From: Mobula hypostoma
Lineage: Eukaryota
Reading direction: 5' to 3'
Assembly (NCBI RefSeq): GCF_963921235.1
Contig: NC_086097.1
Span: forward strand, 96,722,001-96,786,000
Length of the DNA stretch: 64,000 bases
In this document: in pieces, positions 1 to 64,000 of the stretch
Layout: each line of letters starts with the position of its first letter
How positions within the stretch are numbered: the stretch's first letter is position 1
Position numbers and translations under genes: made by a program
Notes under the pieces: generated by a model
What the model was told of the DNA's origin: nothing
Database searches by the model: none
The model's input: only the letters and a program-made list of their open reading frames with translations

Positions 1-486
1 AAGAATTCATTGAAAGATCATCCTTTGAGGAAGACAGATTCAAAGGCTCATGACTCAAAGAGAGAAAAAAATTGTCTAAATTGGGTCACTTATTTCTCAA
101 GATAGGTCCTAGTTCTAGATTTTCCTTGAAGGATTCATCCTTTCCACTTCCATTCTGCCAAGAACCCTTTTGATCTTGTGTTTCAATCAGGCCACCTATA
201 CGTTTCTAAAGTTTGCCCATTCTCTGTTTGGGAATTAGAGTCAAATAGCACAGAAACCGACCATTTGGTCTACTCTTTGCACACCCGCAAACAAGGTCCT
301 ATTTATGCTAATTCCATCTCCAACACTGAGCCCATAGCCTTCTCTGCCACAGCATTTCAAGAACACACCTAAATACTTCCTAAACTTTCTCTAAACCTCA
401 TCGAATGCACAGAAGTTTTTCTTGAGAATAGTAACTTAGTCTTAATTGCAATCCATTTATTGAGCTCAGATCCATTGTTAGCAAAT

Positions 487-2535
487 TGAATCAGAATCAG
501 AATCAGGTTTAATATCACCGGCATATGTCATGAAATTAGTTGTCTTTCAGCAGCAGAACATTGCAATATATAGTAATAAAAACTATACATTACAATAAGA
601 ACATATAAAAAATAAATTAAATTAGCGCAAAAAGAGAGGGAAAAAGGTACTGAGAAAGTCTTCGTGGGTTCATTATCTATTGAGAAATCTGATGGCGGAG
701 GGGAAGAAGCTGTTTCTGAAATATTGAGTGTCTCTCTTCAGGTTCGTGTACCTCCTCCTTGAAGGGAGCAATAAAAAAAATAGCATGCCCTGGGTGATGG
801 AGCTCCTTAATGATAGATGCCACCTTTCAGCATCTTTTTCCCATCCTACACAGTGGTTCCTCCATACCAGGCAGCGATGCAATAGTGATGCTAATGGTAA
901 TGCACTAGTTAGAACGCTCTGCATGGTACATCTGTTGGTGGTATACCAATACTCCTCAAACTCCTAATGAAATATAGTCATTGTCATGCCTTCTTTGTAA
1001 TTGCATAAATAAGTTCAGCCCAGGATAGGTCCTTAGAGATGTTGACAGCTAGGAACTTGAAACTGCTCTTTCTTTCCACTTTTGATCCACCTATGAGGAT
1101 TGGTGTGTTCCTTTGACTTACATTTTTCCTGAAGTCCACAATCAATTCCTCAGTGTTACTGAGGCTGAGTGAAAGGTTATTGCTGCAACACCACTCATCT
1201 AACTGATCTATCTCAATCCTGTACACCTTCTCGTCACATCTGAAATTCTGCTAATAGTTGTGTCGTCAGCAAACTTACAGATGCCGTTTGAACTGTACCT
1301 AGCCATACAGTCATGGGCATAGAAGAGTTTAGCAGTGGGGTAAGCTTACATCCTTGAGGTGCACCAGTGTTGATTGCCAGCAAGGAGGAGATGTTATTTC
1401 TGAACCACACAGACTATGGTCTCTGGTGAGGAAGTCAAGGATCCAGTTGCAGAGGGAGGTAGAGAGGCCCAGGTATTGGTGCTTGTTGATTGTAACTGAG
1501 GGTATGATTATGTTGAACGGTGGAGCTGTAATCAATAAACAGCAGTCTGACATACGTATTACTATTGTCCAGGTGATCCAAGGTTTAGTTGAGAGCCAGT
1601 GAGGTTATACCCGCTGTACACTTATCGTGATGATAGGCAAATTGCAGCAGGACCAGGTCCTTGCTTAGGCAGGAGTTGATTCTAGCCACGACCAACCTCT
1701 CAAAATACTTCATCACAATGGATGTGAGCGGCATTGGGCGACAGTAATCAAGGCAGCTCACCCAGCTCTTGAGCACTGGAATGATTGTCACCCTTTGGAA
1801 GCAGGTGGGAACCTCTGACTGCAGCACTGAAAGATTGAAGATGCCCTTCAACACTTCTGCCAGTTGGTTAGCACAGGTTTTCAGTGTACCTGGAAGGACT
1901 CTATCAGGGCCTGATGCCATGCAACAGTTCACCCTCTTGAAAGGCAAGGTTTCTGACATCGGCCTCTGAGACAGAGATCACATAGTCATCAGACGCTGCA
2001 GGGATTTGTGCAGGTGTGCTTTATTCTCCCTTTCATAAAGTGTGCATATGAAGCACTGAGCTCATCTGGGCAGGAAGCATCACAGGCATTCATGTTAGGC
2101 TTCACTTTGTAGGAAGTAATGGCCCGCAAACCCTGCCAGAGCTGACGTGTATCCAATTCCATCTCTAATCTTAATTGGAATTGTTTTTTCACTCTTAAAA
2201 TAACCTTCCATAAATCATACCTGGACTTCTTGTATAGTACTGGATCACTGGTCTGGAATGCCACAGACCTAGCTCTCAGCAGATGACAAATCTCCTGTTT
2301 CATCCACAGCTTTTGATTTGGGTGTGCCTAGTACATTACTGAAGGTACACGCTCATCCACAAAGGTTTTGATGAAGTCGGTGACAACTGTGGCCTATTCA
2401 TTCAGACTCAAATACTGTCCAGTCCACTGACTCACAGCAGTTCTGTAAGCACTCCTCTGCCTCCTTGGTCCTCACCACTGGGGCTGCGGTTTTTAGCCTC
2501 TGCCTGTACACTAGCAGTAGGATCACAGCCAGATG
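487..2535 (-). mobile_element. Rex1/Babar-type LINE, 5'-truncated, degenerate reverse transcriptase
   Basis: Minus-strand ORF pieces (..[49 protein letters not shown]-like; FRNSFFPSAIRFLN) and a (GATTCT)n tail at ~487-505. Confidence 0.8.
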
Positions 2536-5195
2536 GAAGTAAAAGAAAGAAGGAATTGCGAAAGCGGACTCAATATATCAAGCACTCTGTGGCATAATAC
2601 CAGAAAAAGACAGTCAAACCTCTGGGATTAGGTGTATGGAAACCTATCATGTTCCAGAAAGGGAACATACCATTCTTTTCTGTCCCACTGAGCAGCAAAG
2701 AGTTCACAACTTTGACTGAAAAACAACACGAGAATTGACAGAAGAAAACTGAAATTTGGAAAAACTTTATATTAAAATATTCATTCTGCTACAATTTTAA
2801 AGTTACTAAACTGGAATTCGGTTTCAATATTGTAATGAGCGACTTAGATGCACCAAGGATTATAATCCTTACAGATTGGTTCCTCAACCATCTCCAATAA
2901 ACTCACTGAAAACAGAATGAGATTAAGAATAATTTAATAGCAGTTTCTACACAGGTAAAAAGCCCAGGGCATTTCATAAATAGAACTATTAGACAAAATC
3001 TTCAAAGACCAGTACAGGAAGTATGCCCAAGTCTTCAGGTTTTAAGGAGGATCACAAAGGAGAAGGTAGAAGTGGAAAGCTAGAGTAACTCCCTGGGAAG
3101 TTCAAAATGGTGCGGTGAGGAAAGAGAAGGAACCAGAGGCCAAGTTCAGAGGAAGGATGATTTATGAGTGAGAGTAAAGTGCAGAGGTAGGCAAGGATGA
3201 AACAAAAACTAAAGCATGAATGAGGATTTTAGCAGCAAGATAGGTTGAGACATGGATGAAGTCACGTGACAGAGGTGGAAGCAGGAGGTCTTTATGATGC
3301 ACAGGTTTATGGGTTCAGCTCAGCCTGAAGAAAAATAGGACCCCACTGTTCCTTTGCTTGAAAACCAGCGTGAGAATTATCCGGATATGAAAACAGAAAT
3401 TTGGAAAATATTTAAATTATACCAGAATAAATAAATCACTGTTCCTCTGTTCCTTTACAGTTTGGTTCACCATGGACTGGAATGAAGAAGGAAACAGAGC
3501 TTGAGAGAGAAACTGGAGAAACTCACCTTCTCACTCTTTGATTAGAAGAAAGTATGATTCATCTAGGAGTGAGACTAGCAGGCTGTCAATACACAGATCT
3601 TGGAGAAGTCAAGCGAGGTCATGGGAAAGTGGAGCAGAATCACCATCTTCACATGAATTAATTTACATTGTAATATTTTAAACCCTTTTTTAATTCTTTA
3701 GGTGAGTTTACAGTTCTGAAACAGTAAATGTTACCAGGCCAGCAACTGAAGCCTGGATCAGAAAAGAAATAGAAGGCAGAAATGCAAGACAGCTGTAGAA
3801 TTTAATTTTAATTAACAATCTGGAATATAAAAATACTTATGATTGTTACAAAAAACATATCTAGCTCATTAATGCCCTTCATGGGAGGGAGTGTGTTGTC
3901 CTTGTTCTCTTGGGCCTGTGTGTGACCCCAAGCCTACAGTCATGTAGTTGACTCTTCGCTAATTTTGAAGAAGCTTAGCAAGTCTCTCTCAACCACTACA
4001 ATGAAACAGCTGGACTGCAGCAGTTCTCCAGCACATTCGGGGACAACAAAAGTTGGCTTTGCTGGCATCCAAGGTATCAATAAATAAAATAAATTAAATA
4101 AACAGTATTCCCCCAATTACATCCTTGACAGACTAGTATAATCCATTCTGTAAAGCATTTGATTCTCAGAGGGAATAACACCTCTTCACCCACAATGATC
4201 CTGACTATCCCAAACTAAAGTTCAGAAATTAATGGAGAGATAATCAAGCCCAAAGTTGAAGAAGTTATAAGTACTGTGGAATATTTTTAAAAAATCACAC
4301 AAGCCCGCAGTTTCCTTAAAAACTTCCACTCCTTTCCTAGGTAGGTCTCCAATTCTTTTTCAAACAGTTAATCAAGGCAACATGGTCTGTTCCATATAAC
4401 CACTACCCTGTGGGGTGGGGGTGGGGGTGGGGTAAAAATTCCAGCTCTGCTTGAGGTTTGCTAATTTTGAAGTTTATGCGCTGGCTTTGTCTTCATAGTC
4501 CAAACCAAACAAATACCCTGTATCTACATAATCTCTGCCCTTAGCATTTTAAATACCTGGATTGAGTCACCCACCCAATCATCTCTCCTCCAAAGAAAAC
4601 AAAGTTTTAACATTGTGTATCTCCCCTTCCAATTCTTGAATTCCACAATCTTTCTGCTGCACTTACTCAAAACTTCACCAATGCCTTTCAAAAGGCAAGA
4701 TAACCTTTTAGGAAGGCAAAGTGAGAAATGGCTTTTATTGTAAGGAAATGAGTTCACTCATTTTCTATTGTGTAGGTTGCTTGCCAAAACACCCCATTAT
4801 ATTGTACTGATTACAGTCTAACATATCTATAGTGTCTGATGTTATTTGGGGTGAAAGGTGCATTTACAGAATTTACTTTAATTTGACATGGTGGACGAGT
4901 CAGATCCATGAAGAAAAATAATAGTCTGAACTCCAAAGGCATTTATTTTCCCATTTTAACACAAAGTAGCTTCCTTTGGCTCAGAATTTCCAATCTGCAA
5001 TGAGTATCTTTTGCTTGTAACATACTTGCATGCCAGAGGCAAATGACCTTTCACGGATATCCTGCTGTCAATTTCCTTGTTTAAGCTGATTTGCAATGGC
5101 AAGGTTATGAATATGTTAAACTGCTCATGATACTCCAAGTGTGGACTGACCAATGCATTACAAAGTCTCAGCATTATATCCTTGATTACATCCTA

Positions 5196-6070
5196 GTCTT
5201 GTGTGGCTCGGCATAGCTCAAACAGCATCTATAAATTTGCTTCAGATGGTGATGAAAGGGCATACAACAGCAAGTTGAGTGGTGTCACAGCAACAACCTT
5301 GCACTCAACCAAAGAGCTGATTGTGGACTTCAGGAAGGGTAAGATGAGGGAACACAAACCAATCCTCACAGAGGGATCAGAAGTGGAGAGAGTGAGCAAT
5401 TTCAAGTTCCTGGGTGTCAATATCTCTGAGGACCAAATCTGGACATAACATATTGATGCAACTATAAAGAAGGCAAGACAGTGATGAAATTTCATCAGGA
5501 GTTTGAGGAGATTAGATTTGTCAACTAAAACACTTGAAAAATTCTACAAATGTACCATGGAGAGCATTCTGACAAGCTGCATCACTGTCTGGTATGGGGT
5601 GAAGGTGGGGGGGGGGGTGCTACTGCACAAGATCGAAATAAGTTGCAGAAACTTGTAAGCTCTATTATGGGTATCAGCCTTCATAGCATCCAAGACATCT
5701 TCATGGAGCAGTGCCTTAGGAAGGCGGCATCCATCATTAAGGACCACCCAGGACGTGCCCTCTTCACACAGTTACCATCAGGAAAGAGTTAAAAAGCCTG
5801 AAGGCACACACTCAGCAATTCAAGAACAGCTTCTTCCCCTCTGCCATCCGATTTCTAAATGGATATTGAACCTGTGAACACCACTCCACTACTTTTTCTT
5901 TTAAATTTTTCTTTCTTTGCACTACTTAACTATTTTAACTATACACACACACACACTTGATGTAACTCAGTGTTTTTTTTCTATATTTACTTATAATATC
6001 ATTGTACTGCTGCCGCTAAGTTAACAAATTTCATGACGTATTTCAAGTGATATTAAACCTGATTCTGATT
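5196..6070 (+). mobile_element. Rex1/Babar-type LINE 3' fragment
   Basis: TKELIVDFRK..VERVSNFKFLGV, CLRKAASIIKD; ends in aaacctgattctgatt. Confidence 0.75.
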
Positions 6071-6270
6071 CCCCTTGAAACAGATGCTAACATTGCACTT
6101 GACTTCCTTATAACCGACTCAATCTGAAAACTAACCTTTCAGGAATTCTGCACAAGGACTCCCAAGACCCTTTGCACCTGATTTGTGAATTTGGTCCCTG
6201 TTTAGAAAATAGTCCACACCTTTATTCCTTCTACCAAAGTGCATGACCATATACTACCCCACACTGTATT

Positions 6271-7206
6271 AAACGCAAACAACAGGAATTCTGCAGATGC
6301 TGGAAATTCAAGCAACACACATCAAAGTTGCTGGTGAACACAGCAGGCCAGGCAGCATCTGTAGGAAGAGGTGCAGTCGACGTTTCAGGCCGAGACCCTT
6401 CGTCAGGACTAACTGAAGGAAGAGTGATTAAGGGATTTGAAAGTTGGAGGGGGAGGGGGAGATCCAAAATAATAGGAGAAGACAGGAGGGGGAGGGATGG
6501 AGCCAAGAGCTGGACAGTTGATTGGCAAAAGGGGATACGAGAGGATCATGGGACAGGAGGTCCGGGAAGAAAGACAAGGGGGGGGGACCCAGAGGATGGG
6601 CAAGAGGTATATTCAGAGGGACAGAGGGAGAAAAAGGAGAGTGAGAGAAAGAATGTGTCATTAAAATGAGTAACAGATGAGGTATGAGGGGGAGGTGGGG
6701 CATTAGTGGAAGTTAGAGAAGTCGATGTTCATGCCATCAGGTTGGAGGCTACCCAGACGGAATATAAGGTGTTGTTCCTCCAACCTGAGTGTGGCTTCAT
6801 CTTTACAGTAGAGGAGGCCGTGGATAGACATGTCAGAATGGGAATGGGATGTGGAATTAAAATATGTGGCCACTGGGAGATCCTGCTTTCTCTGGCGGAC
6901 AGAGCGTAGATGTTCAGCAAGGTGGTCTCCCAGTCTGCGTCGGGTCTCGCCAATATATAAAAGGCCACATCGGGAGCACCGGACGCAGTTTATCACCCCA
7001 GTCGACTCACAGGTGAAGTGTTGCCTCACCTGGAAGGACTGTTTGGGGCCCTGAATGGTGGTAAGGGAGGAAGTGTAAGGGCATGTGTAGCACTTGTTCC
7101 GCTTACACGGATAAGTGCCAGGAGGGAGATCAGTGGGGAGGGATGGGGGGGACGAATGGACAACGGAATTGTGTAGGGAGCGATCTCTGCGGAATGCAGA
7201 GAGAGT
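6271..7206 (-). mobile_element. Penelope-like element 3' part (GIY-YIG endonuclease region plus pseudo-LTR)
   Basis: ORF 6703-7239 with CxxC..LYIGETRRRL..EHLRSV..VATYFN..LEEQHLIFRLGSLQPDGMN; 10-bp TSD acactgtatt at 6261-6270 and 7207-7216. Confidence 0.85.
6375..6410 (-). ncRNA. Minimal type I hammerhead ribozyme motif
   Basis: Reverse complement AGTC-CTGACGA-AGGGTCTCGGCCT-GAAAC-GTC-GACT: core CUGANGA/GAAA, GUC cleavage triplet, stem I AGTC/GACT. Confidence 0.75.
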
Positions 7207-7839
7207 ACACTGTATTACATCAGCCACTTTCTTGTCCATTCTAATTTACCCAAGTCCTTCTGCAGAGTACCCATTTCCTCAACATTACCTGCCCCTCCAT
7301 CTATTTTTATATCATCTGCAAACTTGGCCACAAAGCCATCAAAATCATTGACACATAACGTGAAACTACGTATACCCTTGCAGCATACTTTTCCTATCAT
7401 TTTCTCAGCAGCAAACTCAGATACATTATGTAATGCACTGTGTAATGATTTGATCTGTATGAGCAGTATGCAAGGCAAGCTTTTCGCTCTATTTTAGTAC
7501 CTGTGACAATAATAAAACAATTCCAGTGTTACTTCATTCCAAGAGCCCTTATTTTGTGCAGTAATCTTTTGAGCCACACCTTACCAAATTCCTTTTGCAT
7601 GTCTACACCTGCTAAATTTTATCTGCTCTGTTCCCTACCTGTACATGTACTGTAAAAATACCCATTTATCCACCCAGGTGTGAGGAATAGAAAAATGTCA
7701 CGGATTGCACTCTAAGTTAGAGTTATGGTAATCTTTTGGTGATATATTTAATGCATCGATTCATCTGCAGCATCAAAAATCTTATCTTGATCCATAGTAA
7801 TCATTCCAGTCATTTTTCAGAACAGGATTCTACATGTTT

Positions 7840-8790
7840 GTCATTTAATACAGATGCACCAAACCTAGATGCATCACAACTTGGTATGGCAACTGCTGTG
7901 CCCAAGAACACAAGAAATTGAGGCGAATGCAGCCCAGTCCATCACGCAAACCAGCCTCCTCTCCAGTGAGGCTGTACACATTTCCGGTTGCTTTGGGTGA
8001 GCAGCTGACAGAATCAAGGACCCCTCCCACCCAAGTCATTCTGCTTGTTGTCCCCTTTCATCAGGTAGAAGACACAAAAGCTTTCAGAACATGTACCATC
8101 AGTCTCAAGGATAGCTTCAACCTGACTGCAATAAGGCTGCTGAATGGACCTCTTATTTGATAAAGATTATTCTCTCAATCTTCTTTATCATGGCCTACAG
8201 GCACTGCACTTTCTGTAACTGCTACACTATATTCTGCATTGTGTTTTCCCCCTTATATGCTATTTAGATGAACCATTCTGAAATGTTTTGAGCGGCTGGT
8301 CATGGAGCACATTAAAGCCTTTCTGCTGGCTACACCGGACCCTTTGCAGTTCGCTTATCACGGAAATCAATCCACTGATGATGCAATAGCCTCTGCCCTC
8401 CGCTCTGTCCTGTCCCACCAAGAAAATGGGTCACATGTGCCAGACTGCTGTTTATAAACTTCAGTTTGGTGTTGTATAGGCAAGGCCCTTAGTATTATGA
8501 AGGATCCCACCCATCTATCCAGCATCCTCTTTGACTATCTACCATCAGGAAGGAGACTATGATACACAAAAACTAAAATGGTCAGGATGAGAAACAGTTT
8601 CTTCCCCCCAGGCCATCAGGCTTCTGAATTCCCACCCAAATCGTATTCAAAGTGTCACTGGTTAATCTGTTCCCTACCTTACAATATTCAATATTAATGT
8701 ACTTTAGGTTGTTATTTATGTGGGATTCATCTGTACATTTTATTCTTACCTTTATAAGTTATGTGCTTTAAACCCTGGCTCAGAGAAAAT
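7840..8790 (+). mobile_element. Degenerate Rex1/Babar LINE fragments
   Basis: LKDSFNLTAIRLLNG; DPLQFAY-like segment at ~8335. Confidence 0.55.
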
Positions 8791-8808
8791 TTGCCTCATT
8801 TCTATATT

Positions 8809-11273
8809 CAGTTGCAAGAAAAAGTTTGTGAACCTTGGTTTTCTATATTAGTTACTCATAAAATGTGGTCTGATCTTCATCTAAGTCACAACAATAGACA
8901 AACACAATCTGCCTAAACCAATAACACACAAACAATTGTACTTTTCATGTCTTTATTGAACATATTGTTTAATCATTCACAGTCTAGGATGGAAAAAGTA
9001 TGTGAACCCTTGTATTTAATAATTGGTAGAACCTCCTTTTGCAGTAATAACCTCCACCAAACTTTCCTGTAGCTGTTGATCAGACTTGCTCAATGGTGAG
9101 GAGAAAATTGAGACCATTCCTCCATACAAAACTGTTTCAGTTCATCAATATGTCTGGGATACCTTGCATGAAAAGCCCTCTTCAGGTCATGCCACAGCAT
9201 CTCAATTGGGTTAAGGTTTGGACTCTGCCTCAGCCGTTCCAAAACACAAATTTTCTTCTTTTTAAACCATTCTGTTGTTGATTTACTCGTGTTTTGGATC
9301 ATTGTCTCGTACATCATCCAACTTCTATTAAGCTTTAGGTGACAGACTGCTACCCTGACATTCTCCTGTAAAATGTTTTGATACAGTTTTGAATTCATTG
9401 TTCCTGCAAAGATTGCAAGCTGTACAGGTCCTGAGGCAGCAAACCAGCCCCAAACCATAATGTACCTTCCCCCATGCTTCACAGTTGGCATGAGGTTTTG
9501 GTGTTGGTGTGCAGTGCCCTTTTTCCTCCCAATATAATGGTGTGCAGTTCTGCCAAGGAGTTCAATATTTGTCCCATCTGTCCACAGATCATTGTCCCAG
9601 AGGCATTGTGGAACACACAGTTAGTCTTTTGCAAACTTGAAATGTGCAGCCTTATTTGTTTTTTTGGACGGTGTTGTTTTCTAGAAACATAGAAAACTTA
9701 CAGCATAATACAGGCCCTTCGGCCCACAATGCTGTGCCGAACATGTACTTACTTTAGAAATTACCTACGATTATCGATAGCTCTCAATTTTTCTAAGCTC
9801 CATGTACTTATCCAGAGTCTCTTAAAAGACCCGATTGTATCCGTCTCCACCACCATCGCCAGCAGCCCATTCCACGCTCACCACTCTCTGTGTAAAAAAC
9901 TTATCCCTGACATCTCCTCTGTACCTACTTCCAAGCATCTTAAAACTGCGCCCCCTCGTGTTAGTCATTTCAGCCCTGGGAAAAAGCCTCTGACTATCCA
10001 CATGATCAATGCCTCTCATCATCTTGTACACCTCTATCAGGTCACCTCTCATCCTCCGTCACTCCAAGGAGAAAAGGCCGAGTTCACTCAACCTGTTCTG
10101 ATAAGGCATGCTCCCCAATCCAGGCAACATCCTTGTAAATCTCCTCTGCACCCTTTCTATAGTTTTCACATCCTTCCTGTAGTGAGGCGACCAGAACTGA
10201 GCACAGCACTCCAAGTGGGGTCTGACCAGGATCGTATATAGCTGTAACATTACCTCTCAGCTCTTGAACTAAGTCCCATGGTTGATGAAGGCCAATACAC
10301 CGTACGCCTTCTTAACCACACAACCTGTGCAGCAGCTTTTAGTGTCCTATGGATTCAGACCCCAAGGTCCCTCTGATCCTCCACACTGCCAAGAGTCTTA
10401 CCATTAATACTATATTCTGCCATCATATTTGACCTACCAAAATGAACCACCTCACACTTATCTGGGTTGAACTTCATCTGCCACTTCTCAGCCCATTTTT
10501 GCATCCTATCGATGTCTCGCTGTAACCTCTGACAACCCTCCACACTATCCACAACACCCCCAACCTTTGTGTCATCAGCAAACTTACTAACCCATCCCTC
10601 CACTTCCTCATGCAGGTCATTTGTAAAAATCACAAAGAGAAGGGGTCCCAGAACAGATCTCTGAGGCACACCACTGGTCACCGACCTCCATCCAGAATAC
10701 AACCAGCCTACAACCACTCTTTGCCCTCTGTGGGCAAGCCAGTTCTGGATCCACAAAGCAAGGTCCCCTTGGATCCCATGCCTTCTTACTTTCTCAATAA
10801 GCCTTGCATGGGGTACCTTATCTTGTCTTTTCATGAACACCATTCGTGTTCAGTGTTTTTGTTATAGTGGACACATGAACAGGGACTTCAGCAAGTTCTA
10901 GAGATCTCTGCTGGTTTTTGTTGTTACCACTTGGGTTCATTTTCACCTCCTTCAGCTCATTGATTGGAACGAAAACCAATTTCCCCCGGGATTAATAAAG
11001 TATGACTATGACTATGAGCACCTGATTCCAAATAGCTTTTGTAGAAGGCATGACCCCAGAGGTTTACATACTTTTTTGAACCTAGACTGTGATTGTTTAA
11101 ATAGTGTACTCAGCATTGACAAGAAGTAGTACAATTGTTTGTGTGTTATTAGTTTAGGCAGATTGTGTTTGTCTATTAATGTGATTTTGATGAAGACCAG
11201 ACCATATTTTATGTGTAATTAATGCAGAAAACCAAGTAATTGCAGAGTGTTCACAAACTGATTCTTGCAAATG
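8809..11273 (-). mobile_element. Tc1-type DNA transposon with long IR/DR termini, defective and interrupted by CR1
   Basis: TIRs ~8809-9010 and ~11061-11273; ORF 9090-9491 PTVKHGG..MVWG..SPNLNPIEMLW. Confidence 0.85.
9681..10820 (-). mobile_element. CR1 LINE 3' fragment nested in the Tc1 element
   Basis: SGVPQRSVLGPLLF..SKFADDTK; VRPHLECC; RGDLIEVYK; tail at 9681-9695. Confidence 0.9.
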
Positions 11274-11731
11274 TACATTATATGGTTATATACATTATAT
11301 ACATGTATATAGTTAAATGACAATAAACTTGACTTGACTACCTAGATGTACTCATGGTGGAATGATCTCCCTGATTAGCTTGTAAGTAAGAGTTTTTCAC
11401 TGTATTGCACTACATGTCACAATAATAAACCAGTTACCCAAATACTCAGTTTTTAAAGGTTTTAAGAAACAGTTTCACTCCTTTTATTTTAAACATATGT
11501 TCAACATAGAAAACAAACCCTCTTCGTCCCTTCCTGTTCCTTCTGATCTGATCTGCTAATTTCTCAAGAATCATCAGAAGTAGCTCAGTGGAAATCACAT
11601 GTGACAGCAGACCTGACATTACAATTTTAACGCAAACAACAGGAATTCAGCAGATGATGGAAATTCAAACAACACACATAAAAGTTGCTGGTGAACGCAG
11701 CAGGCCAGGCAGCATCTCTAGGAAGAGGTGC

Positions 11732-11767
11732 AGTCGACGTTTCAGGCCGAGACCCTTCGTCAGGACT
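11732..11767 (-). ncRNA. Minimal hammerhead ribozyme motif
   Basis: Same 36-nt motif as 6375-6410. Confidence 0.75.
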
Positions 11768-12445
11768 AACTGAAGGAAGAGTGAGTAAGGGATTTGAAAG
11801 TTAGAGGGGGAGGGGGAGATCCAAAATGATAGGAGAAGACAGGAGGGGGAGGGATGGAGCCAAGAGCTGGACAGGTGATAGGCAAAAGGCAAACCTTTTA
11901 TATATTGGCGAGACGCGACACAGACTGGGAGACTGCTTTGCTGAACATCTACGCTCTGTCCGCCAGAGAAAGCAGGATCTCCCAGTGGCCACACATTTCA
12001 ATTCCACATCCCATTCCCATTCTGACATGTCTATCCACGGCCTCCTCTACTGTAAAGATGAAGCCACACTCAGGTTGGAGGAACAACACCTTATATTCCG
12101 TCTGGGTAGCCTCCAACCTGATGGCATGAACATCGACTTCTCTAACTTCCACTAATGCCCCACCTCCCCCTCATACCCCATCTGTTACTCATTTTTATAC
12201 ACACATTCTTTCTCTCACTCTCCTTTTTCTCCCTCTGTCCCTCTGAATATACCCCTTGCCCATCCTCTGGGTCCCCCCCCCGTCTTTCTCCCCAGACCTC
12301 CTGCCCCATGATCCTCTCTTATCCCTTTTGCCAATCACCTGTCCAGCTCTTGGCTCCATCCCTCCCCCTCCTGTCTTCTCCTATCATTTTAGATCTCCCC
12401 CTCCCTCTCCCACTTTCAAATCTCTTACTAACTCTTCCTTCAGTT

Positions 12446-12481
12446 AGTCCTGACGAAGGGTCTCGGCCTGAAACGTCGACT
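12446..12481 (+). ncRNA. Minimal hammerhead ribozyme motif
   Basis: agtcctgacgaagggtctcggcctgaaacgtcgact. Confidence 0.75.
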
Positions 12482-12683
12482 GCACCTCTTCCTTGTGATG
12501 CTGCCTGGCCTGCTGCGTTCACCAGCAACTTTTATGTGTGTTGCTTACAATTTTAAGTTTACTCATGCATCTAATCTCTAGTGCAAATTTTGATCTGAAC
12601 TGCTCCAAGAAGCGAACAAGGATGATCTTTAACCATTTATAATAAAAATAAAAGCTGCAACCCAAACTTCTTCCTTGACTAAC

Positions 12684-12753
12684 CTGCTTTGGGGTTATCT
12701 GGGTTCTTGTCAGGATGACACTTCAAAGCCTTTTGTCTGTATGCTTTCTTTAT
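12684..12753 (-). CDS. DNAJC17: DnaJ homolog subfamily C member 17, coding exon 2 (J-domain HPD)
   Basis: ttcacag|[23 protein letters not shown]|gttagt; 70 bp; in frame with exon 1; matches recalled human [23 protein letters not shown]. Confidence 0.95.
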
Positions 12754-13890
12754 CTGTGAAAACATGGGGAAAAATACAAAATAATCAGGAACAAAATCTA
12801 CAAACTGAGTTAATTTACAACAATGAACTTGGGAAGTGTCAGCTAAACAAAACAACAAAGTTGAGTTGTGAATAACAAAAGTAAAACCAAATCAAAAAGC
12901 AACAGAGTTTAAGCAATAAACTTACCTTCCAGTAAGATAGCAGCACGTCGATCACAGAGGCTTCTATGGGGTCAACCAAGGGTGTTACTGTCTTTTTTTT
13001 AAAAACGTATTTGTTATGACTGCAAGACCCTGCTGAACATTAAGGTACTGCAGGTCTACCCATTAGTGAGTTGCTCATTGGTGGAGAAGCTGAAGGAGCA
13101 GATTGTGCTGCTACATGCGTCAGAGGTGTTGATGCACGAAGGCAGTGTGTAGTCTAACAGCAAGTGATTGTTTCAATTTCAAGACCCTGTTGGACACTGC
13201 TAATGTGGAATGCTGCAAGTCCGATTCACTGATCTGTTGGCGGACGATGGGGGAGCTGCGTGGCCTCAGTTGTAGCAAGGACTAAACCTCAAGCTGTGGT
13301 GTTGCCTGTTTACAGCCGCCCAGGAAAGAGGAGTTGGTATGTTCCACCAGAGGTCATGTGGCATGGCGTCCAAGCTTTAAGTGGTGCTCTCCCCAGTATT
13401 TGCTCAGCAGAAGACAACTGTATTTGTGTTCAATTGCAGACTGCTGCAACTTTCATGGACTCAGGGAATTGGACTATACTTTTTTTGTGTGGCTGTATCT
13501 TACTGATATCATATAGCACATACAAGATAGCAAGCACATATATGTGCCTTATGCTGTGTGTGACTGATGGTACTGAGCTTTGCGGTACCTTGGCCCCAGA
13601 GTAATGCTGACTTTTGGCTGTATTTATGGGTATTCATGTATGGTTGAATGACAATTAAATGAATACTATGGCAATGGCAAGATTCCACACTAAAATGCAA
13701 AAAAAAATTGAATCTGGTTACATGTTTTATACTGTCACTACTGAGTCAGGAAACACTGAGTAAGCAATGGAGTGAACTCATTGCTGACAACATACTGCCA
13801 TACATAGGAATTCATCATACTCTAGCTCCACGGACCCAGAGGCTAGATCATAGGGCTTATTCATGTTCAAGATAGAATCTTAAATACAGT

Positions 13891-14165
13891 AACATAAGAA
13901 CATAAGAACTAGGAGCAGGAGTCGGCCATCTGACTCGTCAAGCCTGCTCTGCCATTCAATAAGATCATAACTGATCTGACCGTGGATTCATCTCCACCTC
14001 TCTGCCTTTTCCCCATAACCCTCAATTCCCGTACTATGCAAAAACCTATCCAACCTTGTCTTAAATATATTTACTAAGGTAGCCTCCACTGCTTCATTGG
14101 GCAGAGAATTCCACAGATTCACTACTCTTTGGGAAAAGCAGTTCCTCCTCATCTCCGTCCTAAAC
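13891..14165 (-). mobile_element. CR1 LINE 3' end
   Basis: FRTEMRRNCFSQRVVNLWNSLP; aacataag repeat tail. Confidence 0.8.
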
Positions 14166-16254
14166 TCCGTGTGTACTAACCTGGCTAGTAAGTAGTTAAA
14201 TCCACTTAATAACATTTACAGTAATTTTGCTCTGAGAAGTTTGAGGTCTGACCTTCAGAAAGTCAAGAGTGACTGGTCCTTTTCCACGAATAATTAAAAT
14301 GCGTACTTTAAAAAGGAAATGACAGCAATCCAATAACGAGGCCAGTCCTATTTGTGTATTATCCTTGCTCATTCTGAACTGGACAGGAACTGCTCTCTAG
14401 GCCGTGTGGCAGATGGGACTGGCTGGTCCCTGTATACCTCACTCTTGAATAGAGAAAGAAAATAATCCTGTTTCACAATAAGGCCAAAGAGGAACTGGAG
14501 AGGCTGGATAGCTTTCAATATCCAGTTGTTTCCATATTCTCAGCCATTAGCCAACCACTGCTAGAAAAAGAAACAAAATCAAAATACAAGCCTTAGTCTC
14601 AAGCACACCATGGGATGCAGTTCAAATGTTCTCACGCCATTCTTCAATCGGGGTGCAGGCCGGGAATGAGAGAATCTGAAGATTGAGACTAACACGGAAA
14701 ATGCTGGAATTATAAATCTCCATGAACTGTTCTTGCATGACTCTTAATTGGCCTAAAGGCAAGACTGCTGGAAGTCTGTCAGCCCTGGATCACACTTACC
14801 ATCTTGTCTTGGGAATGATGGGCCTGGTGAATAAACAAAGTGAAAATGGGCCAAAAGATTGTATATTATGAAAGGGAACACAGAAAGAATTTATTGAAGA
14901 ACATTTAGTTCCACTGGTCTTTGTTCAATAATGCCACCTGACACCCCATCACTGTATTCTTTAATACCTTCATTCCTCATGTACTTACGTTTCCTCTTAA
15001 ATGGATCAGATTCCTCTATGGTCAGATGCTGCAGTAGTGAGTTTCTAATTCTAATTGTTCTCTGTGTCAACTCTTCACTACAATTATGATCGATTCTTAA
15101 ATGCTCTCTAGCTCAAGGGGAAACGTGAGCTTTGTCTATAGTTTAAAAGACCTTTATCAATATACTCTTCATCCTCACTTTTCTGGGCAAACGAACCTCA
15201 TGTCAGCTTCCTGACAAGTAGAACCTTTAACTGGTATCCCCCTTGTAAATCTCTTTTCAGACCACAATCTTCAGCCCCACTTTGAGTCATATAAATTCAA
15301 GGCACAAAGAAAAGATGCCACTCCAACTGCAGTCTAATCAAGACACCATATCAGTCGGTGTAACACACTATGCCAGCTGATACACCAAATATAAATGTTT
15401 AAAAACCAAGCAGTCTCTGAATACTTTATTCAAACTCAGTTTGCAACTGTTAATTTTGTCATTAATGAAATATACACAAATTTAATGGAGCACAGGCCTC
15501 AAGTGAGATTTCAAACAGATAAAGTAACTTCAAATTAATAATAATCTTCATGCCATTCAATTCAAAGTCAACCATAAATTGGGCAAAAAGTTACACAATA
15601 TTGCCAACAACTAGGCTTTCCCTTCAGCATATCAGCTACCTTCAGGAGGCCTGTATATAACTCCTATCGTAATCTTTTTACCTTGTAGTTTCTTAACTCT
15701 ACCCTCAAGTATTCTACATCTTGTGATCCTACGTCACCCTTCCAAGGATTTGATTTTATCTTTTACCACCAGAGCCACCCCGACCCCCTGCCTGACCTTT
15801 CAATATGCTATTTATCCTTGGATGTTAAGCTCCCAGCTGTAATATTCTTTCAACCAAGACTCTGTAATGCCACAACTGCATACCTAATAATTTTTAACTG
15901 TGTTCCAAGATCACCTACCTTATTTTGTATACCACATGCATTCAAATGCAACACCTTCTGTCCTGTATTCACCAGCCTTCTTTTCAATTGCTTCCATGTT
16001 GCCTGAAGTTAAATTCTAACCATTTCTAAACTTTCTGTCTGTATTTTGGGGGCTTCAGTGACCTCTCTGCACTCTCCTTCCCTTTTACTTTACCCATACT
16101 TTTCCAAGATGTTGAAAGCACCCCCATACTATTAGTTTAAAGCCCTATCCACAGCCCCAGTTATTTGATTCCCTACTTTTTCATACATTATAATGAAGTG
16201 ATTTTTTAAAACCACTGTTTATAACTATTTCTTAGACATATTAATGACATAAGG

Positions 16255-16530
16255 ACAGTAGTGTCGCGACTAGTGTAACTCCAATGATCGAGGTTCAATT
16301 CCTACCGCTGTCTGTTAGGAGTTCGTTTATTCTCTCTGTGACTGTGTGGGTTTCCTCTGGGTGCTCCACTTCCATCCCACACGCCAAACAGTTAGCATGT
16401 TGTGGACATGCTACATTGGTGCTGGAAGCATGGGGGGATGCCCCCAGTATAACCTCAGATTCTGTTGGCTGTTGATGAAAATCATCATTTTCGCTGTGTT
16501 TTGATGTGTGTGACAAATAAAGCTAATCTT
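16255..16530 (+). mobile_element. tRNA-derived V-SINE (HE1-like)
   Basis: B-box-like ggttcaattcc followed by the V-domain-like gtgggtttcctctgggtgctcc. Confidence 0.6.
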
Positions 16531-17182
16531 TAAACTTCTCTTTCCTGTAGTCATCACTGGAGTCTTCCCCACTCAAAATGCCAATTCAGTGCTAAACACA
16601 GTGCAATTCCAGATGGAGTTTATTAACCTTAGGTAGGGTCTTAATAACTACTGAATTAAATGAAAAATAACCCTTCATTACTTAAGCCAAAGAGCAAAGC
16701 ATTACAGTCCACTTAAATCACATATTTCAAAATGGCAATAAATATTCTTACAGAAATAGTGCCAAGCCATCTTCTCAACAAAGTTAAAACCGGAAAGTTA
16801 TTTCATAGGAGCCAAGTGTCAGCTTGAAGAACTCACTTGAGCAATTTTACGACAAGATGATGCCAACTTACAAAACACAGAGCAGAATGTAAACACAAGA
16901 GATTCTGCAGATGCTGGAAATCCAGAGTAACACACACTGAACAAAATTCAGGACTTTAGCAGGTCAGGCCTGACAGTTGATGTTTCGGGCCAAGATCCTT
17001 CATCAGGTCTCAGTAGAATTTAAAACGTTAACAAGGTACCTCTCCATACCTGTAGATATACACACGCTTTGTCTGTAATAGCTAACGCAAGGTGGGATCC
17101 ATGTCAAATCAGCTAGTCAAAGTCCCAATAATAACCAGGTTGAAGTGTATGGGTGTGTAGGGACTTGGGTTCCACTCTTCAA

Positions 17183-18142
17183 CCACAACAGGGACAGAGT
17201 TCCCCTTGTCCTTACCAACCACCCCACCAGCCTCCGGATCCAGCACCTTATCCTCCGCAACTTCCGCCACCTCCAACAGGACCCCACCACTATGCACATC
17301 TTTCCCTCTCCACCACTCTCCACTTTCCGCAGGGATCGGTCCCTCCGTGACTCCCTTATCCACACGTCCATCCCCATTGATCTCCCACCCGGCACTTATC
17401 CCTGTAAGCGTAAGTGCTACACCTGTCCCTACACATCATCTCTTGCAACCATTCAGGGCCCCAAACAGTCCTTCCAGGTGAGGCAACACTTCACTTGTGA
17501 GTCTGCTGGGGTCATCTATTGCATCCGGTGCTCCCGGTGCGGCCTCCTCTACATCGGTGAAACCCTACACAGATTGGGGGACCACTTCGTCGAGCACCTC
17601 CACTCCATCCGTCACAATAGACAGGATCTCCCGGTAGCCACCCACTTCAACTCTGCTTCCCATTCCCATTCAGACATGTCCATACATGGCCTCCTCTATT
17701 GCCATGATGAGGCTAAACTCAGGTTGGAGGAGCAACACCTCATATACCATCTAGGTAATCTCCAGCCCCTTGGTATGAACATAGAATTCTCCAATTTCCG
17801 GTAATTCCCTCCCCCTCCCTTCCTCTATCCCTATTTCACTCTGCCCCTCCCCCAGCTCCCTCATGGTTCCGCCTCCTTCTTCTACCACCCACTGTTTTCA
17901 GGGCTATGACGTCAATGCTTCCCCTCCCCCACCCCTTTGTCTTTCAAATTACTGGTCTTTCAACTGAAGCTACAAGCATTCTTCAAATCCTTCCCCATCT
18001 TTCATTCTTCAGTCCTGACGAAGGGTTCTGGCCTGAAACGTCGACTCATCGTTTCTAACTGATGCTGCCTGACCTGCTGAGTTCATCCAGTGCACTAAAA
18101 GTGTTGCTTTGATCACAGCATCTGCAGATTATTTTGAGTTTT
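17183..18142 (+). mobile_element. Penelope-like element, second subfamily (GIY-YIG region plus pseudo-LTR)
   Basis: ORF 17145-17804 RVPLVLT..GVIYCIRCSRCGLLYIGET; TSD cactcttcaa at 17173-17182 and 18143-18152. Confidence 0.85.
18011..18046 (+). ncRNA. Minimal hammerhead ribozyme motif
   Basis: agtcctgacgaagggttctggcctgaaacgtcgact; core conserved although the flanks differ from the other subfamily. Confidence 0.75.
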
Positions 18143-18710
18143 CACTCTTCAAACAGCCAGGAGGAAAGAGTACACTTGCACCCTGCCTCTTACCTATCCA
18201 GCAGTATCAGCTGTGTTATCAACAAAAGAGCAAAGGTTTACCCCTTCCCATAGAGTTAACCTGAAACTCCTAAATAAACCAGATGACTAAATATGACATG
18301 CATATGACAAGTGAGTGTAACGAAGGATTGATAGGGTTAAATGTGTTAGTGCTCCTGTTATGAGAATAATAAGTTCATGTCCCAGATACAATATACAGAA
18401 ATACAGGGTGCAGCACATAACACTGCAGTATGCCACTCAGACACTTCCTGTACTAAGGCTCACACGCACAGCTCTGGCACCTGGCCAGAGAGTTATAACA
18501 GAGGCTATTTGAAAAGTATACTGCATACTTGGAATGCTGAAATATAATATAGTGCATTTTATGTCTGGTTAATTCTGTGTTATTGCAAATGATGGATTGA
18601 AATGAGAAAATCAATTTTTATATTTGCACATATCCTGCATTGGCAACAAACACTGGCGGATTGAGCTTTTAGATGCCCATATCAGTAAAAGTGACCATGA
18701 AACTACTGGA

Positions 18711-19649
18711 AACAACAGGAATTCTGCAGATGCTGGAAATTCAAGCAACACACATCAAAGTTGCTGGTGAACGCAGCAGGCCAAGCAGCATCTGTAGGAA
18801 GAGGTACAGTCGACATTTCAGGCCGAGACCCTTCGTCAGGATTAACTGAAGGAAGAGTGAGTAAGGGATTTGAAAGTTGGAGGGGAAGGGGGAGATCCAA
18901 AATGATAGGAGAAGACAGGAGGGGGAGGGATAGAGCCAAGAGCTGGACAGGTGATTGGCAAAAGGGGATACGAGAGGATCATGGGACAGGAGGTCCAGGA
19001 AGAAAGACAAGGGGGGGGGACCCAGAGGATGGGCAAGAGGTATATTCAGAGGGACAGAGGGAGAAAAAGGAGAGTGAGAGAAAGAATGTGTGCATAAAAA
19101 GATGGGGTACGAGGGGGAGGTGGGGCCTTAGCGGAAGTTAGAGAAGTCGATGTTCATGCCATCAGGTTGGAGGCTACCCAGACGGAATATAAGGTGTTGT
19201 TCCTCCAACCTGAGTGTGGCTTCATCTTTACAGTAGAGGAGGCCGTGGATAGACATGTCAGAATGGGAATGGGATGTGGAATTAAAATATGTGGCCACTG
19301 GGAGATCCTGCTTTCTCTGGCGGACAGAGCGTAGATGTTCAGCAAAGCGGTCTCCCAGTCTGCGTCGGGTCTCGCCAATATATAAAAGGCCACATCCGGA
19401 GCACCGGACGCAGTATATCACCCCAGTCGACTCACAGGTGAAGTGTTGCCTCACCTGGAAGGACTGTTTGGGGCCCTGAATGGTGGTAAAGGAGGAAGTG
19501 TAAGGGCATGTGTAGCACTTGTTCTGCTTACATGGATAAGTGCCAGGAGGGAGCTCAGTGGGCAGGGATGGGGGGGACGAATGGACAAGGGAGTTGTGTA
19601 GGGAGCGATCCCTGCAGAATGCAGAGAGAGGGGGGAGGGAAAGATGTGG
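18711..19649 (-). mobile_element. Penelope-like element 3' part, near-identical to 6271-7206
   Basis: ORF 19128-19454; TSD aactactgga at 18701-18710 and 19650-19659; hammerhead variant at 18808-18843. Confidence 0.85.
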
Positions 19650-21385
19650 AACTACTGGATTGTACTAAAGTAAAATACTACCTAATTAATGTCTTTTCAG
19701 CAAGGGAACTGGTAAAGATGACCATCTCTAATAACTCTGATAACATGATGGTGGGCTTTCCTGAACCAATTTATGTGATGTCAGTGCTCCACAATATTGT
19801 TAAGCAGACAGTTCTAGGATTTTGACCATACAACAATGAAATATCAGATATTGGCTTGTGTTAGTCCTGAAGAACTTAAAAGTAATTGGTATCCCTATGG
19901 ATCATTTTGTTTTTATTCCTAAAACTCCTGCTAGTCAGCTTCACTAAAGAATCTACCAGAAGTTCAAAGTACACTTATTATCAACAATATATATTATTTT
20001 ATATTATACAATCCTGAGATTTGTCTCCTTACAAAACAAGAAATCCAAAAGAACCCATTAAAAAAAGACCAGCAAACACCCAATGTGCAGAGAGAGAAAA
20101 TAAAGCACATTGTGTAAATGATAAAAGTAAGCAAATAGCGTTTAGAACGAAGGTCAGTCCTCAGGCACAAAGCCTGGAGCTTCACTTCAGCACGTAGGGG
20201 GGTAAATGTCACTGAGCCTGGAGCAGCCAGAGGAGGCCCACAGCCTTAGCGCAGAGCAGAGCAGAGTAACTGTTGCGGAGCAGTGAGCAGAACCGGCCCG
20301 ACCGTCACTTCTGGTTCCGATACGGTGCCTTTTCAATCCATCTGGCCCGGTGTTTAACGTGTCACATTGATATACTCTGGGCCCAGACCCTGCCGCCATA
20401 TTTCGGCCCATGGCCGACCTTTCCAAATCGGCCTGGTGCTTACATCGATCAAACTTCGCTCTTGGCTTCGATGGATGGGCCCCCAATTTACCTCTCCTAT
20501 GCTCCAACTCCATCTTTCGAACATGCCTCAACCTCGTTCTGCCTTGACCTTGGTCCGACTGCATCTCAAGCATGCCTCGTCCTCGCTCCGACTTCACTTC
20601 GCACCCGCACGCTTTGACCCTCGGCTCAGCCCTGGCTTCACTCGCTTCTTCATTGTTGTTGTTGTTGCTGCTGCTGTGTTAGATATCTCAGACAGCAATC
20701 CCATACACAACTGGTAATTTCGTCTTGGTGTTGAACCTGAGTTTCTTTCTTGCGCCTTGCAGTCAATGGGAAGAGTTTAGGTAAGCAGGTGTTAGCACTT
20801 GAGTGGGCTGCCATCATCCTAAGTATATCCAGGCTCTGACCTTGTAGGACCATACAAAGCAAATTGCAGCCATGTTGGTGCAGGACCTGAAATCACACGT
20901 AGGCTAGAAAGCAGATAGAAGAATAATCAAGTGAAGAGAAAGGTTCCTTTAGAGTTCAATGAGGAAAAGGGTGGGGAAAATTACCTGATGGTAGAATCGT
21001 GTTCAAAGAGGCTGAAGTTGCAAAGAATGATCCAATAAACAGGGAGGGTGGGATGTTAGTGTAAAGGCCGTGGAAATCCAATTATTTCTTTAGCAAAGAG
21101 GATAGGTAAGAGCAAGGGTGCAGAAAAAAGCTCTGTCAACTATAGTGGAGAGGAAGCCACTGTAAAGGAAATACATCCTTGCAGTGGAAGACAAACAATT
21201 ATAGGCATACTCAAGTTTGCCTTGCACCAAATTGATAAAACTCCTCGCATCAGCTGAAGGGTCTCGGCCTGAAACGTCGACTGCGCCTCTTCCTATAGAT
21301 GCTGCTTGGCCTGCTGCGTTCACCAGCAACTTTGATGTATGTTGCTTGAATTTCCAGCATCTGCAGAATTCCTGTTGTTTGCGTT

Positions 21386-22044
21386 TAAATACTGGAGCGT
21401 ATGGAGGCAACCGACAGGGAGTTCACGGACAGTATGACCCAGCTGACGACGAACATTGAAAAACTGACTAACTCTGTTGCATTAATAAAGCACCTTGTTA
21501 AATGTATAAAACGTCTGCATCAGTGTTATCTTGTATTTCCATACAATGTTACATTAGGCTGTTACACATCTATTGTCAGAGAAGTACTTGCATAAATAGG
21601 TAAACCACCTTCATACAAGCAAGGACAGAAAACAGGGCAAAGTGAGTATACTTATTCACTTCTTCACTTCGTTGTTAAAACAACGAACATCTGTTCCGGC
21701 ACGTCATGACAGCGTTTTTAAATACTCAAAAAAGCTCACTTTACAATTTAACTCTCACGCCGTTCACACTGACTGTGCATTATAACAGCTTGCGCAGTAC
21801 CCAGCAGAAGCAGAAATAAGCATTGTTGTTGTGGTGTTGTCATGACAACGTTTTAAAATCTCTCCGTTTACCCTGTACACACTACGCCGGATATTAAGCG
21901 TTTTCAGATTTATTCACTCTGGAGAGTGTTTTCGAAAATCTCCGTTTTCGGGGGCTGAAAACACCGGCTCAGTGTGGTCGGGAGGGCAAAACGAAGAGAA
22001 AAAGCTTCGTTTTCAAAATTATCCGGCGTAGTGTGGACGTACCC
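21386..22044. mobile_element. PIF/Harbinger-like transposon end fragment
   Basis: Terminus gtagtgtggacgtaccc followed by TAA; subterminal inverted repeat acactacgccggata/tatccggcgtagtgt; CpG-rich; left side abuts a Penelope fragment at 21253-21385. Confidence 0.6.
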
Positions 22045-23479
22045 TAAGTTTTGCTCTATTTGAGTAGCCGGGATGTCTATCGAACTGATTGTTCTTTTGT
22101 ATCAACCTGTATCGGTGGGCTTATAACTTGTAACAATCCTGATGTCAGGCAGTGAACTTGTTGAACCGCCGGAGGGATGAGAACGCTTCTCCCCTGGTGT
22201 TGGGACCAAGTTCACTCGCCGGCTGAGATAGAAGAAAACTGGTGAAAAGATAAGTTACGATCTTTTTGTGCTGTGGTTATTTGATCCGGCAAATTTACGT
22301 TCACACAGCCTCCTCTGTTCTAGGAAAAATATAGAAGCTAATGCAAGTGACTGCAGGTGGACCATTCCTGCAGTATACAGTATATAGCAACACAAAATTA
22401 TCTTGCACATCATGACCAGTTCCTTTCCACAGTTCAGAGATTGGTGCTCCCATACCAGTGTCTGCTTAACCCTGTTCTTCGTGCATTGGCCAGTGCCTCC
22501 TAACCACATCCCCAAGCTGTATCAAGTAATGGGACATGAGGGTGGAGAAAGGTCCAGCTGTATTAGCATTTGGGTATTGCTTTCTTGCAATTAAGTTCGG
22601 GTAGTTGCAATTGGTCACAGATGCTTATCCAACTGTGAACTAACAGTGGATCCAAGCAGAAGATGGTGACATTGTTCATATTAATGTAGGGTTTGATTTG
22701 AGCACCAGCACCTAATGGGAGTGTCAACCCCTTTTATGCTTATATTCTCCCCCAAGACTTGAGCAGGAGGCTTTCAGTTTGCCTCCTACTGACAGATCTG
22801 ATGAGCAATTCAAGATTTGCTCCCTAAATTACAAACATGTGTGACATGCATCAAAGGTGTTCTTGTCCAAGTCTATGCCCTTCCTCCTGCCCTGTTCCCT
22901 GAACAGGGAACTGTTATCAGAGATGAGTTGCCAGGTATTGCACAGGTCTGCTCTTGTCAAATCACCAGTGCCAGAGGAGACAACTCAAGGACAATGTCTT
23001 TACAGCATTTGTTAATCACAATAAAGCAACAAAAATGATTGCAAATTTCTTCTAATTTATATACAAGGGTGATAGTAACTCTCTTCCATACCAATGGCTT
23101 GCAGACACAGTGCTCCACACTTCCAGCAGCTCCAGGCCAATCCAATGACACAAACCCAAGTAAACTTGATCCACGAGCCATCACTTCTGTAAATGTGTTT
23201 CCAAAGGAATGGATGGTCATTGTGATCTCATCCAGAGTTGATAGCTAGCTCAAAATCTTGCATTTGCTGTTATCTTAAAATACACAAGTTAAAGGACAGT
23301 TACTTTCACCATCGTCAGTCTTAGACCCTGCCCACTAACCGATACAGACAACACCTGTTTCTGACCTTGCCATTGTCACCCTGGGTGTAACAGTTAATAG
23401 TTATTTGTTGACCTTGCCCACAGAACATATGACCATTGCACGCCACTGACTGTTATCCATAAATATCAGTCAGACTGGA

Positions 23480-23690
23480 TTTTCACAAACCTTTGTCGGT
23501 AGACAGACCATCAATCACTGACCCTTTCCACCAGCCATTGTCGTCAGACTGACCATCACAGTCTCTTACTCTGCCCTCTAACCATTACAATCAGACCAAT
23601 TGTCAACAATCTCTGACCCTCCCCACCAACCATTATAATCAGACTGACCATAATCAATCTCTGACCCAGCCCACTAGCCGAATGAGCTAT
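23480..23690. repeat. Degenerate ~50-bp minisatellite, about 4 copies
   Basis: Recurring ctgaccc..cca..ccatt..tcagactgaccat units. Confidence 0.55.
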
Positions 23691-24109
23691 CACTGTTAGC
23701 TTCTCAATCTTGTTCAGTGATCATTATATTGAGATCAATCACCCCTAATCTGTCATTACCCACTGGCCATAATAGCCAGACTGAGCATTCTGACTGTGAA
23801 GTCGACTCCTCACTCTTCATACTTACCCCAGTAAAAATTTATACTCTGCATTACTGTGGAACTATTTCTATGACTCTATGGTCTATGGGTCACAACATCC
23901 AAAATATGAAATGTATTTCAACAATCAAGATTTTGTGGTACTGAGATGGTGGAACTCTCAGCTAGAATTTGTTGACTGTAATCTGGGAATCACTGAGCAA
24001 ACAGAAGTCTATGGACAGACATAAAATCCAAACAGATCACAGTGCAACATGGTGCAACACAGTGCAACACAATACAACATGGTGCAAGGCTAATCTGACA
24101 CTGGAAGAA

Positions 24110-25605
24110 TAGAGTTCAGAGTAAACTTACAGATGTCACAATATACAACCCGGCGATTCATTTTCTTGTGGGCATACAGAGTAAATCCAAGAAACACAAC
24201 AGAATCAATGAAAGACCATGCCCAACAGAATGGACAAACAACCAATGTGCAAAAGTCAACAAACTCTGATACAAAATAATTTAAGCAGTTGCCCCAATTA
24301 GCCAAAATTTCAAGAAAATAGTTAAAATGATAAGAAACTACTGTACAACCGAGTAAAATTTTATTTAAATGACATGCAAAACAAATTAGAATACTTTTGA
24401 TTGACTGTAAATGAACAAAATCAGTGCAACACCTACAGCAGATAACAGACTGCCTTCATGCAATGCTTTTGGCGACTGCATTCTCCAAATCTTTAGTTTC
24501 AATGTGGCATTCAAGATAATTGTCAATACCTTTGCAATTCCTAACTTGAAGTAATGAAATCATTTCATTTTCACTCCCGGCTGTTTCTGTTATCTCCAAG
24601 CCTAAATACTTGAAACCGTGGTGAGGAAGCAGTTTCAAATCGTTTTACTGCTTATTCTTCATCAACAATCAGAGACAAAAATCACTGCTTTTTGAATACA
24701 AACATACACAACTGATGCTAATTAAAAACTGATCATATTAAGCATGGAGTAGTGTCTAACGGCCACGCAAGTGCACATGACTAACACCAGTTAGGAAGTC
24801 TCCTGCCCCAATTAGGCAGCATAGTGTCCAAAATAATCAAAGGGAATCCCTACTTTCTTGATTTAGATTTTGTTCTTTATGAGTTGTCTCGAATAAATGG
24901 CTGACCCAATTAACCTGAATGCACCGTAATAATAAATAAATAATCAATAACTATCGATGACATGAGATGAAAAGTCCCTGAAAGAGTCCACAGGTTGTGG
25001 GAACAGTTCAGTGATGGAGCGAGTGAAGTTATCCTCCCTGGTTCAAGAGCCTGATGGTTGAGGGGTAAAAACTGTTCCTGAAGCTGGTGGTGTGGTCCTG
25101 AGGCTCCTGTACCTCCTTCCTGATGGCAGCAGTGAGAAGAGAGCATGCCCTGTATGGCGGGATTCCTTATTGATGGATGCTGCTTTCCTGCCAAAGTGTT
25201 CCATGCAGATGTGCTCAATGGCAGGGAAAGCTTTACTCGTGATGGACTGGGCAGTATCCACTACTTTATGTAGGATTTTGCATTCATGGCATTGGTGTTT
25301 TCATATCAGGTCATGATGCAACCAATTCAACATACCCTCCACCACACATCTATAGGAGTTTGTCAAAGTTTCGGATGACATGCTGAATCTTCACAAAGTT
25401 CAAGGAAGTAGAGCTGCTGCTTGGCCTTCTTCATAACGGTAGTTATGTGCTGGACCCAGGGCAGATCCCCTGAAATGACAACGCCGAAGAATTTAAAGTT
25501 GCTGATGCTCTCCATCTCTGATCCTCTCCAGTGAAGACTGGCTCATGGATCTCGGTTTCCTTCTCCTTAAGTCAATAATCATCTCTTTGGTCTTGCTGAG
25601 GTTGA
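24110..25605 (-). mobile_element. Rex1/Babar LINE fragment interrupted by a Tigger/pogo-like remnant (~24286-24927)
   Basis: KAASINKE..GHALFSLLPSGRRYRSL; the insert ends in cccaattaacctgaatgcaccg-ta. Confidence 0.6.
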
Positions 25606-26234
25606 ACAGCCACTTGAACAAGATATTGTGGGTATTTACACAATCAAAAATGAAAGGTCAAAGGGAAGTAAAAAAATCATTGGGAAAATTGATATTTCGT
25701 GACAGAGGTGGCTAAACTTGCATTGACTTTAACTACTTGGTTCTAACACGTGACAAGAGCAGGTTGCACAAATACTCAAAATCAAGCTGTAATTCACCCG
25801 ATAATAAAAACCTAATCAGCTGTCATCACACATGGCAGATTGCTTGGGTTAACTGAAGTGCAGGCATATGAAACCAATTACCGTGGCTGCACACAGTACC
25901 TACATCTGGAACTCCAATCGCAGATCACTTAGAGTTGGCTACAAATTGGCCTGAGATATAGAGCCTGCATTGTTTACTGCTTCCTCAAGAAGCAAATGAG
26001 CTCCCTCAGTGAAGTAAATTTATTGTACAACTCCCAAAGGTAGCATTAAAGACAGGGGTGACTGGAGATCAGGCACAGGCAGAGAAGAGGCTAGGCAGTA
26101 TGTGAGGAAGGGAATGTATTTTATGGGGCAAGGACAAAAGGTGAAAAAGTGTTAATATTAAAAGAACAACCTTGACTGCTGGTAATTTAAACTCTAGGAC
26201 ACAGCTGTATAAGATTCCTGTACATGGGGGCCAC

Positions 26235-27250
26235 AAGAGTCAGCAGATGCTGGATGCTAAAGCATTAAAAGAAACAAATGGCTGGAGGAACTTCAGCAGG
26301 TCAGGCAGTATCTATGGAAGGAATAAACAGTCAACGTTTTAAGCTAAGACCTAGCATCAGATCTGGAAAGGAAGGGGCCAAGAAACCAGAATAAGGTGAT
26401 GGAGTGGTGGTGGTGGTGATGGAGTGGTGGTGGTGGTGGTGGTGGTGGTGGTGGTGGTGGTGGTGGTGGTGGTGGTGGTGGTGGTGGGGGGGAAAGTAAG
26501 AGTACAAGCTGGCAGGTGATGTGAGAGGACGTCCTTTTAGAACTGAGATGCGGAGAAATTACTTTAGTCAAAGGGTGATAAATCTGTGGAAGTTGTTGCC
26601 ACGAGCAGCTGTGGAGGGCAAGTCATTGGGTGTATTTAAGGCAGAGATAGATAGGTTCTTGATTAGCCAGGGCATCAAAGGGTGTGGGGTGAAAGCAGGG
26701 GAGTGGGCATTACTGAAAGAATTGGATCAGCCCATGATTGAATGGCAGAACTGACTCTTGTGGTCTAAGTGACGGGAGATAATCTAAGAAGCTGGGAGGT
26801 GATAGGTGGAAGAAGTAAAGGGCTGAAGAGGAAGGAATCTAACAGCAGACATTAGACCAAGGAATAAAGGGAAGAAGGGGGTGGAACAGGAGGGAGGTGA
26901 TGAGAAGAGTAGGGGTGAGAAAGTAACCAGAATATGGAATAGAAAAAGAGGAAGGGGAAGGGGGAAGAGAGGAAATTACCTAATGATAGAGAAACTGATA
27001 CTCATGTAATCAGATTTGAGGCTACCTAAACAGAATATGAGGTGTTGCTCATTTCACCCATGTTTGGCCTCATTGTGGAAGTACAGTAGGCCATGGACAA
27101 AAATGTTAATATGGGAATAGGAAGTCAAATTGAAATGCCTGGCCACTTGGAGAGCCTTTCTCCTGGAGCAGACAGAGTGAAGACACTCGACGAAGCCCTT
27201 GCAGATGCTACTCAATCCAGGGATTCCCAGCAGTTTTTTTTTCTTTGCTT
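26235..27250 (-). mobile_element. Old Penelope-like remnant with a CR1 3' fragment inserted at ~26522-26765
   Basis: Degenerate pseudo-LTR and hammerhead at ~26329-26365; FRTEMRRNYFSQRVINLW on the + strand. Confidence 0.6.
26405..26487 (+). repeat. (GGT)n microsatellite
   Basis: Direct reading. Confidence 0.95.
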
Positions 27251-28837
27251 AGTACAAATGGGTGGCTAATGGTCAGTACAGACTTGGTGGGCAGAAAGGC
27301 TGCATCCGTGTTCTGTAAACCTCAGAGCAACAGTATGTGTGAGATCAGATTCAGATTTATCACATGTACATTGAAACATAGAGTGAAATGAGCACATGTA
27401 ACAAAACTAAGCTTTTGATCTTGTCCGTACAGCACTTCATTAAACCTAACCAACCAAATGTGAAGTTATTTCAGAACATTTTTTTAAACAATTTCCAAAA
27501 AGGGAATTGGAAAGAATTGCTTTAACCGTTAGATACTAAGGAAGTGAATTGGAAATAGAAATTAATTAGCCTTGATGTTGTTTGCTCAAAGAGCATTTAA
27601 GCAGCAATTGCCTAATATCCTTCATAATTGATTAAAACACTCATACACCCACTTTATTCAAACCTTCTGGATCTCTTTCTAATTCTAAACAGTTGGAGTT
27701 AAAGCCAAATGTTAAGCCTATAAATATTTTGGCTTTTTCAGGAGAAGTTGCAGATAATTAAGGGGAAAAAAGCAAATAAAAAGGCAGAATGCTCATTTAA
27801 AACAAGCAAAATGACTGAATAAAGTGGGGTAGGATGTCATGCACATTGTTTTCATATTACAAGGAGTAAGCTTATATTGATGAATCTGATTAAACTACTA
27901 CTGAGTATTGTGCAGCATGATAATTTAAACTAAGTGCTGCATCATTTAATGTTCAGTCAGATCTTAATAAAAATTAAGTAGACATAAGCCAAAGACAATA
28001 TGTCAGATTCAAGGCGCAAGGGAGTTTATTCTGTTGTTAAAGCCCTGGGTCACATTATGTTACAGGAAAACACAAGCCAACGTGGCTTATTAAAAGCAAG
28101 ATGTCAAGACTCCCCATACCTGTAATGGTGTCTAATGAAATACAAAAGTGGACCTTGATCCATAATTCATAATAGGGACAAGTACTTCAGTGATGCTTTT
28201 TACGTATATAATATTCCCCTCTTCAGAAAAAGAATGTGCTGTGGATACTGTTAGAGGGAGAATCAGTTTGGTGCAACAGAATAGTTTATTTTAGTGGCTT
28301 TAACTTCATAGAAAACTGCTCGAACTACTCCAAGGTCAAGCTCACGCACGCCGTGGGCTTGCTTCTTCTCTACCAAATACCAGGTTATTTGGGGGAGGTG
28401 AGAATGTGTGCACAGAGAGCACAGGAGGCAGACCTTGGTCAAAACTCAGCAGACATTTGTTCTTCCAAACCAAAGGCTTTAACGACAGGTTGTCAAAAAA
28501 TGGACAAGGTCAATCCATTGATCAGCATTGTTTATTACCAAGATGAGTAGCCCATTTACAAACTGGCCCCCTGGGAAAAGTGAAATAGAAGGATTTGGGG
28601 GGTGGAGGGAAGTTGTGTATGAGAACTAATGAACCTTTGCCACTTGACTCACTTTATTTTATAGAAAGGAGTGCAGTTATCTTGATGAGCTGTAACATTG
28701 GTGCCATTAATTTATAATAAATGAAAGTTAATCTATGTTTGAATTTCCTGAAGTCCTGTTACAACCTTTGAATGAATTTGCATTTAAGTGAAACCTCCCG
28801 CCCACGTAGCTGAGAGGAAAAGTGGGTTGTAGAGTTA

Positions 28838-28853
28838 CAGTGCCACCTGCTGG
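28838..28853 (-). promoter_or_regulatory. Candidate CTCF binding site
   Basis: Reverse complement CCAGCAGGTGGCACTG matches the CTCF core consensus; lies in apparently non-repetitive intron sequence. Confidence 0.5.
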
Positions 28854-29588
28854 ATATGGAGCTTATCTGCTTTCAATGTGACCAGATTTAAAGCAGCAAG
28901 ATTGTCCTTCCTTCGACTTGCAATCCACAATCTTAAAGGTTTTGGTTTTAATCTTGAAATTTATACTGTTCATTAGAAATGCAACACAAACGTAGACTAT
29001 TGCGTATTATGTCTGCAGAAGATAAATTGAACTCTCAGCTTCACTAAGACATGCCAATAATTGACTTTTGACAATGCTAGTTTTGTATAGGCATGTACCC
29101 AAATACCGTGACAAGATTAGAGAAGTCAGTACATTGCAGAATGTGTATTAGAATATGCATTGATCCTGGTCCAGACGTGGCAAAATGGTGTCAGAGTGCT
29201 TGTTTCCAAGGTATCTTAAATCAGCCAGGGCATACGAGGTCACAAATCATTTGCTGGTAAATGGGATTACTCGATGTTTGGTATGGATGTGATGGCCTGC
29301 TGGACTCATTTCTGTGGCAAATGATTCTGGCTGAATCAGTGAGCAAATATCAATAACTTCCATATTGTCTGGACTATTCCACATTTGCACAAGGGATTAT
29401 TATGTATTCCCAAGCAAACAGGTTGGTTGCATATGTTTCCAGCCAGGCAAGGGTTAACGAATATCGAAAAGCAGGCTGAAGTTTTGTACAGTCGTCAATG
29501 AAGAGGGTTGGGCATAGATTGACTAGCTTCAACTCTTATGATTTTGAGTCTGCAACGATATCTGTGCAGAGCCAAAGGAATCAAAGGA

Positions 29589-30053
29589 GGGTGGCACTTT
29601 AGCATAGCAGTTAGTGTAATTTGCTTTACATTGCCAGCGATCACCCACCGGGTTTGGCTCCCGCTGCCGTCTGTAAGGACTTTGCACATTCTCCCTGTGA
29701 CTGCATGGGTTTCCTCTAGATGCTCCGATTTCTACCTATATTCCACTAGAAACAAGAGAAAATCTGCAGATGTTGGAGTTCTGCTGAAGGGTCTCAGCCC
29801 AAAATGTGGACTATTCTCTTTTCCATAGATGCTGCCTGGCCTGCTGAGTTCCTCCAGCATTCTGTGTGTGATGCTCACATTCCGTTATGAGTTTGGGTTA
29901 GTAAGTCGTGGGCATATTATTTTGGCACCAGAAGCATAGTGGAATTTGCAGTTTGGTCACAGCACAATCCTCAGATTTTGTCAGTTGTTGATGCAAAATG
30001 ACACATTTCACTGTATGCTTCAATGTACATGTGAAAACAAAGCTAATCTTTAT
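29589..30053 (+). mobile_element. V-SINE interrupted by a Penelope pseudo-LTR fragment (~29748-29872)
   Basis: ttctccctgtgactgcatgggtttcc; 3' end aaagctaatcttt shared with the 16255 copy. Confidence 0.6.
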
Positions 30054-30446
30054 TTAAAAAAAAATGTGATGGGATATTATCTGGACTGGAGCAGAATGAA
30101 AAATGCCTGGGTGAGGTTGTAGAACTGAGTTTTTGTACACTCTGACCACAAGATTGGTTTATAAGAATCTGCAGAAAACCCATGTTGGACTGCAGTTGTA
30201 GGCAAAGGGGGTTGGGAAGCAAGGTTTTAGACAGAAGCCATATAGTTTTTCATTGAGTTAAGCAATATTGTATGAAGTGACCAGGTATGCTGGGGACTGT
30301 AATTCCATCAAGAGAAGCCAGGGATTTGCACTCAAGTCACTTTCCCAGGCTCAATTCCCAAAATGTTGCCTCATCTCTGTACATTAGGTTTCTTTTCCTG
30401 AGAATTTAAGAATGAGAGGAACCCAACAAAAATACCCAAAACAATA

Positions 30447-30720
30447 GGGGGCATGGTAGCGTAGTACAATGCTTTACAGTACAGGTGACCCAGGATCAAT
30501 TCCCACTACTGCCTATAAGGAGATTGTACACCGTGACTGCATGGGTTTCCTCTGGGTGCTCTGGTTTCCTCCCACAGTCCAAAGACCCATTTGTTGGTAG
30601 GCTATTTGGTCATTGTAAATTATCCTGTGATTAGGCTAGAGTTAAACTGAGGAATTGGGGGTAGTGTGGCTTGAAGGGCCTATTCGGTGCTGTCTCTCAA
30701 TAAATAAAAATAAATAAATA
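30447..30720 (+). mobile_element. V-SINE with (AAAT)n tail
   Basis: gggtttcctctgggtgctctggtttcctcccacagtccaaagac. Confidence 0.65.
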
Positions 30721-31683
30721 ACTGTGGGTCAGAGAAGGAGAAACTAATAGAAACATTCCCCCATAATGAAAATGACTAAATCAAGAGGGCATAGGTTTTA
30801 AGATGTGGAGTTGGAAAGGATCAGGGGAAATTCTTCCCCACTTTGAGAGCGGCGGCGCTCTGGAATCAAACTGACACTTTAAAAAAAAACATACTGGATC
30901 CAAAGCTTTCTATATAAAGGCACTGAGTATCAAAGCATACTAAATTTTTACAATTTCCTGGTTTCAACGAGAATATTGCTTTGAATTCCAGGCACAATAC
31001 TCTTGGAAGGTTATTAAGTATTTTGGATGGTTGCAGAAGATAGTCTGAAGTGTGCTACAAGGTTTGCAAAAGTTCGTTTATTATCGTCACAGTAAAAAGC
31101 GCGTCTTGTATTCTGTTCATACAGATCATATCATTACACAGCACACAGAGGTAGAAGGTAAAACAATAACAGAATGCAGAAGAAGGTGAACAGCTACAGA
31201 GTAAGCGCAATGCAGGTAAACAATAAGGTGTAAGATCATAATGAGGTAGATTGCAAGGTCTTATCATACTAGGGAACTATTCGATAGTCTACAACAGTGG
31301 GGTAGAAGCTGTCCTTGAGCCTGGTGGTATGTGCTTTGAGGCTTTTATCTTCTCCCCAATGAAAGAGGGCAGAAGAGAGCACATGTGGTATGGGTGGGGT
31401 CTTTGATTCTGCTGGCTGCTTTACAGAGGCAGAGAGAAGTATAGGCAAGAGTCATGGAGGAATTTGATCTTATGCAGAAACTAGCAGGAAGGAAGTTAAT
31501 GATATTATTTAGAAGGGCTTCGACCTTGAGGGTTTTAATAGATTAAATGGAGAGCAGCAATTTCCATTGACAGAAAGCAGAAAGGATAGCTTTAACATTT
31601 CAGGTAGATATACAGTACATCTCTGTCAAACAGCATTGTATGAATAAGCAGCAGAGAGTTAGAACTTAGCTGTTATCAGCTAT

Positions 31684-32465
31684 AAACACAAGAGATTCTG
31701 AAGATGCTGGAAATCCAGAGCAACACACACAAGATGCTTGAGGAACTCTGCAGGTCTGGCAGCATACGTGGAAATAAGCAAATAGTTGATGCTTTGGGCT
31801 GAGATCTTCTTCAGGACTGGGAAGGAAGGGAATAAATGTCAGAATAAGAAGATGGACAGAGGGAAAGGAGAACAAGCTAGTGATAGGTGAAGCCTGGTGG
31901 GCGAGGGAGCTGGGATAAAGTAAGAAGCTGGGAGGTGATAGGTGTAAAATGTAGAAGGCTGCAGAAGAAGGAAAGGAGAGTGGACCATGGGAGAAAGGGA
32001 AGAAGGAGGGGCACCATGGGGAGGTGATAGGCAGGTGAGGAGAAGCGGTATAAGAGGCCAGAGTGGGGAATTGAAGATGGAAGCGGTAGGGGAAAACAAT
32101 ACTGGAAGTTGGAGAAATCGATGCTCATACCATATAAAGTGTTGCTCCTCCAACCTGAGAGTGGCCTCATTGTGGCAAAAGAGGACAGCATGGACTGACA
32201 TGACAGAACATCTGCCCATTCGCCTCCTCTCTCACCTCCATTCAGGGCCCCAAACAGTCCTTCCAAGTGAGCAAAACACTTCACCTGTGAATCTTTTGGG
32301 GTTGTCTACCGCATCGGGTGCTCCTGAAACGGCCTCCTCTACATTGATGACACCCGACATTGACTGAGACCCCCCCCACTGTCGAGCACCTATGTTCCAT
32401 CTGCAAAAATGCTGTATCCCTGGTGGCCAACAATTTTTTCCCTATCTCCATTCCCATTCTGACAC
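31684..32465. mobile_element. Old Penelope-like element with an inverted internal segment
   Basis: 31684-32215 pseudo-LTR and EN end on -; 32220-32465 GIY-YIG segment on +. Confidence 0.6.
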
Positions 32466-32574
32466 ATTAGAATGCTACCGCATTTTAATTGCCAGAGTTG
32501 AACCTGTCAAAATATGTTGATTTAACTTGGATGGATGTCACTGACAAGGCCAGTGTTTACCACCTAGACTACAT

Positions 32575-35500
32575 TAAGAACTTAAGAAATAGTATCAGGT
32601 GCAGACCACATGGCTCCCCAAACCCTTGTCTGGTGTTCATTAAATTCTAGCTGACCTGATCTTGAACTCAACTCCACATTCCTGCAGTTTCCCATAACCC
32701 CTGTAGAACAACGACCTGTCTGTTTTAACCTCAAATATAGTCAATGATTCAGCTTAACGGCTCTGTGGGGGAGGTAGAAATCCAAATATTTGCAAGCCTG
32801 TGAAAAATTCCTCCTCATTTCCATCTGAAAGAGTCAACCCCTTACTTTGAATCTATGCTCTCGACTCCCCATGGAGGGAAAACATCCTCTCAGCATCTAC
32901 CCTGTTGAGCTTCCTCAGTCTTAGGTTTCATTAAGATTAGCTCTCAGTCATTTAAAATTTAGGATAGTTTCAACCTACGACACTTTTCCTTCTCAAAATA
33001 ATCTCCTCACCCCAGGAGTCAATCAGTTGAACTCTCCAATACAAATATACTTCTTAAATGAGGAGATCAAAACTTTACCCAGTACTCCCAAGTGTGCTCT
33101 CAACAATACTTCTATAGTTGCAGTGGCTTTAGGCTCTATTCCTCTTGCAATCAAGCCTAATATTCCATTTGTTTTCTGAATTACTTGCTGTACATAATAA
33201 CATTATGGTTTCATTCTGGAATCTCTCTCCATGTCAATGGCCTTTTGCTTTTCTATTTTCCCTAATTCCCAACTTTTTTTGAACACTCACTTAATGTACC
33301 TACGTATATCCCTTTGGCAGACCCCATACGTGACAGTTTGTATCTCCTGCCTTTTGTTTTGAAGCATTCTGCACATTGGCTACAACAACATTGATCCTTT
33401 CCTCTACCTCAGTGACACAGATTGCACCTAGTTGAGGCAGTGGCACGGATCCCACAGGCAATCCACTTACTTCAGCTTGCCAAACTGAAAATGGCCCACT
33501 TATCCCAATGTGCTATTTTCTGTTGATATATAACCCCCAATATCACTTTCTACAGTAACTTTATGTAGTGCCTTAACAAATGTCTTCTGAAAATCTAAAT
33601 ACGCTACATCTATCGGCTCTCCTTTATTCTCCTCTTTTGTTAAATCGCAAAAGAATATGATAAATTTGTCAAACACAATTTTCACATAAATCTGCTCAAC
33701 TGTATTATGATTTCCTAGATGTCCTGCTATGATTTTCATAATAATGTATTCCAGCACTTCTTAATAACAGACATTAGGCTAAACCGACTATAGTCAGTCT
33801 GCCTTCTCTCTCTCATTTCTTCAGTAGGCATAAGTATTTTTATGGTTCTACAATAATCTAGATTGCTTTCAGAATCTTGGGAACATTGTAAGATCACAGT
33901 GTTGAATTGAACAAATTGAGATAATCAGCCTAGTACTTTCAAATTTCATTAATCTTTTCCCATTTATAGCTACACCCCTCTACACAGCCCCCTGTGTCAT
34001 TCACAGGCCTTTACTTCATTCTTTAAGCCAACATCACCATCATTTCTGTTATTCGTTGGAAGCAGGAGTTCGCCAAGCAGCACCTGAGCTGCTTTTGAAT
34101 AAGATTATGACTTTTCTTTGGCATTGAGGAGATTTGGTATGTCACCAAAAACACTCGCAGATTTCTACAGATGTACCATGGAGAGTATCTACATGGCTGC
34201 ATCACTGTCTGGTATGGTGGGGGGCAACGGCACAGGATAAAAGTAAGCTACAGAGAGTTGTAAAATTAATCAGCTGCATCATGGTAGTATCCAGGTCAAA
34301 TTCAAGGAGCGGGTGCATCAGAAAGGCAGTGTCTATCATTAAGGACCTGCACCACCCAGCACGTGCCATCTTCTCACTGTTACCATCAGGAAGGAGGTAC
34401 ATAAACCTGAAGGCACACACTCAACAATTTGGGAAAAACTTCTTCCCCTTTGCCATCCAATTTCTGAATGGACATTGAACCCATGAACACTACCTCATTT
34501 AAAAAAAAATTCCTATATTTTTGCTCTATAGGAAGAACAGACGCGCGTGCGTGAGCGCACACACACACACACACACACACTGTAATTCACATTTTTTCTC
34601 TATATTATCACATGCTGCATTGTACTGCTGGCACAAAGTTAACACATTTCATGACATATGATGGTGATAGTAAACCTGATTCTGATTCAGTTTTCCTATT
34701 CTCTCCCCAAACCTCTTGAAGCTCAAATGTCTGCCAGCATTCAACTTGAATGTAATCAATAACCACAGGTCTCTAGCATAGAGAATTCCAAAAATTTACA
34801 GTGCTCAGAGAAGAAATTCCTCTTCACTTCCATCAGAACTGAGCAGCCCTATTTTGAGCCTTTGCCCCAAGTTCTAGACATCTATGCAAGTGTTCTCTCA
34901 GCATCCACCCTCTCAAAACCTCTCAGAATCTTGTGTTTTAATAAGACCAATCTCACTTTTCTAGCAATTAACCAGTAAAACTTTTCTGTATTGCTTCCAG
35001 TACAAGTACATCCTTCCTTAAACATGGAGACCAAAATTGTATGCTGCATTCCAGCAGTGGTCAGCACCCCATAATGTTGCAAAATAATTCTTATTCTCAT
35101 TTCAATAAATAACATTCCATTCCTTTTCATAATTACTTGCTATAAGTTAATCATCATCGCCATGATGTGCTATGTCGTATGACATGGGCGATCATGGTCT
35201 TTGACCATGATTCTTCTTGGCAAAGTTTTTCGACAGAAGCGGTTTACCATTGCTTTTGTCTGGGCAGTGTCTTTACATTGCCCAGCCATTACTAATGCTC
35301 TTGCCTGGTGTCAGTGGCCACATAACCAGGACTTGTGATATGCACCTACTGCTCATACACTCACCTGCCACCTGCTCCTGACTAGGGGGCTAAGAAGGTG
35401 CTACACTTTGTCCAAGGGTGACCTGAAGGTTAGCAGAGGGAAGGAGTGCCTTAAACCTCCTTTAGTAGAGACGTATCTCCACCCCACCATCCCAAAAGCC

Positions 35501-38140
35501 TTCTGAAAATCTAAGTAAACAACAGCCACCGACTGTCTACCTTGCTATTCCTTTAGAGAATTCCAACAGATTTGTCAGGCAAGATTTCACCTTAAGGACA
35601 CCATGCTGACTTTGGCCTACTTTATCATTTGCCTGCAAGTACCCTGAATCCTCATCCTTAACAATAGACTTCAACATATTTTCAACCTCTGATGTCAGGC
35701 TAACTGGCTTATAATTTTCTTTCTTCTGCTTCCCTCCCTTCTTCAAGAGTGAAGTGACATTTGCAATTTTCCAGTCCTCCGGAACCATTCCAGAATCTAC
35801 TAATTCTTGAAAGATCACTACCAATGCCTCCACAATCTCTTTCAGAACCCTGGGGTGTGGTTGAACTGGTCCAGGTGACTTATGTACTTCTGGACCTCTC
35901 AGTGTCCCAAGCACCTTCTCCTTAGTATTTGCAATTACACTGCCTTCTGACACTCGAATTTCTAGCATATTGCTAGACCCTGACACATTGAAGACCAATG
36001 CAAAATATTTTAAGTTCCTCCATCATTACTGTCTCTCGAGTATCATTTTCCAGCAGTTCAATATCTACTCTTGCCTCTCTTTTACACTTTATGCATCTGA
36101 AAAAACATTTGGTATCCTCATTTATACTACCGGCTAGCCTACCTTCATATTTAATCTTTACTCTGCTTATGGTTTTTTAAGTTGTCTTCATAAAAGTTGT
36201 CTTTATAAAAGTTTCCCAATCCTCTAACTTCCCACTAATTTTTGTTCTCTTTTGCTTTTACATTGTTTTTGGCTTCTCTTGTCAGCTACGGTCACCTCAT
36301 TCTCCCTTTAAAATACTTCCATCTCTAAGATACATCTATCCTGCACTTCCGAATTGCTCTCAGAAACTCCAGCAATTGCTACTCTGCTATCATCCATGCT
36401 AGTGTCCCTTGCAATCAACTTTGGCCATCTCCTCTCCCATGCCTCAGTAATTCCCTAATTTTTTGATCCTCCCACACCTCACTGGCGCTGTTTCTTTAGC
36501 GTTTGCCTGTTTTACGAGGCCAAGTTGCTAGCTCAACACTCAACCCAGCACAATTGAAAAGCATGGAAGAGCCTGCCCGATCTGAACATGGGACCACTTC
36601 CCCCAAAGTTCACTGCAGAGATCACTACACCACTGGGCGGCTTCATAATTCCCTATACTCCACTGTAATACTGATACATCTGACTTTATCTTCCTCTCAA
36701 ACTGCGGGGTGAATTCTATCATATTATGACCACTATCTCCTAGCGGTTTCTTTACTTTAAGCTCCCTAATCAAATCTGATTCATTACATAATACCCAATT
36801 GAGAATTGCCTTTCCCCTAGTGGGCTCAACCACAAGTTGTTTTAAAAAGCCATCTCGTAGGCATTCTACAAATACCATCTCTTGGGATCCAGCACTAACC
36901 TGATTTTCCCAATCTAGCTGCATATTAAAATCCTCCATGCTTCTCATTACATTGCCCATTTTACATGCCTTTTCTACCTCCTGTTGTAATTTGTACCCAC
37001 GTTCAGGCTACTGTTCAGAGGCCTCTCTATAACTATTATCAGGATCTCTTTATCCTTGCGGTGTCTTAATTCTACCCAGAAGGATCTACATCTATGTCAC
37101 CTCTTTTTAAAGATTTAATTTCATTTTTTAAACTGACAGAGCCACTCCACCTCCTCTGCCTACCTGCCTGTCCTTTCAATACAATGTGTATCTTTGAATG
37201 TTAAGCTCCCATCCATGATCCTCATTTAGCCATGGCTCAGTGATGTCCACATCATACTTACCAATCTCTAACTGCACGATAAGATCAACTGCTTTATTTG
37301 TATACTCTGTGCATTCATATATAACACCTTCAGTCCTGTATTCATCACCCATTTCAATTTTGTCCCCATGTTACACCTCAACTCATCCCACTGACTGAAA
37401 TTTTGTCCTATCATCTTCCTGCCCTTCCTCAGTCTCACCACACACTGCATCTGCTTGTACACCAACAGCCCGGTCCCCATCCCCTTGCCATATTAGTTTA
37501 AACCTTCCCCAACAACTCTAGCAAACCTGCCCATAGGTATATTGGTCCTCCTCAGGTTCAGTTGTAACCTGACCTTTTCGCACTGGTCATCTCTTCTTCA
37601 GAAAAGATCCCAATGATCATTGCCCCTGCACTCATTGCCCTGCCACACATTCATCTGCCAAATGATCGTATTCTAATCTTCACCGGCATGAGGCACAGGC
37701 AGCAGTCCAGAGATTACCACCCTGGAAGTTCTGCTTTTCAGCTTTCTACCCAACTTCCTACTGTATTTTCTCTCTTCATGACCTCCTCCCTTTTCCTATG
37801 TCGTTGGAATTAATTATGTACCACTTTTTCTGGCATCTCATTCTCCCCCTCTATAAGCTGAGACAATCTGAGGCATCCCTAACCCTGGCACCTGGGAGGC
37901 AACATACTATCAGGGTGTCTCTTTCAGGTCCACAGAATTCCCTTGACTGCTGCACTCCTCTTCTCCCCCCTCCCCTTCAGAACCACAGAGCCAGAGATCT
38001 GACCACTGTGCCTTTCCTCTACTGGGTCGTCCACCACCCCCCCCCCACGCAGTTTTCTAAGCGGTACACCTTTTGTTGAGGGGAATGGCCACAGGGTGCC
38101 TATCCCCTTTACCCTTCCTAACAGTCACCCAATTACTTGT
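32575..38140 (-). mobile_element. Series of degenerate CR1 LINE fragments, with a + strand Rex fragment at 34105-34690 and small SINE-like inserts
   Basis: DVAYLDFQK (33500-33757); KSPGPVQPHPRVLKE..SGMVPEDWK..SCLTNLLEF (35537-35998); endonuclease part at 36540-36959. Confidence 0.7.
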
Positions 38141-38490
38141 GTTGGAATCCGTTGCTTTTTTTAATGTATACTTTCTATATTAGTTGAACAAATTCAAGAT
38201 TAAAATTGTAGTTTTAATCATGCCAGTAAAATGAAACCATAATTTGTAATTTTAACAAACTCATGTACTTTTCATAGTACGTGATGGTTCGTCTCCACTT
38301 ACTGGCAGAAGGTGAAATAGCAGTTACATATCTCTTTTCATTTTTAATTGGCTAAGTATTAGCACATTATACACGTGTTATAATTATATAAACTTTTGAT
38401 TAGGTTCTGTTATCTGAAGAATTGTCTGTTATTTCGTGTATAAAGGTGATGGATATTTCCAAAGGTGCCATCTTCTTCTTTTCATCAAAT

Positions 38491-38567
38491 CTATTGTATC
38501 TCTTTAACCTCTGATTTGCTTCTCAGCTCCTCACTTAATTTCAAAACCTCTGTGTCTGTGTTTAAAC
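38491..38567 (-). CDS. Putative last coding exon of an unknown nested gene
   Basis: tttactttaag acceptor, phase 1, (G)LNTDTEVLKLSEELRSKSEVKEIQ*; ATTAAA ~145 bp downstream. Confidence 0.3.
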
Positions 38568-38649
38568 CTTAAAGTAAACAATTATGAAAAATCAATGATT
38601 CTTGCTCATTCCTTGAACTCCTAAAAGAACCCAGGGATCGAAAATTACA

Positions 38650-41600
38650 GAGATCTGACATCAGTGTCCTGCACCTTGGGTGTAACTACTTCCCTATATG
38701 TTTAAGAGGTGTTTAGATGTGCAGATGAATGTTAGGGAAATGGAAGGATATGGGCATTATGTAGGCAGGAGGGATTAACTTAGTTGGCCATTTGATTACT
38801 AATTTAATGGGTTTATCTCAACATTGTGAGCTGAAGGCCTGTTTATGTTCTCGATGATGGAGCAGTTGGTGTAAAGGTAGATGCAATGTGGAGAGAGACT
38901 GTGAGGAAGGGTAGGCAGTAGATAGGGCATAAATGCAGTCAGCTGGATGGGTCGAAATGTCTTTACATTGATGCAGGAAGTATTAAGAATAAGGAGGAGA
39001 GTATGCATCAGTACATGGGATTACAAAGTTGTGTCCATTACAAAGAAAAGACTGCTACAAGGTCAGGGTTGGATGCTTCGATGGCCTGGGGCTTAGCTGT
39101 TTCAAATGAGACAGGGGAAGAGCTTTGGGAGGGATGAGTGGCTTTGCTAATCAAGGATAATATCACAATTGCAGTAAGGAACTCATGGAGGGATTGCCTA
39201 CTGAGTCAGAACCAGGAAGGGAGCAATCGCTCTATTTGGAGTACTCTATAGACCCCCAATAGCAACTGGGGCATTGAGGAGCTGATAAGTAGGCACATTT
39301 TGGAAAGGTGCAAAAATTAACAGGGTTGTTGTCATGAGCGACTTCAGTTTCCCAAATATTGATTGGCACCTCCTTAGAGCAAGAGGTTTAGATGGTCAGA
39401 ATTTGTTAGCAGGACTCTTGAACAGGCCAACTAGTGGAGAAACAATACTGCATCAGGCAATGAACCTAGTCAGGTGACAGACCTCTCAGTGGGTAAGCAT
39501 TTTGGATATAGTGATAATAGCTCCCTGACCTTTAGCATAGCCGCGAACAAGGACAGAAGCAGACGACATAGCAAAGTATTTAATTGGGGGAGAGCTAATT
39601 ACAATGGTATTAGGCCGAGGAACTTGGGACTGTAAATTGGGAACAGGTGTTTTCATGGAAATGCATAGCAGAAATGTGGAGGTTGTTTAGGGTGCACTTG
39701 CATGGGGTTTTGGATAGGTTTGCCCCATTAAGGCAGGAAAAGAAAGGTACTGTGAAGGAACCATGGTTGACAAGAAGTGGAACATTCAGTCAAGAAGAAG
39801 GAAGCATACTTCATGTTGAGGAGGCAAAGGCAGACATAGTCTCAAAAGTTATAAGGTACCCAGGAAGGAGCTTAAGAAGGGATGTGAGAAGGCCTTGGTG
39901 AGTAGGATTAAGGAAACATTCAAAGCATGCTACACATATACGAAAAAGAGGATGACGAGTGAGGGGAGGACCACTCAGGGTAAAGAAGAAAACATGCCTT
40001 GGAGAAGGAAAAGGTAGGGGAGGCCCTTAATGAATGAATACCTTGCTTCAATGTTCACAAAGGAGAGGGAGATTGATGAATGTGACATCAGCATACAGCA
40101 GACTAATTGCTTGAGGAGTTCAGGTTATGAAAGAGGCAATGTTGGAGCTTCCGAAGAACATTTGGATAGGTAAGTCCCTGGGGCCAAACAGGAAGCAACG
40201 GAAGAGATTGCTTGGGCATTGATAATGATCTTTGTGTCCTCCCAGGTCATAAGAATGCTACCAGAGGATTGGAGAATGATAAATATTGTCCTTTGTTCAA
40301 GAAAGGTAATAGAGATAACCCTGGGAATTGCAGACCAATGAGTCTTATGTCAGTGGTGGGCAAACTATTGGACCGGATTCTTAAGGACAGAATTATGAAC
40401 AATTAGAAATGCATAGTTTTATTAGCAATAGTCAGCAGAGCTTTCTGAGGTGTAGGCCGTGCCTTGTGAGCCTGTTGAATTTTTCAAGTAGGTGAAAAAA
40501 AATTGATAAAGGTCAGAATCAGAATCAGGTTTATTATCACCGGCATGTGATGTGAGATTTGTTAAACTTAGCAGCAGCAGTTCAATGCAACACATAATCT
40601 TGCAGAGAGAGAGAGAAAAAAGTAATAATAAATGACATAATAATAAACAAGTAAATTACATATATTGAATAGATTATTAAAAAATGAGCAAAAACAGAAA
40701 TACTGTATATTAAAAAAAGTGAGGTAGCGTCCAAAGCTCCAAAGTCCATTCAGGAATCGGATGGGACAGGGGTAAAAGCTGTTCCTGAATTGCTGAGTGT
40801 GTGCCTTCAGGCTTCTGTACCTCCTACCTGATGATAACAGTGAGAAAAGGGCAGGCCCTGGGTGCTGGAGGTCCTTAATAATGGACGCTGCCTTTCTGAG
40901 ACACCACTCCCTAAAGATGTCCTGGGTGCTTTGTAGGCTAGTGCCCAAGATGGAGCTGTCTAGATTTACAACCTTCTACAGCTTCTTTCGGTCCTGTGGA
41001 GTAGCCCCTCCATACCAGACAGTGATGCAGCCTGTCAGAATGCTCTCAATGATACAACTATAGAAGTTTTTGAGTGTATTTGTTGAAATGCAAAATTGCT
41101 TCAAACTCCTAATAAAGTATAGCCTCTATTTTGCCTTCGTTATGACTATATCAATGTGTTGGGACCAGGTTAGATCCTCAGAGATCTTGACACCCAGGAA
41201 CTTAAAGCTGCTCACTCTCTCTACTTCTGATCCCTCTATGAGGATTGGTATGGTATGTCATGTATGGATTTTAGTGAAATCTTTGACAATGTGTCCGATG
41301 ATAGACTCATTCAGAATATCAAGAGGCACAGGATTCATGGAAACTTGGATCTGTGGATTTGAAATGGGCTTGCCCACTGAAGGCAGTGGGTCATAACAAA
41401 TGAACTATATTCTGCCTGGAGGTTGGTGACCAGTAGTATCCTTAAGGGAATCTGTTTTGGGACAACTACTCTTAGATGAGAAAGTGGAAGGGTAGGTTAG
41501 TAAGTTTGCAGATAACATGAATGTTGGTAATATTGTGGATAGTGCAAAGGTTGTCATAAGTTACAACAGGATGTAGACAGAGTACAGAGCTGGGCTGAGA

Positions 41601-42380
41601 AGTGCCTGATCCACATACTCTTTGGAAGATTGAACTTGAAGTAGGAATACTAGGTTAATAGCATGATTCTTAGCAGTGTGGAGGAACAGAGATGTCTTAG
41701 GGTCCAAGTCCATAAATCCCTCAATGGATAAGAAGACAAATGATGTCTGTAGATGGAGTTCAAGAGCCATGAGATAATGTTACAGCTCTATAAATCTCTG
41801 GTCAGACCACACCTGGAATATTGTGTTAAACTTGTTTGCTTCATTATAGGAAGGATGTGGAAGCTTTGGAGATGGTGGAAAGATTTACCAGAATTAGAGA
41901 ACATGTCTTATGAGGAAGGGGTGAGCAAGGTAGGGCTATTTCCCTTTGGCACAAAGGAGGATGAGTGACCAGTCATCGGTGTATAATACGAGAAGTATAT
42001 ATAGAGAGTGGACAAACAACACATTTTCTCCAGGGCACCAATGGCCAATGCTGGAGGATGCACATTTAAGGTGAGTGGAGCAAAATTTAGGGGAGAAATT
42101 AGAGGCGAGTTCTCCTCTCTCATACAGACAGTACTGGAATGCACTGCAGGGGTGTTGGTTGAGGTTGATACAATAGGGAGATTAAAAAGATTTTTAGCTA
42201 GGCACATTGGTGTAAGAAAAATAGAGGTTTAGGGTTTTGTAGGAGTGAGATTGATTGTGGATTAAGTTTATATCAGTTGGTACAACATTATGATTAAGAA
42301 GACACATCGTCCTCTTTTATTGTCATTTAGTAATGCATGCATTATGGGCCAGATTGTGCTGTATTGTTCTATGTTCTATG
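38650..42380 (+). mobile_element. Long degenerate CR1 LINE with a Rex1/Babar fragment inserted at 40514-41252 (-)
   Basis: PLFKKGNRDNPGNCRP; LYKSLVRPHLEYC; tgttcta tail; Rex ORF 40568-40948. Confidence 0.75.
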
Positions 42381-42460
42381 CTCTGTCATGGTAACAAATT
42401 AAAAATCTACAGGAAAAAAATAAATAACTTTCTTAGATAATGGACAAGTAACTGAGACAC

Positions 42461-42739
42461 CTCTTAGGGCTTTTCCCTTTGGACACCTCTCATCCATTGC
42501 AGCATGCCGCGCGGGACCAGGATCGTTTGAAGAGCAGCAAGTCTCTGAAGCAATACAGAGGCTATTTTGTTCATTACAGGCGGTGGTCACTCTAAAGCCA
42601 TCTCCCGTAGTGGGCAATATAGCCTCAGTAATATTCCACAGAGGTATGGTCAAAGGAAGCAGTTTTCGGGACTGCTTGAAACTGGTGGTATAGACCACAT
42701 TCAGGGGTTCATCTTCAGATCTGGATGAATCTGCTGCAG
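42461..42739 (-). CDS. Putative exon 3 of an unknown nested gene
   Basis: cacacag acceptor; 279 bp open, phase 1-1; CpG retained; weak donor AG|GTGTCT. Confidence 0.35.
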
Positions 42740-43706
42740 CTGTGTGGATGAGAGTGTGCATTCAAGAACATATCAAATCTTCCCAAACCAAAAGCTCGGG
42801 ATGAACTGCGAGGTTCATGTTCTGCTGAGGGATATTTCCAGGGCATTTCAAGACTAGCAATTCAGAATTTAACAAGACATCCAGGCACGGCTTATGGAAG
42901 GCCTTCGTGAGAGCAAAAAGGAAATTCCATGTAAAGCTAAAGACACAAATTGGGTACATGACATGGATGGCTGGGTTTGCATGTCACCACTTGCTATACA
43001 GCAAAATCTATCAGCATAAATGGAAGTGATGGTTCACTCCCGGATGAGCTCAGCACCTTCTATGCATACTTTGAAAAGGGGAATAACAACGCCTGGGAGA
43101 ATCCCCATAACATCTAGCAATCCTGTGATCTCTGTCTTGGAGGCCAATGTCAGAGCATCCTTCAAGAGAGTGAACGCTTACGGGAATTAGGTCCCAAAGG
43201 TGTACCTGGCCAAGTATTGAACAACACTGTGCTGACCCACTGACTGGAGTGAAAGATTGAAGATGTGCTTGAACATTGACTGTGACGTGGGGTTACCCAA
43301 GTGGCAAAAGAACAGTATAAATGAAAGACAACAGTCAGGCTGGTTAGGGTCAAGGGTCGATAAGAAGAGTTACAGAAAGACGGGGTGAACTAGAATCCAT
43401 TCCTCTGCTTTTGATTTCTGTGACAGATGACTTGTTCATCTGAAAATTGTTAGTACCTTTTTCCAGCTTATAAGAATTATAACTGTGTTTCAGAAATCCT
43501 TTCTAATATGGAACTATTTTATAAGATAGAAAACTTGTGTGAGTTTTAAATATTTTTAAAGATTTTTTTCTAAACTTAGACCCGTATCACTAAAAATAAA
43601 TAAAGCATGTTTTAAACTACTTTGTTAGCTGGAAATATCTCCTCCTTGGTCGGGATGGGGAGCGGGCAGCACCATTCATATAGTGGGTATAGGCAGCTAA
43701 ACTCAC

Positions 43707-43868
43707 CGCAGAGTATAAAGTGATCTAGCCTTTGAAGAGTAGGGAGCTGCAGTATAACCTCCCTTTCGTGAAGATATTCATAGCTATTTATATCCGATAG
43801 ATCTTCATTTGAATTCAGAGCTTCGTCGATAGCACATCCAATATCATCACAGCCCTTTCTCCTCTTTC
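43707..43868 (-). CDS. Putative exon 2 of an unknown nested gene
   Basis: 162 bp open, phase 1-1; strong donor CG|GTGAGT; acceptor ctgtag with a poor pyrimidine tract. Confidence 0.35.
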
Positions 43869-44683
43869 CTACAGACCTTGTTTGCCGAGTAATCCATTTG
43901 GGGAAGTTCAGGGTTGTTGGTGGATGGAACAGGAGAGGGAGGAAAATGATTAATGATGGGGCCAAAGGGAAGGGTTGAAGGGGAAGGGGACAAAAAAATG
44001 GGATGATTAGAAGTTGAGAGAGGGTGAAAATACACAGGAGGGAGGGAGCATCTGAAATGGAAAATACAGCATTCTAATCATAAGGTTGCAGACTTCACAG
44101 GCAGAATATTTGGTGGTGTTGCTCTAGTTTGTATTGGGCCTCACCATGGCAATGGAGGTCAAGGATGTGGAAAAGGGAAGGGAATTTGAAATGGCATGTA
44201 TCTGGGAGCTCAGGATTGCCAATGTATACAGACCGCTGATGTATTGCAAATTAGTGACCTGATCTGTGCTTGGTCTTATAATATAAATGAGGCCACACCA
44301 GGAATATCAAATGCAGTAGATGAGGTTGGAGGAAGTAAACATGAATCTTTGCCTCACCTGGAAGGGCAGTGTAGGACCCAGGATGGTGATGAGGGAGAAA
44401 TTACAAGAACAAGTGTGACCTCTTGCAGTTGCCAGCAAAAATGGGGAGAAGGGGAATTAACGGACCAGGAAGTGGTCCCTGAGGAAGGTGAAAAGGGATG
44501 CGGAGCGGAGGAGATGGGGCTTGTAGTGGGATCTTGTTGCAGCTGGAGTAAATGACAAAGGATGTGCTACATGTGGAGGTCAGAGGGATGAGAAGTGAAA
44601 AGTAGGAGGGAGGTGGGTTGAAAGGAGTCCATGAAATCAAAAGACGTTTGTTAAATTAAAACCAAACACACCAACTATCTTAC

Positions 44684-44690
44684 CTGCCAT
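44684..44690 (-). CDS. Putative start exon (ATGGCAG) of an unknown nested gene
   Basis: gaaATGGCAG|gtaaga: good Kozak context and donor. Confidence 0.3.
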
Positions 44691-45649
44691 TTCTTTTAAG
44701 AACCTTGGTTGAAATCAAACTGGACTTCCCCAGCCCGTAGCTTCAACTATTTGCCTTTTACTAATGTGAAGATCTTTTACAGGGATTGCGAATGTGCATA
44801 GTTTTATTTGATTATTGATTTGTCATGACATTATTCTATTTGGTGTGTGTGAGACAGACAGACACACACACAGTGTTGTGCGCCTTGTTTCGTTTGGCCA
44901 TATACACGTGTATGGTTGAATGATAATAAACTGAACCTGATAAACTCACCCACCACCATCGGAGTGAAATATCCCGATAACTGTTTTAAAGGAACAGCTC
45001 AATACTGTACTGAAATGGCCCCATAACTAATGCCATACACACAGTTTAGGTGAAATGACAGGTTCATTCTGGTTTATGAGATCCAGTGCCTCATGATGCC
45101 CTCCTTCCTACTAAATAGGCAGTTTAAGTCCCAGCTTAAACGTGAGTCTGGTGTATTGCCTTACGATCTCTTCAAATCAGTATTTATAACACTGCCAATA
45201 ATTCCTGGAACTATTGACTGCGAAAATTATAGAACAATCAGTCTTATGAGTCACATAATAAAGATTTTGTTGAGAATTGTTCCGAGTCGAATTAAAAACA
45301 AATTAAGACCAGAAACTTCTAAACTGCAATATGGGTTTATTGAGGATAGAGGAACTAGGAACACAATTTTCATACTACGAATGCTTTCAGAAAGGGCAAT
45401 TGAATATCAAAATGATGTCTTTTTATGTTTTATTGATATCATTAAAGCATTCGACAAAGTGCAACGTGAAAAATTATTTCAAATTCTCGCTAAACTAAAC
45501 ATTGACGGAAGGGACCAACAACTGCTTCGAAATTTATATTGGAACCAAACGGCGGCGGTAAAAATTGATGATAATATAAGCAGTTGGACTAAAATTCAAA
45601 GAGGAGTTAGACAGGGATGCGTTGCCTCACTGGAATTATTTAATATCTA

Positions 45650-47984
45650 CTAGACAACGGGTGACCTGTTGGGGCACCCTTTGAGAGAAAGGTAGTGTGG
45701 TCTGATGTGATGTGCTTTGGAAATTAAAGAAGAAAAACTCAGTTTATTAAAGAAGAAAGACACGTAGCAAGACAAATATAGCTCCTCCTCGTTTAACAAA
45801 GGACACTTTTGATGACAACATTTCTGGTTGATCTGCCACCCTTCAAGAATACCCTAACGTTTTCATTTCTTTTTCCCCAGCTTAACGCCATATACAGCTG
45901 ACCACGTGGGAATACCGGTTTCTCCAAATAAATCAACACATTCTCCATGGTTTGGCCTTGCACCTTATGTATAGTCATAGCAAAGCATGACTGTATTGGG
46001 AACTGGCTCCGCTGAAGAGGGACATCTTCCCCTTCTGATAAACTGAGAGCAATTCTTGGGATCATGACAATGTCATTTTTGAATGCACCAATGTTTATCT
46101 TTGCTACAATGAGATTGTCGTGCAGTTCTTCCACCATCATTCGCGTTCCATTGCAAAGCCTTGGTGGATCCAAGTTCCTCATTGAAATGATGGGAGATCC
46201 CCTCCTCAATTCCAGTTTATGTGGTGGCAATCCAGAGGGTTCGACCGAATCAAGGAATTCTGTAGGAAAATGAGTGGCATTAGCTCCTTCACCTATGGCA
46301 TTGAAGGAACAGTATTCTTTCATGATTCCAGAGAAGCGTCTAGTGCATGTGAAGTTTATTTTTTGCATCATTTCATTGAGAGGAACCAAGATAGAATTCC
46401 TTGAGAACTGTTCTGCAGGATTGTCTAATGTCAGGTAGATGAAATCAAAGCGTTCTTCCATAGTTTTTGCTGGCAGAATCATATCTTCAGGTAATTCGAT
46501 TTCATCGTTTTCATTTTTCTCAATCTTGTCTTCTCCAACATCCAATAACTGAGAATACTGTCCTTCTCCCTCATTTAATTGCATGCTTCTCTTCAATTGA
46601 AACTTGAAGCTTCTCCATAAGTAGGATTTTTTATGCATGAGTTCCCCACATCAGCATCATTTCCTCGTTTCACAACTGCTAGAAGCTGACGGAAATCGCC
46701 ACAGCAAATGGTTAACATACCCACGAAGGCCTCATTCTTGCCGCATACATCATGAAGAGCCCTGTCCATGGCTTCGAAGCTCTTCCTCCTAATCATGGGG
46801 CACTCATCCCAGACAATAAGCTTCACATTTTGGAGTAAATTTGCAGTATTTTATTGATGTTACAAAGGGCATCCTCATTGACTTTGAGGGGTATTTTGAA
46901 TCTTGAATGTGCTGTCCTACCACCAGGCATCAATGTTGCTGCAACACCTGATGGTGCTACAGCAATAGCAACACCTCCATCTCCCCTAACTTTAGCGAGG
47001 ATCAAGCTGATAAATGTGTTGCCCGCTCCTCCTGGTACATCAATGAAAATCATTGAAGAGAGATTCCTTTCCAAGCAGTCACACACATATTCATATACTT
47101 CTCTTTGCTCATTATTCAATAGGGTACTCTTTGCTGCATATCCTCAAGTTGATCTTTCCTTTTCTCCTCTGTCCCTTCCTCTCTCCTCCTCCTCTGCCTG
47201 TTTTTGTCATTCTGGAGACGTGCAGCCCTTTCATCCTTTGTCTCTTCATCTCTTCTACCATTTGTTCTTTCTCTCTGATCCTGGAGTCATGCGGTCCTGG
47301 CCTGATCCAATTCTTGTTCTCTCCTCCTTCTGTGCCTATTGTTGTCATTTTGGAGATGTGCATGCCTCTCCTCCTCTGTCTCTTCTTCTCTCATCTTTTT
47401 TATCCTGACCCTTTGATTCTGGAGTTGTGCGGCCCTGGCCTCATCCGATTGTTGTTCTCTCCCTCTCCTTGCCGCTTCCCGACAACATTTGGCGTCATCT
47501 CTTGACCATAATGTCCCCCTTCCCTTTCCACAAGGCATAATTAGGCTGTCCATAATTTTTTTACCCTAATGCTTGATAGAAGGTAGGAAGCAGTAACACC
47601 AAAGCCTCCAGGATGCTGATTTTTCTTGATGATGTGGTTGGCGCTCTCCTAAATGGACATGATAGCCCTGCCCTTTTGCTGCCGTTGGAGTCGCTGCTGT
47701 GAGCATCATGAGGCGCTGCTGAGGTTGGCCGTGCCCATGCGTCGTGGTGTTGCGTTGCGGTTTCCATGAAAGGTGGAATCGGCTCGGGTTGTGGAAACCA
47801 TGGCCTGTTGATTGACGAGTGAGCAATTTTATACAAATATATAACCCTGAACTTTGCATGGATTCTGTAAGTTAGCGCATTTTAAGTTGATCTAGTCAAA
47901 AAGAAAGTGCCGCTATAATGCACCGTTTGGGCTAATTGGAGGTCACAGACAAACAGAGCATGAGAATTTTAGTAGTATACTAGA
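45650..47984 (-). mobile_element. Helitron, internally deleted (no Rep domain), both termini present
   Basis: 5' TC(TAGTATACTACTAAAA) at 47984; 3' hairpin at 45659-45679 then CTAG; inserted in an A|T site without TSD; encodes a PIF1 helicase. Confidence 0.9.
45793..47119 (-). pseudogene. Helitron PIF1-family helicase, frameshifted
   Basis: DVPGGAGNT (Walker A variant), GGRTAHSRFKIP, IVWDECPM, GDFRQLL, LCNGTR, FAMTIHKVQGQT, GQLYMALS across three frames. Confidence 0.9.
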
Positions 47985-48864
47985 TAGTTAGTTAAATGAT
48001 TCTCAGAGAAATAGAAGACCTAGATGGGATAAAAATTGGAGGTGTTAACATCAACAATATAAGGTATGCAGACGATACCACCCTAATAGCAAGTGCTGCA
48101 GAAGACCTACAAATCGTCCTAGACAAAGTAGTACAAGCAAGTGCAGATTTTGGTCTAACCATCAACTGTAAGAAAAAACAAATGTATGGTAATATCAAAA
48201 CAGCAGGATACTCCCAACTACCAATTGTACATCGGTAACCAAGAGACTGAACAAACGACCAGCTTTAATTACCTTGGTAGCTTCACATCACAAGATGCTA
48301 GAAATACAGTAGAAATAAAAAGAATTGCCATTGTCAAAACCAACTTCCAAAAAATGAAACCCATTTTTACCAACAGACACATTTCTATGACAACAAGGCT
48401 TAGACTACTAAAATGCTACATCTGGGCAATCTTGCTGTATGCTTCCGAAACATGGACTATAACACCAGAACTATGCGGTTTCTTAGAAGAACGCTGAAAA
48501 TATCATACAGAGATAGGGTAACTATTGAGACAGTACTCCAACGTGCACATACAAAAAGATCTTTAATGAGAACATTAAATGAGAGGAAACTTAAATTCCT
48601 GGGTCATGTCATGAGAAAGGGAGAAATAGAATACCTAACATTACAAGGCCGTATGCCTGGGAAACACGGAAGAGGAAGGCAAAGAAGAAGGACACTGTGA
48701 AAGAACTAACAGACCTAAGTGTGCGAGATATCATTGACGCTGCGAGGGATCGTTCGATGAGGAAAGCCATGATCACCCAAGCGCGTAACGCGCAAGGCAC
48801 ACGAAGAAGGAGACCACTGACACAGCTGACGAAGATTTTAAACCCGCGACCAGTATTTGCTCAC

Positions 48865-48939
48865 CTCTTTGTCTGTAGCGTCCTCCCCAACACCTAGAAG
48901 CGAATACAGATCTAACTGCAGGATTTCTTTGGCTGCCAT
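48865..48939 (-). CDS. DNAJC17: DNAJC17 coding exon 1
   Basis: MAAKEILQLDLYSLLGVGEDATDKE|gtgagc; resembles recalled human [26 protein letters not shown]. Confidence 0.95.
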
Positions 48940-49443
48940 TTCGCCGGTTTTACTAAGGAGTAACGCAAATTCCGACCACCAGATTGTAAACCGACTACGA
49001 CACTTGATCTTTCAACCCGACCCGCAAAAAGAAAACCGCGATGACTCTTGGGATTGTAGTACCAAATGCAGCAACCCCGCATCTTTCTTCGCATCTCATT
49101 ATAGATGGACTACAATTCCCAGCAGGCATCAGAATGCATGCTGGGACTATCGTCAAATCGACAATCAAGAGAGCGCCGGCGATTGATGATGATGTCCCAA
49201 AGAGTTTGTAGTCTAATTATTATTTCTGTTCCGTTTACAACGCCCGCTCTGAGAGATGAGAACTACATCACCCAGGGTGCTTCAGGTGTCGAGCAGTCAA
49301 TCGACGTCTCCAGGTGGCCCTGGAGATGAGGAACGGAGGTTAATAAGCTGACGAAAGGTTGTTGTGGATGGAAATTCAGCCAAAGTTTACCAGATTATTT
49401 TCCTTTTACAATTTTAGGACGTGTATTTCACCACTGATTGGAG
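48940..49443. promoter_or_regulatory. Bidirectional CpG-rich promoter and 5' UTRs of DNAJC17 and ZFYVE19, with ZNF143 (SBS)/ACTACA motifs
   Basis: Divergent ATGs ~505 bp apart; ACTACAATTCCCAGCAGGC at 49109-49127 and related motifs at ~49043-49060, 49136-49154, 49205-49212 and 49261-49280. Confidence 0.8.
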
Positions 49444-49497
49444 ATGACTGGACGTTGCTTCGGCTGCGCAGCTAAATTCACTCTGCTGAAAAAAGAG
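49444..49497 (+). CDS. ZFYVE19: Zinc finger FYVE domain-containing 19 (ANCHR), first coding exon
   Basis: MTGRCFGCAAKFTLLKKE|gtaaat; resembles recalled human MESRCYGCAVKFTLFKKE; head-to-head with DNAJC17 as in human. Confidence 0.93.
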
Positions 49498-49619
49498 GTA
49501 AATTCAAGCAAATAAATCCCAGGCCTCTTTCTGTTTGCCTGAACTTCATTATCAAACTTCAATGTCAGGTTACCGATAACTGTGAATATCTTCTTAATGG
49601 TGCCCTCTTTCACATCCTT

Positions 49620-52600
49620 AGAACATAGAACGACAGCTCAGGAACAGGCCCTTCAGCCCATAATGATGAGCCAAGCCAATTAAATTAATAATCGATTGGC
49701 TAATTAAACTAATCTCTTCTGTCTGTACAAAGCCCATTTCTTTCCATTCCCTCAGATTCCTAGTGGGAATGCGTACTAATGCTGCATGGTGGGGTTTAAA
49801 CTAGAGTTGCAGGGGGATGGGAACCAGAGTGCCAGAACAGTTAGAGGAGAATGTTGGCCTTCATTGCTAGAGGGATTGAATTCAAGAGCAGGGAGGTCAT
49901 ACTACAACTGTACAGGGTACTGGTGAGGCCACACCTGGAGTACTGTGTGCAGTTCTGGTCTCCATACTTGAGGAAGGATATACTGGCTTTGGAGGCAGTG
50001 CACAGGAGATTCACAAGGTTGATTCCAGGGATGAAGGGGTTAATCTGTGAGGAGAGATTGAGTCGCCTGGGACTATACTCTCTGGAGTTCAGAAGAATGA
50101 GAGGGGATCTTATAGAAACATTCAAAATTTTGAAAGGGATGGATAAGATAAAAGTAGGAAAGTTGTATCCATTGGTAGGTGAGACTAGAACTAGGGGACA
50201 TTGCCTCAAGATTCGGGGAGAAGATTTAGGACGGAGATGAGGAGAAATTGTTTTTCCCAGAGAGTGGTGAATCTGTGGAATTCACTGCCCAGGAAAGCAG
50301 TTGAGGCGTCTTCATTAAATATATTTAAGATACAATTAGATAGATTTTTACATAGTAAAGAATTTAAGGGTTATGGGGAAAAGGCAGGTAGATGGAGCTG
50401 AGTTTACAGACAGATCAGCCATGATCTTATTGAATGGCGGGGCAGGCTCGAGGGGTGGACGGCCTACTCCTGCTCTTATTTCTTATGTCCTTATGTGATA
50501 CTGGATCTGCCATTAGGGGACGAGACAGGGCAGGTGACAGAAGTTTATGCAGGGGAACACTTTGCATCTAGCGATCACAATGCCATTAGTTTCAAAGTAA
50601 ATATGCAAAATGATAGGTCTGATCCACAGATTGAGATTCTAAATTGGAGAAAGTCCAATTTTGAACTTGATCGTATTAGAAATGATCTGGCAAGTGTGGA
50701 TTGGGACAGTCTGCTTTCTGGCAGAGGTGTAACTTGGTAAGTGGGAGGCCTTCAAAAGTGAAGTTTTGAGAGTACAGAGCTTGTATGTCCCAGAAGAATA
50801 AAAGGTAAAGATAACAAGGGACTCTTGGTTTTCAAGAGAGATTGAGGCCCTGGTTGTGGGGGGGGGAGGGAAGGTAGGAACAAATGAGGTGCTTAAGTAT
50901 TCTCTTGCATTTCTGTACTCCTTAAGTAAGAAATCAGGAAAGCTAAAAGAAGATATGAGGTTACTCTAGCAGACAAGGTGAAGGAGAATCCCAAGGGATT
51001 CTACAGATATGTTAAGAACAAAAAGATTGCAAGGGTCAAAATTGGTCTTCTGGAAGATCAGAATGGTAATGCATCTGTGGAACCAAACCAGATGGGGAAG
51101 ATCTTAAATACATTTTTTGCATCTGTATTTACTAGGAGATGGACACAGAATATAGAAGTGAGGCAAAGTGGCTTCAACTTCATGGACCCTGTACAGATTA
51201 CAGAGGAGGAGGTGTTTGCAATCCTGAGGCAAATCAAGTAGATAAATCCCCGGGGCCTGACAAGGTGTTCCCTTGGACCCTATGGGAGGCAAGTGCAGAA
51301 ATTGCTGGAGCCCTAGCAGAGATATTTAAAACACCCTTAGTGACAGGAGAGGTACCAGAAGATTGGAGTATAGCTAATGTTGTTATGCTGTTTAAAAAAG
51401 GCTTTAAGCATAATCCAGGAAATTATAGACTGGTGAGCCTGACATCAGTTGTGGGAAAGATATTGGAAATAATTCTAAGGGACCGGATATATAACTTTGG
51501 ATAGCCATGGACTGATTAAGGATTGTCAGCATGGTTTTGTGCATAGTAGATCATGTCTAACCAAACTTGGGAAGTTTTTCGAGGAAGTTACCAGGAAAGT
51601 GGATGAAGACAAGGCAGTGGATGTTGTCTACATAGACTTTAACAAGGCATTTGGCAAGGTCCCTCGTGAGAGGTTGATCAAGAAGGTCCAGTCGCTTGGC
51701 ATTCAGGATGAGGTAGTAAACTGGATTAGACATTGTCTTTGTGGGAGAAGCCAGAGAGTGGTAGTAGATAGTTGCTTTTCCGACTGGGTGCCTGTGACTA
51801 ATGGTGTGCCGCAGGGATTGGTGCTGGGTCGTTTATTGTTTGTCATCTATATCAATGACCTGGATGATAATGTGGTTAACTGGATCAGCAAATTTGCAGA
51901 TGACACCAAGATTAGAGGTGTGGTAGATGGTGATGAAGGGTATCATGACTTGCAGAAGGATCTGAAACAGCTGGGAAAAAAATGGGCTGAAAAATGGCAG
52001 ATGGAATTTAATGCAGAGAAGTCTGATGTATTGCAATTGGATAGGACCAACTAGGGTAGGTCTTGCACAGTGAACAGTAGGGCACTGAGGAGTGTGTTAG
52101 GACAAAGGGATCTAGGAATACAGGTCCATAATTCATTGATAGTGGTGTCACAGGTAGATGGGGTCGTAAAGAAAACTTTTGGCACATTGGCCTTCATAAA
52201 TCGATGTATTGAGTACAGGTGATGGGATATTATTTTGAAGTTGTATAAGACATTGGTGAAGCCTAATTTGGAGTATTGTGTGCAGTTTTTGTCACCTACC
52301 TACACAAAAGATGTAAATAGGTTTATAAGAGTACAGAGAAAATTTTTTAAGGATGTTGATGGGTCTGAAGGACCTGAGTTATAGGGAAAGATTTAATAGG
52401 TTAGAACTGTATTCCTTGGAACATAGAAGATTGAGAGGAGATTTATGAGAGGTATACAAAATGATGAAGGGTATAGATAGGGTAAATGCAAGCAGGCTTT
52501 TTCCACTGAGGTTGGGTGGGACTATAACCAGAGGTTATAGGTTAAGGGTGAAAGGTGGAAGGTTTAAGGGAACGTGAGGGGAAACTTCTTCACTCAGAGG

Positions 52601-54585
52601 GTCATGAGAATGTGAAATAAGCTGCCAGCACAGGTGGTAGATGAGAGCTCAATTCCAATATTTAAGAGAAGTTCGGATAGGTACGTGGAATAGTAGGGGT
52701 ATGGAGCGCTATGGTCCTGGTGCAGGTCACTGGGAGTAGGCCATTTCAATAGTTTCAGCATGGATTAGATGGGCCAAATGGCCTGTTTCTGTGCTGTACT
52801 TCTCTGACTCTATGACATATATGTGCCTATCTAAACACCTTTTAAAGGTCTGTAATGTTTCTGCCTTCGTTGCCTGAAGGGGTTGGTATTATGTCCACTT
52901 ATTTTTCACGTTATATGTTTAATGATTCGGATGATCAAATTAACGGCTTTGTGGCCAAGTTTGTGGAAGGTATGAAAATAGATGGAGGGACAGGTAACGT
53001 TGAGGAAGTAGGACATCTGCAGAATGACTAAGACAGATTGGGGGAATGGGCAAGGAAATGTCACATGGAATATAGTGCAGGGAAGTACATGGTCATGCAC
53101 TTTGGTAGAAGGAATAGAGGTGTGGACTATTTTCTAAATGGGGAGAAAATGCAAAAATCTGAGGTGCAAAGGGACTTGGGAATCCTCATACAGAATTCCC
53201 GAAAGGTTAACTTGCAGGTTGAGTTGGTGGTAAGGAAAGCAAATGCAATGTTAACATTCATTTCAAGAGGACTAGAATATAAAAACAAGGATCTAATGCT
53301 GAGGCTTTATAAGGCATTGGTCAGACTGCACTTAGAGTATTGTGAGCAGTTTTGGGCCTCTTATCTAAAAGAAAAAGATGTGTTGGCATTGGAGAGAGTC
53401 CAGAAGACGTTCACACAAATGATGCCAGGTATGAAAGGGTTAACATCTGAGAAGTATTTGATGGCTCTGGCTTATGCTCACTGGAGTTTAGAAAAATGAA
53501 GTGGGGGGAATCTCATTGAAAACTGTTGAATATTGAAAGGTCTGGATAGAGTGGATTTGGGGAGGATGTTTCCTATAGTGGGGTGAGCTTGGGACCAAAG
53601 GGCACCGCCTCAGAATAGAGGATCATCCATTTAGAACAGAGATAAGGAGGAATTTCTTTTGCTCGACAGGAGTGAATCTGTGGAATTCATTGCCACAGGG
53701 GACTGTGGAGGCCAAGTCATTGAGTATATTTAAAGTGGAGGTTGATAGGTTCTTGATTAGTCAGGGCATGCAAGGTTAAGGGGAAAAGGCAGGAGAATGG
53801 GGTTGAGAAAGATAATAAATCGGCCATGATGGATGGGCTGAATGCACTGTCTCAGCAGCGCAGTCCAGGTACCCACCACTCCGTGTATAACAGAAAAAAA
53901 ATTTGTCCCTCTCGTCTCCTTAGAATTTACCCACTCTCATTTTAAATACATGCCCTCTAGTACTAGACATTTCAACCCTGGGGAAAAAGATACCGTCTGT
54001 CTACTCTATGCCTTTCATAATTTTATAAACCTTCATCAGATCTTCACTCAGCCAGTGCCGCTCCAGAGAAAACAACCCAAGTTTGTCCAACCTCTCATTT
54101 ATAGCACATGCCCGCTAATCCAGGTAACATCGTGGTAAACTTCTACATCCTCTCCAGCACCTTGATATCCTTCCTATAATGGGGCAACCAGAACTCCATG
54201 CAATATTCCAGATGCGGCATAGCTAGAGTTTTATAAAGCTGCAACATAACTTCCTGACTTTTGAACCCAATGTCTCAACTCATACCATATGCCTTCTTAA
54301 TCACCCCATCACCCTGTGTAGCCACATTCAGGGAGCTATGAACTGGACCCCAAGATGCCTCTGCTCATCAATACTATTAAGAATCTTGTCCTGTACTGTC
54401 TCTTTTACATTTGACCTACCAAGCTGCAACGCTTCACACTTGGCCAGATTAAACTCCATCTGCCATTTCTCCTCCCTTATCTGTAACTGATCTATCTCCT
54501 ATTGTATTCTTTGTCAGTCTTCGACATAATCCACACCACTGCTAATCTTCGTCTCATCTGCAAATTTACTAACCCACCCATTAAG
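49620..54585. mobile_element. Cluster of nested CR1 LINE fragments (mostly +; a - piece at ~53850-54585)
   Basis: RT ORFs 49851-50401, 51139-52054 (GVPQGLVLG..SKFADDTK) and 53038-53499. Confidence 0.85.
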
Positions 54586-56995
54586 TAATCCTTCTTGACA
54601 GCATCAATTCAGAGTTGAAATGGATTTAAACTTGGGGAAAGCGGACTCTAAAATAGTCTTCATCTGACAATAATGTTTGGGGGAAAAGATAATCATAATC
54701 AACATACTGTCTTGTCATAGAGAAAAGTATAAGGCCTCATGGTATCTCCCTTGATCCAAGCATTAGGCATATACTAGGGAACAAATTGCCACCTGGATCA
54801 CTGATGGAATGCTAGCTGCTTACTGACTCCAGTCATAGCTGTAAAATTGGCCTCAAAATATTGATTGCGACATGAAACACTGCAGAAAAATCAATATCGA
54901 AGGGCTCAAAAGACCCTGCAAAGAAATCTCTAGCTTGTTAATGCCTCACGAATGACTTTTAATCAACAGGAGCCACAGAGAATCCAGTGTCTGGAATGCC
55001 CTGGAGTCCACTATAGTTAACATTTGTGAAGACACTCATGACTTCTCTACCAGAAAACACTGAGACAGTTTTTTGTGAGATTGACTGGGAGTTTAAAAAA
55101 AAATGAATGCAAAATGATTTTCCTGGCAGCTAGAGACAACAAGGTCCAACAAAAAAAAAAATTGGAGGCCCTAACAATGGATTGTAAGTGAAAGGAGCAC
55201 AAGAGATCCAGCTACTTTGATTTGTCAGTGCTGTCAAGACTATTTATGGCCAAGCACCATCCTGAGAAGAGGTAATGACATAGAAAAGGCACATCAGGGA
55301 TAGCAGCTACTGGAAGAGGACATCCAGGACCCTCCTCAACCAGCACTCCCTCTTTGATGCACCTACCCTGATTGACATCCTTTAGTCCACTATGCACGAG
55401 ATTTTCTATGCTATCCCCAACATGGCAACCGGATGAAAAAGTCACCAACAAAGCTTCTAGAATGGACAAAATCCTCGCTGAAGTACTGGAACACAGCAGA
55501 GAAGTGCTGGTGTGAATTTATGACATCTGAGAAGAACAAAACACATTAGGGACTGCAGAGGCTAGGTCTGCTTTCCTAAGAGTAGGAGAGGCTGAGAGAA
55601 AATCTGTTAGATATACTGTATACAAAATAATGAGGGGCATGGATAAAGTGAATAGTGAGAAACTTTGCTCATAGCAAAGGGCATTGGTTTGAAGTAATGG
55701 ATAGGATGTTTAGAGGACATGTAAAGAAGGGCTTTTCATCTAGAGAGTGGTTGGAGTGGTGGAGACAATCTCACAACTTTTAAGAAGTATCTAGACAATT
55801 GCTTGGATGGTCAAGTCACAGAGACTATGGACCAAGTGAGTTGAAATGAGATTGCTAAGATTGGTGCTTGATGGTCAACCTGAACGTGGTGTGCTCTATG
55901 ACTCTCTTTATGACTGACCAGAAATATGACAATTTTAAAGAAGGAAGCCATGTCCATTTGTAGTAAATGTAGAAGGGTCTGTCGGTACTGCTATAGGGAA
56001 AATCATCTCAAGGGTACTTTTCAACTACTTTCTTTGAATGGGCAGTGTTTTCCATCCCCTTTCCTCTGCTCTCCCTGGTGCAACCTTCCCATCATCTTTC
56101 ATCCCTCCTCACCAATCACTTTGTCTTTGTATCTCACCTCTCCACTTTCCCTTTATACTTCCCTTCTCTCTCCATTCTCAGTCTCAGTCTCGTTTCAGCC
56201 TGGAACTTCAACAATTCTTTCATCTCCACACGGATGTTTGCTTAACCTGTTGAGTTTCTGCAGTAGATTGTTTATTGGTCTGGATTGCAGCATCTGCAGT
56301 CTCGTGTGTCTTGAGTTTCTCAGAGTCATAATATGGATTTTGTCATTCAAGAGATACAATGGGTGTGATCTTCACCACACAGAGCATATTGGAGGACAGC
56401 AGTATTCACTATACGTGGCATGTTTTCAGCTGCGCAAAAACATTAGCTCTTCTATTAATAGGGATTTGTAGAGCTCCTCTTCAAATTGTGCTGTCCTCAA
56501 AACGCTCATCTTTCTACATCTGCTAAATGAAGGTATGAACATCTAAGAAATTATGTTAACTGGTCTATCATAGACCCATGCAAACTGAGGTGAAGTGAGA
56601 ATCTGCCATTGAACGCCCCTTCTCAGTCTCCTTCATTACAATATTTTGTTCTGTCACCAACAAGGTTCCCCTAGAATGAAAGAAGCATGCATGATGTATG
56701 GGAAACCATTCAACCTTGGCCAGTACACAGCCCAACCAAGATCACCCCAATCTCAGACATCAATTTGCAGTACACAACCAATATTTGCATTTGTCTAATT
56801 TCCCAACAGGCTCCAGAACAGGGTTTTGATATTCTGTCATACTTAACCATTGTCTTAGATGTGTATTATGTGTTTTGTTCTGCTTTTATCAGTTTTACAG
56901 AGTGCAACTCTCAATGGGTGGGGGAGGAGAAGTATCTAATAGTTGTAAATTAATTGACATTCTTTAACTCACGATTGTTTCAAAAATTTTTGCAG

Positions 56996-57117
56996 CTTGC
57001 ATGCAAGAACTGTGGCTATGCGTATTGTTCATCTTGCCTCAGTTACAGTGCCTTTGTCCCCTGTGGTGGGCATACACAGCAAAAGGTCTGCAGGCAATGC
57101 CATGGAGCACTTACAAG
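56996..57117 (+). CDS. ZFYVE19: ZFYVE19 coding exon 2 (FYVE domain)
   Basis: tttttgcag|LACKNCGYAYCSSCLSYSAFVPCGGHTQQKVCRQCHGALT|gtaact; 122 bp; in frame with the previous exon. Confidence 0.95.
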
Positions 57118-57750
57118 GTAACTGATGATATGAAAGTAGCATAATCCAGAAAACTAGTGAATTATCTCTTGTTTATAATAAATATCATTAAAGTGCAGAT
57201 ATTAGAAATCTCAAATAAAAACAGAATTTGCTGGAAACATTCAGCTGGTCATGCAGCATTTGTCTGGGTGTTTTCTACCTGTAACGGTAACTCTTCCTCT
57301 TTTCATATATGTTGTATTACTACAGAATGTTTCCTGCGTATTCTGTTTTAACAGAGACATGAGAGACTGAAGATGCTGGAATCTGGAGTAAACCAAACAA
57401 GTCGCTCAAGGAACCCAGCGGGTTGGGCAACATCTTTGGAGGAAAGGGATGATCAGCTTTCTCAGTCGAGACCTTGCATCAGCATTGAGGGTGTGAACGG
57501 GGAGAATCAGAATCAAGTTTATTATCACTGACTTGCTTGTCGTGAAAGTTGTTTTCCAGCAACGGTTTAGTGCTATATGAAGAGGCGCATGGGGAGGAGT
57601 GGGGCAGATGGAGCAGAGTGAGGAGGAAGTGATGGGCAGATGGAGAAGGGAGGGGTGGAGTTAGCGACAGAGGCCGGGAGGTGATCGGTAGATATAAGAG
57701 ACCTGTAGATTGTGGAATCTGAACAGAAAGGAAGGTGATGAGTACAATTA

Positions 57751-59356
57751 CAAACCCCATTTCCAGAAAAGTTGGGATATTTTCCAAAATGCAATAAAAA
57801 CAAAAATCTGTAATATGTTAATTCACGTGAACCTTTATTTAACTGACAAAAGTACAAAGAAAAGATTTTCAATAGTTTTACTGACCAACTTAATTGTATT
57901 TTGTAAACATACACAAATTTAGGATTTGATGGCTGCAAAACACTCAACAAAATTTGGGACAGAGGCATGTTTACCATTGTGTTATATCACCTTTCCTTTT
58001 AATAACACTTCGTAATTCGCTTTGGAACTGAGGATACTAATTGTAGTAGATTTGCAATTGGAAATTTTGTCCATTCATGCTTGATAAAAGACTTCAGCTG
58101 CTCAACAGTCCGTGGTCTCCGTTGTCTGATTCACCTCTTCATGATGTGCCATACATTTCCAATAGGAGATAGATCTGGACTGGCAGCAGGCCAGTCGAGC
58201 ACACGCACTCTGTGTCTACAAAGCCACGCTGTTGTAGCCTGTGCAGAATGTGGTCTGGCATTGACCAGCTGAAATAAGCATGGACGTCCCGGGAAGAGAC
58301 GTCGCCTTGATGGCAACATATGTCTCTCTAAAATCCTAATATACACCTCAGAGTCAATGGTACCTTCACATACATGCAACTCACCCATGCCGTGGGCACT
58401 GATGCAGCCCTATACCATCACAGATGCTGGCTTTTGCACCTTTCGCTGATAACAATCTGGATGGTCATTTTTATCTTTGGCACGGAGAACTCGACGCCCG
58501 TTTTTTCCAAAAACTAGCTGAAATGTGGACTCATCTGACCACAGCACACGGTTCCACAGTCTTTCGGTCCATCTGAGATGAGCTCGGGCCCAGAGAACTC
58601 GCCGGCGATTCTGCATAGAGTTGATGGATGGCTTCCTCCTTGCGTAATACAGTTTCAAGTTGTATTTCTGGATGCAGTGACGGACTGTGTTGAGTGACAA
58701 TGGTTTTCCGAAGTACTCCCGATCCCAGGTGGCTATAATTGTCACAGTAGCATGACGGTTTCTTAGGCAGTGCCGCCTGAGAGCTCGAAGATCACGCGCA
58801 TTCAACAGTGGTTTCTGACCTTGCCCTTTACGCACTGAGATGTCTCTTTATTCTCTGAATCTTTTCACAATATTATGTACTGTAGATGTTGAAAGACCTA
58901 AATTCTCTGCAACCTTGCGTTGAGAATTGTTCCTTTTGAACTGACTAACAATTCTCTCACGAATTTTGGCACAAAGGGATGAGCCACGACCCATCCTTGC
59001 TTGCAAAGACTGAGCCTTTGATGGACGCTACTTTTACACCCAGTCATGATATCTCACCTGCTACCAATTAGCCTGCTTAATGTGGAGTCTTCCAAACCGG
59101 TGTTACTTGAATATTCTGTGCACTTCTCAATCTTATTTTAACTCTGTCCCAACTTTTGTTGAGTGTTTTGCAGCCATCAAATTCTATATTTGTGTGTGTT
59201 TACAAAATACAATTACGTTAGTCAGTAAAACTATTGAAAATCTTTTTTTTCATACTTTTGTCAGTTAAATAAAGGTTCACGTGAATTAACATATCACAGA
59301 TTTTTGCTTTTATTGCATTTTGGAAAGTATCCCAACTTTTCTGGAAATGGGGTTTG
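57751..59356 (-). mobile_element. Full-length Tc1 transposon (1606 bp) with a defective transposase
   Basis: ~210-bp TIRs starting caaaccccatttccagaaaagttgggat; TA on both sides; transposase 58994-57971 with in-frame stops, WSDES and SPDLSPIGN. Confidence 0.92.
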
Positions 59357-60549
59357 TAGATAAGGGAGGGATGGTTTTCAGATGGGAACAGTGGGAGTAG
59401 TGCATTGAGGACCCAGTGTTGTTTTAGGCAGAAGGAACCAGGTGGTGCAGGAGAAAGTTGCCCAGTTTTTTACCCCTCCTCTACCTGACTGCATCTGCCT
59501 ATCAATGCCTCCTTACCTGGTTCCACCTATCATTGCCCCCACCTACTTCACCTCTTTATTCCAGTTATCTATGTCTTTACACTCTCAGTCTCAATGCAAA
59601 GTCTTAACCTGAGTTATCAACCACCCCCTTTCCTACACAGGTGCTGCCTCACTTGCTGAGTTCCTCCAGCTTCCTCAATTTCTTCTCGTTATTTTTATTC
59701 ATAATGTCACAAAAGCAGAGCTTATGGTGTTACATAGGAAGAACAATTGAAATAATGTAAATATTTTATATTACCATTTTTTACAAGGCAGCTATGTAAC
59801 ATAGAACAACTGACTACAACATAATTGGGGTCACTTGCATAGGATTTCTGCTATTAGTAGTTTATTTCTCACTGTTAATAAATAAATAAATAAATGGAGA
59901 AAAATGTTTTTTATATAGCAACTTATTGTCTGAAGGTGTTTCATGGAGTACTACCAAGCAAAATTTGATGGCAAGCCTCTAGGGTATTAAAATGGGTTTG
60001 TGTAAAAGTGGGGTCCAGAGGAAGGAAAGTCGGGAGTGAAGGACTTCAGCAGCTGAAGGCAAGACCACCAGAAGAGGAACGATCAAAATGGAAGCTGTGG
60101 AAGAAATTACAATGGATGATATCTTGATGGATTATTAGGTTGGAAGGGACGACGCTATGGAGTAATTTGAATGCGAAAATTAGAATTTTAAAAAGCATTG
60201 TTTAACCATTGCAAATGTAGGTCATTGAGGGCTGTATGAATGAAATGATGTCTATTAAGACTCAAAGTAGACTTGGATAATGTTTATGGAGAATGGGCGA
60301 TGTGATGTTGGTTAATCAAAATTAAAGTTTACTAAAGCTTGGTGAACAATTTGAAGTGACGATGAGCTGGGCAGAAAAGGGGACAACAAGTGGATTACTA
60401 TAATGACATTTATAATCTTTGAACCAATAACTGAATCAAATATTGAATCAAAAATATGGTACTACCCCACCACCACCCTAGATATGGCCCAGACAGTTCA
60501 TAATCTCTACTATGACCACACATTTTTCATTTGTGTGTTAAATATCCAT

Positions 60550-60773
60550 TGTTGTGTATGTGGCCTGGTTACACAACAATGCTATTAATAAAAACACAGG
60601 AGATGGGAGCTAAGTTTCATGATTCTTTACTGGCAGAATCCAACTTGCCACACACACGTACAGATCAATACGTGCCTAATAGTGCATGCTCAATACGTGC
60701 CTAATAGCGCATGCAGCAACGGGTCCCTACAACATAAAGTAGTCCCTTATAATACTATAAGCCATACGGTACA
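60550..60773 (-). repeat. 3' LTR, with polypurine tract at 60774-60786
   Basis: Direct repeat of 63763-63962 with an extra ~25-bp tandem duplication; adjacent purine run on the minus strand. Confidence 0.9.
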
Positions 60774-61152
60774 CTCCTCCCCTTTTATTTTAATAGTATA
60801 TCAACTTTTTTTTAACTGGGTCACTATGCTAAACAAATATGTCTACCCTTAACATACAAATGCCTACCATTTGTTTTACTTAGTAACTTAATATCAAATC
60901 ATAACAAAGTAACATAATGTCAAATTATAACAAAGTAACATGATAATATCAAATTATAATGAGCTTTTTTGATTTTTGGTCTAAGACCCATTTCTAACTC
61001 AAGTCTGGGGGGGGGGTCTTCTCTGCCTCTCCGGGTAACGTCTGTCAATAAACTTGTTTGTTTTAATACAGATTTCCATATAAAAGTCATGAAAAGTTGA
61101 CCCCTGAGCATAGGGAGTTAAAAATTTGTGCGCCTCCAACTTGCTAAGAGTT

Positions 61153-62074
61153 CTAGGCAGCAGATCGCCTCCGTATAATGAAGACTGCTCTGTGCAGCTG
61201 TCCTAGATATATACACATCTTTGTGCTATCACTTGTCTTCCTTACCCATATCTCATTTGTTCCCCAACTGAGCTAATTACATAGCCAATCTTTGTATTCT
61301 CCTTGAATTCCAAATAGATAGCCTAACCTTTATGATACCATCTCTTATCGTAATATAACTTTCCATCTTCTATTCGTGCTTCATATCTTTGGGCTGGTGA
61401 TTCAGCAGGAGTGCTGGGAAGGTGCTCAGGAGAAGACGGAGATGCTGGTCTTTTCGGAGATTTAAGCTTATTAAGGGTTCGCAGATCTTCCATTATCTGT
61501 TTATCTGTTAACAAGTAATTTAACTGCGCAGGTACAGATTTTCGTCTTTTGTCGGTAATTGGAACAGGGTCATAAGGTCTCCTCCTTAGTTTCCTACCTC
61601 CATAGAACCTCCTGTGAATTCCATTGTTAGCCTCTCGTTCTCAATCACCTTTTTCTTTTCTTCTAACTCAATCTTTTTATCTTCAGATTCCTGCACTGTT
61701 GCTTTCTTCTCTTTAATGTAATTCTTTTCCACTTGTTCTGTCTCCAGTTGCAGAAAGAGCTCTGCATTTCATATTCTTTCCTTGTATTGTTGATCTAGTT
61801 TCTTTATCCTTTTCTGATACTCCTGCAAAGTGCCTTCCTGTAACTGCTGTAGCTGTCTTTTGAGAGATGTCAATTTCTCCTGGTACATCTGTTCTTTTAC
61901 TTCCAGGTAGTCTTCATCATCCTGCTTATTGGCAATATCTGTCTCCCTTGCATCCTCTGTATCTTTATCCGAGTCACGGCCACGGATACTGTGTTCGTCC
62001 TCATCGTCGACGCTGTCTAGCTCCTCTTCGTCGTTGTAATAGTCGACAATGGGTGAGAGGAGAGCTGCGGACAT
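61153..62074 (-). pseudogene. SUDS3: Processed (intronless) SUDS3 retrocopy spanning start to stop, disabled
   Basis: [74 protein letters not shown]; stops at 61769 and 61323, two frameshifts, two short deletions. Confidence 0.95.
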
Positions 62075-63378
62075 CTTCCCTGCCAAGCTGCCCTCCTTTG
62101 TTGACACATCTAGTGCCTTGATGGTCTTCCAATCCAACTGGACTTTCCTGAGCCATTCACGTCCCAGCAATGGTGGTACTCCATTGTTCAGTACATAGAG
62201 GTTCAGCTGCTGTGTTTTGTCTCCGTAGGTCACTGTCACTTTAATTTTGCCTTTGGGACGCACTTTCCATCCTGTGTAAGTCTTTAGCAGTAGTTTAGTT
62301 TGTTTCAGAGGTATGTGAGAAAACAGTCATTTGTAATCATGTACAGAGATCACTGTTAAAGCTGAGCCTGTGTCCAACTCCGTTTTCAGTCTCACGCCCG
62401 CCACTTGTGGAGTTATCCATATTACTCTTTGATCATCTGTCTCTTTCATGCTGTGAAGTTGCAGACAAGACAATTCACTTTCGTCTGAGTCGTTTTCATC
62501 AGAACTGCTTTCTTTCATTTTGTGTACATTGTTGTGTTTTCCTTTCTGGGGTTTCTTGTTTCTCTGTATTTTGTCCTTTTTCTGCTGTTTACTAGCTTTG
62601 CATACTCTGCCAGTGTGGCCCTGTTTGCCACAGTTTCTGCATTCTTTGTCTTTAAACCAACAATCATCAGGGTTATGTGGTATGGTCCCACAATGGTAAC
62701 ATTGTTTACTAGCTTTGCATACTCTGCCAATGTGGCCCTGCTTGTCACAGTTTCTGCGTTCTCTGTCTTTAAACCATGTGACATGTTCCCACAGCAGTAA
62801 CATTTCTTTCCTTCATTTCTGCTCAGTGACATTTTATTCGTAGCATATTCCAGAGATTTTTGTTGTATCTGTGAGGCACCCCATGCTGCTGTTTCCGTTG
62901 ATATTACAATGTTCAGCACCTTCTCGAATGTAAGGTCTTTTTCACCCAGGAGCTTCTTCTGTGTGGTTTCACAGTGCGTGCCACACACTAACCTGTCCCT
63001 CAATGCATCCGATAGACCAGCTCCAAATTGACAATGTTCGGATAATTTGTGCAATTCAGCACAATATTAAGAAATACTTTCATTTTTGCTCTGATTCCGA
63101 TTGTGAAATATAAATTTTACAGCAATGATCAGTGGTTTGGGGTTTAAATGCTGTTGGAGAGTGTCTACTATTTGCTTGAACGTTTTGTCAGCTGGCTTTT
63201 CAGGGGTTAACAAGCTCCGTAGCAGGCCGTATGTTTTTGCTCCCATAACACTGAGTAAGTCACTGGCTTTCTTTTCATCATTACCATCATTAGCATCACA
63301 ATGTAACTCCACTCTCTCACTGTAAGTTGCCCAGTCTTCAATGCCACTATCAAATGCTGTAATGGTTCTAATCATCAC
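62075..63378 (-). pseudogene. Gypsy gag and aspartic protease remnant
   Basis: EDWATYSERV..LRSLLTPEKP; LRDRLVCG; CCHC knuckles; ELDTGSALTVIS; LLGREWL. Confidence 0.9.
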
Positions 63379-63762
63379 AATCTTTGTTATGTTAATTTAG
63401 CCCCGTTTTCCCCTTGTTTTCTTTTTGACTCGCCTATCCTTTTTGCTAGAACCATGAGTGCACTCCATCTAGATCTGTGTGTCGCTTCTTTTTATCTTGC
63501 TTTTGGGGCAGGCAGACCCTCAGCCCTGGGGGTCAGCGCCGGCTGTGGTCTTGCCTGGACGTGCTGCAGCTCTATCTGTGTCTCTTGGTCTCCCGACATT
63601 CCCGACCCTGGCTGTGCTCCCACTTCCTTTTAGATTCGCAGCCTCGCTCTGCCTCCTTCTCTCGCTCCTTGGCTTATTCCTTGCTCTCTTTCTGCGAGTG
63701 CTGTTATCAACTAATAGACGGCGTTCCGATAAGATGTAGGTTCATTAACCTCGTCACCAATG

Positions 63763-63962
63763 TGTTGTGTATGTGGCCAGGTTACACAGTAATGCTGTTA
63801 GTGAAAACACCGGAGGTGGGAGCTAAGTTTCATGGTTCTTTACTGGCTGAATCCGAACTCAGCACACACATGTACAGATCAATACACGCCTAATAGTGCA
63901 TGCAACGACGTGTCCCTACAACATAAAGTAGTCCCTTATTACACTGTAGGCCATACGGTACA
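63763..63962 (-). repeat. 5' LTR, with primer binding site at 63749-63759
   Basis: 200 bp TG..CA; PBS TGGTGACGAGG is one mismatch from the complement of the tRNA-Ser(GCT) 3' end (recalled). Confidence 0.9.
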
Positions 63963-64000
63963 TCCATAATTGCCATTTTTAAAGGTGTCATATTTGCTTA

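Follow-up and report, generated by a model that had tools for sequence, protein, structure and literature searches.

The window, as we call the whole analysed stretch of 64,000 nt of the Mobula hypostoma genome (contig NC_086097.1, positions 96,722,001 to 96,786,000), ends 38 nt past an LTR element of 3.4 kb, which by sequence reading occupies positions 60550-63962 on the minus strand. The element carries an intronless copy of SUDS3, which encodes a subunit of the Sin3-HDAC corepressor. The features were as follows, in window coordinates:

60545-60549, no strand: target site duplication (TSD) TCCAT on the 3' side of the element (direct reading; the same 5 nt again at 63963-63967)
60550-60773, minus strand: 3' LTR, 224 nt, TG..CA (repeat comparison; LTRs of 223-224 nt were found in other copies too)
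60774-60786, minus strand: polypurine tract (PPT) AAAAGGGGAGGAG, adjoining the 3' LTR (direct reading)
60787-60994, minus strand: non-coding tail from the pol stop to the PPT (~79% identity with the corresponding part of the full element, L020)
60995-61039, minus strand: pol 3' remnant, the last 14 codons (YPERQRRPPQRLEL in the full element) and the stop (homology to the full element restarts at 61039)
61040-61152, minus strand: captured SUDS3 3'UTR, 113 nt (the host transcript runs on past 61040)
61153-62074, minus strand: SUDS3 CDS, intronless and frameshifted, ATG at 62074-62072 and TAG at 61155-61153 (Pfam Sds3)
62075-62086, minus strand: SUDS3 5'UTR, 12 nt, TTGGCAGGGAAG in the window copy and CTCGGCGGGGAAG in many copies (the ORF 61769-62326 reads across)
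62087-62093, minus strand: 7-nt microhomology GGGCAGC, the putative 5' switch point, common to the element pol and the host SUDS3 5'UTR
62094-62480, minus strand: protease (PR) region, LDTGSAL ... LLGREWL ... LDWKTIKAL (translation; alignment with the full element is collinear as far as the junction)
62481-63396, minus strand: gag with CCHC zinc knuckles (Pfam zf-CCHC; sub-threshold DUF7083 match)
63749-63759, minus strand: PBS-like motif TGGTGACGAGG, starting with TGG, 3 nt past the 5' LTR (direct reading; conserved among copies)
63763-63962, minus strand: 5' LTR, 200 nt, TG..CA (repeat comparison)
63963-63967, no strand: TSD TCCAT on the 5' side of the element (direct reading)

This layout, from TSD, LTR, PBS, gag and protease through SUDS3 and the end of pol to the PPT, LTR and TSD, had been proposed in an initial annotation, and all parts were recovered on the minus strand, no more than a few bases from where it had placed them; the 3'UTR that it had estimated at ~105 nt measured 113 nt. 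The cis signals, namely the LTRs, the PBS-like motif and the PPT, were all retained, as it had held. The PPT form AAAGGGGAGGAG adjoined the 3' LTR in 9 of 12 other sampled elements, with a further element carrying a variant, AAAGGGGAGAAG, that differs by one base. The PBS-like motif read TGGCGACGAGG in other copies and may be complementary to tRNA Ser; a tRNA scan of the window returned no tRNA gene. The 12-nt 5'UTR piece maintained SUDS3 in frame with the protease, and an ATTAAA lay ~20 nt before the 3' junction within the captured 3'UTR. The insertion in the window is old and dead: it shows frameshifts, a private 16-nt deletion in SUDS3 at ~61594, a 117-nt tandem duplication in gag (62586-62776, where the other copies compared aligned as a single unit) and 12% divergence between its LTRs (88% identity, K2P 0.128). 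In addition, a direct repeat of 25 nt (60667-60714 region) lies inside its 3' LTR and is absent from its 5' LTR, and 26-nt tandem repeats were located at 60882-60962 inside the non-coding tail. When the genome was searched with the 5' LTR, at least 40 scored matches with 86-89% identity were obtained from 1467 first-look candidates.

A full element of ~5.1 kb with the order LTR-gag-PR-RT-RH-IN-LTR was found in the same genome (C18:166739533-166744678, TSD ATGAC), providing the intact parent that the initial annotation had suggested looking for. The two elements were collinear until window position 62087 and again from 61039; the breakpoints at 62087/62086 and 61040/61039 were bracketed by the approximate junctions first suggested (~62075-62100 and ~61045). 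Between these breakpoints, the full element carries RVT_1, RT_RNaseH, RT_RNaseH_2, Integrase_H2C2 and rve domains (Pfam), which bears out the earlier reading that a spliced SUDS3 mRNA stands in place of RT, RNaseH and integrase. The pol C-terminus was read in the full element at L020:637-1269. The domain order gag-PR-RT-RNaseH-IN was seen in the full element, and the window copy is without RT, RH and IN. Direct TG..CA LTRs with a short TSD, as in Ty3/Gypsy elements, were also observed (5 bp in the window copy; perfect or matching at 4/5 in 9 of 12 others). From Pfam domain types and order, the parent is classed as a Ty3/Gypsy-type LTR retrotransposon and the window copy as its predicted non-autonomous derivative. 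The parent family was abundant: a 1401-nt RT query gave 2207 first-look candidates, although such first-look counts (607, 610 and 1703 likewise) are not copy numbers, and 40 of the 41 scored matches spanned 1254 to 1401 of the 1401 nt at 89-93% identity, the 41st being a 115-nt piece.

The intron-containing parental SUDS3, the other expected counterpart, was located by degenerate motif patterns on another contig, C78, on the minus strand. AG/GT borders flank one host exon, and both are read through in the element copies. Together with the breakpoints against the full element, this shows a spliced mRNA segment that replaces rather than interrupts element sequence. The host stop codon lies 19.5 kb downstream, and a 3'UTR 27-mer is placed exactly 256 nt past the stop in the host gene, as in element copies with a long 3'UTR. 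DNA and protein queries for the host gene returned element copies alone as scored matches, and the best non-self DNA match (on C5) was in fact a piece of chimera joined to a cold-shock cDNA. The SUDS3 of a sister copy showed 87-89% identity to ray SDS3 proteins. Compared with the host exon, the element SUDS3 lacks 24 nt encoding 8 residues (KENLIAEL), a deletion that presumably falls in the SDS3 coiled-coil region. The host's 24 nt were kept in none of 49 copies, 44 of which had the exact 24-nt gap.

We addressed the extent of the family with a 30-nt pattern across the PR/SUDS3 junction. This pattern occurred at 326 genomic sites and the reversed control at none, which excludes chance, and the junction was identical in all 29 sampled non-self loci. 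Among 12 examined elements, six had perfect and mutually different 5-bp TSDs, three matched at 4/5 and one at 3/5; in the remaining two, the 5' end could not be placed for the comparison. Identical junctions with different TSDs, by which the initial annotation proposed to recognise a transposed chimera, are therefore present in this genome, and its suggestion of amplification as a family is confirmed. These results indicated that the chimera transposed, that it had a single origin and that it occupies several hundred loci. They also refute a one-off chimera or a local assembly artefact, for which the window offers nothing beyond its end 38 nt past the element; with 326 junction sites across many contigs, differing TSDs and contigs across the junction from an independent public run, we give this explanation practically no weight. 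The chimeric copies are old (LTR-pair K2P 0.057-0.145 in 11 copies), and every sampled copy was decayed to some degree.

Traces of the family were also observed in public data. A contig of a DNA run from a differently labelled organism bridged the 5' junction (61993-62189), and the annotations of two Mobula species include SDS3-like proteins in which those 8 residues are likewise missing. When the SDS3-like protein models were searched for longer fused proteins, two carried junction-derived residues and no others were found. No RNA-labelled public run contained the stretch. In runs with a guessed RNA label, contigs covered gag/PR, and one contig of 196 nt crossed the junction by 24-25 nt, below the 31-nt criterion. 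A literature search found no paper describing a SUDS3-carrying LTR family.

Two subfamilies were distinguished, which have the 5' junction in common and differ at the 3' junction. The short-3'UTR junction, to which type the window copy belongs, was found at 170 sites, and the long-3'UTR junction at 123 sites including the host, that is, about 122 element sites. Loose ends at 61040 in the public runs X17, X15 and X7 matched the longer 3'UTR of the long subfamily. The short type retains 15 nt of pol absent from the long type; thus, neither subfamily derives from the other by simple deletion. One might suppose that the two forms were captured independently, as two SUDS3 mRNAs taken up by one element family, since their 3' junctions differ at both the host and the element breakpoints, and since the short form ends ~20 nt past ATTAAA, as a short 3'UTR isoform would. 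However, the long-type copies C36 and C40 were among the matches to the 5'-junction pattern, with an identical junction in C36, and the 24-nt loss is common to both forms; independent events would not reproduce the 5' junction together with this loss, and we therefore regard two captures as very unlikely. Further variation within the family included a sub-lineage with ~950 nt inserted inside the SUDS3 ORF, which was still amplified, and secondary fusions with a RING-gene fragment (antisense) and with a cold-shock gene.

The edges of the cargo at 61040/61039 and 62086/62087 bore no poly(A), no TSD and no LINE 3' end after alignment to the parent element, in agreement with the initial annotation, which had noted no poly(A) or TSD around SUDS3. 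At the 5' junction, a host-type contig of run X17 matched up to 62093 and then diverged, giving the 7-nt microhomology GGGCAGC, which is read from this single contig of a run with a guessed RNA label; the host-type contig also shows insertions relative to the window SUDS3. The short 3' junction displayed weak similarity alone (GACAGAC versus GTCAGGT, 4/7). RT template switching fits the bare cargo edges and the microhomology at the 5' junction. The alternative is that a LINE-made processed SUDS3 pseudogene entered the DNA of an LTR element, that deletions removed RT to IN, and that the product was amplified. LINE RT fragments are common near the element, and a preprint (10.64898/2026.06.26.734816) treats, in the part considered here, the SUDS3 retrocopies of cartilaginous fishes generally as non-LTR products. 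Nevertheless, the hallmarks of a LINE-made pseudogene, its own 3' poly(A) or LINE tail and TSD, were lacking at both edges; the cargo exactly replaces RT-RH-IN instead of interrupting it, is in sense orientation and in frame, has the 7-nt microhomology at its 5' junction, and has a second, different 3' junction paired with the same 5' junction. A LINE origin is thus highly improbable.

Taken together, the best explanation is, with high confidence, that a Gypsy-type element captured a SUDS3 mRNA by template switching and was then amplified. The structure of the copy, its breakpoints, parent and host gene, the junctions held in common, the variety of TSDs and the copy numbers were observed as described above. 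We infer the co-packaging, the order of the switches and the mobilisation in trans as follows. A spliced mRNA of host SUDS3 would have been packaged together with the RNA of an autonomous Ty3/Gypsy-type element of ~5.1 kb. While minus-strand DNA was being made, RT would have left the element RNA close to the pol end for the SUDS3 3'UTR, copied the whole mRNA while skipping the 24 nt between two GAGTT repeats, and returned to the element RNA at GGGCAGC, the 7 nt in which the SUDS3 5'UTR matches the sequence just past the protease. The product retained the LTRs, PBS, leader, gag, PR and PPT without RT, RH and IN; with these parts, the chimera would be transcribable and packageable like its parent. 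The abundant parent family may then have provided, in trans, the enzymes for its copying and its integration at several hundred loci. Later template switches would have generated the second 3' junction, that of the short-3'UTR subfamily, and the sub-lineage with the antisense RING-gene fragment.

The initial annotation had implied that a chromatin-silencing cargo matters to the element. This was not established: the copies are decayed, and the test for purifying selection on SUDS3 was weak and sample-dependent. The cargo might have been useful if a Gag-PR-SUDS3 fusion, or a SUDS3-like protein released from it, interfered with or exploited Sin3-HDAC and so aided spread over other defective derivatives. 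A complete SUDS3, start codon to stop codon, follows PR in frame, and 4 of 122 scored genomic matches were full length without stops. In 26 copies of the junction set, shared variants were less non-synonymous than singletons (81:42 versus 445:138, OR 1.67, p=0.02), and a threshold of at least 5 in 45 copies gave OR 1.64 (p=0.04). Several hundred copies also far exceed the 1-5 given for comparable chimeras in the sections of PMC5131818 considered here. On the other hand, the sample of 45 copies was flat (560:176 versus 229:81, p=0.48), with an even spread over codon positions (singletons 228/241/267, shared 120/87/103), and nothing was significant once CpG sites were removed. SUDS3 and gag+PR did not differ significantly in shared variants (p=0.17). 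Moreover, both the deletion of 8 residues at the family's origin and the shared substitutions S>G and P>T are non-synonymous, the sub-lineage disrupted by ~950 nt amplified anyway, and none of the 29 ATG-bearing sampled copies had an ORF of more than 242 SUDS3 residues. Pairwise Nei-Gojobori dN/dS values (medians 0.64 for SUDS3, 0.54 for gagN and 0.50 for PRc) were set aside as evidence of selection, because a transition/CpG excess biases the method below 1 and because the comparison of singletons with shared variants gives them no clear backing. A useful cargo is accordingly unlikely. It is a rather doubtful speculation that the in-frame Gag-PR-SUDS3 product acted as a germ-line decoy or tether for Sin3-HDAC, blunting silencing and leading to the success in several hundred copies; if true, it would represent a retrotransposon-borne anti-silencing factor taken from the host silencing machinery. 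Most likely, the SUDS3 cargo is a passenger that the element does not need. In chimeric copies, gag+PR showed constraint (405:140 versus 82:61, p=1e-4), which could reflect a requirement in cis or repeated recombination with parents, rather than simple passive hitch-hiking.

In acute transforming retroviruses, an intronless gene derived from a host mRNA replaces pol/env via RT recombination, and the viruses depend on a helper. The SUDS3 chimera is alike in that an mRNA-derived, intronless cargo replaces element sequence and yields a defective, presumably helper-dependent product. It differs in that a read-through or fusion-transcript step is neither needed nor shown, that selection on the cargo is not clear, and that an endogenous Gypsy-type element spread in the germ line.

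A closer precedent is the LTR-mediated retroposition of animals described as "pseudo-LTR retrotransposons" by Tan et al. (2016; PMC5131818), and the following comparisons refer to the sections of that report considered here. There, as in our chimera, a spliced retrocopy lies internally in place of some of the element ORF sequence, both LTRs are kept, and L1 hallmarks are absent. A median of 6 bp of microsimilarity is given for the switch points there, and the candidate counterpart at the SUDS3 5' junction is 7 nt. Multi-gene chimeras are also seen, and a chimera can be retroposed again non-autonomously. This secondary retroposition was evident here in the 326 sites, the 29/29 identical junctions and the different TSDs. 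However, the LTR retrocopies of Tan et al. are mostly partial mRNAs in one or a few copies, whereas the SUDS3 chimera holds the whole CDS, from the 5'UTR to the 3'UTR near a polyadenylation signal, in frame with PR, and has, in a cartilaginous fish, split into subfamilies and reached at least 326 junction sites that can still be recognised. Maize Bs1, according to the same source, is likewise an LTR element with an internal region of captured host exons, but has 1-5 copies, fragments of three genes and a reported functional hybrid protein, in a plant. Thus, the mechanism is not new, matching the LTR-mediated retroposition of that report as far as considered; the family is a new, very high-copy case of it.

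The finding also bears on retrocopy surveys. In the part of the preprint considered here (10.64898/2026.06.26.734816), SUDS3 is one of the five leading retrocopy parents in cartilaginous fishes, together with MIPOL1, SDF2L1, SLU7 and ZNF276, and vertebrate retrocopies are generally read as LINE-mediated processed pseudogenes. The SUDS3 copies resemble such pseudogenes in being intronless, many and scattered, but are without their own poly(A) or TSD and are embedded in an LTR element whose junctions are identical from copy to copy; their number therefore reflects one capture followed by LTR amplification instead of LINE retroposition over and over. The chimera family probably explains the rank of SUDS3 as a top "retrocopy" parent in cartilaginous fishes. 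Since the "retrocopies" in this genome are the cargo of one LTR element, their number is uninformative on germline expression or LINE activity, and surveys that treat each such copy as an event of its own would overcount. Annotation is affected as well, element copies having been entered as "SDS3-like" genes in the two Mobula species. With its two 3' junctions, the 24-nt skip between repeats and the RING and cold-shock fusions, the family is a natural record of RT template switching, and LTR-mediated retroposition, which in animals mostly yields single or few copies, can found a vertebrate family of hundreds with a complete host CDS.

The feature at 60550-63962 is a 3.4-kb LTR element on the minus strand, and the layout proposed in the initial annotation, running from target-site duplication (TSD), LTR, primer-binding site (PBS), gag, and protease (PR) through an intronless SUDS3 with its 3'UTR to the end of pol, polypurine tract, second LTR, and TSD, was correct in every part when read in the window sequence.

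Features of the window copy, in the 5' to 3' order of the element
60545-60549 and 63963-63967: TSD TCCAT, 5 bp, read directly
63763-63962, minus: 5' LTR, TG..CA
63749-63759, minus: PBS-like motif starting TGG, downstream of the 5' LTR and followed by a leader
After the leader, minus: gag with CCHC knuckles (Pfam zf-CCHC)
After gag, minus: protease with DTGS motif (from translation)
Between PR and the SUDS3 ORF, minus: SUDS3 5'UTR, 12 nt, in frame with PR
Start 62074, stop 61153-61155, minus: SUDS3 ORF, frameshifted (Pfam Sds3)
3' of the SUDS3 stop, minus: SUDS3 3'UTR, 113 nt
3' of the captured 3'UTR, minus: pol remnant of about 45 nt (last 14 pol codons), then a noncoding tail
60774-60786, minus: purine tract AAAAGGGGAGGAG, before the 3' LTR
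60550-60773, minus: 3' LTR, TG..CA

As had also been claimed, the edges of the SUDS3 segment in this copy showed no poly(A) run and no duplication. The two LTRs show 88% identity (K2P 0.128) outside a 25-nt internal repeat that is found in the 3' LTR (60667-60714) but not in the 5' LTR (cf. 63879-63903). Two LTR length types, about 198 nt and about 224 nt, occur side by side in the element family; since LTRs of 223-224 nt occur in other copies, the 5' LTR of the window copy probably lost one repeat unit after insertion. The gag zinc-knuckle unit carries a 117-nt tandem duplication (62586-62776, copies 93% identical), and this unit aligns as a single one in the other copies compared. The locus is repeat-rich, with the element lying among other repeats, and no tRNA genes were found within the 64-kb window. 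By eye, the plus strand at 51479-53499 was seen to carry LINE-type RT fragments and the minus strand at 58131-58847 a Tc1/mariner-like transposase remnant, both upstream of the element.

The genome of the window (3.48 Gb, 200 contigs) was searched, and a full parent element was located at C18:166739533-166744678 (5146 bp, TSD ATGAC), sharing its LTRs, leader, gag, and PR with the window copy. This full element and the window copy align collinearly as far as 62087 and then from 61039 onwards, and between these breakpoints the full element encodes reverse transcriptase (RT; RVT_1, E=1e-24), RNase H (RH; RT_RNaseH and RT_RNaseH_2), and integrase (IN; Integrase_H2C2 and rve). Thus, in the chimera, window 61040-62086 stands in place of the RT-RH-IN of this element, in agreement with the annotated position of SUDS3. 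The pol of the full element ends in YPERQRRPPQRLEL and a stop codon, and that tail is kept in the chimera. The PR-RT-RH-IN order and the Pfam domain types would fit a Ty3/Gypsy-type parent. A 1.4-kb RT probe gave 2207 first-look candidates genome-wide, and among 41 matches scored, 40 span 1254-1401 of 1401 nt at 89-93% identity, the 41st being a 115-nt piece; on this evidence, the autonomous parent family is abundant in the genome.

Eight residues (KENLIAEL) are missing from all element copies and present in authentic SDS3 proteins of rays, sharks, and chimaeras, and a degenerate pattern for these residues had four genomic matches. One match, on contig C78, is an exon of an intron-containing parental SUDS3, bordered by a CAG acceptor and a GT donor; 19.5 kb further downstream, the same strand carries the host stop codon. 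Both borders of this exon are read straight across in element copies; therefore, the cargo is spliced. The 24 nt missing from the copies lie inside the exon between two GAGTT repeats, the pattern that a polymerase slip would be expected to leave. Of 49 sampled copies that span the exon (92.5-99.2% identity to the host exon, median 97.0%), none had them: the exact 24-nt gap was found in 44, and in the remaining five the gaps were of 18-26 nt and interrupted by additional indels.

A 201-nt probe of the PR/SUDS3 junction and a 301-nt probe of the 3' junction gave 607 and 610 first-look candidates, respectively, figures that are not copy numbers. All 40 candidates scored for the former covered at least 195 of 201 nt (35 to position 201) at 92-100% identity, and all 40 scored for the latter were near full length. 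A 30-nt pattern of the 5' junction, degenerate at two CpG positions and allowing up to three mismatches, occurred at 326 genomic sites, compared with 0 for the reversed control, and this junction was the same base for base, point changes aside, in 29/29 non-self loci fetched by the junction probe. When both ends of 12 other elements were examined, six perfect 5-bp TSDs were observed, all different (ACTTG, TGTAC, TAGAC, GTTCA, GATGC, and ATGAC); three others match at 4/5 positions and one at 3/5, and the 5' end was unplaceable in two. These multiple loci with the same junctions and different TSDs bear out the suggested amplification, indicating that the chimera transposed and formed a family.

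Two types of 3' junction were found in the family. In about one-third of copies (long form), an extra 225 nt lies beyond the end of the 3'UTR of the window copy (short form), and the return to the element lies 15 nt deeper in the pol tail. A 27-mer from this extra piece occurred at 123 sites including C78, where it lies exactly 256 nt after the stop codon, with the same spacing in an element copy; thus, the extra piece is host 3'UTR. With a 236-nt probe from this piece, 143 candidates were obtained (40/40 scored at 93-100%), and the short 3' junction occurred at 170 sites versus 0 for the control. Because both forms have the same 5' junction (e.g., in copies on C36 and C40) and the same 24-nt loss, they derive from one capture. 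The 3' end appears to have been remade later by a second switch, and neither form could have arisen from the other by simple deletion.

To address the origin of the chimera, contigs of public sequencing runs were aligned to the window. In one run, whose RNA label is a guess, one contig contains the host-specific 24 nt and 16 nt lost from the window copy, and is thus a host transcript. An overlapping contig of the same run matches the window to 62093 and then continues into 37 nt of unrelated GC-rich sequence. Since the full element matches to 62087, positions 62087-62093 are common to the host 5'UTR and pol just after PR, giving a 7-nt microhomology (GGGCAGC; host side from one contig) at the 5' junction. 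Beyond 61040, contigs of three runs extend into a longer host 3'UTR. The available text of Tan et al. (PMC5131818) reports microsimilarity at LTR-mediated retrocopy junctions (median 6 bp, 25/29 junctions), a likeness to the switch point here that, together with the longer host 3'UTR, argues for template switching. We propose that minus-strand synthesis would have switched from element RNA into the SUDS3 3'UTR, copied the whole mRNA with the 24-nt slip, and returned to element RNA guided by homology, as the junctions suggest; the chimera, which has no RT or IN, would then have been mobilized in trans by the abundant parent family.

Further fusions were observed. In a short-form sub-lineage, the SUDS3 ORF is interrupted at about window 61441 by an insert of about 950 nt, flanked by an 8-10 nt repeat, whose opposite strand encodes a C3HC4 RING finger without introns (Pfam, E=1e-11); the adjoining sequence we take to be RNF213-like. 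Six clear cases were found among the 29 loci of the 3' junction probe (L073:341-1330, at C1:~4112530-4113520, and L068, L078, L082, L084, and L085), and matches stopping at residue 224 were seen among SUDS3 genome matches. This insert looks like a second host-gene fragment, amplified afterwards with the element. In addition, at C5:1859900-1861300 (L103), a truncated chimera, consisting of the PR end and ~390 nt from the start of SUDS3, directly abuts a Y-box-like cold-shock-domain cDNA (Pfam CSD, E=2.5e-23), another multi-gene fusion. Template switching was evidently frequent for the reverse transcriptase acting on this family. At L038:1602-3062 (C55), the SUDS3 frame continues by chance into the RT (YIDD motif) of a nested unrelated retroelement, giving a 487-residue open frame.

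Damage was seen in every sampled copy: the longest SUDS3 run is 242 residues among 29 copies with a recognizable ATG, stops number 0-10 per copy (45 mapped copies), and 4 of the 122 genomic matches scored span the full length with no stop, a few per cent being not surprising for the youngest insertions. Singletons (one copy) were taken as post-insertion decay and variants in at least three copies as changes in the propagating lineage.

Non-synonymous:synonymous counts for singletons and for variants shared by at least three copies
SUDS3, 45 copies: 560:176 and 229:81, p=0.48
SUDS3, 26 junction-probe copies: 445:138 and 81:42, p=0.02
gag+PR, 29 chimeric copies: 405:140 and 82:61, p=1e-4

In SUDS3, the 45-copy sample showed no third-codon-position excess, p was 0.07-0.42 with CpG sites removed, and shared variants did not differ significantly from those of gag+PR (p=0.17). 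We read gag/PR as under constraint, and the SUDS3 cargo as most likely a passenger, constrained at most weakly. The interpretation in the initial annotation held for anatomy, capture, and family; an implied functional role of the cargo was not established, as the selection test was sample-dependent, and the sub-lineage with interrupted SUDS3 still spread.

LTR-pair K2P was 0.057-0.145 in 11 chimeric copies and 0.087 in the full element; at a vertebrate-like rate of ~1e-9 per site per year, which is uncertain for rays, the copies would be about tens of millions of years old. Among annotated proteins, the closest are SDS3-like models from Mobula hypostoma and Mobula birostris with the same 8-residue deletion; the peptide ALDVSAKEGSLVGK, from the junction, is contained in one model, and another reads the junction in a shifted frame. 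Public annotation in these two species names element copies [quoted passage not shown] genes, with element leader or PR sequence spliced onto the cargo in some models. The junction is also bridged (61993-62189) by a contig of a run that is labelled as another organism; together with the models, this indicates that the family is not private to one genome.

LTR-mediated capture, and chimeras acting as non-autonomous LTR elements, are already published (PMC5131818). In the available text of that paper, its cases and the Bs1 it cites have one to few copies, whereas the SUDS3 chimera has 326 junction sites. No SUDS3-bearing LTR family was found in the literature on SUDS3 with retrotransposons or on Mobula genomes. 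We concluded that the SUDS3 chimera is real, well defined, and an exceptionally amplified example of a known mechanism. In the available text of a 2026 preprint (10.64898/2026.06.26.734816), SUDS3 is one of the five top retrocopy parents listed for cartilaginous fishes, and retrocopies are discussed as non-LTR element products. The family offers a possible other cause for that SUDS3 signal, depending on the species that drive the count. Amplified elements might also have carried the other top parents named there (MIPOL1, SDF2L1, SLU7, and ZNF276) as cargo, in place of repeated LINE events.

Follow-up and report, generated by a model that had tools for sequence, protein, structure and literature searches.

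A pol-less Ty3/Gypsy retrotransposon family of rays that carries host SUDS3 mRNA joined in frame to Gag-protease

Results

Structure of the element

The window analysed here, by which we mean the whole stretch of 64,000 nucleotides of Mobula hypostoma DNA, contains on its minus strand, from 63962 down to 60550, a complete 3,413-nt (3.4-kb) Ty3/Gypsy LTR element in a decayed copy. The region for RT, RNase H and integrase is absent from this copy, and spliced mRNA of the host gene SUDS3 lies in its place. The same 5-mer stands at both ends of the element, a 5-bp target-site duplication at 63963-63967 (upstream) and 60545-60549 (downstream), and all internal features described below are on the minus strand. 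Both LTRs begin with TG and end with CA; the 5' LTR (63763-63962) is 200 nt long and matches the 3' LTR (60550-60773; 224 nt, with a 25-nt internal duplication) at 176 of 199 aligned bases, a K2P distance of 0.128. The primer-binding site (63749-63759) is complementary to the 3' end of the host tRNA-Ser(GCT), with one mismatch in the window copy, and a polypurine tract occupies 60774-60791. Judged from its sequence, the window element is a decayed non-autonomous member of a Ty3/Gypsy family.

The capsid-like part of gag (62815-63375), a weak DUF7083 match that aligns with pol-bearing relatives, lies in a different frame from the knuckles and protease in this copy; a stop of its own interrupts it at 63069, and there is a frameshift near 62790. 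The nucleocapsid part (62586-62812; Pfam zf-CCHC) includes a 117-nt tandem duplication, with two CCHC knuckles at 62701-62660 and 62641-62600, and is followed by an aspartic protease with the start of the protease-RT linker (62094-62440, the upper bound being approximate), whose D-T-G motif is at 62374-62366. Within the linker comes the putative template-switch point, a 7-nt microhomology, GGGCAGC (62087-62093). Downstream come 12 nt of the SUDS3 5' UTR, read as four codons (62075-62086), the spliced SUDS3 coding sequence (61153-62074; Pfam Sds3) with all 12 host exons, its ATG at 62074 and its natural stop at 61153, and the first 113 nt of the SUDS3 3' UTR (61040-61152). There is no poly(A); a 5-nt microsimilarity marks the switch back to the element, whose 3' tail (60792-61039) is common to pol-bearing relatives. 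The coding sequence carries a family-wide 24-nt deletion near 61670, a private 16-nt deletion near 61596 and a 2-nt insertion near 61265.

Elsewhere in the window, at 57749-59358, is a 1.6-kb element with terminal inverted repeats of ~220 nt that are 94-95% complementary, presumably a DNA transposon of the Tc1/mariner type.

The host gene and its capture

Host SUDS3 is present at a single locus, on contig C78, and its 12 exons are all contiguous in the element. The comparison of host and copy was made by local alignment. The host protein is nearly invariant, since it is identical over all 319 aligned residues to an annotated SDS3 of a devil ray and over all 303 to one of a sawfish. Host intron 7 (C78 ~8395737-8398853, L038) has AT...AC ends and the donor ATATCCTT of a minor (U12-type) intron, and it was correctly spliced out of the SUDS3 copy in the element.

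The 7 nt at the switch are common to the pol-bearing donor family and to the host SUDS3 5' UTR, exactly at the join and 12 nt before the ATG, and ~2.7 kb of pol were replaced by the SUDS3 mRNA. The capture bears the signature of LTR-mediated retroposition, an already known mechanism. An L1-type processed pseudogene inserted in an intact element was considered and rejected, given the replacement of pol, the lack of a poly(A) and the microsimilarity at both joins.

The join between protease and SUDS3

An earlier note on this DNA had placed the zinc knuckles, the protease and the SUDS3 N-terminus in one frame, broken only by stops at 62327 and 61769, with the fusion near the point where RT would start. 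Our analysis bears this out. From 62812 downward one minus-strand frame runs through the knuckles and the D-T-G protease into SUDS3, and between 62803 and 61769 its sole stops are those at 62329-62327 and 61771-61769. The join sits in the protease-RT linker, ~105 codons ahead of the Pfam RVT_1 match in a pol-bearing relative. It is in frame in 98 of the 105 copies where it could be measured; these amount to one event, because the copies descend from one capture.

The stop at 61769, which replaces a conserved Arg, was read in the same note as consistent with CGA>TGA decay. Both stops are at CpG hot-spots and occur in only some copies, 42 of 102 for the protease stop and 39 of 103 for that in SUDS3; they turn up in all five structural types described below, with no linkage to lineage or to neighbouring variants. 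Their frequency, however, is about double that of the median CpG change, and 16 of 22 pol-bearing copies also have the protease stop, so that some of them may have been inherited. Because the join is in frame family-wide and the stops are unlinked CpG hot-spots in some copies, the masters that were copied most likely encoded a single Gag-PR-SUDS3 frame, as had been proposed for the founder.

We found no annotated Gag-PR-SUDS3 fusion protein; the single match in the protein search was a pol-type relative, which makes this a weak negative. Contigs from three of four runs (X9, X10, X18; unstranded, their RNA status guessed) bridge the protease-SUDS3 join. As copies lie everywhere and DNA may be present, these contigs indicate that the family exists in other rays, not that it is transcribed.

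Copy number, age and pol-bearing relatives

Exact matches to the 25-mer that directly precedes the join number 124 in the genome, so the family has at least 124 copies; among 70 of these matches that were examined, 67 led into SUDS3 and 3 into pol. Among copies picked independently, the exact 25-mer is present in 19 of 30 and in 8 of 27, from which we estimate the family at ~200-400 copies. The set analysed comprised 22 pol-bearing copies along with 113 that bear SUDS3. Between the two LTRs of one element the K2P distance is 0.05-0.15, with a median of 0.113 (20 elements, 19 of them SUDS3-bearing), and a perfect 5-bp target duplication is kept in 12 of 20 two-LTR copies. None of the 76 copies with near-complete gag-protease has an unbroken frame, the median being 8 breaks. 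RefSeq SDS3-like models from Mobula and Hypanus that span the site (proteins P0005-P0011) show the 8-residue gap of the family and are, by this feature, likely element copies annotated as genes; because the models of two devil rays and a stingray carry the gap, the family is present in more than one ray genus.

The genome also contains a large pol-bearing family, with 3,330 candidates of which 150 were scored. Its members are 90-93% identical to the SUDS3-bearing copies over the protease and encode PR-RT-RNase H-IN in one frame, with Ty3-G Gag-Pol as the best PDB match; they have no env, only 174 nt separating the end of the ORF from the LTR. The order of the domains, the LTR, the primer site and the 5-bp duplication are those of Ty3/Gypsy, while the ray relatives differ in their single Gag-Pol frame, two CCHC knuckles, 200-nt LTRs and tRNA-Ser primer. 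We take these last features to suggest the Mag group of Ty3/Gypsy.

Sub-lineages and further captures

The SUDS3-bearing copies form five types, with eight of the 113 outside them. Types I and II (21 and 29 copies), the latter including the window copy, keep the whole SUDS3 coding sequence. In types III and IV (19 and 9 copies) an antisense fragment of RNF213 follows SUDS3 codon 226-233 and the frame ends 10-28 codons later. This piece comprises ~930-950 nt of coding sequence from the RING region, with a 10-nt overlap at SUDS3 nt 668-677 (L109:3300-4250, L105, L089), and was trimmed in later lineages. Altogether, 55 of 113 copies (types III-V) have their frame cut short by the antisense RNF213; in the two copies measured, ~1.2-1.6 kb remain from the stop to the 3' LTR.

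Type V (27 copies, a count enriched by targeted search, against 5 of 64 in the unbiased sample) switches at SUDS3 codon ~121-126, via a microhomology of ~15 nt, in frame into the 5' UTR of host YBX1, which is read to codon 218 and cut there. Four related type V copies (L142, L146, L155, L164) have lost the protease and most of SUDS3 through two deletions, both in frame to YBX1, and in this protease-less lineage Gag is fused almost directly to YBX1. A separate intron-less YBX1 copy (L139, G000:C1:203889570-203892770) has no gag, SUDS3 or LTR match nearby; it may be a family member stripped of the rest, or simply a processed pseudogene of the usual sort.

Selection on the captured protein

Rare differences between host SUDS3 and the copies are neutral, with omega-like values of 0.94-1.18 across classes and stops near the expected rate. 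The near-fixed differences comprise 3 nonsynonymous (N) and 12-13 synonymous (S) changes and the 24-nt deletion, and no stop; codon 14 (46 of 90, CpG) was not counted among them. A ratio of 3 N : 12 S looks like purifying selection, but the synonymous changes may belong to the host branch or to the element branch. The near-fixed synonymous differences amount to 0.061 per site against 0.058 gained per copy, and the 3' UTR gives 0.032 against 0.032. As the host gene has also changed since the capture, in the same ratio as the 3' UTR, the founder branch must be short and is inseparable from the host branch.

Of the changes inherited within the family, SUDS3 has 5 N : 0 S and YBX1 has 6 N : 2 S, linked "variants" at SUDS3 nt 362, 374, 380, 690, 693 and 694 having been excluded as junction artefacts. 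In gag-protease the inherited changes are 34 N : 37 S, compared with 690 : 166 for singletons (p 5e-9), and the combined cargo (11 N : 2 S) differs from gag-protease (p 0.017). Few substitutions in the cargo were inherited, so that statistical power is low both for these counts and for the absence of inherited stops (p 0.055 for 5:0 by itself). Much of the signal in gag-protease is imported, since 50 of 67 linked sites also vary among the 22 pol-bearing copies, indicating repeated co-packaging and recombination with helpers.

Amplified lineages have also dispensed with parts of the protein. The 8-codon gap, found in all 80 copies that span it, falls within the solved dimer coil of SUDS3 (residues 80-163), and type V retains only half of that coil. 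Types I-IV (78 of 113) still have the Sin3-binding segment (host residues 195-219); type V (27 of 113) has lost it. The Tudor domain is lost in types III-V, with 28 of 113 copies in Tudor-less lineages besides the 27 that lack the Sin3-binding segment. No SUDS3 domain is common to all amplified lineages, and in itself the SUDS3 protein was likely of no use to the element.

Maintenance of the reading frame

Six inherited events lie downstream of Gag and all six keep the frame: the SUDS3 join, the YBX1 join, the 24-nt deletion (80 of 80 spanning copies), a deletion of 57 nt, whose 13 carriers are related (p 0.0025), and both deletions seen in the four-copy lineage without protease (carriers related, p 0.001). 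As controls, private indels of at least 9 nt were in frame in 38 of 101 cases, and 7-mers common to pol and SUDS3 mRNA in 125 of 309. The earlier note had put the chance of an in-frame join at one in three; the measured null rate is 0.38-0.40, as switches and deletions led by microhomology are in frame ~40% of the time. The chance of six in six is then ~0.002-0.004, a post hoc figure for events picked after the data were seen. Among the SUDS3-bearing copies analysed, no shared frameshift or stop had related carriers at p<0.01. Two kinds of change stand outside the six: the 117-nt duplication of the knuckles, whose 4 carriers are unrelated (p 0.93), and insertions of 15 and 45 nt in gag.

A second pol-less Gypsy family (L191-L209, for example G000:C55:59155812-59159135) has a coiled-coil fragment of RABEP1 after its protease. 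The reading runs in frame from the protease or linker into RABEP1 at 16 of 19 loci, with two join positions; the family counts 88 scored of 264 candidates, and it is not an unbiased pick. This family is unrelated to the SUDS3 family, at 21-41% amino-acid identity and with no DNA match.

Discussion

We consider it on balance probable that the masters of this family were favoured for an open frame through their cargo and not for the SUDS3 protein, which would make the cargo a passenger. A template switch inside a particle likely joined SUDS3 mRNA to the element, replacing RT-RNase H-integrase in frame. The chimeric RNA would have been co-packaged with the RNA of a pol-bearing helper, borrowing its RT and integrase, and would have kept recombining with that helper, the cargo serving as translated filler in place of pol. 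Continued translation would most likely have kept the RNA stable and in the packaged pool. Why the frame should be preferred is the least certain step. RNA stability is not a strict rule, because the RNF213 types were amplified despite their post-stop tail, which is about the length that an out-of-frame SUDS3 join would have left. In Ty1, genomic RNA is drawn from the translating pool and may need some translation for stability (PMC3945221). The same work describes Ty1 proteins as lacking cis-preference, which counts against a frame-favoured reading.

The cargo could also have been a pure passenger that is in frame by chance. Only the LTRs, the primer site, the packaging signal and perhaps Gag would then have mattered, and the intact frames would reflect luck and hindsight. 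The free loss of cargo domains, the amplification of copies with antisense RNF213, the neutral pattern of change after insertion and a null rate above one third all fit such a history. Against it are the six in-frame events out of six, the failure to find an inherited frameshift and the recurrence of the same design in the unrelated RABEP1 family, and we regard this explanation as unlikely.

A more ambitious proposal is that ray Gypsy elements repeatedly gave up pol for host proteins which they made as Gag fusions and put to use, first SUDS3, as a decoy or dimerising stand-in, and then the RNA chaperone YBX1. If true, a vertebrate retrotransposon would be evolving accessory genes by serial in-frame capture of chromatin and RNA-binding factors. 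We think it rather unlikely, and each of its two versions for SUDS3 improbable. Retroviral proteases generally need downstream dimerisation. In the first version a coiled-coil cargo, set directly behind a protease that is active only as a dimer, would replace the dimerising role of RT-integrase and could aid protease dimerisation or entry of the polyprotein into particles, and YBX1 could add RNA binding to Gag. Two unrelated families do place a coiled-coil protein (SUDS3, RABEP1) in frame behind the protease, and the protease-less lineage keeps its Gag-YBX1 fusion; the Sds3 coil is described as an antiparallel dimer (PMC8800102), and YB-1 is reported as a cofactor of HIV and MMTV particles. 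Yet the coil has the 8-residue gap and is halved in type V, and YBX1 is cut short and its shared differences are mostly nonsynonymous.

The second version, a form of which was put forward in the earlier note, is that near-complete SUDS3 released by the protease from the founder polyprotein disturbed Sin3/HDAC silencing, the truncated lineages riding in trans. In its favour, the capture took in the complete SUDS3 coding sequence, in frame and starting 12 nt ahead of the ATG, and joined it to the linker at which RT would be cleaved away; moreover, the Sin3-binding segment persists in types I-IV, and the near-fixed differences are mostly synonymous and include no stop. It fares poorly against the rest of the evidence: the synonymous count is what the host branch alone would give, the dimer coil has its gap in every spanning copy, domains and protease were lost in amplified lineages, the inherited SUDS3 changes are all nonsynonymous, none of the near-complete copies is unbroken, and we found no paper linking SUDS3 to such elements.

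Among known systems, the family most resembles the LTR-mediated retrocopies, or pseudo-LTR retrotransposons, of animals (Tan et al. 2016, PMC5131818). There too a spliced mRNA replaces part of the internal ORF with no poly(A), microsimilarity is seen at both joins (median 6 bp, against 7 and 5 nt here), and several parent genes may enter one element with further rounds of retroposition; human FAM8A1 in HERV-K and maize Bs1 are cited as examples. Those cases have one or few copies, in contrast to the hundreds of copies and five structural sub-lineages of the ray family, which also shows serial captures in one Gag frame, exchange of gag-protease with a helper and presence in more than one ray genus.

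Plant TR-GAG elements (PMC8704663) likewise have two LTRs, keep the Gag frame, lack RT and integrase and are mobilised by an autonomous relative. The ray family works like them, an autonomous partner being present, but it is not classed there: it belongs to vertebrate Gypsy, mostly keeps its protease, and its frame runs on from Gag and protease into captured host coding sequence. The crocodilian ERVs that captured KIT-ligand and nectin3 (Chong et al. 2014, PMC4299795) are likewise ancient LTR elements of vertebrates that multiplied while carrying a complete host mRNA, and they too share an in-frame deletion. They are retroviruses, however, and their cargo forms an ORF of its own where env would be and is reported to be under purifying selection, whereas in the ray family the cargo continues the Gag-protease frame in place of pol and gives no clear sign of such selection.

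We found no literature account of a SUDS3-bearing Gypsy family, and preprint supplements may list these loci. In a 2026 preprint (10.64898/2026.06.26.734816), MIPOL1, SUDS3, SDF2L1, SLU7 and ZNF276 head the list of genes that gave rise to retrocopies in cartilaginous fishes, and the abundance of retrocopies is attributed to non-LTR elements together with selective filtering. For the SUDS3 entry, one capture amplified as an LTR family offers an alternative cause of the pattern as presented there, and the other listed parents (MIPOL1, SDF2L1, SLU7, ZNF276) may be LTR captures too. A Pfam Slu7 search of the genome as a probe for SLU7 capture matched only five host exons.

Among gene captures by LTR retrotransposons in vertebrates the family described here is a large one, with copies numerous enough for the history of its masters to be read. 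Should the frame rule hold, selection on LTR elements without pol would act on their translation through foreign cargo, and the rule would then be a testable constraint on the origin of fusion genes and transduced genes.
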